DNA of 64,000 nt, taken from positions 48,796,001 to 48,860,000 of the forward strand of contig NC_087251.1 in NCBI RefSeq assembly GCF_037042905.1. Direction: 5' to 3'. Made by a program: the position numbers and the translations under genes. Shown here one piece after another: positions 1-64,000 of this stretch. The notes under the pieces were generated by a model. It saw only the letters and a list, made by a program, of their open reading frames with translations. It ran no database searches and was not told the DNA's origin. This stretch comes from Lytechinus pictus (taxonomy: Eukaryota). The stretch's first letter is position 1. The number at the start of each line of letters is the position of its first letter.

Positions 1-268
1 TCAGGAAGAAGTTAAAAACAAAGCTAACGATACCTGTAAAACTGGAGAACTATTTCCAAAGCTCTTTCTGAATTCAGGTCATAAGCATCATATTCAGTTT
101 CATCAAAGTAGTTAGATAAAAATTACTCATCATTACAAATTGCATCACAATATATACCAAATTCTGTATAGGCCTATACATCATGTACATGAAAATTGAA
201 TGATAATTATATAAACCTGGATTGGTGATGTATTCCGAATGATTCATGATGGAGTATCATTGTATATA

Positions 269-1142
269 CAGAGGCGTCGATCCTGGGGGGGGGGGCGATC
301 GCCCCACCAATGAAAATATTTTGGGGGCAAACATATCGTTTTGCCCCCCCCCCCAATAATTCCGCATGTGCAAAAATAAAATAAGATGGTAATTATACAC
401 ATAAATCAGCAAGCGAGATTGAGCTACACCACTCGTTCTTCATTTAAAATCGTGCTCAAATTGTCCGCTTCTCAGATTGGAATATAAAGATTTTCAGCTA
501 GCGCTTCGCGCTCGCATCATTTCTGTAGCAAAACCCCATACTTTTCATGATTAAATAGGTGAATAGAATGTCCCGTTTTCAGTTCTAAACGTCAAAAGAA
601 CTCCCGCTTCGATTTGCAATAATCTTTTGTTGGATATAATCTTGTTCTTTATTACAAACGTCCATTAAACTGTCATTTTATTTCAGATCGAAATATCAAA
701 ATTTTAAGCTCGCGCTTCGCGCTCGCATCTATTGGTTTTTTTAGATACCCATCTTAATCATTGGTACCAAAAATGCATAGAATATCAAGCTTTCTGGTCA
801 AAATATAAAGAAATTTCAGCTCGCCCTCGGCACTCGCATTATCTGTGTAGTGAGATATGTATCCTCTTAATGAGTTACTACAAATAGTCCTAAACAGGCA
901 CCTTTTTCCTGTTTTCAGGTCAGTATACTTAAAAATTTCAGCTCGCGCTTCGCGCTCGCATTAATTTGTTGGTGAGATATGTGTCTCTATCTCATGAGTC
1001 ATATGAATATATATATATATATATATATGCATATGTGTGTTTGTGTGTGTGAGTTTGTTTGTTTTGTGTGATATCGAGCGCCTTTGGAAAGTTGATTCAT
1101 GATTTTGCCCCCCAAATCTGAAAAAAAGGATCGACGCCCCTG
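269..1142. mobile_element. Non-autonomous hAT-type element
   Basis: TIRs CAGAGGCGTCGATCC / GGATCGACGCCCCTG. 8-bp TSD TGTATATA at 261-268 and 1143-1150. Internal repeats of GCTCGCGCTTCGCGCTCGC. A second, inverted copy is at 24800-25699. Confidence 0.9.
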
Positions 1143-4100
1143 TGTATATATATATATACATATAGTAAAAAAAAACTTGTATCTCTATTGGCTTCATCGC
1201 AATAAAAGGGTTGATACACGAGATTTTGAAATCGCACATAACATGCATAATTTGTGTTACTTTTTGCTTGTTTCTTTCTTTAATAAGTTTTTCAATCTCT
1301 CTCTATTTATGTTTTAGAAAGATTATATGTTTAAATTGATATATATTTTCTGTTATAATGAGATATGTTTAAGTGGACTTCAGGGAATGGTCGTACGCAG
1401 CAAGGGGGAAGGGGGGCAAATTCGCGATCAGCTGTTGTGAAAAAAAAATTCCTTAACATTTCATGAAAACTATGAAAAATGTGCAAATGTGAGATGTGCA
1501 CCAAATAATTTTATTACACTTGTAAAAAAAAAATAATCGCCCCATTGAGCAGCTCGGTCTGTTTACTCTATCGTTTTTATTTTTTTTCCAAAAATTTGTT
1601 CGAGTCTTGCCCCCCCCCCCGGAAATATTATCTGCGTGTGGTCATGCAAAATGGCATGACTGGAAATCCTACATTTTGAAAAGAGCATTTGACAGGGTCA
1701 GACTTTACCCCTATTTCAACGTTTTCTTTTATGGCGCCGGTGAAGTGCAAAAATATGTGCGCCGCTCGGCAGTGCGCCCCCCCCCCTTTCGCCAAAAGCT
1801 GGATCCGCCTATGGATGAGTTGACAATTGGACGAATTGGCATTAGACGAATTATAAATAAACCGTTTCATATAACAGGCGCGTGATCAACCCTAAAAATG
1901 GAAGGGGCCGACATGGTGCATAGGCCAGAATATGAAAAAAGGTGTGAGGGGGCGAAGGGGGGGAGCAAATATTCTGACATTTTTTATTCGAAAAATTAAT
2001 TTTGTGATTGCTTTTGACAATATAAATTTAGAATTTTGGGGCCATAGTTCGAAGCCCACACCTCATATTTACGCCAGTAATCAATACGTTTGATTAAGTC
2101 TGAGTAACACGCTACCATATGATTTTTCCCTTCAAGTACCTTTTTTATTGAGAAAGTGTGATAATAATATAAAGTACAAACAATTACAGTTTTACTGTAG
2201 TCTTTTTTCCTCACCCCATTTAAAGATAGCGCTATTTTGTAGTTTGTTCAATAACGATGCGAATATGCAGTGTAGATGAATTTTTTTAATAAATAGAAGT
2301 ATATATAAACAGAAAAATAAATCATAAGGCCTAAGTGAAAAATGCGAGCGCGCAGCGCGAGCTGAAATTTTTACTTCACTTACAGAAAAAGGGAACATTT
2401 TAACAGCTGTTGGTATGAATTCATTAAGAGTATACATGTCTCACCAATCAAATGAAGCGTGGAATAGTCTTCTTTTTCTTCTTGTTATTGTGTGAGTAGA
2501 TGTGGGGTATTCATCATTTATAAAGTACTGAGTATTATCTATTGTTAACAAATCAGATTATAAATTTAATCCTGTTATTTTAAAAAAAAGCAGAGTCATT
2601 TCGATATTCATTCAGTTCCTTCATTCCAGTTCCTGCTGCCTCAGCCACACTAGCTTAACCGACTCCAGACCGATCAAAGCTATTACATCATGTCCAAGGA
2701 CATTTCCATCGATTGTTATTGAGTGGGTTCCGTTGGTGGGACTGTGGCACCAATGTATGCCACTGTAACTTTCTGCTTACACAACACTTTTCGCAAACTT
2801 TCAAATGTCAGCCTTTTTTCAACTAAAAGCATCCATACTTCATGTGGAATATTGATTTCTAAGACAGCAATCGGTCTTTTGACATTCACGCTCTATAACA
2901 TAATGCAAAATTCTGCCAATTCATATTGTAAATTATCGAAATGAACAGCAGGCCTGCCATTTCTATGGCTTCCATGCCATCAAAGTTCGCCTCTGATAAA
3001 AATTTTGTTGAATGTAGCCTCCTTTATTTGTTCGATCTCAACCTTTTTCTCGTCATTTTGAGTTGCTACATAACATCTTTGTACTCTTTTGCACGTCTAT
3101 ATTCCGATGATTGCCTTCCCCGGACTGTAAAACATTCGCCTGGTCGAATGAAGAAATGGGTTTGATTGGCCTTTGGTTGGGGTCCATGGTTGTAAAGATT
3201 ATATTTTCTATCAAACTACCTGGAAGTAGGGCGGCTGATCTTTATTCATATGATTTGATTAGGGCAATCGATTGAAAGAAATCCCACTCTCTCATTCAGC
3301 GACTTTGATTTGATTGTATTATTGTATTATACATTTTCCTTATCAGTACGACTTGTATGGGTATTTTTGCCTCGATTCCACAAAAAGGTTTAGTAATTCC
3401 ACCCTGAAAATCTCAAAGTCAGAGAAAATGTAATATATATAAAATTAGAACTGATTTAAACTTAAGACTTTGAAAACACAGGATGCAGTAAAGCAATACG
3501 ACAAGACTTTCCCCTATTTTCTGTTTATCTATCACACTTTAATAATGTTATATCATATTGATCATTGTCGAAAATGCTACTTATGCAACCAAATTTCAAC
3601 CTCGTGTCGATGCTTTCATAACAAATCTGGTTGAAAAAATAAAAAGTATTGGTTATACAACATGGAGAGTTATAAAAATACTCTAAAAAATACATAACAC
3701 TTGAAAAAAACACACACAATCTACTTAAGCATGCAACAGAAACATAACCAAAAGAACACAGTTCTGTAATCACAAACATAAATAAAAAATCAAAGGAAAC
3801 GGTAATTTCAGCTAAAAAAAAAAAAAAAACATGTATAACGGAAAGTGAAAAGTTACCAGTGCCGTAACTACGGGAGGGGGCAAAAAACAAAAAACAAAAA
3901 ACGTAAGGAAAAAGAGAAAAGGAAACGAAGTGGGGGAGAATAAATTATTTTTTATTATATTATGCTATATATGTTATATTACATGAGAAATATTTCGTCA
4001 TAACTTTATGAAACATTATTTGCTAAGGGCATATGTGTTCATCATCCCTGGTGCTCGCATTGTCTGTTTAATGATAACATTCCGTTTTCAAGTCAATATA

Positions 4101-5546
4101 CACCAAATATATTTCTTCGCACTTCGAGCTATCATTGTTTTATGGAGTGACATATGCTTCTTTTCCATGGTTATTTAAAGTGATTGCCCCCTTTTAATGT
4201 CTGAATATAAAATATTTCCAGTCCGTGCTTACGTTCGCATTAGTGGATTGGTGAGATGACAATGGTGAGATATGCATGCTCTTCATGAATTAAAAAAAAA
4301 TACTATTATTATTGTTGTTGTTATTATTATTTTTATAATTGGTATCATTATTATTGTCATTATCATTATTATTATTGTTATTATTATTATTTTTATTATT
4401 ATTATGGCTTTAGGGAGACTAGTCTTCTCATTCATAACGCGTATTTTTCTCATTTGAGAAAGGTGATGTTTTAAGGCATGTGCGGATGTGACATTCAGTT
4501 CATCCTGCGTCGCCCATCATTTCACAACCGTTCTCGGATAATTTTTACGTTTTGTTCAAGTTTGCGACGCAGCAAGATTGATTGCGCTATTTTGCTTTTA
4601 GTGCTTTGCAGCCTCCGTCGCGTCGCAACGTCAGCTTTTTAAAGTAGTATGTGTTGGACTTCTTCAGAATGGTTTTTTTATTTTTCTGTAGTTTTTCAAA
4701 TCAACTTGTTTTCGGGGTTAGATTATATCAGTGGAGTTGTTCGAAATAAATTTACTAGAAGGGAGTGGAAATTGTTTGATGCATCGAGAACAACATATTT
4801 TGATGCATTTTTCTCAGACTATACCTTACAAAACATTACAAAATATGATGTATTCCTACGGAAAAGTTGGTTTGGTGTGGTTTACTTTTATTCACGATTA
4901 ACAAAACATGAATTATAAACAAAATATACATTACATGATCAAATATTTAACAATATATAAACGTAACAATATATATAAATCTTATCGTAGGGAAATTAAA
5001 AATTACATGAGGTTAAAAAATCTTTTAATACTTGCTTGAAACAACAACCGCTTGATTAAAAAGGACGTTTATTATTTGGCAGAACAAATAAATTGAAAAT
5101 ATGAAAAACTATAAGAGTTCTTTCTCAGCCTTAAGATATCAATTTTCATAGGATTTTTATTCCCCCATAAATGTATTCGTATCCTGTCAATTTTGTCTAT
5201 TTTAACTGAGATCGATAAATACCGCGCCTTTTGTTGAGAGGAAATCAATAAAAAAGTACAGATAACTATTTTACGTACCTGAAGTCTTTTGACTAATTGT
5301 TCTCAGATTAACTACTGTGTATATTCATTTAGTGTCTGCGAAATGATTATTCGCACAATGTGATAGCTCCCAACTTATTTATATTACAGTGTTCTTCCAT
5401 TCATTCGACTTTGAACAGGATTATATCCTCCATCTGATATCATATTCTAAAAAGAATATGAACATGAAAAATCATATGTACACCCTCCGATTGGTAAATT
5501 ATTCACACGACTTTTTTTGTTTAAGAGTATTCAAAAAAAATTATTT

Positions 5547-6137
<591 letters not shown>

Positions 6138-8357
6138 GCCTAAAAGTAGTTGATTTATCTTTCACTCCCGGCACCCTCGACTGGACATCACAAACGAAAT
6201 TGCTGTTCCGGATCACCAATTTTCGACAAAGGCCTCGCAGCTGTTCTTTGTCATTTTGGCATTTTCATTTCATTTACCATGTTTAATGTTTGATGTGAAA
6301 ACTGCCTATTATAAATCGACTAAAAACAGTACCTCCGACATATACACTCACAAGCATATACTCTCCGATATCCGCCATAATTCGAGTCATCACATCATGT
6401 CATCTTCAATTAGTGTTAAACCGATACAGATACTTGACATCGAGGGGGGAAAGTCCTTCCATGCCCCCATTAACGCTGTAAATTTTTATTTTCATTCCTC
6501 CAATCATTACTACCATCTTAACATCAGGTGAACATGCAGCATGCAATAATATTCTCATATTTTGTAAAAATAATAATTATTAAACAGTTTATTGCCTTGT
6601 TTAATTTTACCATATTACCAATGCGCACTGACCGCTTCCTGGCATTTACACAAGACACCCCTTACCTACTTTTTCATACAGAACCAGGTTAAGAGCGTGA
6701 ACTCGACATAAGGCAGCAGCAAGGTTTGATCGGAAATGAGTTAGAAGAGTCAGGGGCACGGGACCGCGAGACCTAGTCACGAGGTTGCTATCCTCAGATT
6801 TGTTGCACGGCGGAATTTAAGAGAAGCCGGCTGCTGGACCAGAATAGGAAAAAAAAACCCATCACCATGATCACTTTATCGTGCTCCAGGATCGTACTTC
6901 TGAGGATAAGGTCAAGGATGAAATGGACACCGACATAGTCCTTAAACGAAGACTCACTTGATCCAGTGGCCTAACAACGATAGAGTTGACTGTGATGCGA
7001 CTTCGATTCAAACTTTGGATGGATTTTGTGCCATTCTTCATTTTGTTTAGCAGCGGCGACGCTATGTAACAGGGTGATTGAAAGTTGATCCCATAATCAG
7101 AATGTTTTGAACGAATTAAAGATGCTAAAACGATCTGATGATGGTGAATGACTCTAACTTGAGTTTGTTATGGATCAATTTAAGCGGTAAGTTGAAACAC
7201 TATACTCTACGTTTAACGAAGCGATGTATCTAATTCCTGATTGATTTTGCCTTCTTTAAGATCTTTAATTTCTCCCCATTTTCTAGTCAAAAAGTACACT
7301 GACACTGTATTAAGTCTTCATCATTTTTGGGCTATTTTGTTTTGCTGCAATCCCTTTTCGCTCGTGGTTCGGTAATTCTATCTTCTTTTTTTTTACATTT
7401 CTAACCTAAACTCCGATGCACTTTCCCTTCTTAGAAAGGTTTGTAATAGATAAATCAGAGATAATTCATTTTTAGAAAATGCAAGTCTATACCAAGTAAA
7501 TATTTTAAGAGCGTGTGTTAATTGAAACCTTTTTACATGTTGACTGCCCCCTCCCCCCAAAAAAAATCAAAATCTGCAGTTATTGCAACTTAGAAGAAAA
7601 AAATTCAATCAAAATATGTATCAGATGTTTCTGTATGGTTTTAAAAGTATTAAAAACGCCATTGGTATCAGCTCGGTCGTTTTTCTCCATTATATTCAAT
7701 TTATCTATGTATTTACAGCTGACGTATTCTCCCTATCTCCCCTCCGGATGTATTGAAAAAAAATTGTACGAACAGCCATGTTGAGGGACACGGCCTAATG
7801 ATAGTGAGAAGCGTGACTAATGATTTAATAATAGGGCTGATATTGTTACGTTTTCAAAATCTCCCCTGTTAGTATGCCAATTATCAAGTCTACCAAACAT
7901 TAATGAGTTAGCACTCAGGCATCCATGGTGTTAATATGAGAGTGCTATTAGTATCACCCATCGGTTTTTTTCCTTGAGGAATATGGTTTGTTTTCAATAA
8001 GTGAGGTGTTATTTTGAAACCTTTTCAAAACCATTTCAAATATCCATTGACGCGTAGGAAGTGCATTTTTGTTCCCTAAAATAACATAACATAGCTCAGC
8101 ATAGAATTCATCTAGGGAATAAGCTCTAGGTGCACATCTTATTTTTTTATTTCAGTTTTATTTACGCAGGGCAGCCCTTTCAGTTATAGAACTGATTTAC
8201 AAAGAGGCCCTTTCTTAAGAATCGAAACTTATGTTTGGCAAGATAAAAGACCTTTTCAAAAACTAAGACATGACATGAATATATTGTTTAGGTCATAAAT
8301 AGGCAGATGACTACGTCACTTCTTTATTCATAATGAGGATATATCAGACTCATATCA

Positions 8358-8723
8358 CGTAATCTTAGGATTAAGAAAGTGCTGATTGGAGCATTAATTT
8401 GCCCGCGTTTGGAACCACTCAAGGTTCTTCAAATAAGCAGAAAATGATTCTAAGTAGTCCGTAAGAACAATTGTTTTTGTTTTTACTTTTGTTCTATAAG
8501 GAACCCTTTAATGTTATATAACAGCCTATGTGGTTCTATCACATATTAGGCGTGGTTGTTTTATCACACCATCACGAACCCCATATGTTGTATAAAGAAA
8601 GAAAAGGCTCCTTATAGAACTAAAAATAGTTCTAAAAGGTTTGTTTCGAACCATATTCTGCTTCTTTGAAGAGCTTTTAAAGGTTCCACATACGGAACAA
8701 AGAAAGATAATTTTCTAAGAGTG
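8358..8723. mobile_element. Degenerate palindromic CACT-type MITE
   Basis: Inverted arms (GGAACC..CTTCAAA.AAGCAGAA versus TTCTGCTTCTTTGAAG..GGTTCC), GAACC/GGTTC subrepeats, right end TTTTCTAAGAGTG. Left boundary approximate. Confidence 0.5.
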
Positions 8724-9421
8724 TGTGTTTTTGTTTTACAGACGAAAGATACTATGAACATATAAATGTATCAACATAATCTTCACGATTAATTCCAATC
8801 CATAATATCTGTAGGAATCTATATTAGACTCGTATCAAAAGAATTTTTTTCTGTTATTGCAGATTTGCTGTCAACACATTAACACCTCCGCCCGGATGTT
8901 CTAAGCGTCATTAACGGCTAGACAATGACATCGCACATGGGATCTTCCTAAAAAGTGTAGCAATTTCCTGGCCAAATTCCAACTATTGAGAAGGGGTTTT
9001 GGATTTCCGCTCCCGCCTATAGCTGAAACGAATCCCTCGAGTGTGGCACTGTCAGATTGCCGAATAATTCATGCAACCCAACCATATTTAGCAAGGACGG
9101 GACTAACAGGAGACATGATTAAAAACGTCATCTTTGTCAATTTTGTAACGTTCGTTTTCTAGTAAACATGTAAAGGGTATAATTATTATGGCGAAATTCA
9201 ACCCATTTTAGATAATCGGCCGCGACAAATTTGTTTGCACCATTTTGTCGACAAGGTCGAAATTTTTGCTCAAGAAACAAATCAAGAACCTACAAGCCAA
9301 CGTGAAAATCACGGCAACATTGAACCGTGCTTCTGGCTTACCGATGAAAGCATGATGGTGACAACGAAATAGTATATCCGAGAGTACATCAACTCAGATG
9401 TAGGTTTCTGGACCAATCACA

Positions 9422-10666
9422 ATGAGATTGTGGTTGAAATTAAGAATATGGCGATCAGCATTTGGACGATATATCTACCTTGGATTACTAGGATTTATCA
9501 TTATGTTTGGCATGAGGAGGACTGGTGGAGATCGAAACCAGAGGAGACCATGGAGATCAATTACTCCTGTTGGAGAAGATTCAGGACTATTCATGAAAAT
9601 GGCGTCAGTTAATGCCATCATAGTCGAAAGAGAGAATCGCAGACAAAGACCCTTTGTACATCATAAAGTTGAGGACAGTGATCATACAGGATTGCTACGT
9701 GATGCAGCAAGTATGCCTAGATTAATTAGAGGCCGGGAAGATTTGAAAAGGGACAAAACTCCTTTTGATGATGCATACAACAAGGGTACATACTTGTTGG
9801 AACCAACCGATTCTCATACCTACACCCAGTTGAACACCCCGCGTAATATTTGCTTTGACCATCGGGGAATGCCCCGACGGGTGCCCATGATTATATTTGT
9901 GACATCTGCTCTGGGTAATCTGAAAAGAAGAGACCACGTCCGTGTGACGTACGGCAACAGCCAAGCCTGGGAAGTATCAGATGAACCCCTCGTCAGGACA
10001 GTGTTCATGTTGGGAGCAACTGCCGATCCGGTCCTGCAAGCCAAGATCAGCGCCGAGGCTCGTATCTATGGCGATATTGTCCAAGAAGATTTCATTGATA
10101 GCTACTTAAACCTGACAAGGAAGACTGTCATGGGTTTGAAATGGGTGACGGAGCATTGTCGACACGCCAAGTTTGCCATGAAAATCGACGACGATACGAT
10201 GCTCAACAAGGCTCGTATCCTGGCGTTCATCCTTAGGGCGCCCTCTCATGGAGTCGTCATCGGGAACCTGAACCTTGACATGCCGGTTGTCCGAAGTAGG
10301 GTCGGGGACTGGGGGAAGTACCACATCTCTGAGGATTTTTACCCTGCTTCGACGTACCCACCGTACCTCTCGGGTACAGCGTTCATCATGTCCACAGACC
10401 TGGTGGAGGCGACGTTTCGTACCGCTTTGTCCACACCCCTGTTCCCCTGGGAGGACGTCTTCATGGGCATGTGTTGGAAAAAGATTGGGGTCAGTCTCAT
10501 GCACGATTACCATTTTATGTGTACTTCGAACACGGAGGAGTGTTACGGTGACAAGGAGTGGCCCAAGTATACCGTCTTTGTTAATTTACCTGCAGAGTAT
10601 ATGGTCCGGGTCTGGGTCGAAAGTACTGTCTACGCCGAAAAGCAGCTGCCAGACATTCGGAAATAA
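9422..10666 (+). CDS. Beta-1,3-galactosyltransferase-like glycosyltransferase (CAZy GT31), single coding exon, 414 aa, type II membrane protein
   Basis: Intact ORF. N-terminal TM segment (YIYLGLLGFIIMFGM) and stem, then GT31 motifs: FVTSALGNLKRRDHVRVTYG, VFMLG, EARIYGDIVQEDFIDSYLNLTRKT, FAMKIDDD (DxD), YPPYLSG, EDVFMGMC. Exact B3GALT/B3GNT orthology cannot be assigned from sequence alone. Confidence 0.95.
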   Translation: MRLWLKLRIWRSAFGRYIYLGLLGFIIMFGMRRTGGDRNQRRPWRSITPVGEDSGLFMKMASVNAIIVERENRRQRPFVHHKVEDSDHTGLLRDAASMPRLIRGREDLKRDKTPFDDAYNKGTYLLEPTDSHTYTQLNTPRNICFDHRGMPRRVPMIIFVTSALGNLKRRDHVRVTYGNSQAWEVSDEPLVRTVFMLGATADPVLQAKISAEARIYGDIVQEDFIDSYLNLTRKTVMGLKWVTEHCRHAKFAMKIDDDTMLNKARILAFILRAPSHGVVIGNLNLDMPVVRSRVGDWGKYHISEDFYPASTYPPYLSGTAFIMSTDLVEATFRTALSTPLFPWEDVFMGMCWKKIGVSLMHDYHFMCTSNTEECYGDKEWPKYTVFVNLPAEYMVRVWVESTVYAEKQLPDIRK

Positions 10667-10692
10667 TATTTATTACTTTATGTTGCCATATA

Positions 10693-10838
10693 CACGCTAA
10701 ATTCCAAGGATTTAATATAAATCCAGATCGGCTGTGAATAGTGACCAGCCGAATATTAGATTTAGATTTAAACAATAAATTCAAAATTCGGCTGGTCACT
10801 ATTCACAGCCGATTCCAAAGTCCTTGGAATTTAAAGTG
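10693..10838. mobile_element. 146-bp palindromic MITE (CAC...GTG, TA flanks) just downstream of the GT31 stop codon
   Basis: Termini CACGCTAAATTCCAAGGA / TCCTTGGAATTTAAAGTG. Perfect inner inverted repeat ATCGGCTGTGAATAGTGACCAGCCGAAT / ATTCGGCTGGTCACTATTCACAGCCGAT. Confidence 0.85.
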
Positions 10839-11401
10839 TACTAAATGTCATACGAAATGCTGGAAGTATTTGTATTGCTGATGACCTAAATTCTATATGA
10901 AATACATAGAGCATGCATTCCTATTGATGAAAAAAGACACGTATTTGAATAAATTTTTCAATCACTGGAATATTTTGTATATGACTATCAATAAGTCACT
11001 GACCACCTGTTGAAAAGCACATCGTATTTTGTGAAAAAACTAAGTCGTTTGTTTTATTTTTATGTGGAATACTAAATGAATCCATCGAGGATCAAGTTTA
11101 TGCGATATTACTGAAATAAATGTATGAAACGAATTATAAACTCATACGAATATGAATATTTGAAATAAAATATTATTTTCTGCTTCAACTCATAACCGTA
11201 ATCACTGCAATGAATACTTAATTGTAGCAATTTTTAAGATTCATTCAGTCTAATGCAAATCACAAGATTTTATCCAGATTCTAACCTGTTTAAAATAAAG
11301 AGTCTGTCTCCAGTAATTTTACACGATGAAGTGTTGCGAATATACGTGGGATTTGTTCTTAAAATGAATAAGTGATATATTTTTTTCACTTTACTATTGT
11401 T

Positions 11402-11692
11402 CAGTGGCGTAATGAGCCAAACATTTATAGGGGGATCGATATGGCGTATCGCATAAAACTAATAAAAAGTTGCGAGCGATCGAAGCGAGCGAGCAAAAAT
11501 TTTGAATTTTTATTACAAAAATCTAAGTTTGTGATAGATTTTGACATTATGTTCAGAAAATAGTATCATATTTCACCATTATCCCTTTCCATTTCTGTCC
11601 TTTTTTCTTTTGTTTTTCTTAGTCGTGAAAAATCTGGGGGCTGGGGGGCAAGAGCCTCCAAGCCCCCCCCCCCCCCCATCAGTACGCTAGTG
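11402..11692. mobile_element. Non-autonomous hAT-type element
   Basis: Termini CAGTGGCGTA / TACGCTAGTG. 8-bp TSD CTATTGTT / CTACTGTT (1 mismatch). Confidence 0.8.
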
Positions 11693-14600
11693 CTACTGTT
11701 ATCTTCTACTGTAAAGTAAATCTCTATGGATAAATCTCTAATGTTAGGATATGACATACTATTTTCAGGAAATGATTTTAGATTGCCAGAAGAAAATTAT
11801 TTTGCGGAAATTCATGACGAAACAAAAAAGAACATTCCCATTAGGGGGTGTAAATTGAAAGAAGGATTTTTTCTTCGACGCATTGCTATCGTAGTATGAT
11901 AATCAAGTCCTATCAGATTCAGTATAATATGCATCGTTTTTTACTCAACTTATATTATGTCTACCTGAGACTCTTCCAAAAGAAAATATTTTGAATAAAT
12001 TTACGACATTGGTACGATTAACATTCAAACGAATACAGGTATTGTTTTCACATATTTAGTGGTCGTATTTCATGTATATTTCATGTAATATTCATTTATT
12101 TGTTAATATTTTTATTCATATTTATACACATGCAGGATAAACAAGGTCAGCATATTTATGTTTATCCATGTTCCTATTACAACAGGCTAAAATGATTTTT
12201 TAATGGCATATGCAACTGTTAACAAAAATAGATAAGCACGTTTTTTAAGCTCGTCACTCTAACCAGATGTTGTTTAAACTGTTTAAAAATTGTATTAATT
12301 TGTTTAAATCGTTTAAGAATTTTTGAACAACTTGTTTGAAATTTTAAACTATAGTTAGAGTGACGAGCGCTTTTACAGTGGGCTATAAGCAATTCTATAT
12401 GAAAAAAAGAAAACATCGCACATAATATATTGATAACATAATAATTTAAGATTACATTCAATGATATAAGAAAAAAATCAATGAAATAGTAGTCATATGG
12501 TGCCCTTGAGACACATTATGTAGCACTTAATTCCCTGCGGTTGTGGGATCATGTTCCGCAGTTGCTTAGTGCCACTGATTGGGGGTATTGCACGTGACAC
12601 GAAGTGTATTTATAGCTACAGTAATTTATAGCTATGTAATCATATCCTCCCACACGTAATCCTCAATTCGGCAACAAAAAAGGTCACACAGAGAGCACGA
12701 GGTTAATTAGCAAATTGCAGAATGATCGCCGTGACTCAACTCACGTAAATTTCATGTTTTATTTGTTAAGTTTTTAATTCTTTCTCCATGGTCTATGATA
12801 ATTAAGAGGTTTAATTGATGTTACAAGCCGGAAGCAAGAATTGTTGTGAGGTAGCTAAGGTAACTCAAAATATCCGGCACGATATAGCATATGCCCTACC
12901 AAATAGATTAAAATAAAGTCACAAACGATTGTTTACTGCATGATTGTACCTAAAAACATAATGAATTAAAAATGAAAATTATAAAAAAAAAATAGAAGGT
13001 TCTTCACATTTTTGGCAGTTACTCTGCATGGACCAATTTATGTATTGATAAGTGGATACATCTGTTTGTTGAAGCTTGACAATTATGAATTGTACTTAAT
13101 TACTCTAATGCAAGCGAGACTGTCACAAGCGTTCCACTTACAAGTGTCTTAGATGAAATAAGAGAGCAAGATCAATTGAAATTGTGGTTTCAAAATGGCA
13201 CTTTTTTGTTCTTTATCATTTGTACTTTGAGTTTTAAAACAATTAATGGTACACTCCTGTGTGATTAGGTTCAGGAAGTGCATGTATTTTTTTTTTATAG
13301 CTCCTTATTCTCTAAATAATATTTTTGATATGGTAAACAACTTGTCTTGCGTGTCGATATACAGGGAACATAGGAGGGTACTTTGGAGAGGATGATTAAT
13401 TGATTTACTTCATGTTGTTGCGCTGATATTGAAATGGAATGTTTTTTATTGATTTTTATGCTCCTTGTTGTTTCCTTTTTGTGAATAAAGTTGAGTGATA
13501 TATACGTATGAGAATGAGATAATATTCGATCATGTTTGTAAACAATCAACCTGTCTTTGTCTTTCCGTTGATGCCCACAATCAAAGTGTTGATTATTTTG
13601 GCAAAGTTCATTGTAAAAAAATTGAACAATGTCTCGTATTGTTGCGATGTAAAGGGCTCCCTCAAATAGATTTTTTTTAATCGTGATTTAATTTTGTTGT
13701 TGGTGTAGACTAAAATTTAGGACATGATATAGGTTGAAATAAAACGATAGAAAAGGGAATGGTATCGTACTTCATTGTAAAAAAATACTTTCTGAATATA
13801 CATTTTGCAAAGTTACTCAAACAATTTCTAACCGAAATCTTATCGACATTTATATCTAGCTTTTCTGACATTATTTATTATTACACCCTAAAAATTAAAT
13901 CTTAAATCAACAATTGGAGGAGTGACAATCTTTTCTAAATGTTGTATTAACCACCTTAAATTGTTCGACACAACGCTTAAACTGTTGGATTTAGCTTTAT
14001 GCAAGGTTGGATATTACATATGGAAGTGGTTGTCACTCCTTTAACCTCTAAAAATTAATGTTTATTTAAAATTTCATTTTTTAGAGTGTACCTTTAAGGC
14101 AACACGCGACCTTTGAAAATAACGAAGAGGGGAAAAACAAATAAATACAATGAAAAGTTGATTAAACTGTTAAATCAAATGAAATATAATTAGCTTGCAT
14201 GTTTTTAGTTCTAAAAATATCTGTGGATATGTGTCTCTTCTGGAAAATTTTATATCCAATAGGAAAATTGGGATGTATATATTTCGGTGACAAGACATTT
14301 GCTCCTGCGACAATTTCTCCTGGCTTGATTAATGGAAACGTAATTATATTAATAGCACGTAGACGGAAACTGAAAAAAAAAATAGAAAAGAAAGGGTTGA
14401 AGTTTTCTGTATGGAAAAAAAGATGACTAAAGGAGGGAGTTGAACTTTTATTCAGGAAGAGCTGCCAAACAGCATATCCGCCATCGCATACGACAAGGTA
14501 TCCCTGATGCAAACCCCAAAAAGTGAATTCGTATAGCCCTTCTATTAATAATGATTTTTTTTTCATAACTTTGTGCATGCATCCCTAGCTACGGGCACAT

Positions 14601-16065
14601 TTTTTTTATATTTAATTGGGTGTGGGTTGAAGGTGTTTGATAAAAATATAAATGCGTCAAAGATTCCCCCTTTTCTCAAAATATGATGAAGCTTTATAGA
14701 AAGGAGATCCCTTGCCTCTTTCATGTTGGAAACAAGCATAATGGGAGAGGAAATTGTTTCTTAAAGATATCCCTTTATCTGTTTAGAGAAATACTCTCTA
14801 TAGATTAAATTCGTGCCAATATTGACATTAATAGTAACACCTATCGAGGCATAGAATAAGGAAGGGCAAAATTAGCAATTTCCATTGCTCAAACCATCTG
14901 ACGATGACAATGATAAGGTAAAGTGATGAACCCCCTCCCCCGGGGTCCATAAACAAAGAAAGAACTTATAATTGTGGTAAATGTTCTACCATGAACATTT
15001 GATTTGGGTTAGCACTTTATTTATTTATTTTTTTTTTTTTTTTGAGGGGGCCGGGGTCTTCACTTTTTTATATTCTTGCTTAGACATCATGAACGACACT
15101 CTGAAGAACACTGGATATTTGCAAATACCCTTGAGGAACAGCTAAAAAGTCTTTAGTTTGCCTTATTCTTCATTTCTTTGCTTCTATCTACGGGGCTGAG
15201 CATCCAGACAAAGGATAGTAAAAGAGTTGCATTTCCATCCAAATCAGATAACCAAAAAGTTTTGCAGCTATGTTGCCATCGTGACAAGTTCCATAGTTAC
15301 AAGATACAAAACAAACTTCGTTTTTACTCCCGCTTATGATATAGCTTTATAGTTACGTCAGTAGAGTCGTGAGGAAAATGAGAGCAAAAATATCAAATTG
15401 CATATGGGTTTACATGTTAATCATTGTATTTATAAACGAGAATGTATAATTAGAAGTAGAATAATTGACTTTTTATGCTTATGTCCTTAATAATTAACAT
15501 GACTGATTAAAAAAAGTTTGTAATGAAGTAAAATGGAGGACCATGAGACGAGTGAAGTGACTAAGAATCGAAAAATCGAGGGAAAAGTAGTTCACTCTTA
15601 ATGCCACCCCCTGCGATTTGACATAATTACTTCCCATGGTGACTCTTCTTAAAGAGCAGACGATATTAACATAGGAAATGCTCCTCATTTAGGCGGAAAA
15701 GAAGTTCCCTTGCTATACCTGTCTTGTTAATAGTGACGTCCCGACCGCTGTCTATGATATTTCGAGGCAAATTTAGGGTCTAATGTTCGCGCGCGAACAG
15801 ATTCTTGCATTTCGCTATTCGGCTGATGTTGCCGCTATGCTATACCCCTTTCGACACACTTTTAGTGTCATCGCACCTGATGATTTTTTTTATCTCCTTA
15901 AGTAAACCGAATCTTTGTCGATGCCATTAGATTATACCGCTTCTGAAACATTTTTTTAAATAATTTCCAACTGGAAATTTGTCTTCACACGCCCACAAGT
16001 AAACATTTGCATATTTCACACTCCCTTCCTTCTACTGTCTCATTTTGCAATCTGTTTGTCATCTG

Positions 16066-16339
16066 GGCCCCGTCTTACAAAGAGTTACGATTGATCCGAT
16101 CAACCTCAACTATTATGGAAATTTATCAATGTCACAATTTTTTCTACAGGAAATTTGCACTATGTCTTTTGTAAACAAAGAAAAAAGCACACCGATTTTT
16201 CAAGAAAACAATGGTACAGGAATGTACATCACATTGATAAAATATTTTGAAACAAACATACACTTTAGATATTGATGTTTCTGGCTTTCCATAGTTGTGG
16301 TCGATTGGATCAATCGCAACTTTTTGTAAGACCGCGACC
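16066..16339. mobile_element. Palindromic PIF/Harbinger-like MITE (CWG flanks)
   Basis: Arms GGCCCCGTCTTACAAAGAGTTACGATTGATCC / GGATCAATCGCAACTTTTTGTAAGAC; flanked by CTG and CAG. Confidence 0.75.
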
Positions 16340-16340
16340 C

Positions 16341-16643
16341 AGGAGTTTTCGCACTGCGGCACAGAATCAATCCTAGTACGCAGCAAATGCATTGCAAATA
16401 CAATTCAAATCACAATGAAAACATGGGAGGTCTTTGTCAAAAGTTGGTAAATAGGAACAGCATTTTCGTCCGACGTTTCGGAGCTGACGAAAATTGTAAA
16501 TATGTCATTTGTCCAGAGTCACGGACGAAGACTGATGTTCAGACTCATCGACCCTCGACAAAGGCTTCATTGTCATGAAGGGATTTTGACAATAGATTCT
16601 TTACGTTCTAGAAAGCGTCCGCGTAGCTGTTGCAAAAACTCTC
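16341..16643. mobile_element. Old ~300-bp Harbinger-like MITE family (AGGGAGTTTTCGCAA-type termini)
   Basis: Aligns by eye with copies at 28522-28827, the split copy at 21283-24390, and fragments near 6160-6270 and 42960-43120. Shared core GAGCTGACGAAAATTG...TTTGTCCAGAG..GGACGAA. Confidence 0.7.
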
Positions 16644-17959
16644 TATTATGAGGAGACTATATTTAACAACTCTCGCTCTATTCTGCGTCCATCCATTTCC
16701 ATGATTAATTATTCATGCGTTAATGACATTCATGAGTTTTGTGTGAAAAGGGGCATATTTTGATCCGTGATATCTCTATTATTCCTTGAATTCGGAAAGG
16801 GTCTTTTTAAAGAAATTTATGGGTTTGTATATTTTAAGTTATACTTTCGAATTAGAACGTTTCATGCTATATATAACTAATGTAATATTCCATTCTCATG
16901 ACGTTCCAAACTGTTTGACCCTTGTAATGTTTGTCGCATTTTATTATTCAAGATAAGTAATAACAGTGAGATAATAGCAATTAATGGAGGGAGATGGCGC
17001 CATGTGACCCCTTTCTGATCCCATACTAAACATGTAAAACGAGACGACTCCCGAATGGTTTTTAGGATAATGATCTTTTAAATAAATCATTGTGTGAATG
17101 GAAGGGGGGCTTTCCGCTTTGGATAGATTTCCCAAATTTGTATGAAAATTGTGTATGTTCCTGATCGTTGGCATTCTCTTATGACGACTGCATAAAACAA
17201 TCCAATCTGAATTTGACTTTATGACTCAGAGCAAATATCATAATACTTGGCAACGAATTGAACTGCGGCTTAACAAAAAAATAGCGATTTGGGGAAATAT
17301 TTTTCCATCAGAGTTCAATTAAAATAATATATAATAAAACTCATAGATCCGCTTTCCTCTAAGACAATTTGTGGATTTTGATAGCAGTGATGGGGTCCTG
17401 GAAGTAATCGAATTGTTTTGCACTTGAATTTTGGCAACTAGGAATGACATTTAAATCCTGTTTTTAAAGGCTAGATCACATTCATTCTAGAATGGGTTAT
17501 ACACTTTGATGCAATGATAAATTACTATTGTGGTTGAGGAATCAATGGTTATTGCATTGTCAATTTAGAAGTAGTGACAAATTAAACAGCAGCACATATA
17601 TTACATTGTCAACGGCAACGATGGTATTGGAAATTATAATAATGATGGTTATACTATTTACCATAATTTATCATTACCATATAATGTTAATTTACATGAA
17701 CAATAATTTATGATAATGATGATAATGGTGAAAGTAATGCATCACATGGGAAGCGGGGATGCTGCGCATAGAATTCACCATACTAGGTAGCATCCCCTTG
17801 AAATCTGGAAGGTATGCTAAATTTTCAGAAATTTGACCATAGCACCTCCATTTTGTGCCCCCCCCCTTTTTTTTTTTTTTGCTTGTCAAATTTAAACAGC
17901 ACCCCTTGAAAAAAAAATCTTCCCAGGACCCTGTAGCAATCGCAACACCACCACCACCA

Positions 17960-18210
17960 ACAATAATAATAATGATAATAATGATAATAATGATAATAAT
18001 AATAATAATGATAATAATAATAATAATAATAATGATAATAGAAATAATAATAAAACTAATAATTACAAAGATAATGATGATGGTCAGGATGATGATGATG
18101 ATGATGATGATGATAATGATAATGATAATGATGATAATAATAATGATGATGATAATGATGGCAATGATAATAGTCATAATGATTATAATGACAATGATAA
18201 CGATAATAGA
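17960..18210. repeat. (TAA/TGA)n microsatellite
   Basis: Directly visible; explains the poly-I/M ORFs. Confidence 0.97.
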
Positions 18211-19022
18211 AGTTATCGCCATGATTCGACCGCCTGTTGGGTCCATGATTATATAAACAAATCAATGAATGTTTTTACTTGTATGCATACATGCTGCTTT
18301 TTTTTCCCCTATGAATTTGCAGGATTTAATAATTTTTTTTTTTCTCAGCCTATTGGGGGTCAATCAAACAAACAAAGATGATTGAATCCCTTATGAACTA
18401 TAGTTGCTCTCTCGATACCGTGCAGTATTATTTTTTGTGTGTGTGCTTTTCTTTCGTAATTAGTTCAGCTTTGTGCCCATAAAACCTGTTTGATGAAGTC
18501 AGGTGGAATTAAACGAAAAACGTTGCTCATTTTCATTTCGTTTAGTACTATTATTCTATCGATGATTATTAATGGTTCCTAACCGGATTATCGTATAGAC
18601 ATCTAAATGGATAAAGGATGACTGGTGATGTAATATTTAATCTTAGGAAGGTCGTTCGACACTAAATCTAAAAGCATTCCATTTTTGGTTTTCTTCCAAA
18701 TTAATATTTTATCATACTTGTTCTTATTGTTCAAGTAACCAATTACAAATTGAGTAATAAAATACCCCAAAAAAAAACTCGAAAAACGTCTTTAGAAGAA
18801 TATCAATAATATTGCCAAGGTCTGCATTCTTAAAGATATAGTTCATTATATAAATGGATTGTATTACAAAGGTTTTAATTCTCGAATTTATATTTTAAAT
18901 TATGATGATAAACCAGCAGCAAACGTAGGCCTACAATAATTTGTTACAAGTTATTTATCACACTGCCTATCCCAAAAGGTTTTTTTTTTCAAACATACCG
19001 GTTCAATTATTTTTCTCTGAAT

Positions 19023-19694
19023 GAGCCGTAGTGCAATGGTTCTGGCTCTCGAGACTCTGATTCTTTAATTCAAGGGTCGTGAGCTTGAATCCCACGTTTG
19101 TAGCGTCATTTAACAGGGAATTAATCCACACCGCTCTCTACTCTACTGCCAATTCGTCTATTGCCAACTCGTCCACTCATCACATGTTTTCCCTTCATTT
19201 ATTCTAATGTAATTTCGTCCATCAACATTTCATTTGGTCCAATAATCACTTCGTCTAATCACCAGTTCGTCTATGACCATTTCGTCTAATAACCAGTCGG
19301 TCTGATACCCATTTCCTTTTCATTCATTTCACCCAATTAACACTTGTTCAATTAGACAAAATGGTTTATGGACTAAATGGCTATTGGATCAACTGGTTAT
19401 TAAACGAAATGGTGAGAGGACGAAATTGCCATTAGACCATGTAGATAGTGGATGAATTGATGATAGACCAAATTAGACGAGTTGGCAATTAGACGAATAA
19501 GCATAAGACCAATTGGAAATAAACCCTCTCTACCCAGGTGCTAAATGGGTACCCGGTACTAGGATGTGAAAGTCAATATAGCTTGTCTAGTGTGCGGCTC
19601 AATGGCAACACACTGCAATAATCCTCGGGGAGTGGAGGGTGTGCATACATTGTGTGCAGGAAACGACTAATTGAATCCAATGACCGTGGTAATA
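19023..19694 (+). mobile_element. tRNA-derived SINE, split by a DNA transposon insertion
   Basis: Degenerate tRNA-like head and TTAATCCACAC, resuming after the insertion with CCCAGGTGCTAAATGGGTACCCGG ... AATCCAATGACCG. Homologous to the intact copy at 41223-41560. Confidence 0.85.
19142..19525. mobile_element. Foldback-like non-autonomous DNA transposon with ~15-bp subrepeats, nested in the SINE
   Basis: 8-bp direct repeat CTCTCTAC at 19134-19141 and 19526-19533. CCAATTCGTCTA-type units on the left are inverted as TAGACGAATTGG-type units on the right. Left terminus appears partly deleted. Confidence 0.8.
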
Positions 19695-21360
19695 GTGAAT
19701 CTAGAAGAGCTTAGATATGTACAATGTAGGTTAAGTCTTAAGTGCATTAAAAATAACCAGATTGTTGTCATGAAACATTCTGTTTCTATTAAACGCGCGA
19801 CCGCAGCGAACCAATAATATGCCATTGCTTTCCAATTATGCATTTTGGTCAATTTTATTTACAGAATTGGTTTGAATTTCAGTTTTCATACATTTACCAT
19901 CCTATTATTGAAATTAATTTTAGATATATCATTAAATCGAATGGAAGTGTGTAATAGGGCGAATGAATTTTCCCAAGCTTGAAGCTTAGAATCACTTAAC
20001 GTATTTATTTTAAGTGAAGGAGACGATTGTGGGAACTTGAATATGTTTTATCAGTTCTCTTACCAAATTCGCATAACAAACTAACACGGTTGCGGGAAAT
20101 GTTTTCATGACAGATAAACAAAGTTAATGCGGGTTCTTCAGATTCTTATTATTGAGAAAAATGAAATTTTAGACAAAAACAAAATTGAGGGAGAGAAACG
20201 TATTTAAAGAGATGTGAAAGCCTATAGCACTGCCAACCTTTTTCTAAATTTCATTTAACAATTATGCTTATCATAATCAATATACCACTCAACATGCAGA
20301 GACACATTTAAACACGAGCAAAGAGCCCTAAACAGAAATGTTATCGCATATTTGTAATAAATGGTTAAGCACGTTCAATTGCTTTTATTCTATAATTGTC
20401 CATTGATTCGTAATAAAATTGTTTACGTACACCAATCATGACCGTGGACGTATTTCACGAGTCTCATCGGTGACTTTCACTAAATAATTTATTCTCTTCC
20501 AATTTCGCACAAGTTTATAACAATAGTCAGTGCAAATTAATTGATTTGTTTTGTGAGATGGTTCCCGTGAGTCCACTCAATGAAGCGAGCTTCCACTAAA
20601 AGAAACCTTATTTGAAATGAAAGGAGGGGAATAAGCCAGAGGAAAACTGGAATATCCCAGTTTGGATATTTGACAAATCATCAGTTTGATATTTCTAATT
20701 ATCGACGATCGAAGCGAAAATTAATTTAAGAAAAAAAAACGAGTCTATTATTACTTACAGGTATGTGAACGTCAAATAGAAAAAGGAGAGAAGAAGCTCG
20801 ATGTTGGAGAGGAAATCGAAATGAGATGTTTATTTCAAATACCAATTCGATGACATATTTTCAAGGTGGAGGAGGAAGTGTTTTAGAAATGTGCGGTGTA
20901 GAATCAGTAACATGGTTAACAGAGCATTGAAAAGAGAATACATTACCATATTTATAACAAATATTAATATAAGCTTGTTTTGACGCCATAATGGTAAACA
21001 TGTACACAATTTCCATACACATTAATGTTTTTTCAATGTAAAAGACGCAAATGACCCATGTAATATAATGCACATACAATAATACATTCTGATAAAGATT
21101 TTGGTAATGGTAAATGCTATGTACAATGAGCGATATCTAGATGTGGTATAATTACAACTTGGCAAAAAAGGCGTCAATTAAAGCCACAGTCACAATCAAC
21201 AAATACATTTTGGGGACATGGGTACCAAACAATACGTTTTGTGAAACTAATAACCAATGCAAACCGTTCTTAGAAAGACATAAGGGAATTTTCGCAATAA
21301 CTACACAGACACTTTCTATAACACAGAAAATCTTTTGTTAAAAGCCCTTCAATGACAAAA

Positions 21361-23842
21361 AAATTCCCCTCTGGTATCACCTGTCAAAAAAAAGGAAAGC
21401 TAAAATGCCATGGTTTACGAATACGATTCTACGATCCATAAATGCCCGAAATAAGCTATACAAAGCATTCCTAAAGAACCCTTCTATTGAAAACAAAAAT
21501 AAATATAAAACTTATAGAAATAGACTAACGAATATAATTCGAGCTGCTCGCAAATCTTTTTATTCCGAGAAACTCATTAGAGTTAAGTCAAATATGAAAT
21601 CCACATGGGAGATTATAAATTATTTAATAGGAAAAAAATCAAAAACATTACCTATAAAGATAATTTCACGGTTCATGATGTTGCAATAAATTCGGAAGAT
21701 GTAGCTGATACTTTTAGTTCATTTTTTGTTAACATAGGACCCTCATTGGCAAACCAACTTTACAGACTTGATCAAAATTATACAAAGTTTTTTCCCACAC
21801 CCACAGATTATTCGTTATTCTTTAAACCCACAAATTTTCAGGAAATAATTGAAATAACTAAACATCTCAAATCCAGCAAATATCAAGGGCATGATAGAAT
21901 AAGCACTTTCCTTCTTAAACACATCATACATTATATTGCATCTCCTTTGAGTCACATTTTTAATCTATCGATCAGCACCGGCCAATGTCCTGATTCCCTA
22001 AAAATTGCAAAGGTAAATCCTGTTTTTAAAAAAGACAATCCACATGAAATAACTAATCACAGGCCAATATTTATTCTTCCCAGCATATCCAAAATATTAG
22101 AAAAAATTATTTACAGCAGACTTTACACGTTCCTAGATGCATTTCATTTTCTAAATTCAAACCAATATGGATTCAGGAAAGGACATTCAACATACCAGGC
22201 TTTAGTACATATATACGATAAAATTACAAATGCAATGGCTAAGAAAGAACATATAATAGGAGTATTTATGGACCTAAGCAAAGCCTTTGATACTCTCGAC
22301 CACCAAATTTTACTTAAAAAGTTAGAGGAATTGCATTATTATGGTTTGAGAGTTATTTATCAGTTAGAAAACAATATGTAATTCACAATAATATTTCTTC
22401 TAACCTTCAATCAATAATGTGTGGAGTTCCACAAGGGTCAATATTTGGCCCCTTGCTTTTCTTAATATATATTAATGATTTGACTTATGTAACACCTTTG
22501 TTATCATTTGTATTATTTGCAGATGACACAAACATTTTTTGCTCACATAATAGTTTAGAAACTTTAGTAGATACAATAATTCGTGAATTGCCAAAACTAT
22601 CTATATGGTTTAAGTGTAATAAGCTCTCACTTTAGATAAAACAAACTTTATGTATTTCAAACATACAAATGCACATATTGCTGAATTTCCTTACAATATA
22701 ATCATAGACAATACTCCTCTGAAAAGAAAAAAGGATACACAATTTTTAGGTGTTACAATAGATGAAAATTTAACTTGGAACGAACCCATGCGTTGCATAT
22801 CCACTAGTATCTCGAGAAACGTCGGTGTACTTTACAAAATGAAAAACATTATTCCACAAACTACCCTCGTTACACTATATAATTCATCAATTTTTACCTT
22901 ATATATCGTACTGCAATATAGTTTGGGCAACCTGTGCAAAAACTGAAATTAATACAATATATTTATTACAGAATAAAGTTATTCGAATTTGTATACGGAT
23001 TCACAGTATTTAGCACACACAGACCCATTATTCCATAAACTAAAGACTCTAACAGTATTTGTCATAGATTCACTTCAAAGTTTACTGCTGATGTTCAAGT
23101 ACATAAATAACATGCTTCCATCTTCATTTCACAATTTTTATACAATGTACACATTTATTCATTCATACCCTACACGGAACTCTTCAAATTTTCACTTAAC
23201 CCAAAATTGCTCATTGCACAGAGATGCATTAGACATCACGGTCCAGATTTATGGAACTCTACCAGTCTATCAAAAAATGTTCATCTCTTTACTCATTTAA
23301 GGCGAATGTTAAATCCATGTTATTATCAGAATATTTAAAGTAAGTTTTCTGTGTCAGTATTTCAGTTAATCATTAAATCACTTTTCCTGTGATTTAATCA
23401 TCACCAAACACTCTCCCATGACCATCATCATCATCATCATCATCAACTCCATCTTCATCATGGCCTTCATTTTCACCATTATCACCATCATCCTCATTCA
23501 TCTCCATCTTCATCTTTATAAAATTATGAACAAAATAACATTTCCATTATGCTTTATAAATGTATGTATTAATTTAATGAGTTTTATTCCGGGGTTGTCA
23601 TTTTTTTCAAGCAATCTGCTTATAATGACTATCCTTCTCCTGCAAACTGTAAATGTTACATTTTCTTTGTTGGTAGTAGATCATATTTGTTTAGAATGAC
23701 TCTTTTATTTTGTATTTTTTTCTTTATGATTAATACCAAAATCAATTACTGATATATTATGTTTGTTACGCGATGAAAATTGTATTGTATATCATTGTTA
23801 TGAATGCTGAAGAAAAAATAAATCAAATCAAATCAAATCAAA
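21361..23842 (+). mobile_element. 5'-truncated, frameshifted CR1-group LINE (ORF2 reverse transcriptase, 3' UTR, (AATCA)n tail)
   Basis: Consecutive ORF fragments carry PWFT, LSHIFNLSI..G..PDSLKIAKV.PVFKK, QYGFR, DLSKAFD, GVPQGS.FGPLLFLIYINDL, LFADD and AHTDPLF. Multiple frameshifts. Ends in AATAAATCAAATCAAATCAAATCAAA. Confidence 0.92.
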
Positions 23843-23889
23843 ACAGCCTTTGTCGAAAATCAGTGAATCAAAACAGCAGTGTCGTCCCG

Positions 23890-24208
23890 GGGAGCGTTTC
23901 ATCAACATTTATTAATTTATTTATTTATTTTATTGATATAATCATATTCCGCGAATCCTCAAAGTACATTTCATAATAAATGATTTTTACAATGAAAAGA
24001 TGCATCAACTGCATAACACATGTAGGGTTGAAACGTACCAATGAAATGAAGAAGTGGAGGGGCCTACTGAAAAGCAAAGCTTGTAAGATGTAACATTTTC
24101 ATCTGACAAGTTGTCATGTCTGACAACTTTTCTGATTGGCTGAGAGGCACTGTTCCTATGTTAACTGTCGGATAAAACGCCCGACAAGTCTTTTCATGAA
24201 ACGCTCCC
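23890..24208. mobile_element. Harbinger-like MITE (GGGAGCGTTTCAT TIR)
   Basis: TIRs GGGAGCGTTTCAT / ATGAAACGCTCCC with CCG/CTG flanks. A related degenerate copy is at about 60731-60856. Confidence 0.75.
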
Positions 24209-24502
24209 CTGGACGCTGGACAAATAACATATTTGCCATTTTTCGTCCGGTCCGAATCTTCGAACGATCTGCTGTCCCGATCCACCAACCTCCGACTAAA
24301 ACATTTTAGCTGAATGTGATTTAGCTTGCATTTTCAAAGGAATTGGTGCGTTGTAGAAAGCGTCTGCGTATAGAGATTGCGAAAACACGTCATTAAATGA
24401 GTTAAGTGAAAGAAGTTTTGATTTGACTTTTTAAAATCTGGTTTGCCACATGCATTGTTAAAACCTGGTGTTAATTTAACACCAATACTGTATCTATATC
24501 GG

Positions 24503-24928
24503 CATGGGTGTCGATCAGTATTCTTGGTTGGGGGGGATGATGACACAAAAGTTCTTGTGGATGGGGATCTTTCAACATTACCCCCACTAAAATCACAAGT
24601 TAGGACATTTGGGAGTGATTGATATGCATGGTGTTCTTGAAAATTCCTTCATTGTTGTAGTGTACTGTACTTATATAATTTTTTTTTAATTCAATTTGTG
24701 TTACAAGTAAGCCTATTCTAAACTTATACGAAAGAAAAAATAACAAAAATTATCTGGAACATGTACATAGTGATCTGTTGATTGAGCATGATGTATACAC
24801 AGGGGCATCGATCCATTTTTCAGATTGGGGGGGGGGGGCCAAATCATGAATCAACGTTCCAAAGACGCTCGATCATATAAAACGAACAAACTCACCCACA
24901 CACCCCTACACCCCCACACATAGGCCTA

Positions 24929-25010
<82 letters not shown>

Positions 25011-26191
25011 TCATGAGAAAGAGACACATATCTCAACCTCACCAACAATGCGAGCGCGAAGCGCGAGCTGAAATTTTTTTGTATGACATGAAAACAGGAA
25101 AAATGTACCTGTTTAGGTTTGCTTGTAGTAACTCATGAGGAGCATAGATACATGTATCTCACTAGAGAGCGAGCTAAAATTTCTTTATATTCTGACGTGA
25201 AAGCTTGATATTCTAAGCACTTTTGGTACCAATGATTAAGATGGGTATCTAGAAGAACAATAGATGCGAGCGCAAAGCGTCAGCTGAAAATTTTAATATT
25301 TCGATCTGGACAAAAAGACAATTTAATGGACGCTTTTAATAAAGAACAAGATATACCAGTATATCCAACAAATGATTATTGCAAATCGAAGCGGGAGTTC
25401 TTTTGAGGTATAGAACTGAAAACGGGACATTCTATTCACCTATTTAATCATGAAAAGTATGGGGTTTTGGTACAGAAATGATGCGAGCGCGAAGCGCGAG
25501 CTGAAAATTTTTATATTCCGATCTGAAAAGCAGACATTTTGAGCACGATTTTAGATCAAAATCGAGTTGGTATCTTTTAATCTCGCTTGCTGGTTTCAGT
25601 GTAGCATTACAATCTTATTTTAATTTTAGTTGCACATGCGGAATTATTGGGAGGGGGGCAACACGATATGTTCCCCCCAAATATTTTCATTGGTGGGGCT
25701 ATTACTCTAATAGCTATATGGTCATTCCTTAGACGATTTATCTTGCCACCCTTTTACTCCCGTTTGTTTTTCCACCCTTTTGAATTAATTGATTTATTAA
25801 AATTAATTCATTCACCACTGGTGGGATGGAACACCCTATCAACAAAAGTTGTTTTTCGTTGGGGTCCTTTTATGTCATGTGTTAAAAAATATCATATACA
25901 TAAACAATTCATTATTTTTCATCTTGAACTTCCACCCATCTGTTTAATAGTCCTGAAAAAGAATGTTTTCATTTAATAACAATATACACAAATTGCGAGG
26001 GAAACAAACTGATTGATGGCATACTATAATCATCACTATAATCATCATGATCAAACTTTTCATTTTTTCATCATTATTATTATAATTTTTCTACCCTAAA
26101 TTATTGGGGGGATGATAATACAGGCCATCCCCCCCACTTGAAATATTGGGGGGATATATCCCCCCCATCCCCCCCGTGATCGACACCCATG
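24503..26191. mobile_element. Non-autonomous hAT-type element containing a nested hAT element
   Basis: TIRs CATGGGTGTCGATCA / TGATCGACACCCATG. Perfect 8-bp TSD TATATCGG at 24495-24502 and 26192-26199. Confidence 0.9.
24800..25699 (-). mobile_element. Inverted copy of the 269-1142 hAT element, missing one terminus; contains (TA)n
   Basis: Reverse-complement match to 269-1142 throughout (e.g. GCAAATCGAAGCGGGAGTTCTTTTGA, CATGAAAAGTATGGGGTTTTG). Begins CAGGGGCATCGATCC. Confidence 0.9.
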
Positions 26192-27173
26192 TATATCGGA
26201 AAACACCAGAGATGTGTTGAAACCATTTCAGTTTAGAATCAAACTGATATTGTTTGGGCACTGAGGGCCGGGTGTTGTTTAAAAACCTATATTATATGGT
26301 GATGGCCCAAAGACAAACTGGTGTTCTTTAAACAATACTATATGGTGTTTTTCTGAATAAATGCCGGACTCGGGTTTATTCAACAACAAGGTTTTTGCAG
26401 TCTGTGAATTAACTTCATTCATCCTTTCCTTATGACACATATTCTCAAATATCCCAGTTATCTACATGAAAACGGAGGCGCCATCACTCGACCGAGGAGT
26501 AGGCCAAAATCACAACCTGGCCAAAGCTTATAATTCGGCTGTTCAGAAGATTCCCCGACGCTTTCCGAAATTCCCCGACCCCTTGTGAACAGTGTGAACA
26601 TGCAGCAAATCGCCGCCGAAGCTTATTCGGGTTGATGAAGCATCTTGGATAGGACTTGAACGCCACAATAAAAAGTACAAGTAAGTCCAGTTGACAAGTT
26701 TTTTTTACTTATATAACATTTCCTGCATGATATTTACTTGTATCTTTTAATTTGATTTCCTGGAATAGGCCTATAAAACAGCAGAATGATTTTTCAAAAT
26801 AAATCTTCATTTATAAGCTTGATTGTAAATTATGATGAATTCCCCCAATGAGAAAAATCTTCTTCAGAATTCACAAACAAATAATAATTTAAAGAAATGT
26901 ATACTACACACATACAAATTGAATGCACATTAGGTAATCATTTACTGAAGAAAGAAAAAAAAACTCATGCCTTGTTATCATATTCCAGAAAGATGTGCTA
27001 ATACTAAGATGTATTTATACATTTAAACAAATATTGACATGATAGATCACGAAAATATACTTAATCGTTAATGAGAATAATTGCTACAGTAACATCAACG
27101 AAAAAGACTCCAAAGCGACCGATGGTATGTTAACGGAAATAATGTAATAGCTTTGATTGAAATGAGCCCCTTA

Positions 27174-28358
27174 AGCCCCTTTCACAATTGACGTACGACC
27201 TGTTTACGAACACCTGCAACAGTTTTTTCTTGTTGTTGCACGATCGATCTCTTGGTGTCTTGCGTGCACTCGCAGTCGTTGTAGACGATCGCACAAACTC
27301 GAGGTGGTCGGAGGTGATCGTGACTGGTCGCATCTGAACTTTGAACATGTTCAAAATCCAAACGCGATCAAATACGATTGATTCACTCGCAACAGGTCGT
27401 ACCATCGGTCGGGCGATCATCGTGTGAGTGTTGTTCAACGTTGTACAACTTGGTGCGAGAGGTGGCACAACTAAGTATAGTCGCATTTAGTCGAGTGGAG
27501 GTCGTACAACACTTGCACAAGTGCTGGAGACCTACAGAGACCAGTCTTGCGACTGGGTGCGATAATATGAGACTGTTGCAAGACCGATCGAAATTACGGC
27601 TTACTACATTCCACTACCGTTGCATTCGCATGTATGCGACCGTTCAGCCCCTTTCACAATTGACGTCCGACCAGTTTACGACCGCCTGCAACAGTTTTTT
27701 CTTGTTGTTGCACGATCGATCTCTTGGTGTCTTGCGAGCACTCGCAGTCGTTGTAGACGGTCGCACGAACTCGAGGTGGTCGTGACTGGTCACATCTGAA
27801 CTTTGAACATGTTCAAAATCCGAACGCGATCAAATACGATCGATTCACTCGCATCAGGCCGTACCCCGGGTCGTACCATCGGTCGGGCGATCATCGTGCG
27901 AGTGTTGTTCAACGTTGTACGACTTGGTGCGAGAGGTGGCACAACTAAGTAGTCGCATTTACTTGACTGGAGGTCGTGCAACACTTGCACATGTGCAAGC
28001 GACCTACATGTACAGAGACCTGTCTTGCGACTGGTTGCGATAATAATATGGGCTATAAGACTGTTGCAAGACCGATCGCAACGGCTTACAACATTGCACT
28101 ACCGTTTCATTCGCATGTATGCGACCGTTCCACTCGCAATCCCTCGTGCAACACTCGCATGTGATCGCACGAGCACAATAATAGCATATGCGACTTACTC
28201 GTGCAACGAGGTTTACTGGTTGTTTTTGTTGTACGACAGCTGTTGCAACTGTGAAAGCCTCTGTGTGATTTATGAGATGACTAGCGATTGATGCCTGTTG
28301 CAGCCTGTCGCACGACCAAAAGGTCGCAAATAGTCGTACGTCAATTGTGAAAGGGGCT
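27174..28358. mobile_element. PIF/Harbinger (Tourist-like) MITE with an internal ~470-bp tandem duplication
   Basis: TIRs AGCCCCTTTCACAATTGACGTACGAC / GTCGTACGTCAATTGTGAAAGGGGCT. 3-bp TSD TTA at 27171-27173 and 28359-28361. A second left-TIR copy starts at 27646. Confidence 0.9.
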
Positions 28359-28488
28359 TTACATAAAGGACTTGCAACTGTTGTAACTTTGCCATTATGA
28401 TTCTGATTGGCTGCTGAGCCCTGTTACCATGGTAGATGCCATTATGGCAAAGTTACAACAGTTGCAAGTCCTTTATGAAATGGGCCCC
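28359..28488. mobile_element. Small palindromic Harbinger-like MITE; its left tip GAGCCCC is at 27164-27170
   Basis: Arms CATAAAGGACTTGCAACTGTTGTAACTTTGCCAT / ATGGCAAAGTTACAACAGTTGCAAGTCCTTTATG. An uninterrupted relative is at 48765-48911. Confidence 0.8.
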
Positions 28489-28521
28489 TGGAGTTGGTTT
28501 TGTTGGTGTTACTGTATCAAT

Positions 28522-28827
28522 AGCCTTTTTTTCGCAATCGCGACGGGGACGGACTTTACAACACAGAAAATCTATTGAAAATGCCCGCCCAATGACAAAC
28601 AACTGCTGGAAGGTCTTTGTAGAAAATTGATGGACCGGGACAGCAGTTTCGTCCTGAGTTTTGGAGCTGACGAAAAATTGCAGATACGTCGTTTGTCCAG
28701 AGTTCAGGACGAAACTGCCGCTTTCATTCACCATATTTTGACAAAGACTGCATTATCATGAAGATTCTTTTGATAATAGATTTTATATGTAGTAGAATCC
28801 GTCCTCGTCGCGATTGCGGAACTCCCT
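28522..28827. mobile_element. Harbinger-like MITE immediately 3' of the GPCR #1 stop codon
   Basis: Arms CGCAATCGCGACGGGGACGGA / TCCGTCCTCGTCGCGATTGCG; same family as 16341-16643. Confidence 0.75.
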
Positions 28828-28854
28828 GTTAACAATGAGCAGACACGACCCTCT

Positions 28855-29154
28855 TTAATCTCTGCAAACGACAAGGGGATGCGAAATGATTCTGAAGACT
28901 GTCTTACGGAACAAAGGTTGGGATACTGAGTATGCGATGGGGTTGAGGAAACTGTTGGCATAAGTCAGCCAGGCTATGAAGATGTACCAGGTGGATGTGA
29001 AAAACCCCTGATGAAGAAGGGTTGGATTGATGGTAAAGATAACAGCCACGATGCTACTTGGTATCCAGGCTACGAAGAAGGAAATGATGATGAAGAGGAG
29101 CGTTCGAGTGGCTTTCCACATTTCACCCGTCGACTCCTGGCGAGATGTCTTGCC
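28855..29154 (-). CDS. Class A GPCR #1, coding exon 2 (TM6-TM7, helix 8); spliced protein about 393 aa
   Basis: Phase-0 acceptor CAG|GGC. Motifs KATRTL, FFVAWIP, WLTYANSFLNPIAY, FRKT, then TAA. A second in-frame CAG 15 nt downstream is a possible alternative acceptor. Confidence 0.9.
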   Translation of the reverse strand, partial: GKTSRQESTGEMWKATRTLLFIIISFFVAWIPSSIVAVIFTINPTLLHQGFFTSTWYIFIAWLTYANSFLNPIAYSVSQPLFRKTVFRIISHPLVVCRD

Positions 29155-29795
29155 CTGTTTAGGTTTATAAAAAGATAAAATTCGACCGTTCAATGGAAAG
29201 AAAATTAAAATATGTATAAATAAACACTTAATGCTTTTGTCGTTTGGCAAATTTGTTAAGGAGTCCAGATGATTTAAAAATCGTTAATTTGCAGTTCGAC
29301 AGAATTTTAACCCCCGAGATCGAAATTTTCTGTGAGCGTTTTCCGTGATTTGGTTTTATTTACCTTATAAAAATAAAAACAATGTAGATAAACAGTGTAC
29401 AAAAATGAAGAATAATTGCGAATACTTACAAGTTATAAAAACTTTTAACGATACGGATGGATCACTCACTTCAGAGCCATTGTAATGGCTCTGTTCTTCC
29501 TAAAGGTCGAGTGTAATTGGTGAGCCCTGATATGAGCACCAGCCATTGTTACTTTATTGATGATGTTTCCTGTCGTGGTCCTCTTATAGCAGTAAACCAT
29601 TCTTTTTCTTGTGATCCCTGACAGGATCCATTACATTAATTTTGTTCATGTCAGTAAGGGCGCGACAGTGGCTATGTTGTAAGGGTGCGCTCTTAATGCT
29701 TGTGAATAGTATTATTACCCTTGGAGTATTGTAATTCACATTGACAAGAAAACTTATAATATATAGTTTCGAAAACACAAACATGTCATACCTAC

Positions 29796-30677
29796 CTCAG
29801 TTTTCTTTCTAGATGGATTTCTTTGTTTTCCAGTTGTCTCGAGTGTTTCTTGCAATGGTTTCCTTCCCTTTTCTCCATCTGTAATGTTTGGGAAGTCTAC
29901 CCGACTAGCAACAGAGACGATGCCGACATCAAAAGTCGCCGAATCTTCCAGGACACTCGACCTGGGATTGAATTTCGCATTGACATTTCTTCCCTTGAGG
30001 GTCTGTTTGATCTTTGCGTAGATCCTCAAGTAGAGAGTTGAAACGACAATTAGGGGCAGAAACACCTGAAGAAAGATGGGCAAGATGGCAGGAATTAGTC
30101 GGTAAGAATAACCCGGAACGCAGTGACGGGTGTTGACGGCATCGACCACGAAGTCCCAGGCGGTTGCGTACAACAGCCAGAACCCGAGTCCGACGGTCCA
30201 AGCGATACTGTTCAAGATCACAGCCCTGCGTTTGCTTCTGGAGATGTAATGGTTGATCGGGTCGAATGTCGCTTGGTACCGATCCACGCAGATAACGACC
30301 ATACCGAGGTTCGATACCGTTGTCGAAGCGTTCCTGAGGCCAGTGTACACCCTACAAAAGTCCGTTGAGAATGGGAAATAACCGATGATTGAGTGTGCGA
30401 CGGTGACGGCTAGGAGTATGCCAGCTAGAAGATCGGAGATGACGAGATTGATGATGAAGTAGTTGTTGTAGGTGCGGAGTTTCTTCTCAATGGCAAAGGC
30501 AACTAAGCTGATGACATTGGCCGAGACCATCAAGAAATTGATCGTTACCGCTATTGCAATCTTTGAGATATTCGGATTTGACTTCCTTGTGATAGGTTCC
30601 ATCGTTGTTGTAGCATTAAATGTTGATATATTACTTTTCATGGTGCCCACTTCATTTAAGATTCCCGTGATATTCAT
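29796..30677 (-). CDS. Class A GPCR #1 (muscarinic/histamine H3-like), coding exon 1 (TM1-TM5 and ICL3), 294 codons
   Basis: N-terminal N-glycosylation sequons, KKLRTYNNYFIINLVISDLL, TM3 Cys and CVDRY, ECL2 Cys, TM5 FLP..Y. Phase-0 donor GAG|GTAGGT, with the exon ending at 29796. Confidence 0.92.
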
Positions 30678-31611
30678 GGTGCAGTATCGATATCAAGCTT
30701 ACAATGCATTAATAAAACACGCACAACATCAAATCGGTACTTTAAAAAATAGATTATTATCAAAGAAAATATTGAATTCTTGCAGTTTAAAAAATGCGAG
30801 TAGTTGTATGAATATGCTTGTTTCCGAAGTTAAATGCCTGGATAATTTGAGGACTGATGAGTATAGTACGAGAAAGATAAAAGTCGTCGAATTCATCTTT
30901 TCAATTTAGTACTAATGAAAATAATCATAGGGTCGATCAGGACTCTCACGTCCCCGGGGCTCCTCCCGTGCCATCACTATATGACACAAATCATCATGAA
31001 GCGCGTCCTCTCCCGTAAGTTTCTTTTAGGTTATCATAAATAGTTAATTGATTTTCATTTTTTTTATTTACTTCCATCGGAAGAAGGAGAAAGAACGAGT
31101 TCAATCAATAATTAATAAAGGCAAGTAAACTTATTTTCGATTATTAACTTCCACTGAAAGAAGGGGAAAGGCCGAATTGAATTAACTCAAATTATTGAGG
31201 GCAAATATTTGGTACTCTTTCCAATCCGCGCCATTTTTTTTATTACAGATTTATTAACAATGGTACAAATTCAGATACTATTATGCAGTGGTATAAACAC
31301 AATGTCATGTCGTCAATTTCGCGATGGAGCGGGCGCCAGCGGCCGGCTTTCTTCAAATTATACACTTTTAAACGAAAAGAAAAATGTTATATACTGCCTA
31401 TATTTTTATTTATCATTCATTATACAGTTACATAAAACGCTGAGCTTTTATTTTCACAATAGCTTGTAATTATGACCTTGCATCAAGTATAATGCTCAAC
31501 TGCTTATATCAGTTATAACCTTTCAACGTTTTGCTCGTTCTTATTGTTGTGGTTTTTTTCTTCGAATTTATTCATTGAATAGCAAATCATTATTTCAGCA
31601 ATTCATGAAGG

Positions 31612-31613
<2 letters not shown>

Positions 31614-31696
<83 letters not shown>

Positions 31697-31715
31697 TATG
31701 TGTGTGTGTGTGTGT
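31614..31715. repeat. (TA)n(TG)n microsatellite
   Basis: Directly visible. Similar (TA)n tracts occur at about 34840-34910 and 54740-54945. Confidence 0.95.
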
Positions 31716-34700
31716 TTTTTTTTTTTATTGATTTCATCAACATAAAATTTAATTTTTAAAAATGAATTGTATCTTTTCCAATATTATTCATCTTTATATA
31801 CAACAATGTATGAAATATTATCGATAGATATGACTCAATGAAAGCAATTATAAATATGACAACGCACTACACACAAACAAACACACCCACATATACCCAA
31901 CCCGCCCGCTGTCCTCCCTCCCGCAATGCTTTCATTATTTTGTTAAAAATATTGATCTTACATCCTCATCACACGAAACATGCTAGATGGGACGAACGAA
32001 AGGCGGTCAAATGAGATCAGACTGAACAGTCATTGGTTATTCAAAACTGTACAAATATTGTGCTCGATTACCTCGAATACCGAATAAGTGTGACGGGGGC
32101 TTTATGTGTTTGAATTTGAATTTCCAATAAATTTCTTAGTTTTGGTGAAAAAAGATGTGTTACAAAGGCCATCATGAATGAATATTTTGTCAAATTTACA
32201 CTGGAATAGGTTTTCTTAGCTTTGAACGTCGTTTCTCCGATTTCATATTTTCGGTTGCCTTTGTTAGGTTTGTTATGTTTATAAGGACAAAACAAATGAG
32301 TCACGCTAAAATTGACCTGACTAGTGCAAATGGTATCATCCTGAATAACAATAAACTGCACGTAGATACATGTACATACATTAATAAGAAATACATCGGA
32401 AATATTAATCGATTTTACTATCCTCGGCTCAAAGTCCCTTATAATAAAATTACGTCACTGGTGTAAGACAACCTTTTACTTGTTTTATGCTTCACTGTAA
32501 TTTATTTATAACAGGAAATTTATATACAAAATAAGCTCCCTGGAAGATAAATTTCTCATTTCATTTTTTAAGAACATCTCTAACGTTAATGAATGCATTT
32601 CTCTTTTGCGAACAAGCTATTGAATAATGAAAATTCGATTTTGTTTCAATCGACCAACATTCTTCACTCACTCATTCTGTTTATAGTAGTCACGTACGAT
32701 GCTAACGATTTATCTGCAAAACAACAGGCATATTAAGAGCAATATTATTAAAAACTTTATCTTTATTTATTTTATTTTATTCGGAATGTCATTGTCCAGA
32801 TCTACTTAACAAAATTTATACAAAAGCTGCAAATATACACTGTATACAATGGTTTTGTTCCCTCTGTATTTGTGATCCCTAATTAATGAAAGTTAGCCAT
32901 TAGTTTAAACAACATAATATTCTTAAAATACCTGGTATATAGGTCATGGAACAACAGTTTTCACTTCTGCCACCACGTGTTTGCATGTACATGTGGCATA
33001 TATGTGGAAAAAAATACATTTTTTATTAAAAAAAGTAAAAATAATACGTTCAAAACCATCAGGAATATCGCTAGAGCGTATATACTTGGATGCACGCAAA
33101 CCTCTTGATGATGCAAGTGGTGCGGTGTGCCGATCTACTACACGCCCTTCAAACGCACACCCACACACACTAGGAAATGTCGTTTCCCGTGAACTTTAAA
33201 ATTCATCCTGTGTATGTGAAAATCCACTTGCTAAATGTGGACGCCTCCTCCGGTGTGTGAAATGTCACTCAATAATCGTGGACCTCACTCACTACCCTTG
33301 CAACGTATTTTTTTCGCTTTTGCCAAATGCATGTCTATATGCATTCGTCAGCACTGTTACCGCTGAACCGTGGACAGTCCACGGTTCGAGGGTGTCCTCG
33401 AATCTAATGTGTTTCAGATTATATAGGGTCCACGTTGCTGTTGGTAAATATATGACAGTAAATCCCCTTCCCAATAAAACACACACATAATTTAAATTCT
33501 ATTACAGTGAATCATCAGCACTACAGTGAAATGTTTAAGGATGTTTTATCATTTATTGCACCAACCCCCTCCCTTTATTTATATATCTTTGTAGCGGCTA
33601 AGAATTCACGATGACAAGATTCATCAACAAAAATATTGGGCAAATCAAAAATGTCTCATAGGCATATAGAGATGATTTAGTGAAAATACTTTAGATTCAT
33701 AATTAAAAAAAACACCATACGTCAGAATAGAACATTTAAAAACACCACCCCAATAATTTCAAAGATGCATATTTAACCCTGATTAATCTTCAAATACTTG
33801 TCATTTTAGGAGGTTGCATTTTTCATGAACCTTACATTGGGGTCTCATTCAGCCAATCTAATTTCATTAATTTAGATAATTGTCAACTCTTTTATAATTT
33901 CATCAAAGGGCATTTTCACACGTGAATCTTGAATCATCATTGTAATGATGATTGCTATTGTAATCTTGACTTTGATTAGCGTTCGTAATTCTCATCATGT
34001 TCTAGTTTGGTTTCACGCGTGTTAAATATTCGTCATTAGCCTTATTGTTCACAGGAATCATTCAAATTACGATTCTTTTACCGTGTAAAAGGGCGGTAAC
34101 ACTGAAGAAAACATTTTCAGCGAGTGAAAGCTCCACCTGGGAGTTCCACAGGGAGCACTTTTATCTTTTCTTTCATGAAACATTGTTTTGTACAATGTAT
34201 CACATGCTTATACCTCGTTCCCAAATGTACTATGATCCGTTACGAACGCCACTATTGTTTTTACGTTGCTGATTGCTAAAAAAAGATTAACCTTTCAAAC
34301 ACTTCCAAAAGTTTTCTAGGATCGATACGATTACCACGACCAATCTGATACGATCTGATTCCTTCACTACGATTATTTCACGATTAAGACCACGGTTTCA
34401 ATCTTGACGTGTTTGTGACAGAGTAAACTCGGTCAAAATGTAAGATCAGTGATCCTCCTACCGATAACACCACACACTACACTCTTAAATAGGATTGGTC
34501 AAGTAACCAATCTCTTGGTGAAACAGATCGAAATTCTGTTAGATTCTTACAAGCAAGTTTGTTGAATTTTACCATTTTTGTCAGCGGACACAATGTTCAC
34601 CAACACACTGGCTATATTAAACATTCCTTTTAAAGATTGTTCCATTTAAAACTGCTGCGGTGCATTCCTTTCTGGCATTAGCCATACTTTGAAGGAACCT

Positions 34701-34838
34701 GTCACAATGATAATTCTGGACATTTGCTAGATAGTATTAATGTAAATGAAAAGAAAGTAAAATAATGCCGAAAATCTATATAGAACAAACAACGCCAGCT
34801 GAACAAATTAATATATAAGGTACATTAAAGAAAAGTGC

Positions 34839-34877
<39 letters not shown>

Positions 34878-34959
34878 CATTTATATATATAATATATATA
34901 TATATATATGTATTTACGGTTACAGAGTTATTTGTCATAAGTAAACTTTATACGTCCAC

Positions 34960-35161
34960 CTCAAAATGACCTTTGACCTTACCATGTGACCTGCGACTGC
35001 ACTGTAACATGCAGGTCCCTTAAGTACATCTACAATCCAAGTTTGGTTGGAAAAAGACTTAATGTTGCAAAGTTATGTGTCATAATGTTTGTGACGGACG
35101 TACGTCGGACGACATTTAGATCCCTTAGTCTCGCCTTCACGTCTGGTGGGCGAGACAAAAA
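34960..35161 (+). mobile_element. 3' end of a Helentron/HINE-like (rolling-circle) element
   Basis: TGACCTTTGACC core, short GACG repeats, terminal stem-loop GTCTCGCC...GGCGAGAC followed by an A-run. Classification is from general architecture only. Confidence 0.55.
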
Positions 35162-36724
35162 GTGCCTTAATTCGGCATGTTAAAATGGAAAGGCTAGATT
35201 CATTTTTTTCTATATATCTATGTACAAATGAAAACATTCAGTCCATTTGTCAAATTTCCTTCCAATTCAAATGACTAAATTTGTTTTCTTTTCAGGTTTT
35301 TCCTTGAAATTTATATCCACTTAACAGGACCAGTATCACAAAAACCCCGGGTATAGGGAGAATGATATCCTATAAGGTCCTGGGTACATATTGATATTTG
35401 GGACCTTTCGCAATCCTCACGGATTAGGGTCCCCTAACACAAAAGTTAACGCTTAATCATACACTTGATTTTTAAGATTGATTGTGCATTATAGTCAATA
35501 GAATCAAACGTAGAAAACTGCTCTACAATCAATGCTAAGCTTTGTGTTACAGGGGGGTTACAGGCCCTACAGATCTGATTTTCGTGTGCAAAATCCTCTT
35601 CCGCGACACCCGCACCATACATGCATGTATATTACGACTGATGGCTGGAGATATTCGAAATGCAGACCTAAAATAGATTATGAAATGGATAAGAAAGTGG
35701 TTTTTCAAACAAATCGAGTACATATTGAGTGAGGAAAAACTTACTGAATGAAGGCTTAGATATAGATCATTACAGTCCATCGAATCGATATTACATTTAA
35801 TGTGGATTATTGGTGTATCACTGGCAATTGATTTCATGGATCAGATGAACCTCTCCAGCCGAACATTTCGCGTGAGTTGATATGTGCACACCGTATGCAA
35901 TACGTTTGAACTCGTTTCTTTTTGTTTCTTTTGTTTCTTTTGTTAGCTTCTTCTACACAAACGATATGCCTCTCGCACACGATGTAATGGGCATTATGTT
36001 TTACTTTCCCCAGAAATGGGGGATTAGATTCAAATTCCGGGGAGACCACTTCCATTGATGAGTGGATACCAGGCACGACCATGGGGTTTCGAAAAGTACC
36101 CTAAACAAGGGAAGTAATTTTTTTCCAGATTATGAAAATGCATCTCTTAACAAGAATTTGGCTTGTGAAACCCTACAAGTATTGGATATATATCCCTTTT
36201 TGTCAGCATTTTAAACCTCGTTTTGACACCCTTATAACGTTACTTGGGCCTATACGTAACGTACCTGCCCACTCTGTCCCCTTTTACGCGTGGTCGCTCC
36301 TGGTATCCACTAATCAATGGAAGTGGGCCCCCCGGGCGGCCTCTTGAGCTCTGGGAGGAGTCAAATGTGGCTTTGGAAAGTTGTCCTCAATCGGATATAT
36401 CGCTGTTACCATAGTAGCAACCAGAATTTTGCACACGAAACGCATATTGAATGTTTCCGTCGCAGATGCGAAACGAAAAAAAAATCTAATGTCACACAAT
36501 TTGCATTGCAAGACAGAGTTTTACGACCATGATGACGGGTCTAAAAAGTCTCTTCCAAAATCATCTAACGTCGTTAATAAGCGTGCGCGTCCTCAAACGA
36601 AAGGTCGGGATTGACAACTTAAAAGTGACAGGCCCCTTGTGTGCCTAAAATAACTGACAAAACGTTTTACATGTGTCCAACAACAGATGGTTGTATTAAT
36701 TGATGGCGAATGGAGTGTGTCGCT

Positions 36725-37030
36725 TCAGTGGCAGTACTTCTGCGGTCTGCAGATCAAGTCCGATACGGTACGGCGGAACAGGGTTTGGGATGCTGCGTAA
36801 CATATTGGATTGAAGAAGCTATTCGCGTAGCGTAACCACACGAAGAATTGACGCACCGCGGCTGGGAACGCGCGCACCAGAAGAAGTGCAGGGTCGATTG
36901 CAAAGAGGAGATAGATGATGGCGTTTGGAAGCCAGGCGATGATGAAGGATATGATGATGTAGGACAAGGTCCGGTTGGCTTTCATCATCTCGTTCTTGGA
37001 CTCGCGGTCGGCCCCTGTCTTGGTCGTCCC
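36725..37030 (-). CDS. Class A GPCR #2, coding exon 2; spliced protein about 386 aa
   Basis: Phase-0 acceptor CAG|GGG. Motifs KANRTL, FIIAWLP, WLRYANSFFNPICY, FRRT, then TGA. Intron position and phase match paralog #1. Confidence 0.9.
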   Translation of the reverse strand, partial: GTTKTGADRESKNEMMKANRTLSYIIISFIIAWLPNAIIYLLFAIDPALLLVRAFPAAVRQFFVWLRYANSFFNPICYAASQTLFRRTVSDLICRPQKYCH

Positions 37031-37844
37031 CTGTAGGCGATTAATCAAATTAAGAGCAGAATTATTGTTTAATTATGTTTTTGTTTTTTATTATAAGACC
37101 GGCAAATAAGCATTTTGAGTTCAACATTACAAAAATATCAAGGTATGACATCTTGGCAAAATATTCAATTATTAGAACGTCCACTGACAACAGCAAAATG
37201 ATACGAACTCAAGTTTATGTGTATTCTATTATATGTACCACTACCATTCTATTATATGTACCACTACAAGCAACAAGACAAGGGGCAATGTCACATTTAT
37301 TAGGGGCATTTGTACAACAGAAGTTTTATGAACACAGTCATCATAGTGTAGACGCAAGTTTGCTGTAATTTATAATTGTTATAATTGTCATTTGTTACAA
37401 AACATGAGGGAGCGAAGCTCAAGATCACTGATAAGATTTTTTTCTTAGCCTTTTTTCTTGAAGGTATACCGCTGTTGTCGACAAGGGATGTGTTAATGTT
37501 CCTTGTCTTCTTTCTTTGGGTTTGTTAGTTTTGCTTGTTTGCTTTTCTTCCTTTTCTCAACTTATTTCTTCCCTTTTTTTTCAATCGTTATTCCCGCCCC
37601 ACATGCAATGAGAATCGAATTGTGTTTTCATGTTCCATTCTTGTTTAGAAATTTGTATGACTTCCCTAACTGCACATGTTATCACGGGCTACCTAAAGAT
37701 AAATGGGGGCTTAGTAAAATTGTCATATTTCACACTTATTGCCGTAGGAGTGACAACCCTTCCTCTTTCTTTATCTCTCTCTTTCTCTTAAAAACACGTT
37801 TTGTCGAAACAAGTCGAGCAGACATTAAAACACATAGGCCTTAC

Positions 37845-38699
37845 CTTTTCTGCTTCGTGCCTGCCTTTGAAAGGCACTACGTGTTCGTCTGACTTCAACC
37901 GAGTGTTGTTGCCGCTGCTGCTGTTGGATGACTCCACGGAACCTTCTCCTATCGTCACGTCCTGCATCCCATCCTCGAACTTCCGACTGACACTTTTTCC
38001 ACCAATCGTGGCCTTTATCTTGATATAGATTCTGACATAGAGCAAGGAGATGATCACCAGAGGAATAAAGAAGGTGATGACGTTTTGCATCAAGTTTGGG
38101 ATAGGGTATCTGACGTAGGCCGCAAAACAGTGCCGAGACGAATCTACATCCACTATGAAGTCCCAGGCCGTAGAGTAAAAGAGCCAGAAGACAAGACCAA
38201 CCACCCAGGTTAAAACGTTCATCACCATAGCCTTCCGTTTACTCCTGGAGATGAAGTGGTTGATAGGATCGTAGGTTGCTCGATGACGGTCGATGCAGAT
38301 GACGACGACCTCCAGGATGGAGACAAAGAAGAGCCCCTGGCGACAACCCAGGTAGACCTTGCAGAATCCTTGAGAGAAGGGAAAGTACCTGAGGAAGGTG
38401 TGGGCGACGCCAATGATCTGGCTGATGCCTATCAGGAGATCAACCACCACCAGATTGATGATAAAGTAGTTGTTGTAGGTTCGTAAACGTCGTTCGACGA
38501 CGAAAGCGGCCAAGCTGAGGAGGTTGGTCACAGAGATCAGGATTACGACCAGGATGCCAAGGACTAATCCTTGAATATCGACGCTCATGGAGGAACTTAC
38601 TGGGGAGCCATCGTCTTCTGTAGCGATGTCCGTGGCGTTGTCGAAACCGCCCTCTTCGTATAAAAATGTGTACGTATCATTTGCTTCATTGTTTTTCAT
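37845..38699 (-). CDS. Class A GPCR #2 (tandem paralog of #1), coding exon 1, 285 codons
   Basis: Motifs RRLRTYNNYFIINLVVVDLL and CIDRH; ATYDPINHFISRSKRKA is near-identical to the paralog. Phase-0 donor AAG|GTAAGG, with the exon ending at 37845. Confidence 0.92.
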
Positions 38700-41222
38700 A
38701 TTGTACTTTCTGCTGTTTTGTCACGATGACTAGTGTCGTTCTATCCTCTTCTGAAATAGGTAGCAGTAAAAAGTGAATTTGGTAATGTACTAAAACTCCG
38801 GAGGTGTAGGTGACGTGGTTGTACTTGTTTTAAAAAGCGAGAGTGGAGTCGTAGTGTTGATGTCCATTATTTATACTTTTTGTAAATCAATGAATCCATC
38901 ATCTGAGGTTCAGATTTTGTTGTGAACTCCCGACTTTAACCGAATTTGACTAATGGGAAACTTTGGATCAACTCTTTCCAGTTGTGCTTTCATTTCAATG
39001 AGAGCTGTTTACACTCCTCATTTTTATGTATTTTCTAGGATTTATGGGAATAATACAAACGAACGTACAGCTCTCTGGTAGAATCGAATTTTCCATTCAT
39101 TTTATTGAGCCATATACGATCAAAAAGTAAATACTGAAATAAAAAATGATTAAGGGTAGGCCTAAAAGAGCAAAGTATAAATAAAAACAGCATAACAATC
39201 AGTTCCTCCAAGATTATGATATTTGTTAGATTATGCCCTACTTTCATTCAGACAAATAAACGAAGTCAATTAATTTTCCATTTGGATTTGAGGACTTTAA
39301 AAGGTTGACTTCCAACAAAGAAACCTTTCTGGCAAAATCATCGAAGGTTATTCTTTTGTCTGTATAAAAGGGCACCACTTTGCCAGGGGAGTTCTGGAAG
39401 GTGATACCAGCATTGTATAAAAAATACTTTTTCATATGCCGATAGTTCTTCGACCTGTATTTTTGTTATTCGTCATCCTCTATATGTTCAATACTATACT
39501 GAAGGTCATACTTCAACGAGTCATTCCGATTCAATGTGAACTAGAAGTCGAGATTTAATTCATTAGCATTGTGGGTTTTTTTTTATTCAAAACATATCTT
39601 TTATATACCATTGCTTTGATGATGACGTTAATAAAAAAAAGAAAATTTGAGCACGGAATTACCGTGGCCCTTTTATGTCTAGTTTCCATGTAGTGCAGAA
39701 ATCGTCTAATCGAAAAATATTTTTAAAATATTTCCTGCTGTGAAGAGAGACAGCCTCGTTCTCATTAATCTTTCTATTCTATGTATAATCTATCTCCCCA
39801 CCTATATCTGTCTATATTTTTAACTATCTATCTCTCTCGGTCTCCATCTATCTATTTATCTTTCTTTCTTTCTCTTTCAATCTCCCATTTCCCTCTTCCT
39901 CCCACCCCTCCCTCTCTTTCTTTCTCCCTATTTCTATCTCTCTCTCACACACACTTACACTCTCTCAAGGTCCTCCAATGCTCTTTTCTTTTCCGGCTCT
40001 CTTGCTTAAAGGTCAAGTCCACTCTAGCAGCAAATTGATTTGAATAAAAAGACAAGGAAAGAAAAAAAAAATTTAACCCACAGATTTCATTAAATTTAAC
40101 AAGAAATTAATGCCATTCTTTTAACTTTGCTTTTATTTCACGCCAACGCCGTAATAAATTTGATCAGAAGTAATCATACCCACAGGAAAATTGTAGCTTG
40201 GTAAACTTTTCATAAAAACGAGATGGTAACTTTTTATTGGTACTTGACATGTTTTCCTACAGGTACAGATTGGTTCAAATAACAACTGTTGGTTAAAACA
40301 AATGTCATGCGAAATGAATTTTGATTTTTAACCAACAGTATTATAGGTAGGATCATACTTTAACCAATTTGAACATAACATCTGGTTGAAACAAAAATTG
40401 CATAAGAAATAAACTTGGATTTTGTAACCAACAGTTGGTAGATTTTTATTTTAATCAATTTTGGGGTTGGTTAAACAAAAATTCTGAGTATACAGAATCA
40501 CACTAGATGTATATTGTATTAATTTTATCATGTATTTACATCTTTATCAGAAATATTTGAAATATGCTTTGATAATGAGACGGGAACATCCACCGCTCAA
40601 CAGAGGTAACACATTTTTTTATTCATTCATTTATTTATGTATTTATTTATTTAAAAATCTTTATACAGGATAATTATGTTCAGATAATATATACATGTAC
40701 AATGTTATTCAACATGGTTGACATGAAGAAATATCCAACAAAAACAATAAATTCAGATAAAGTAGAAACAGACTGAGTGATATAGGTATTAACAAACATA
40801 GATATTAACAAACAAAAATACATGTACACTGGGTGATAACTACTAAATTGAAGATTGAAAATATAAGTTTGCATAGAAATATATAGAATGGAGAGCGGAG
40901 AAATTAAGAGAAGTGTGTTTTCGTGTATTTCCTTTTAAAACTATCAATTGAATTTGCATTTTGGAGTTCCGAAATGAAACTATTCCGTATACATTTCCTC
41001 CTGCATATTCTAAACTATTCTTAAAACTTATTTATAGGATGAGTACGACATCGGCAATTTTTCTGCCGTCGATTGTGTCTCTTCCAAGACAGTCTATCTA
41101 ATTTTCCTACAACCAAGGGCCCGTAACACAAAGCTGAGCAATGATCGGAGAACATATATCTACGACTGATTGCATTGACAACAATTTAAATCATGACCTT
41201 TGTGATACGGGGACCGAGTGGA

Positions 41223-41560
41223 AGAGCCATGGTGTAGTGGTTCTGACTCTCGCCTTATAAACAGAGGGTCGTGTGTTCGAATCCCATCGCCGTCTAGCGT
41301 CCTTTGGCAAGGCGTTAATCCACACTTTGCCACTCTCGACCCAGGTGCTAAATGGGTACCCGGTATTGAATGTTTGAATTCGCCAGCGCTGTATATAATG
41401 AGGCTGCGATGAATGCAAGGAATGATCCCCAGGGAGTGGAAATTGTGCACTTTTCGTGCGGGATTGAAATAAATCCAATGACCGGGGTAATAATATGCTG
41501 TAACACGCTTTGAGTCATTCTGGGAAAAGCGCTATATAAAAATTTGCTATTATTATTATT
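41223..41560 (+). mobile_element. Intact tRNA-derived SINE with L2-type 3' tail
   Basis: A box TGGTGTAGTGG, B box GTTCGAATCC, core CCCAGGTGCTAAATGGGTACC, tail CGCTTTGAG...AAAAGCGCTATATAAA followed by (TAT)n. Confidence 0.9.
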
Positions 41561-42044
41561 AGTAGTAGTAGTACGACTAATAATCTAATCTAATCTTTTG
41601 ATCTAATTGCCACTAAGTCTATGTACAATATCGTCAAATTCCTATTTCGAATATGCCCATTTCGTCTATAGGCTTACCCACTTTGTTTTAGACGCCCAAT
41701 CTATTGAGATACAGATACTGTTTGTGACTAAAACTGCTCAAACCTGTAATTCTTTAAAAATGTGGTTCGAATATTCCGTTTTCAACTCTGGAATATCAAG
41801 AAATCTCAGCTCGCGCTTTGCGCTCTTATTTTTTTTATTTTTGGGATGCATGAATTATCCTCTTCATAGATTCCAACATAAAATACTTCAAATTTCCCTA
41901 TTTTTGCTTAGCATATTACAAAAAAAAAATCAGCTGGCGCTTCGTGCTTTAACTTCTTTCTTTAGAACTACCCCCAGAGATCGAAGTTAATATGTTTTGT
42001 AAGGATATTAATAAAAGTAATAACAATTTCAATATATATATAAA

Positions 42045-42814
42045 ATAGGCCGGGGTATTTTTAGAGATCATAAAGCCGGGGCATGGCCTCACCCCCCCCC
42101 CCCCCCCCTTCGAGATCTCGGCCATCGAACGCGCGATTGCGCGCGCCGAAAATTGGCAAGCAAGTTGTCTGGGACATAATCTACAAAATGGTATTGTAAT
42201 TTATTTCATGCAAATTGTTATTAGTTGATTATGCTAATTTATGCGTAATTGGTACGCAAAATCATATTTTGTCCTTAATAATGTTCCAAATGTTCTATTT
42301 TTTGGTGCAGAAACCCTTTGTGATGTTCTTAGCAAATGTACATGAAAAAAATGCGATATCAGATAAATGTCTTATGTACTAATTTTTTTTGCAATTTCTT
42401 ATGTAATTTCTGTGTTTTTGGACTTTTTTTTCATTGTTTTTTCGATGAAATTTTTCGGGGACTCTTTTGAGATCATAGATAAATCCATTAGACCAGCAAA
42501 ATTAAAAACAATCATATATTTATGATTTTTTATTGAAAACACAATTTGCATTGAGTTTGTACACGAAAATACATTTTTGAGCAATTTCGGGTCTGACATG
42601 CACTTACACAATGTTACGTAATTTCGAAACCGCGTACCCGAGCGTCGCAAAATAATTTGGTCTCAAAAGATGCGCAAGACTTGAAATTAAAAAGTCATTA
42701 ATTGAGCGGCGCGGTCAAAAAAAATCGTAATCGTGCGGCAAAAATAATGAACGAATCGTTGAGGAGGGGGGGGGGGGGGGCCTGCGAGCCCCCCCCCCCC
42801 CGGCATAGATGGGG
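42045..42814. mobile_element. piggyBac-like non-autonomous element (left terminus lost)
   Basis: Ends GGGG|TTAA. Homologous to 43352-43921 (GAGATCTCGGCC..GCGCG.., ACACAATTTGCATTG). Confidence 0.65.
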
Positions 42815-43351
42815 TTAATATTATGAAATACATTATTACCGATTTGCTATTTAAAAAAAATATTTAAAAAACACGTGACCGCAAAGAGCCCCGTGCGCTC
42901 TACACATTTTGGGGGTACGCGCTGTAATTTAGAATATTAGTGGGTTTTAGCCCCAGAACGTTTTCAAAAACAGATAAAGTATTTTGAAAATGCCCATAAA
43001 ATGACAATAAACAGCTGGAAAGAATTTGTCGAAATTGGTGAACCGAAAAAGCAGTTGCGTCCTTCATTTTAGAGATGACGAAAATTGCAAATATGCCGTT
43101 TGTCCATAGTTCAGGACGAAACTTATAATGTTAGGAATAATAAAATCATAATTTTGCTTTGCGGCAAGCCCTGTGGTCGGGGTAGAGTCCAAAACGGCTT
43201 CAAGTCGCAGCAGATGATGATGTTATTACGATTTGGATCTGAATTCACTTTTATTCCTATGTATAGGGAGGCTCGAACTATAGACTGAATTTCGATTTTA
43301 GTAGTCCTACCACTATTCTGAACTCTGATCACTAAGATTTTATTGGTTTAA

Positions 43352-43921
43352 CCCTAAAAGAACCGGGTTATTTGGACCCATCTCACAGCCGGGGGGGATT
43401 TCCCCCCCCCCCCCCCCCGGAGATCTCGGCCTTCGATTGCGCGAGCGCCGCGAAAATTTGCTCAGCGGGAGTATCCGATATAATCTACAAGGCTGTGTGG
43501 TAATTTTTTCTGAAATAATAAGATTTTCATTTAATGAATTAATAATGCTAATTTCTTCATGAAATAAACATTTGCTCTAATCAACTATCATACTGTCTCG
43601 AAACTGCTATTCTTTTATTCACAGACTCTCTGTAGGATCCCGATCAAATGTATTTAATAAAAAAAAATTTTAATTTCTTAGTATTTCTTTGTAAGACAAA
43701 ATTGATTAAGTTTAATCAGTAAAAGTGGAAATGATGATACATTTATGAGTTTTGGCTAAATACACAATTTGCATTGGATTTGTACATTAATTCACGTTTT
43801 TGAGCCATTCGTTTCATAATTTCGTTACCGCGCACCCAGGCATCGCAAATTTTTGGTTGAAAAATTTCGCGCGGCGGATTTATCGTGAAAAATGTAAAGG
43901 GAGCCCCCGGGCCTTTTAGGG
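43352..43921. mobile_element. piggyBac-like non-autonomous element
   Basis: TTAA|CCCTAAAAG ... CTTTTAGGG|CTAA; the TTAA TSD has one mismatch. Confidence 0.75.
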
Positions 43922-45701
43922 CTAAATGTCCATATCAAATGTTATTACAATTTCTTTAAAATTCTGATCGAAACGAATTGCATAGTGTGCGCCGGGCTTA
44001 ATATTAACCTGTTATTTGTTTGTGTGATGAAATTAATGGGACAACAAATTTTAATACTATGCTTAGGATTTTTCTTGAGTTCAGTGATTTACCTGATTTA
44101 TTGTCTTCATTGCATGAATATTGATATTGATCGAACTAATCCAGAGGCTGCTGATGGTCTTGGCGGGGCGGGGGCTGCCAAGTAGAAAACTTTTTTGAAT
44201 TATTCGTTCTCCACAATGGGCTGGATGGACCTCTTGATTCGAATGGCTGTTCATGGAGCTTACCTAGGCTGTTCTTCTGATGGGTCCAGAAGTGCGTGTT
44301 TTTGTTCGTGTTTATCGTAAAAAAAGGGGGGGGGGGCTGCACCCCCTCCGCCCGATTCCGCGGCCCAGACAGAGTCGCGTGGAATTTACTGCATTTATTG
44401 ACGGAGATATTCACTCTGAACCATTAACAAAACGACGAATGTAAATAGGCACATGGCAATTATTTACTGGGGCGAAAAAAAACGAGTGAACAATGGCGGG
44501 AAATTTTGAATAGCTGATGGCAGGTGTGGTTGAATGTATTTTGCCGAAAGGAATGCAAGCCGTGAATTATACCATAGATCCGACTAGTAGGATCGTGATA
44601 CCATGGACCTACTACAGGTCCATGATTATACCAACAATGATAGCGTAATGTCCGACCAAGGTGCCTGATGACCGCGCAATTTAAACAGCGAAGACGTATT
44701 CTTAATTATTAAACAAACAGGACACCAAACCGATTTTCATTTGCTATTAGTACTGCGAATGAGAGGAAATGATTGAAACTGCAGTGAGTGATTGGTTTGG
44801 TGATAACCAGGTAAGTGGAATAATAATAAAACAGTGTTAAAAATCGAAGAAACATTCTTTTTCAAATGACTGAAGAAATAATTTGCTAACACCATAGTCG
44901 GGTAGATATGATCAAAATTATTGCATGACCTTCGATTTGGGTATGACTGCGATTTTTTTTGCTGGACGTAGTAGTATGGGGTATCTACTTCAAGAATCCG
45001 ACGGGTGCCATCTGGGCACTCTTGGGCTTTTTTTTATTGACTTCATAGGCCACGCCCACTTTTTCACATACCTCTTAAATATGAATTTCATATTTTAAGG
45101 AATATACATGTCATGCTTGGTATCAAATTAAAGCTAATGAGAAATCAAATGTAACTTTATTGATTACTGGACATTAACGCATCACGCATAGGTCAGTTAA
45201 ATGTCATTTAAGGTCATAAAAAGTCAAATTGCCTTGTTAATGTAAGAAATACATATAATGTGGAATATATAATGTTTTGAATACAAAAAAAAGTTTGATA
45301 TGTGAATCCATTTGCAAAGGTTAAGCTTAGGGTGTGCATGTCAAGAATCCGACCGGTATACTTTGGCATCTTGAGGAATTTTATTTTTGTGATGTCATAA
45401 ACCACACCAGCTTTCTTACATTCCTTTTATATATTTAGCGGAATAAACATATCATGCCTGATATCGAATTAAATCAAATTCAAAATAAAATCCTCATATG
45501 TGAATCATTAGGCATTTAAAACTTTTCCAAGACAATTAAAGGTCATTTTAAGGTTATTAAAGGTCAAACTGGGCCACAAACGTAATAAATGCAACATATA
45601 ATGTGGAATATCTCATGTTTGGTTGAGGGTGTGTATATAAAGGATGTGACGGGTTCTACCTCCTCAATTTCTATTTTCTGACGTTACGAACCACGCCCAC
45701 T

Positions 45702-45707
<6 letters not shown>

Positions 45708-45733
<26 letters not shown>

Positions 45734-46720
45734 CATATGATTTATATAGCGTCTTTTCCATTTTTATTAAATGCTCAAGGCGCTTAGAAGAGAGCAAACA
45801 TATAAGTAAATAGAACTAAGAGAAGTACAAGAAAGGGTATATTACAAATGAGGACAAATGTCTGTCTTCAAACCTAGTACCTGCTGGTGAACAAATGCAA
45901 TGTTAGGTTGCCCTAATATGGCCTATAAGTAATTATGACAGCAAGTGACAAATTATAGTATAAGTGTTTGGTAACTGATTTAAGCTTGTGGCAAGTAAAA
46001 TGCGATTATGAAAGTAATTAAGAGATTAAATACATGACAAGAACACCTAAAGTGCAGTAATGTTAATGATAGGTCAAATAATGTCAGGCAATGTAACAAG
46101 ACTTTAATCAAAACATGTAATATAAGCTTGGTATCATATCACCCATTTTCCTACATTAACTAAAACTGCACAGTGTTTTTTTTAGTTTAGTTTTCTGTAA
46201 AAACATATTAACTATAATCAAGGACACAGTCATACATAGTAAATAATGTATTACACACAATTTCAGGTTTAAGATCAATCATGTTGGAGCAATCTAAGAA
46301 AATGACTTCTACAACACACATTCACATTTTTAGACAAGCATCCAATTAGACAAATTTGACATTTAACATCATCCTAACTCCACTACAATTGTTCTCTCAT
46401 TCATCTTCCAGTCTGATTCCCCCTCTTTAGTCTAAACTGCATGTTCAGTATTCCTTGTATTTAGAATGACACCATGTTCTTACATACGATGCACGATAAG
46501 TGGCAAATGCTTACCCTAGAACTTGGTTGCCCCGATTTAAATCAACATTGACCAAGTTCTGAAAATTATTCCTTGGGAGTAACTAACATGACTAATGTGC
46601 TATGAACAGGTAAAGGAGTGTCTTCCTAACTTATACTTCCCATCCATACATGGGAGGAAAGTTGCAGGGGAGTCATTCTGATCAGTTGCTCTCCAGAACC
46701 TTTCTTACGCTCTAAATAAT
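45708..46720 (-). mobile_element. Degenerate 3' end of a non-LTR retroelement
   Basis: Minus strand ends AAGCGCCTTGAG...AAAAGACGCTATATAAAT followed by (TAT)n, the same tail as the SINE at 41223-41560. The upstream extent and any coding remnant are uncertain. Confidence 0.5.
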
Positions 46721-46910
46721 CACCAATGAACATTCATGGCTAATATCATTTACCACAAGAAAGGATCACCAGTTTTTAACGTCGCTCTTAACTCAGCTTT
46801 ATGAAATGGCCCCCTGAAAACATAGAATTTTAAGATCTTTGGAGTTATAACTTCTAACCAGAGTAGGCCCTATACTAAAATCATGTGAGCGGGAGCTCAT
46901 ATTTCTTTAC

Positions 46911-47790
46911 CAGGGGCGGATCCAGCTTTCGCTAATAAGGGGGGGGGTAAAGATTTGAAATAAATAAATAAAATAAATAAAATAAAAAAATATTTTCATC
47001 TATATTATGTTTCCCGATCGGATATAGTAAGCACTTTTTGTAACCGTGAACATGATGGGTATACGTATATCTAAACAATTGATGCGAGTGCGAAACACGA
47101 GCTGAAAATTGTTAATATTCTGACCTCAAATTTGGAGAGTCTGTAAGCACTTTTGGTAATCAAGAAATGGATGGGTAACTATCTCAACATGTTATGCAAG
47201 TGCAAAGCGCGAGCTGAACATTTTTTAATTTCCGACCCAAAAACAGGAGATTCTAAGCACTTTTTGTAACCATGAACAGGATGGGTATCTTTATCAAATA
47301 AATGATGCGGATGTGAAGCGCGAGCTGAAATTTTTTGATATTCTGACCTGAAATGACATTCTAAGCACTCTTGGTGATCATGAACAGAATGGGTATCTAA
47401 CAAATAATTTCGTGCGCGAGCTTAAAATTTTTGATATTCCGACCCAAAACTAGACATTCTAAGCACATTTTGTAACCATGAACAGAATTGTCGAATATGA
47501 ATTTGACGCCCCCTCCCTAGATTGAACATGAATTTGGCACCTTGGGACAAACATCAAATGGGTGCTCCTAGATCGGAAATCAGTTCAGCGCCCCCTAGGT
47601 CGAACATTCATTCAGCGCCCTCTTTATCAATCACCAATTCGGCGCAACGAGGTAGAACATCAATTCGGCGCCCCCTAGGTTGAAAATCAATTCGGCGCTC
47701 TTATGTAGAACTTCAATTTGGCGCCCCCTATGTCGAACATCGATTCGGCGCACCCCCCGGTCGAAAATCGATTCGGCGCCTCCCCCCCCC
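46911..47790. mobile_element. hAT-type element fragment with two internal tandem arrays (~110-bp and ~27-bp units)
   Basis: Starts CAGGGGCGGATCCAG. AAGCAC..TTG recurs near 47030, 47146, 47255, 47363 and 47461. C(G/A)GCGCCCCCTAGGTCGAACATCAATT-type units run from about 47586 to 47780. No right TIR found. Confidence 0.7.
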
Positions 47791-48429
47791 CCCCTCTTCT
47801 TTTTTTTTTTCTTTCTTTCTTTCCCCCTTTTTTTTCTTCTCTTTCCTCCTTTTTTCTCCCACTTTTGAAGTGTTACAAGTTACAACTATGGTGACTTTTC
47901 CATTAAAACCTTGAGTGTCATTGGTCATTGACCCCATATAGTTACCATAGATGCCGAAATGGAAAAGTTACCACGTACCGGTTGTAACTCTTTATGAGAC
48001 GGGCTCTACTTCTGTTAGTGGATGACATAGTTAAGAGAAACAGAAAATGTATGTTCGGCTCGTTTTACTCGCTTTCTTTTCTCTTTGTGTTTTTCAGTCA
48101 GTGGGAGTCAGTGCAAGAATTTATCTCGAGTAAACCAAGACTTCTATCCAACGATCGATTACTGCCGAATGTATGTACATCCTGAGCCCCAACTGGAAGT
48201 GGAACGCTGGAGTTCAATCACCATCCATGCGACGTGGTCAGCAACTAGGAGGAATGGAGCAGGAGGTGATGGGAGGTCAGACAGGAGAATGTTCCTTTGG
48301 AAGGCATCCACATGAGGTCAACTTCCGGTGAGATGAGGTCTGACGTCTTTCCCACTTAAGAGGACACAGTTTTACCATGAGAAGGAGGAGGATGTGGATG
48401 GTGGACAACGGATACACCATCGAGCTCCT

Positions 48430-48699
48430 GCATGATTGGAAATATCACCCAATGCAGTCTCATCGTTTCTGTTTATGGTAACCCCCGTAGGAACTCGGCA
48501 GGACAGCATTTTTGCTGGTAAACGCCAAGCTGGTATATAATCAATTACCTAGGAAACATTTTACCTCTAGGTTAATCAGTCATAGTGGCTGACAATATAT
48601 GGGCCTTTTTATCAAAGTGGAGACAATGGCAGAGTGGGGATTCGAACTCACAACCTTGCGATTATGAGTCCAATGCTCTAATCACTGGACCACACGACC
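48430..48699 (-). mobile_element. tRNA-derived SINE (Met-like anticodon loop in the head)
   Basis: Minus strand reads GGTCGTGTGGTCCAGTGATTAGAGCATTGGACTCATAATCGCAAGGTTGTGAGTTCGAATCCCCACTCTGCC. A and B boxes are present but the acceptor and anticodon stems are broken. 3' boundary approximate. Confidence 0.75.
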
Positions 48700-48764
48700 A
48701 CACTGGTGAGGGGTGATCAGGATGGTGAGGGATGATCAGGGATCCAGTTGGTCTCCGCCAACCA

Positions 48765-48911
48765 GGGGCCCGTTTCATAAAGAGTAACAACTGTTGTAAC
48801 TTTGTCATTACGGCAACTACCATGGCAACAGGGCTCAAAATCAAGGTTGCCATAAAGTAGTTGCCATAATGGCATAGTTACAACAGTGGTAACTCTTTAT
48901 GTAACGGGCCC
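48765..48911. mobile_element. Small palindromic Harbinger-like MITE (CAG flanks)
   Basis: TIRs GGGCCCGTTTCATAAAGAGT / ACTCTTTATGTAACGGGCCC. Confidence 0.8.
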
Positions 48912-49398
48912 CAGATCCTGAGAGATTTACGTTACACTAAGCAGCTCCTTGCATTAAGGGAATATTCTCGAGAACGCTAAAAGAAGTTCACCCCAAAAAA
49001 GTATACATGAATAAAGAGGGAAAATAAAAACAAACGTAAAGCTTAAAGTTTTATCAAAATCAGAGGAAAAACAAACAAAGTTATGACATTTTGAAAATTA
49101 CACAAATTTTGAAAGCATTGCAATCCAATCTAAAATGGCTTTCAATGAAAATTGTATAATGTTGAGGAAGAATCAAACTTTGGTGCACTTAACAGGAAAA
49201 CATAAAATATTTCATAACAGATTCAAAAGAAATGGGTGATGTCATCGGTTCCTTAATTTGTATAACGAATGTGTTTATTACGGTTTTGTGATACAAAACG
49301 AAATTTTAGAATGTCATAACTTTCTCACTTTACATCAGAGTTGGGTAAAATATCGAGAGTTAATATGATTATATAATTTTTCTTTTTTTATTCCAATA

Positions 49399-49689
49399 TT
49401 CTATTTTCACGATTTTTTGAAAGCATATCATAACCAGGTAAAAAAACAAAATGTCATTTTTGTCTGAAAGCCAAGTCTCTCGTAAAAGCGCTGTCCCATA
49501 CATGGTCCGACTACTCATCAATCAATCGAATATGTAATTAATTTCTATTTTCACGATTTTTTGAAAGCATATCATAACCAGGTAAAAAAACAAAATGTCA
49601 TTTTTGTCTGAAAGCCAAGTCTCTCGTAAAAGCGCTGTCCCATACATGGTCCGACTACTCATCAATCAATCGAATATGTAATTAATTTC
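49399..49689. repeat. Two apparently identical 144-bp tandem copies
   Basis: TTCTATTTTCACG...TATGTAATTAAT repeated with period 144; no mismatch seen by eye. Confidence 0.92.
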
Positions 49690-50356
49690 CAAAACTATGA
49701 TTAATTAAAACATGCCTTTTCAGTTAATACATGATACGACATCTCAACAAGCAATCAATGTGTTAACAATATCCAAATTATGCAAATAGATTTTATACAA
49801 AACGATATTAATATGCTATTGTCTAATATGATAATATTATGATGTTTTCGTTTACTTTAAATTCTGGTTACGATTCTTTGTAGCAAAATGATAACGATAA
49901 TAAAGCTTACATATATGTGCTCAATATTACTTTTACCACATCTAGCATTGCTTGTTCTCAATGGGCATAGTTGTTTTATCCCATCTTGGTATAATCGTTT
50001 AATATGCTAATTCCATGTTTATACATGTACAAGCATAAATTATTTAATCAATCATTAGATTTATGATATCTCTTATTTCCTTGTAAGCCTGGTGAAATAC
50101 ACCTATCTCATTGACAAAATCCCTTTAAGCAGTTTTATCAACCTTATCGACATCTTTTTCATTTTCCCCCTTATTCCGGTACAGTTATATTTCATCTTCA
50201 ATTCTTTAAAGAAATGCCATTTGTTTATAATTTATGTTTCTTATTTTATTCATGCAAGCTTATGAATTACTAAGATAATTAAAATCATTAGAAATGATCG
50301 TCATTATAATCATATGTTATTTACAAGGAACATAATAATTATAGACAAGATAATAT

Positions 50357-50518
50357 TTACTTAATCTTGGCAATGTCTTCTCGAGAATGAATAATGATAG
50401 GAGATGCCATATCTTCCTTCCTCAAGTATATCCTTCCATATTATGTCCAAATGAACTTGAAGCCGGCCTTCTTCCTTTCCATGTTCACTTCTCCCAAGAG
50501 AGCTCGAGTTGCAGGGAT
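50357..50518 (-). pseudogene. Fragment of CR1/L2-group LINE ORF1p C-terminal domain (internal stop)
   Basis: Translates IPATRALLGEVNMERKKAGFKFIWT*YGRIYLRKEDMASPIIIHSREDIAKIK*, matching the K..G(Y/F)KFVWT..G.I..RK.....I.I.S..DL pattern of these ORF1 proteins. Confidence 0.7.
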
Positions 50519-52379
50519 CATATAGGCCTACTTTCTAAGTAATGATGACATTTTGAAAATTCAATGTTGACGACGTCGCCGTCGGAAAAGCAGGGGCTGT
50601 ACTCTCGAGAGGCAAACACTGTTCCGTGTAAAATAAAATCTAACAAGTTCGAAGTATAAGCTTTCCAAATACAACTTAAAATGATTGATAGTGACATCGG
50701 ACAAGAAAACAAGGGGATTTTGTATTTTGACATGATTCCAAATTGTTCCAAAGTGAGATGGAGCCCTGAGAAATGGTTTGAATGAAGGGCTCTAGCTGTA
50801 CTGATTTAGTGTTTGAGAGTCTCATTAGAGATGATCTACATTCTCTCTGCAAGTGAAGATCTTTTCAAAACTTGGATAATGTACTGTATATCCGAAGGAG
50901 TATAACTGCTTATTTTTCTTCTTGTATTTTGTAATCAGTTAATCATTCCAATTTGATAGGCCTAACGCCTTTGTTTGAAAGTTTCAGATATTCTGTCATA
51001 AATTGAGCAATCAAATTGAACATATACCCCCATCGCCTCGACCCCCCCCCCCCCCCCCCCGCCTCTCTCCCTCGCCCCTCTCTACTGACTTACTGACAAA
51101 CAATGTATCATGTCAAAATCCCCTGAAAATCTTTTTTTTTTCTCTCTCCTCTTTGGCTCCATCGCCCTGGCTGGGAAGCGGGGGCGCCGAAGCGGCACCC
51201 CAAGATTTACCTGGGGGTGCTGCGTGTGTTAATAGCAGCATCCCCTAGAAATCTGGTAGAAATGATAAATATCAGAAATGCTATTAAAATCCCCTTAATT
51301 TTGTAACAAAAATCTTGGGGATTTTGTTATGCTTGTAAAATTTCTCATGAACGAAAATGACCTTCATTTTGTAGTGAAACTTTGTTCTGTGCTTGTCAAA
51401 TTAAAACCAACACCCCTGTTAAAAAAAAATATCGTTCCCATGGCCCTGTTTGGCTCCCCCTTCCAACCCTCCACCCCTTACCCATCATACCTGTGTGTGA
51501 GGGGGTGGAAATTAAGTGCCAAGCTTTTTTCTTCGTGGTTCTGATCCAGGATTTTCTAGGGGGGCATTTTGTCCAGAAAAAAAATACAAGCCCGCCAAAA
51601 TGTCTTCACTCCCAATCAATGGTGATTTATTTCAGGAAAAATTTAAAAGGAAAAAAAAGTTTTCACTACAAAATGGAGGTCATTTTGTTCCAGGAAACAA
51701 TAATAATAATAAACCTCATTTGCGTATATACGCAAATACGCAAATATACACTCAGGACATATTCCCCAACAAATAAGAAATTCTTATGTCTCTCAAGGGG
51801 TGGGAACGGGCCGGATGTGCCCCTATATGGATCCACCACTTCTTATGACCCATTTAAAGGTAGACTATAATACAGAAATCAAAAACTCGTTTCTAAAAAA
51901 AATCACGATAAAGGTAAGTTGGTATTTCTTTTGTATCCTCTCTCTAAATTGTTCAAAATTTTCACATTTCCTAAAAATTGCAGGGATATATCTTCTTTCC
52001 TCTATGTGTTATCTTCTTTAAATACGAGTTTTATTTTCTTCTGACGTTTCTTCTCATAACGAGAATTATGCTGACTGATTGTAGGATTAATTTGGTTTCA
52101 CCGGGGGACACCACTGAAATAAAATTATTTCAAAATTATTTATTTCCGTGGGGGCGTGGGCGATACTTGCTATCAACTGGATATTGATGGTATTAAAAAA
52201 GAATGTAAAACTGAATTCTACAATGATTTTACTTTCATTGAATTCGATGAACGTTGATTATTATTTTTCAACCCATTTCTCCACTTTCTATTTCTGTTAA
52301 ACTTTAAGACTTTAACAGAAATAGTAGGCCTCATGTTGTACACTGGAAAAAATATGCGGCATGTACCCATAGAGATACC

Positions 52380-52618
52380 TGTATCTAAGCAGAACGGTAG
52401 GCACTTATGAGGCGAATTTCAGCGGTACGGTGGCACGGTAGAAATGTGCAGCTCAGTGACGGCTCGCCGATGAATTCATATCGTGGTCGTACGTCCGAGC
52501 GCAGCGCAGAATTAGCCACATACATGATTTAGAACGCAAGAGGGCGTGTTTGAAAAAAAAGGACACTTCCTGCAGCTTTGTCACTTTTGTCGCTTTCGCC
52601 ACTATCATTATTAAAGAA
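52380..52618 (+). promoter_or_regulatory. Probable SDE2 promoter / 5' UTR (CpG-enriched)
   Basis: Locally CpG-rich immediately upstream of the inferred ATG. GC-box variant AGGGCGTG at 52541-52548 and ETS-like ACTTCCTG at 52565-52572. TSS not determinable. Confidence 0.45.
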
Positions 52619-52723
52619 ATGGCTGTATTTGCGAGAATTTTTGATGGTACGCTGATGTGCTGTGATATACGAGATGTCAACTATACAACTGAGAGCCTGG
52701 TGGCTAAAATCAGAGAAGAAGTG
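52619..52723 (+). CDS. SDE2: SDE2 coding exon 1 (N-terminal half of the ubiquitin-like domain)
   Basis: Encodes MAVFARIFDGTLMCCDIRDVNYTTESLVAKIREEV, which aligns by eye to ubiquitin 1-34 (MQIFVKTLTG...TIENVKAKIQDKE). Follows a CpG-rich stretch. Phase-0 donor GTG|GTGCGT matches the phase-0 acceptor of exon 2. Confidence 0.75.
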
Positions 52724-53619
52724 GTGCGTATTCTATTCTTTTTTTTTTTTTAATGCCATTTCATGTCCCACGTATTCAGTTTCATGTCGGTATTCACTCA
52801 CACAACATGCGAGCGCGAGGTTAGTATACTAACCTCGCACAACACATGTGATTTCATAGTGCATTTTGACGTTTTCATTCATCACACGAATGTGAGGGAC
52901 TAAACTACGCCAAACCTTTCAATATTTGTCCGCTATGTTAATCTTGATCGTATGATCAAGTTTATTTGAAAAAGCAATTATAAATTATTTATTAAAGTGT
53001 TTTTATCGCTTACCTCCAAATCTCAACCAGGATACTTCGCTCGGTCCGTCCTTAGTCATCCTTCGTACTGCGGTGGAAATTACGCAAACAACAATCGAAA
53101 TGCGAAATTTTCCTATCGAACATTCTCGATTCAAGTCGTCGGCGCATAATAGGAAATTGTACCAAAAATCAACATAGTTCTCTATTTATTCAAACAATTT
53201 TTTCTGGGGTGCACTTGACCTTTAAGAGATTTTCCAATGAAAATATTACATGGAACTTGGAAATACAAATCATAATTTGGTTGAACAAAATGTTTTCTGT
53301 TAAAGTATAAAACAGAAGAGGAACATATCCTTCACGTATTTTTATATCCAAAATATGTTGCCTTAGTATGGAATAATCACAATGACATAAAATGAAAATG
53401 GGTAAAGTACCTTTCTAATGATCATTGAGATTTTGCCTGTGGAATCATTGTTTGATAATTTTCAAAGCTTTAAATAGATGAAAATGTTCATTGAGAAAAT
53501 ATACATATATATGTATGAACAAAATGATAATGTCCCGATTGTTTCGCATTATGTGTGTTAGATTGCGGGCGTTTGTGTGTGTGTGTAGGAAGCAAGATGT
53601 TCGTGTTAATGTTTGCACA

Positions 53620-53890
53620 AAAAAGGAGAGGGAAAGGGAAAGGAAAAGGGAGGGGGAAAGGTAGAGGAGAGAGAGGGAAAAGGAGACCATAAAATAGAAA
53701 GAAAACAAAGGAAGAGGGGAAGGGAGAGGGAAAGAAAAATGGAAAGAGCGAGAAAAGAGTAGGGGAGGGAGAAAGGAAAGAAAAGAAGGGAAAGGAAAAG
53801 CGAAAAAGGGAAGGGAAAGGGAGAGAAGAAAAGAAGGGAGAACGAAAATGGGGAAAGGGAGAAGGAGAGGGGATAATGAAGGGGATAGGA
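53620..53890. repeat. Polypurine (GA-rich) low-complexity tract in SDE2 intron 1
   Basis: Directly visible; explains the F/S/L/P-rich minus-strand ORFs. Confidence 0.9.
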
Positions 53891-54742
53891 AAATGTCAAG
53901 TTTGAAGATCTGAATATTAACACTAAAACAAAATTAGACTCCCATGTTTTATTTATAAAAATACCATCTTTTTCATGATTATAAAGGTTCAACGTCCCTG
54001 TTCTAGGTCTAAACTTCAACATAAATCTACTGGCGCTTCGCGCTTGAATTCTGGAGGTCATTCCTCTTTTAAAAGTATAGGTAATCTGTCGGACTTTTCA
54101 AATCCCAAATTTAAATCTTAAGCGCAAATGCCCTCGCATTATTTTTCATTTAGATACAGTCCTGTCATCAATATCAAAAACTCTAAGCGCGAGCTTCGCG
54201 CTGGCATCATTTTTGTAAGTGACATTTATGATGTTGTTCATATTTAAAAAATGTCCATTTGTTGAGGTTTAAATGTCCAAAAGTTCAGCGCTCGCATAAT
54301 TTGTAAGGTAAATAGACCTACCCTTTTAATTGTTATACAAAGGCGCTTATACAACGTCCAGAATGCAGTTCGGAATATTGAAAATAACTATTGGTCCCGC
54401 TATTTCTGCCCGTGCGACAAGCATTTATCATTTTGAATCATGAGATTCACCTTTGAAATATGATGAAAAAGTATCGTTAAGACTGAATGAAGAAAAAAAG
54501 AAGCTCACGTTTCACGCTTGCATTTTAATTGATCCGTTAGCTTGTGATAATAATGGTGACTTCGTTAATATATCTTAGCGGACATGTCCACCTTTTGGTG
54601 CTTCAAGAAAAATAAACACAACACACAAATAATAATAGAAAACGAACAAGAATAGAATAGATAGTTACCTATCCCACTCATGAATTCTTATTTAACAGTC
54701 CCCAAAACGTATTTTTTTCGTGTTAGCTTATTTCATATACAT

Positions 54743-54787
<45 letters not shown>

Positions 54788-54803
54788 CGTAAATAAATCA
54801 AGC

Positions 54804-54846
<43 letters not shown>

Positions 54847-54900
54847 TTCACACAATATTTAAATAAAAGAGTTGCCAAAGCTGTAGTACATGTATAACTT

Positions 54901-54948
<48 letters not shown>

Positions 54949-55673
54949 TCTCCTCATCATGGTTATAAAAAGTGCTCAGAATGTTTTATTTTCAAGTCCT
55001 TGTATCAGAATTTTCAGCTCGGGCAGCTCTATCGCATTTTGATTACTATCCTGTTGATTTATTTACTTGAACAAAATATTTAAAATGTCCAGCTTTTAGA
55101 ACAGATATCAAAAAAAGGTATTCACCTTTGATCATAGATGAGGAAGAAGAAAAAAGTGAAAAAAAATAGGAAACAAACTAACGAATTAATGTGACATAAT
55201 TTTTCTTCATTTCAAGGCGACTCTTTACATTTCATCATCGCTGATGGCGCTACAATAGAAAATACCGCTTGACAGCAAAAAAAAAAACAGAAAGAGGAAA
55301 ATAATGCTGAGCGTCTAAAATGCAGCTAGCAGTACAAGCTGCAGAACCGTCGTAAACAAACATCTTGTGAATAATATCGCGCGCCCTCTTTAAGCAAAAG
55401 TTTACAACCACAATTACCCTGCGGTATCTACGTGAAGATCACGAGAAAATGCATTTTTTTTCTTAAAAACACACCAAAGAGAAGACAAGAAACGATCCAT
55501 ATGGTTCGGTAAGTGTCATAGCACAATTAGAAACATTATTTTAAAAGGAATGGCTTAGTTATTTTAGTAAAAAGGGTGTGAAAAATTCGCGTGCACCATG
55601 TGCATATGAATCCTTCGCACGCGAGATGCATTGATCCCATGAGTGGTCGGTATTAACAGTTAACTACTAGTTA

Positions 55674-57019
55674 TAGTATAGTCACGTATTGTATTACCGG
55701 ACATAGACCAAAAAGCTTCGGTCTCTGTTATGTTGGTTGTTCAGCTGAACTCCGTTGGCTTCACTCACCAAATACAGAGACCGAAGTTCTAGCGCGATCT
55801 GTACAGGGGACTCAATGGCCATATGTTTATGTACTTAAGATCGGATAAAACGGGGAAGTGAATTTGCGCGACAGCCGAGGTAAGTCACTGTTTTTGTTCC
55901 TTTTAACTTGATTTTTCTCCGTTTTTTGGCAATTAATGCCAAGAGGGAATATTAATTTGCATTTTGGTCGCGTTAATTTTCAAAATTTTTATTCATTAAA
56001 GACAAAAATTGAAGAGCCCCGACGGGGGGATTTTGCATTGCAAGTCCCCTAATGGTGGCTGCACGCTAGCGAGCCGTCTGTGTACGAGGAGAAAAAAAAA
56101 AAAAAAATGTTAAAAAACTCCTCGAAACAGACGGCTGCCAGCTGTCTATACCGGACACTATTATGATTCCGGACGCGCATATTACTGCGTTCTAAAACAA
56201 ATTCGTACCGCAAGACTTCCGCAATTCAATTTCACAGAGCAATACATAGAACAAGATTGCAAAAGCAAGGCGAAAAATCAATTTTTTACCTAATTATCTC
56301 TAAAAATGACAGAAAATGCTTAAAATATCATATAACATAGTTTTGTATTAACAATTGATATATTTTCTAACGGAAATATGGGCCTGATTTGCCGAATTTC
56401 AATCTCGTCCACTCCTTCGATCGAATGATGGGGTGTGGTGTATTGTGGGTGATCGTCGACGGCTAGTTCTCAAGGTACCCGTGCGCGAGGTTTACCGTGA
56501 GTAGAGCCGTCGATCGGCAGCGCATCGATAGAACTTGATGAGCGTCACGATACGAACGCGAGCATATTATTATTGGAAAGTGCCATGGAACATGCAGCTA
56601 ACAAGACAAAATAAAATAAGTTATCAAACACGAATTTATTACCAACATCTGCTCAGATTCGATATAAAAAAAAAAGCAAATAATACTTAGAATTTACTCA
56701 TGATATGATATAAGAAGAAAAAAATCACAAAAATTTGTTCTTACATCATATAATCAAGGATATCTTTACCCATCCGGCACGCGTCCGGAATCATGATGTA
56801 ATTTGTCGCGCACGAAAATAATTGTTTTTCGTGGAGGGGTATGCGGCAAGTGCGATGCAAAGAAAACGGTTGGTAAATATAAAATAATTGTATCATATTC
56901 ATAATTTTCATAATATTTGGAATAGCAAGTGTGAATTTTTCTTGATTGTATTTCCTCTAGTTGTCATTTTTAAAGCACTGAAATAAAGGTGTCCGGCAAT
57001 AGGATACACTGCCATACTA
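55674..57019. mobile_element. Non-autonomous DNA transposon with TAG...CTA termini (Academ-like), left TIR interrupted
   Basis: Left TAGTATAGTCACGTATTGTATTACCGGACAC versus right reverse complement TAGTATGGCAGTGTATCCTATTGCCGGACAC. Inner inverted repeat ATGATTCCGGACGCG / CGCGTCCGGAATCAT. TSD unclear. Confidence 0.65.
55704..56148. mobile_element. 445-bp element with TAGAC...GTCTA ends and 9-bp TSD (AcademH- or MULE-like)
   Basis: TACCGGACA duplicated at 55695-55703 and 56149-56157. Confidence 0.85.
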
Positions 57020-57230
57020 TAATAATTAACGTTAAATAATTAATATTAAGACTTGTCTTAAGTAACTGGAAGGACATGAATTAAAGAGAGGGCAAACTGA
57101 GTTGGAATAAAAGGAATTTCTTCGTCCCATAATAAATACAATAAGTTAATGTATAGTGAGTGATTGTATTATCGACCCACCCATGGCTGGGTTCATATCA
57201 CTAGTATCACTTATCAGTGAGTATCAGTAT

Positions 57231-57759
57231 TAACCCAGGGAGCTCCTGCCCGCGCAGCGGGCGGGAGCCCAGGGGCTTACCGTGTATTTTACCATACTCA
57301 AGGGACTAGGGTGATTTATGGTCTAAATATTTCTCCAAATGAATTGTGAAAACAGAAATTATGCACTTACCACGATTATATGGATGAAGGTCTAACGATT
57401 GGCAGTTTCCTGATATCTGGGCACAAACTGGAACCTCAAAAAAACGAAAAGTTCTCTCCTTCTACCCCAGTCTCGATCGGCCATTTTGTTACAATTCATA
57501 ACAAAAATGGCCGATCGAGACGGGGGTAGAAGGAGAGAACTTTTCGTTTTTTGAGGTTCCAGTCTGTGCCCAGATGTCAGGAAACTGCCACTCGTTAGAC
57601 CTTCATCCATATAATCGTGGTAAGTGCATAATTTATGTTTTCACAATTCATTTGGAGAAATATTTAGACCATAAATCACCCTAGTCCCGTGAGTATGGTC
57701 AAATACACGGTAAGCTCCTGGGCTCCCGCCCGCTGTGCGGGCGGGAGTTCCCTGGGTTA
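57231..57759. mobile_element. 529-bp near-perfect palindromic MULE-type MITE
   Basis: ~260-bp inverted arms from TAACCCAGGG to CCCTGGGTTA. 9-bp TSD TATCAGTAT at 57222-57230 and 57760-57768. Confidence 0.93.
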
Positions 57760-60118
57760 TATCAGTATCAGTCATATGCACGCGACACACACGACACATC
57801 CAAAATATACTGGGCTTTTGCCCACATAAAATATCATGCATAATCTGGTATTTCACATTCTGCTATGACACTTACTGAATCATTTAGATCCTTCCGTGAC
57901 TTCGTGAAGTTTCTTTTAAAAAATATGTATATTTTCTTGATCTTTAGTGAAGATTTCACGGAGATAAAAATTGGTAAGCGTGGATATCAATTTTCGCCTA
58001 AAGAGGGTGCGCGATTTATATTCATATCAAAGACACGACAAGGGAAAGACTAGGCACCTACACTATTTTACACGCAAATCGACGCAAGGCATTACGCGAA
58101 GTCCGTGAAGTGTCCAATCTTTTCATTGTATAGACTTTGGTATACCGTATTATTGACGTTCGTTAAAGCTTGTACTGCTGGTTTCGTTCCAGGCATGTGT
58201 ATTTTTTTCAATTTTTTTTTATTAGTCATCGTTTTAAATTAATTGCAAAAAAGTGTTATCATTGCCAATAGTGATCTTGAATTATGTTTTTGAAGGTATT
58301 TCATTTATTGGTGCCCATAATTTGTAAATTAATCATAAGAATTGCGCAGTCAAAGAATTTAGACACAGTTATAAAATTACCGAGGAGCTGAATCAAGGTT
58401 GTGAAATTTATTAGCGCCACCAACGGGCTTCCTTGTATTTCCGTAGAAAAGACAAACGAAGTCACTTGCTAGGCCGAGGTAAGCGAAATTTGGTCTTTTT
58501 GTAATGAAATTATTTACAAATCATATGTATAATTTTTTTATGTATTGCTACTTACCAGAAAGAGCCCCGGTGCGTAGCGAGAAGGAGTTTCGGCAAATAT
58601 TACTTCAGCAATGAAGCGATGTTTGCCGACTACTTCGAAATCCAGGGTCAAACACGGTCCCTTGTACGAGGTTAGTATATATACTAACCTCGTATTAGTG
58701 TGAGTGTTACCGACCGGCCTTGTATTACCGAACGCATGCATCATACGCATCAGAAAATAATTTCATACGCTCAAAATTTTGCGAAATCCTTCCAAAGAGA
58801 ACTTGAATAGAAAGATGATGAAAAATGGTCTAAAACACATTTTCAAAGTCTTAATATTCTAAAAATAATAAAATATGGTCAAAATAGCTCATCAGTGACT
58901 TTGTAGTTTTCTCAACTTTTCCCATAGAAAACACACTTTTGGTAATACGATACCTTTTTCAAGTGACCAAAATATTTCACATGCGAAGAGGGGTCCGATT
59001 GGAAGCTTATATCGTAAAAAGGAAAAACGATTTTGGCAAATTTTGTACATATTTATATTTTGTAGGTAATTGTGTATTTATGGTGAAAGTTTGGTGAATT
59101 TCATGAGAATAATCATGTATTTGATTGAATTCATGAAAAGGGTTTGGTAATACGATCCACTACCATATAGCAAATTAAGAAAATTTCTAGTTTGAAATGC
59201 TTTATTTATTTTAGTGTTTACTTATTTCATATCAATCATATTCAGCACTCGATTCTGTCTTGCGATTAGACACAAATGTCGATCTTTTTGCAACTTCTAA
59301 ATCATAAATATGAACAAAAGTCTGACATATCTGATGCTAATCTGCATGTCAAAACCTACAAGATAAGATGCCAATTTGCCATTTCAGTGTTTAATAGTTT
59401 AATGAGGAAAGTTCCAGTTAAACAAAGTAATGACTTGCTTTGTAGATCACTAAATTAAAGTAAATTCCATCATCATTCTTTTAAGACTTCCAAAGTTCCA
59501 ATCTTTCTGTGTGAATTATTTTAGTGTTAGTGTTGTAACTGGTATTTGGTCAACAGCTGTAGGGCCAGAGGAAAACCTGGCATAAGCCAGATAACAAAAA
59601 ATTTTCATTCTTTGAAGAAAAAAAATAGAAACAAATAATCTGTATGTATTTTTTAGTGTGAATTTGTGATATTAAATTGTAGGGACAATGCAAAAATATT
59701 TTAAGTCTGTATCTTTAAGATTTATAAGCTGGAAAGATGTTCTACTAGTGGGGCTTGATGAAGTTAGTGAAAACCAGGAATATTTTACTCAATAAATATT
59801 TGTTACTGTATCTTTAATAGTAGAGAACAGTCCCTGCCCTTCTATATGGGAAATGAAAGAATCTTTACTTAAACTTAAAGAATAAACAAGGAGAAAGAAA
59901 GGTTGCTGCTACTTCACAAAGTAGTGAAGTACATTAACAATGTTATAGAAAACAAAATGGGAACATTTTATATTAGCATGCTGGAGTCAGTGGAGTGTAA
60001 GGGTTGCTCTCCTCTTGGATTCTCTCTGTGTCATTAAAATGATTAGAAAAATCACATTGAGTGATATTATAGTGCATAGTCTTTTGATAATCTGAAACAA
60101 ACTTTGTATCTTCCATAG

Positions 60119-60236
60119 AGATACTTTGAACCAGACTTGCAGGTTTACCATAATGGCAGACTCGTTCAGGAAAATGAAAGGTTGCAGAAGAATGGGACAT
60201 ACCATGTTACCCTGCCTCTTCTGGGTGGAAAAGGAG
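60119..60236 (+). CDS. SDE2: SDE2 coding exon 2 (C-terminal half of UBL and GG|KG)
   Basis: Acceptor tcttccatag| and donor G|GTAAGT. Encodes RYFEPDLQVYHNGRLVQENERLQKNGTYHVTLPLLGGKG. Confidence 0.9.
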
Positions 60237-60960
60237 GTAAGTTTGAATCGGTGATGAAAATATCAATAAAGCAAGGATGCTGTGCCAAAGAGTCGTGTAT
60301 TGTTGTCACTTCTCGGCCTTGTAGCTAAAATTGTGTGCTTCAAAGCTTCAGTTGTATCTTTTCCAATCATTTAAGAATCTTCTATGTTTATGGTACATTC
60401 TTTGCTTAGGTTTAAATCAGTCCAAGGCCATCAAAGACGTGGCTGTGGATGCCTTGTTGATTGGCCTCCATGCCTCTCTCATTGGCCCTGAAGAATTGCT
60501 GTGTCCTATTTTTTTTTCTTCCATTTGAGGTGTAATATAGAAATGTGCCCAAAAGTGGCCTTGCCATAAAGAATCAGAATTATGGCTTGTCATTGCATGT
60601 TATTTTGAATCAATCTATATCAATTGTGATATTGATTGTATTATTTTTTTTCAATAAACATGGCATTTGTCAGGTAAAACAATTGTACTTTTGAGACATT
60701 ATTAATGCCCTTTGGCTTTCATTCATTGTTCAGGGGAGTGTTTCTTGACAGTTGCCATAGTAACTGGCATTTTTCAGCCAATCAACAATCTCAAATTTAG
60801 TCAGCACTGGCAATTGGTGGATAAATGTTTATGAAAGTCATGAAACATCTCTCGGGTCTAAGCACCAAGATACTCTATGTGAATGATTGCACTCTGTCTT
60901 TATCAACCAATATAAAGATGTGGATTGTCCAATCAATGTAATATCTCATTCCTTGGACAG

Positions 60961-61072
60961 GATTTGGTGCTATGTTGCGGATGATTGGTGCTCAAATCGA
61001 GAAGACTACAAACCGAGAAGCATGCAGGGACCTAAGTGGAAGGAGGATGAGAGATGTAAACAATGAAAAAAA
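60961..61072 (+). CDS. SDE2: SDE2 coding exon 3 (SDE2 domain)
   Basis: Acceptor ggacag| and donor AA|GTAAGA. Encodes [37 protein letters not shown], the diagnostic SDE2 signature. Phases (1 in, 2 out) fit the neighbouring exons. Confidence 0.96.
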
Positions 61073-61263
61073 GTAAGAAATATTGTATCATTCTTTTTTA
61101 TGCCCATGCCCAGTATTAGTGGGTGCTGGAGAAATTAAGCTTGTTGGTTGAAGGTTACAGTGGCCCTTTTCATTCAACATTGCAAAATTTATCAAATAAA
61201 GCACAATTTTATTTCATATCATTTAAATCGTAACGATTTTATGGCATACACACTTATATCATC

Positions 61264-61967
61264 TAGTGTTGTTATCGTTAAGAAAATTCTTTATCTATAT
61301 ATCTTTAAAAATATCTTACTGATATCAATAACTATCGACAAACGAACATAATCAATACGCATTATTTTTATGCACTGATTAGCGATGCCACAATACTTGC
61401 GCTGGTCAAAATTTGTATCTGCCACTGTACCAACAACGCTTAAAAATCCGCCTTCATTGAATCTAAACGAGTACATGTAATCTTTTAACAAATACATTTA
61501 GCATGAATACATCCTCACCTTTCACGTTGTTGGCATTATTTTAGGGTTGGATGAAATGTTATCAATAATTTTGGGGCTTTTTGGACATCGTTCTGAGCAG
61601 TCAACGACTTTCGCCTATCCGCCATTTTGGATTTGAGGAAACCGCAGTCACTATGTGTGGATTGTCATGGTTGTAGCGAAGTGAGATCGTGTTTTTTGCC
61701 AGTTGATATTCGTATTTTGTTGAGGATTTGGGAGTTATATTTGTTGCTATTCTATGCATTTTGAGGAAAAATGCGTTTTCTGTGATTTTCTCTTTGAAAA
61801 GCCACTTTCAAAAGGCCGTTCCCGTGAATTCCTTCCGTTTCCACTGTCCCTACATTATAGCGGGTATTATCAACAACGAGAAAAAGGTTATCGATATCGC
61901 TAAGTGGCAAAAAACATGCGATTATCAATAAGACTATCGTTAAAAGAGGCTATCGATAACAGCACTA
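61264..61967. mobile_element. Non-autonomous element with 8-bp TSD (hAT-type) in SDE2 intron 3
   Basis: TIRs TAGTGTTGTTATCG / CGATAACAGCACTA. TSD ATATCATC at 61256-61263 and 61968-61975. Confidence 0.88.
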
Positions 61968-62469
61968 ATATCATCTAGTTATGAATTTTGAATAGCATTC
62001 ACTTGGGGGGATTAACCAAAACCAAAAGTTTACTGCCCATGATCAAGCATCCATTTCCATTTATTTACTTTTTCTTGTTTTGTAATCTTGATATTGATCA
62101 CATCTTAGAAATTATTATTAAACCCTTCCAGTACAAACAAATTTAATGAATTTATGTTTTGATGTGTGAAAGAAAAAAGCAATGCTATACATGTAGATAA
62201 GACAGGAATACCTTAAAATAGAGCTATAAGGAGTTCCCCGGTCATTCATTTCAAACAGGCAGATGCACAGCCCATATTTTGATATGATTCCATATTATCA
62301 ATTTTTTTTTGTTTTGAAAAGACTGCAAGCATGGATCGAGAGAAAGAAACAACAGAATTTGTTAGATTCAGTACGGATACCGAAGTGCTAGTTCCCTCAG
62401 TCTTTCACAAGCAGGCAAATATAGTGCCCATATTCAATTATTTCAAATTTCAAACTATTCTTTCTAAAG

Positions 62470-62639
62470 ACTGCAATCATGGATTGAGAAGAAGCAACAG
62501 CAGGAGGAAGAACGTGAAAAGCGGAGAAGGGAGAAGCTGGAGAGGATGCGCTCTACCCCCAAGCACTACTTTGTTGATCCAACCTATGACAAACAGAGAG
62601 AGGCTGTTACGGAGAGTCTGGATGAAGCTGTGTCCACAG
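62470..62639 (+). CDS. SDE2: SDE2 coding exon 4 (coiled-coil region); gene continues beyond this exon, probably past the window end
   Basis: Acceptor ttctaaag| and donor G|GTGCGC. Encodes (K)LQSWIEKKQQQEEEREKRRREKLERMRSTPKHYFVDPTYDKQREAVTESLDEAVST, matching the SDE2 W..K..ERE.....ERL.R....PKH.F..P.Y pattern. Confidence 0.93.
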
Positions 62640-62772
62640 GTGCGCATGTTATGAACAAATCTCGTGCTACAGTCACACGAAACTGACTCCAAACTGACTG
62701 CTTATATACCATTAGAAATAATGTGAAATGTTTGACTGGTCTGTAGTCGATTTTTTTTTGGTGTGCCTTTAA

Positions 62773-63356
62773 AGGGATGGTCCGGGCTGAAAGTATTTAT
62801 AGCTTAATAAATAGAGTAGAATTCTCTGAGCAAAATGCCGAAAATTTCATCAAAATCGGATAACAAATAACAAAGTTATTGAATTTTAAAGTTTAGCAAT
62901 ATTTTGTGGAAACAGTCGTCATGAATATTCATTAGGTGGGCTGATGATGTCACATCCCCACTTGTTCTTTTGTATTTTATTATATGAAATTAGGTTTATT
63001 CAATTTTTTTCCTCCAAGAACTAGAAAAATTGGATTGACAACTGATTTAGTGCATTAGATATTTATTGCTGCAACTTATTTCATTGTAAGGGAGACATAT
63101 TATTCACACAAGTATGAAATAAAGAAAAAATTATGATTTTATGTAATAACATAAGAAAACGGAAAGTGGAGATGTGACATCATCAGCCCACCTAATGAAT
63201 ATTCATGACGACTGTTTTCACAAGATATTGCTAAACTGTAAACTTCAATAACTTTATTTATTTGTCATCCGATTTTGATGAAATTTTTTGGCATTTTGCT
63301 CAGTGAAGTCTACTCTATGTATTAAGATATAAATATTTTCAGCCCGGACCATCCCT
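62773..63356. mobile_element. Kolobok-type palindromic MITE in SDE2 intron 4
   Basis: TTAA|AGGGATGGTCCGGGCTGAAA ... TTTCAGCCCGGACCATCCCT|TTAA, with ~190-bp inverted arms. Confidence 0.9.
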
Positions 63357-63913
63357 TTAAGCATTATGGACCAAACAGATACTGATATTAGAAGTAAACA
63401 TGAGAGCATTTTTATAAGCTACCAAAATCCTGATTATCCGAGAGAAAATTAGTCAGTAAAAAATCACTGCAAAATTCTTCATGATATTTTCCAATGTTCA
63501 TAAGTAAGAGCTTACTATAGATGATAGATCATTCAAGTATTTGGCAGGCAGATCATATATTCTTCATTTTGTAAGAGGTGCAAAATCCAAAATTTCTGGG
63601 ATATTTTTTCACCACTGTAAATTGACTGGCCTACCCTTCATACTTTAACATTTGCAATTAAATTTACAACATGGAAAGTTCCTCTTAAAAAAAAAGAATT
63701 GTAATTTGAAGGGGGAAAAAGTGTACTAATTGGAAGTAATGTATATAGCCTATGATAATATGATAACAATGATGTGCACTATGAACAAATATTTTAAAAA
63801 AAATGTGGCAGATATGTGAGATTTTGATTGAAAATCTGAAAATACAATGTGGTGTGTGATAATGTAAATTATCGCAATACACTTGAAATTTACATAGACT
63901 GAAGTCACCTTAA

Positions 63914-64000
63914 AGGAGAATGAAACCCTTGAAACCAGCTGAATCCATATCAAAGAGAAAAATCAAAGAAACATATTGTTGAAAGTTTGAGGAAGATTGA
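63914..64000. mobile_element. Left end of another Kolobok-type MITE (runs off the window)
   Basis: TTAA|AGGAGAATGAAACCC start; other end not visible. Confidence 0.5.

Follow-up and report, generated by a model that had tools for sequence, protein, structure and literature searches.

The window, the whole 64-kb stretch of Lytechinus pictus DNA analysed here, carries between positions 28855 and 38699 two intact class A GPCR genes on the minus strand, with products of 393 aa (gene 1) and 386 aa (gene 2) that are 44% identical to each other. Each gene consists of two coding exons separated by a single phase-0 GT-AG intron within ICL3: the coding segments are 30677-29796 and 29154-28855 in gene 1, and 38699-37845 and 37030-36725 in gene 2, with no frameshift and no premature stop in either. 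The initial annotation had described intact open reading frames; the frames are indeed clean, but each belongs to a spliced two-exon gene rather than to a single ORF. In gene 1, exon 1 (29796..30677; 294 codons; 7tm_1 match, E 8e-28) encodes the N-terminus, with four N-glycosylation sequons, TM1-TM5 and early ICL3, and its product equals residues 1-294 of the database protein P0023; the predicted intron (29155..29795) has a junction also present in the annotated proteins P0004, P0022 and P0005, and exon 2 (28855..29154), read from the sequence, supplies TM6, TM7, helix 8 and the stop. The spliced product is identical to P0004 at 387 of 393 residues. Gene 2 has the same layout (exon 1 with 285 codons, 37845..38699, 7tm_1 E 3e-27; exon 2, read from the sequence, 36725..37030), and its spliced product matches database protein P0034 at 381 of 386 residues. 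Its intron (37031..37844) is placed by the sequence and by a contig from a related organism (run X2, contig 23) in which it is spliced out, leaving 37031 and 37847 separated by one letter, whereas in run X12 coverage extends across it. No further GPCR exons were found in the window, where tblastn with four family proteins returned these two genes only. A recent duplication was considered and rejected: the gene regions share one 344-base coding match (67%) and no non-coding match.

Both products have the features of class A receptors: a 7tm_1 domain (141 bits, cut-off 30.5), seven helices, D2.50, DRY/H, W6.48, P5.50 and NPxxY; in a 55-row set, D2.50, W6.48, P5.50, N7.45, N7.49 and Y7.53 are invariant. 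An AlphaFold model of the database copy of gene 1 has seven TM helices plus helix 8, with TM3 as one unbroken helix (residues 105-138), and its overall fold superposes on that of muscarinic M4 with a Z of 31.2 and an rmsd of 2.2 A across 277 residues. Counting back from R3.50 confirms the Arg at 3.32 that had been read in both receptors: codon AGG (residue 115; 30333..30335, minus strand) in gene 1 and CGC (residue 120; 38340..38342, minus strand) in gene 2. Alignment gives the same numbering, as phmmer pairs TM3 of gene 1, and that of a database protein 99% identical to gene 2, with TM3 of muscarinic M1 without gaps, the Arg falling on the Asp of M1 in both cases. The other quoted motifs (the ICL1 motif, KAxRTL, W7.40/Y7.43, NPxxY and DRY/DRH) are all present, but two of them carry less meaning than they were given: DRH, taken as a peculiarity of receptor 2, occurs in 82 of 89 family rows and is the norm, and Arg7.42 of gene 2 (residue 352; 36830..36832, minus strand) is hardly a special trait, being Leu in both S. 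purpuratus co-orthologues. Overlooked at that stage was Arg7.35 of gene 2 (residue 345; 36851..36853, minus strand), a site at which all 10 TM7-bearing rows of the gene 2 group retain Arg or Lys.

The scaffold had been called muscarinic/H3-like, and the muscarinic half of that description stands, since muscarinic receptors head the solved-structure searches; H3 lies near the foot of the best 60 rows, and an H3-like identity was rejected. In the ESM Atlas, a feature search returned generic 7tm_1 clusters only and a structure search muscarinic or adrenergic clusters. Trp7.40 together with Tyr7.43 is a signature of aminergic receptors, and both genes have the pair. The defining aminergic residue, Asp3.32, is Arg in both genes and occurs in 0 of 89 family rows. 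The muscarinic cage is absent as well: gene 1 has N3.33, S6.51, S6.52 and A7.39, and gene 2 has Q3.33, N6.51, A6.52 and V7.39. In 42 mAChR-like rows, chosen by D3.32, Y3.33 and N6.52, Tyr stands at 6.51 in 41 and at 7.39 in 36. Histamine H1, H3 and H4 receptors carry Asp3.32, Tyr3.33 and Tyr6.51, with Glu5.46 in H3 and H4; the corresponding residues in genes 1/2 are R3.32, N/Q3.33, S/N6.51 and Q/T5.46. With Asp3.32, Tyr3.33, Tyr6.51, Asn6.52 and Tyr7.39 all missing, the window receptors are, by these residue criteria, very probably neither acetylcholine nor histamine receptors, as had been proposed. Distrust of automatic names was also well founded, one 90% cluster carrying M3-like, 5-HT1A-like and 5-HT1B-like labels. 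Dozens of sea-urchin genes labelled muscarinic, serotonin, adrenergic, dopamine or trace-amine receptors would then be misnamed, which would skew neurotransmitter receptor counts in echinoderm genomes and expression studies. We regard it as very unlikely that amines or choline-like cations are still detected through some other acidic site, as they are through Asp5.42 in teleost clade III TAARs: the zebrafish members of that clade are a precedent for sensing amines without Asp3.32, and here too W7.40 and Y7.43 are retained and ECL2 contains acids, but the charge of Arg3.32 would repel a cation, no tyrosine cage remains, 5.42/5.43 are Pro/Ile and Gln/Asn, and 0 of 89 family rows have an acid at either site.

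The two genes are old paralogues of a muscarinic-related family expanded in sea urchins, an 89-row clade whose species-named members are exclusively sea urchins. The family shows genus-specific clusters and tandem copies (two inside the window, and eight S. purpuratus rows that are apparently contig mates), and both window genes are basal lineages, apart from the young clusters. The lineage-specific subfamily suggested earlier is therefore borne out as a sea-urchin radiation, but its unit is a large family and not the pair. In the tree, the window genes lie within a separate 42-row echinoderm clade without Asp3.32 (support 100/99) and do not group with the mAChRs; as the outgroup was chosen, this tree does not say where in the muscarinic/histamine group they arose. 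A tree constrained to unite the groups of the two genes was not rejected (p-AU 0.124), nor was their union shown. The earliest branch of the non-Asp clade holds a starfish receptor with Lys3.32 and two further receptors with Arg3.32.

Position 3.32 itself is variable in the family: Arg occurs in 25 of the 89 rows, Phe in 19, Gly in 12, Asn in 8, Ser in 8, Gln in 7 and other residues in 10 (11 types altogether), and 15 parsimony changes (55 rows) rank the site 48th of 206 TM sites. A tabulation of this residue in homologues, proposed as a check, thus gives a divided answer: orthologues keep Arg, and paralogues vary, young S. purpuratus copies alternating between Arg and Gln. Arg3.32 is shared by Lytechinus, Strongylocentrotus and two lineages of Diadema, and it is present in five of the seven basal echinoid lineages in the tree. 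Because it is kept in orthologues and in most basal lineages, it was likely inherited, and we infer that it is ancestral for the echinoid subfamily; a pair-specific or convergent Arg3.32 is disfavoured by the same five lineages. Its presence in two diverged paralogues had been offered as an argument for selection, but since inheritance is the simplest explanation, the two receptors amount to one piece of evidence.

Charge in the ligand pocket, defined as 28 sites, was counted on rows that are not independent and include near-identical copies. So counted, the pocket is net-positive in 57 of 66 full-length family rows (6 are neutral and 3 negative) and in 25 of 26 rows of a Gln3.32 sister clade, against 0 of 84 Asp3.32 receptors, just 10 of which have any basic pocket residue. 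Where family rows lack Arg or Lys at 3.32, 37 of 43 have a basic pocket residue at another site, and the sister clade retains R2.60 (23/32), R5.46 (28/32) and R7.39 (26/32). An acidic pocket residue is absent from 19 of 23 Arg/Lys3.32 rows and from both window receptors; gene 1 has a sole basic pocket residue, and gene 2 has three Arg. Counted along the family tree, the ratio of changes to or from basic residues to those involving acidic ones was 49:15 at pocket sites and 56:35 at sites outside the pocket (p 0.056). For the sister clade the two ratios were 18:10 and 29:31 (p 0.18), and significance was reached only on pooling (p 0.010). Tree-based support for a charge bias of the pocket is moderate. 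The cationic pocket noted for the pair extends across the family, which favours anion-bearing ligands, and we consider a ligand of this kind probable. ECL2 has two or three acidic residues, one of them almost invariant, and these might neutralise Arg3.32.

Arg3.32 could instead be a hydrogen-bond donor or a structural residue, its charge incidental and the ligands peptides or polar but uncharged molecules, a role like that of Lys3.32 in the GnRH receptor. In GnRH1R, K3.32 and D2.61 bond a ligand oxygen; in NTSR1, R3.32 is linked to E2.61 and F7.42 and restrains activation, and the mutation R3.32M increases agonist affinity. The switching between Arg and Gln among young paralogues and the borderline result of the tree-aware test fit such a role. 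Both of these peptide receptors resemble ours in having a basic 3.32 in a class A pocket, but their residue pairs with Glu/Asp2.61, whereas the window receptors have a muscarinic-like scaffold and Val2.61, so that a salt bridge of this type is absent; no acid occupies 2.61 in any of the 89 family rows. The three Arg of gene 2, the basic residues kept by the sister clade and the general lack of pocket acids count further against a neutral ligand, which we consider unlikely though well short of negligible.

Pockets in this family are diverse among paralogues and stable among orthologues, as in odour-receptor repertoires. Entropy at family pocket sites is 2.28 bits, against 1.86 at other sites of the extracellular half (p 0.008), and mAChR-like rows show the opposite (0.88 against 1.92; p 3e-5). 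Between orthologues the contrast runs the other way: in four cross-genus pairs, 93 of 103 sites are unchanged in the pocket and 209 of 267 elsewhere on the extracellular side (p 0.007); for the window genes alone the figures are 51/56 and 113/142 (p 0.061). These comparisons bear on the reading that the pocket has been freed from selection, in ligand-free or decaying receptors, with Arg3.32 a neutral leftover. The 11 residue types at 3.32 are what such a reading would predict, but the excess conservation of pocket sites in orthologue pairs, the retention of Arg across Lytechinus, Strongylocentrotus and two Diadema lineages, and the intact frames and activation motifs, with gene 2 seen spliced, make it highly improbable. 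We lean towards an outward-facing sensory role. The ligand may also be anion-bearing but endogenous (a metabolite, lipid acid, sulfated steroid or peptide C-terminus) and serve internal or immune signalling, at least in old and stable members like gene 1, for which a single S. purpuratus counterpart was retrieved, with an identical pocket residue at 27 of 28 sites. Consistent with this are the basal position of both genes, outside the young clusters, and the suggestion that R3.32 of NTSR1 senses the agonist carboxylate. Endogenous ligands, however, seldom require dozens of paralogues with diverging pockets, which is what this family has, and we judge the endogenous alternative improbable. For gene 1 in particular, the single basic pocket residue and the near-invariant orthologue also suit an endogenous ligand.

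We therefore come to a reading with slightly less than an even chance of being right in full: that these muscarinic-related receptors of sea urchins bind small carboxylate, sulfonate or sulfate molecules as part of a chemosensory repertoire. Arg3.32 is the proposed counter-ion to the ligand anion, because both receptors lack an acid at the 28 pocket sites, and in gene 2 it would be assisted by Arg7.35 and Arg7.42; the remaining members would reach equal polarity through basic residues at 3.33, 5.46, 45.52, 6.55, 7.35, 7.39 or 7.42. Ligand binding would act through the standard W6.48/F6.44/NPxxY switch, and Tyr5.62 with the TM6 motif, which in muscarinic receptors is the rule for Gq coupling, suggests that the same coupling may hold here. 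A muscarinic scaffold with inverted pocket charge yields a narrow ligand prediction that sets an acid against its ester and Arg against Ala. More tentatively, and with more doubt than confidence, we hypothesize that an early reversal of Asp to Arg/Lys3.32 in echinoderms made an anion receptor out of an amine receptor of muscarinic type, since 3.32 is basic in the first non-Asp branch and in five of seven basal echinoid lineages; the anchor would later have wandered (3.32, 3.33, 5.46, 45.52, 7.35, 7.39, 7.42), and the change would have founded an undescribed chemosensory family, a mirror image of the TAARs, with well over 100 paralogues for seawater acids, sulfonates and sulfated metabolites.

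The literature searched contained no paper on this receptor family (text look-ups in PMC13372822 and PMC12588293 gave no hits, and groups A-F of Raible 2006 lay outside the comparison) and no ligand of an echinoderm chemoreceptor; the family may be undescribed. Among the rows listed in a sea-cucumber table, 22 best hits are muscarinic- or histamine-like; two of these carry the flag of an OR-like HMM candidate, and two more are flagged "no" yet listed in the HMM table, and any of them may or may not belong to the sea-urchin family. As described in PMC7042368, PMC5442662 and PMC10855541, the surreal-GPCRs of sea urchins (Raible 2006) are expanded receptors proposed as chemoreceptors, and these and other echinoderm OR-like genes are mainly single-exon with the motif LxxPxYxxxxxLxxxD. 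Set against that description, the present family is alike in consisting of echinoid-expanded rhodopsin-type GPCRs in tandem arrays, and differs in that the window genes have two coding exons and Tyr and Asn in place of the Pro and Tyr of the motif. The absent OR-like motif and the two-exon layout count against the proposed chemosensory role.

Muscarinic M1-M5, which have been grouped with histamine H1/H3/H4 as OG30 (Goulty et al. 2023, PMC10244343), are the best sequence and fold match among solved structures, sharing the ICL1 motif, W4.57, W6.48, W7.40, Y7.43, the TM6 start motif and Y5.62. The window receptors differ from them in having Arg for Asp3.32, in the loss of Tyr3.33, Tyr6.51, Asn6.52 and Tyr7.39, in an identity of just ~22-25%, in a short, intron-bearing ICL3, and in a family pocket that is hypervariable among paralogues where the muscarinic pocket is fixed. 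The nearest working analogy is with teleost clade III TAARs, which are likewise aminergic-derived, have lost Asp3.32 and expanded by duplication: 85 of 87 zebrafish members lack that Asp, and those tested detect amines against expectation, the acid having been relocated to 5.42 and amine binding kept (Li et al. 2015, PMC4695389). By contrast, the sea-urchin family arose from a separate ancestor, has no replacement acid and has a basic pocket; ligands and olfactory expression have been shown for TAARs, whereas a ligand class and a sensory role are here proposed. If our reading is correct, these receptors would be a natural case of an amine pocket switched to the opposite polarity, complementing the TAARs, where the acid merely moved.

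The window carries two class A GPCR genes on its minus strand, each with two coding exons separated by a single phase-0, GT-AG intron in ICL3: gene 1 (30677-29796 and 29154-28855; 393 aa) and gene 2 (38699-37845 and 37030-36725; 386 aa). Their proteins share 168 identical residues over 380 aligned positions, and match Lytechinus pictus database proteins at 387/393 and 381/386 residues, respectively, which places the window in this species or a very near relative. One database model of gene 1 (P0023) has an acidic low-complexity tail in place of helix 8, mapping to 23397-23519 (minus strand); this is probably a gene-prediction error, because read-through yields the helix 8 of the family. At the gene 2 intron, which is covered by sequencing run X12, a contig of run X2, from a related organism, joins 37031 to 37847 and differs from exon 1 at 45 positions; it is most simply spliced mRNA of a gene 2 orthologue, the run being RNA only by guess. 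The X2 match ends at 38713, next to AG dinucleotides, with 22 letters unmatched (window 38710-38750); this hints that a non-coding exon lies upstream. A run X3 contig continues to 38750. Elsewhere, a single long plus-strand ORF (9404-10666) has a galactosyltransferase domain (PF01762, E 1e-39), and a plus-strand reverse-transcriptase fragment (21587-22381; RVT_1, E 1e-15) is likely a decayed LINE. High-copy repeats directly downstream of gene 2 (35500-36610), two long self-inverted elements (57231-57759 and 62769-63360) and a dispersed inverted pair (298-1034 with 24974-25702) are likely non-autonomous transposons.

The initial annotation placed Arg at position 3.32 in both receptors, as is confirmed by counting from R3.50 and by a gapless alignment that sets this Arg on the Asp of muscarinic M1. 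In an AlphaFold model of the database copy of gene 1 (mean pLDDT 76, pTM 0.71), TM3 runs without a break, and the best superpositions are those on M4 and M3 (Z 31.2, rmsd 2.2 A, 277 residues); we infer the direction of the Arg3.32 side chain from the alignment. Besides Asp3.32, both receptors lack Tyr3.33, Tyr6.51, Asn6.52 and Tyr7.39, and also Asp5.42, through which teleost clade III TAARs are reported to regain amine binding after Asp3.32 loss (PMC4695389). The earlier claim that these are not acetylcholine or histamine receptors is well supported, and amine binding by some hidden route is very improbable. The suspicion that automatic annotation misleads was also justified: the names are arbitrary, a single 90% cluster carrying 5-HT1A-like, 5-HT1B-like and M3-like. 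We regard the signalling core, judged by its motifs, as intact because D2.50, W4.57, P5.50, W6.48, N7.45, N7.49 and Y7.53 are invariant in a 55-row set; S3.39, F6.44 and Y5.58 are almost so.

A working set of 247 proteins came from three homology searches plus a profile search of the full library, and from it an overview tree of 183 rows was built (22 short, duplicate or unrelated named rows removed; the 45 best-scoring Asp3.32 rows retained). Both genes fall inside an 89-row clade, here called the family; every member with a species name is a sea urchin (Lytechinus, Strongylocentrotus or Diadema). Position 3.32 in these rows, near-identical copies included, is Arg in 25, Phe in 19, Gly in 12, Asn in 8, Ser in 8, Gln in 7, Ala in 4, Ile in 2, Lys in 2, Thr in 1, Tyr in 1 and Asp in none. 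A sister clade, its named members likewise sea urchins, has Gln3.32 in 28/32 rows, and beyond both lie non-Asp receptors from starfish, sea cucumbers and crinoids. The proposal of a charge-reversed, possibly anion-sensing pair is supported in part, the unit being better taken as a family. DRH, previously ascribed to receptor 2, occurs in 82/89 family rows; R7.42, also thought special to it, is replaced by Leu in the two S. purpuratus co-orthologues of gene 2, and R/K7.35, present in 10/10 rows with TM7 of the gene 2 group, is the better-kept second cation.

In a more careful tree (54 chosen rows, pocket columns left out), support is 100/99 both for the non-Asp echinoderm clade and for the echinoid subfamily, which splits into seven unresolved lineages. 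Five of these seven basal lineages, two of the five from Diadema, have Arg3.32, and therefore the Arg common to gene 1 and gene 2 is most simply inherited; a sister placement of the two genes was neither demonstrated nor rejected (p-AU 0.124). Position 3.32 flips between Arg and Gln across short branches among young S. purpuratus copies, and with 15 changes by parsimony over 55 rows it ranks 48 among 206 TM sites. Eight S. purpuratus rows, including counterparts of both genes, come from contigs of equal length, apparently a single one, which suggests conserved linkage; 16 family rows stop after TM5, as would fit a common ICL3 intron.

Pocket charge was counted over 28 positions drawn from general class A knowledge (26 set before counting, two ECL2 sites joined later), excluding 23/89 family rows with more than three pocket sites missing. 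The pocket is net positive in 57 of the 66 full-length family rows, neutral in 6 and negative in 3, and net positive in 25/26 full sister-clade rows (R2.60 in 23/32, R5.46 in 28/32, R7.39 in 26/32), versus 0/84 Asp3.32 rows, 10/84 of which have any basic pocket residue. Among family rows without Arg/Lys3.32, 37/43 have a basic pocket residue elsewhere, and at the 16 deep sites alone one occurs in 44/66 family rows versus 2/84 Asp3.32 rows. Because relatives share residues, changes were counted on the tree: in the family, basic:acidic changes stood at 49:15 in the pocket and 56:35 elsewhere in the extracellular half (p 0.056). For the sister clade the corresponding ratios were 18:10 and 29:31 (p 0.18), and in the pooled test 70:26 and 86:66 (p 0.010). 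The positive bias is real in raw counts and moderate after allowing for relatedness.

Neither gene has an acidic residue at the 28 sites, position 2.61 being Val in both; this matters because the basic 3.32 residues of NTSR1 (R149; PMC7840143) and GnRH1R (K121; PMC7576152) are each reported to be paired with an acid at 2.61. ECL2 carries two or three acids, one almost invariant, and such an acid may neutralise Arg3.32. A neutral or peptide ligand is unlikely. Among sister-clade proteins (e.g. P0086, P0099, P0101, P0121), Cys3.25 and Cys45.50 are each found in 7/32, and most members seem to be without the near-universal TM3-ECL2 disulfide; they keep three Arg residues in the pocket, together with an acidic residue at 7.36. 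His3.33 and His3.37 occur together in 13/22 outer rows of related receptors, assigned, where a species is named, to starfish, brittle star or sea cucumber (database proteins P0125, P0130, P0133, P0134, P0153, P0156, P0158, P0167, P0182, P0196, P0210, P0211 and P0217), some also with Asp3.32 or His7.43; this i, i+4 pair at pocket positions could be a metal site.

The binding sites of odorant receptors vary between paralogues and stay constant between orthologues. By analogy, the family pocket matches this pattern: its entropy is 2.28 bits versus 1.86 at other extracellular-half sites (p 0.008), with the opposite trend in 42 mAChR-like rows once the columns used to select them are set aside (0.88 versus 1.92, p 3e-5), and four Lytechinus-Strongylocentrotus pairs picked from the tree keep 93/103 pocket sites versus 209/267 others (p 0.007; 51/56 versus 113/142, p 0.061, for the gene 1 and gene 2 pairs alone). 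A relaxed pocket, given this conservation among orthologues, is very unlikely.

We hypothesize that a small carboxylate-, sulfonate- or sulfate-bearing ligand would pair with Arg3.32, that in gene 2 Arg7.35 and Arg7.42 would add to the hold on its anion, and that this pairing would trigger the standard activation switch. In muscarinic receptors, Gq coupling can be read from Tyr5.62 and a TM6 motif; both being as in M1, signalling would likely run via Gq, and the family would likely serve as a chemosensory repertoire. Both amino acids and extracts of algae are reported to evoke responses in sea urchins (PMC10381433), which show only that such ligands are plausible. An anionic but endogenous ligand is unlikely. 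The whole proposal of anion pairing at Arg3.32, Gq signalling and a chemosensory family, with ligand and role as predictions, is a tentative one, given slightly less than even credence.

In the literature searched, with subscription journals thinly covered, we found neither the family nor its pocket described. Expanded sea-urchin GPCRs have been named surreal-GPCRs (PMC7042368, PMC5442662, PMC10855541, PMC11886862); a single-exon layout and an LxxPxY motif are described for their OR-like members, and the window genes have neither. The family, compared with surreal-GPCRs by description only, may already be among the groups of Raible 2006. By the features tested, it lies outside the muscarinic, histamine and TAAR families; muscarinic and H1/H3/H4 receptors are reported as a single orthogroup (PMC10244343), which is the likely source of the urchin family. 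Closest in working are the clade III TAARs, like the urchin family an aminergic-derived expansion without Asp3.32, but with the opposite pocket polarity.
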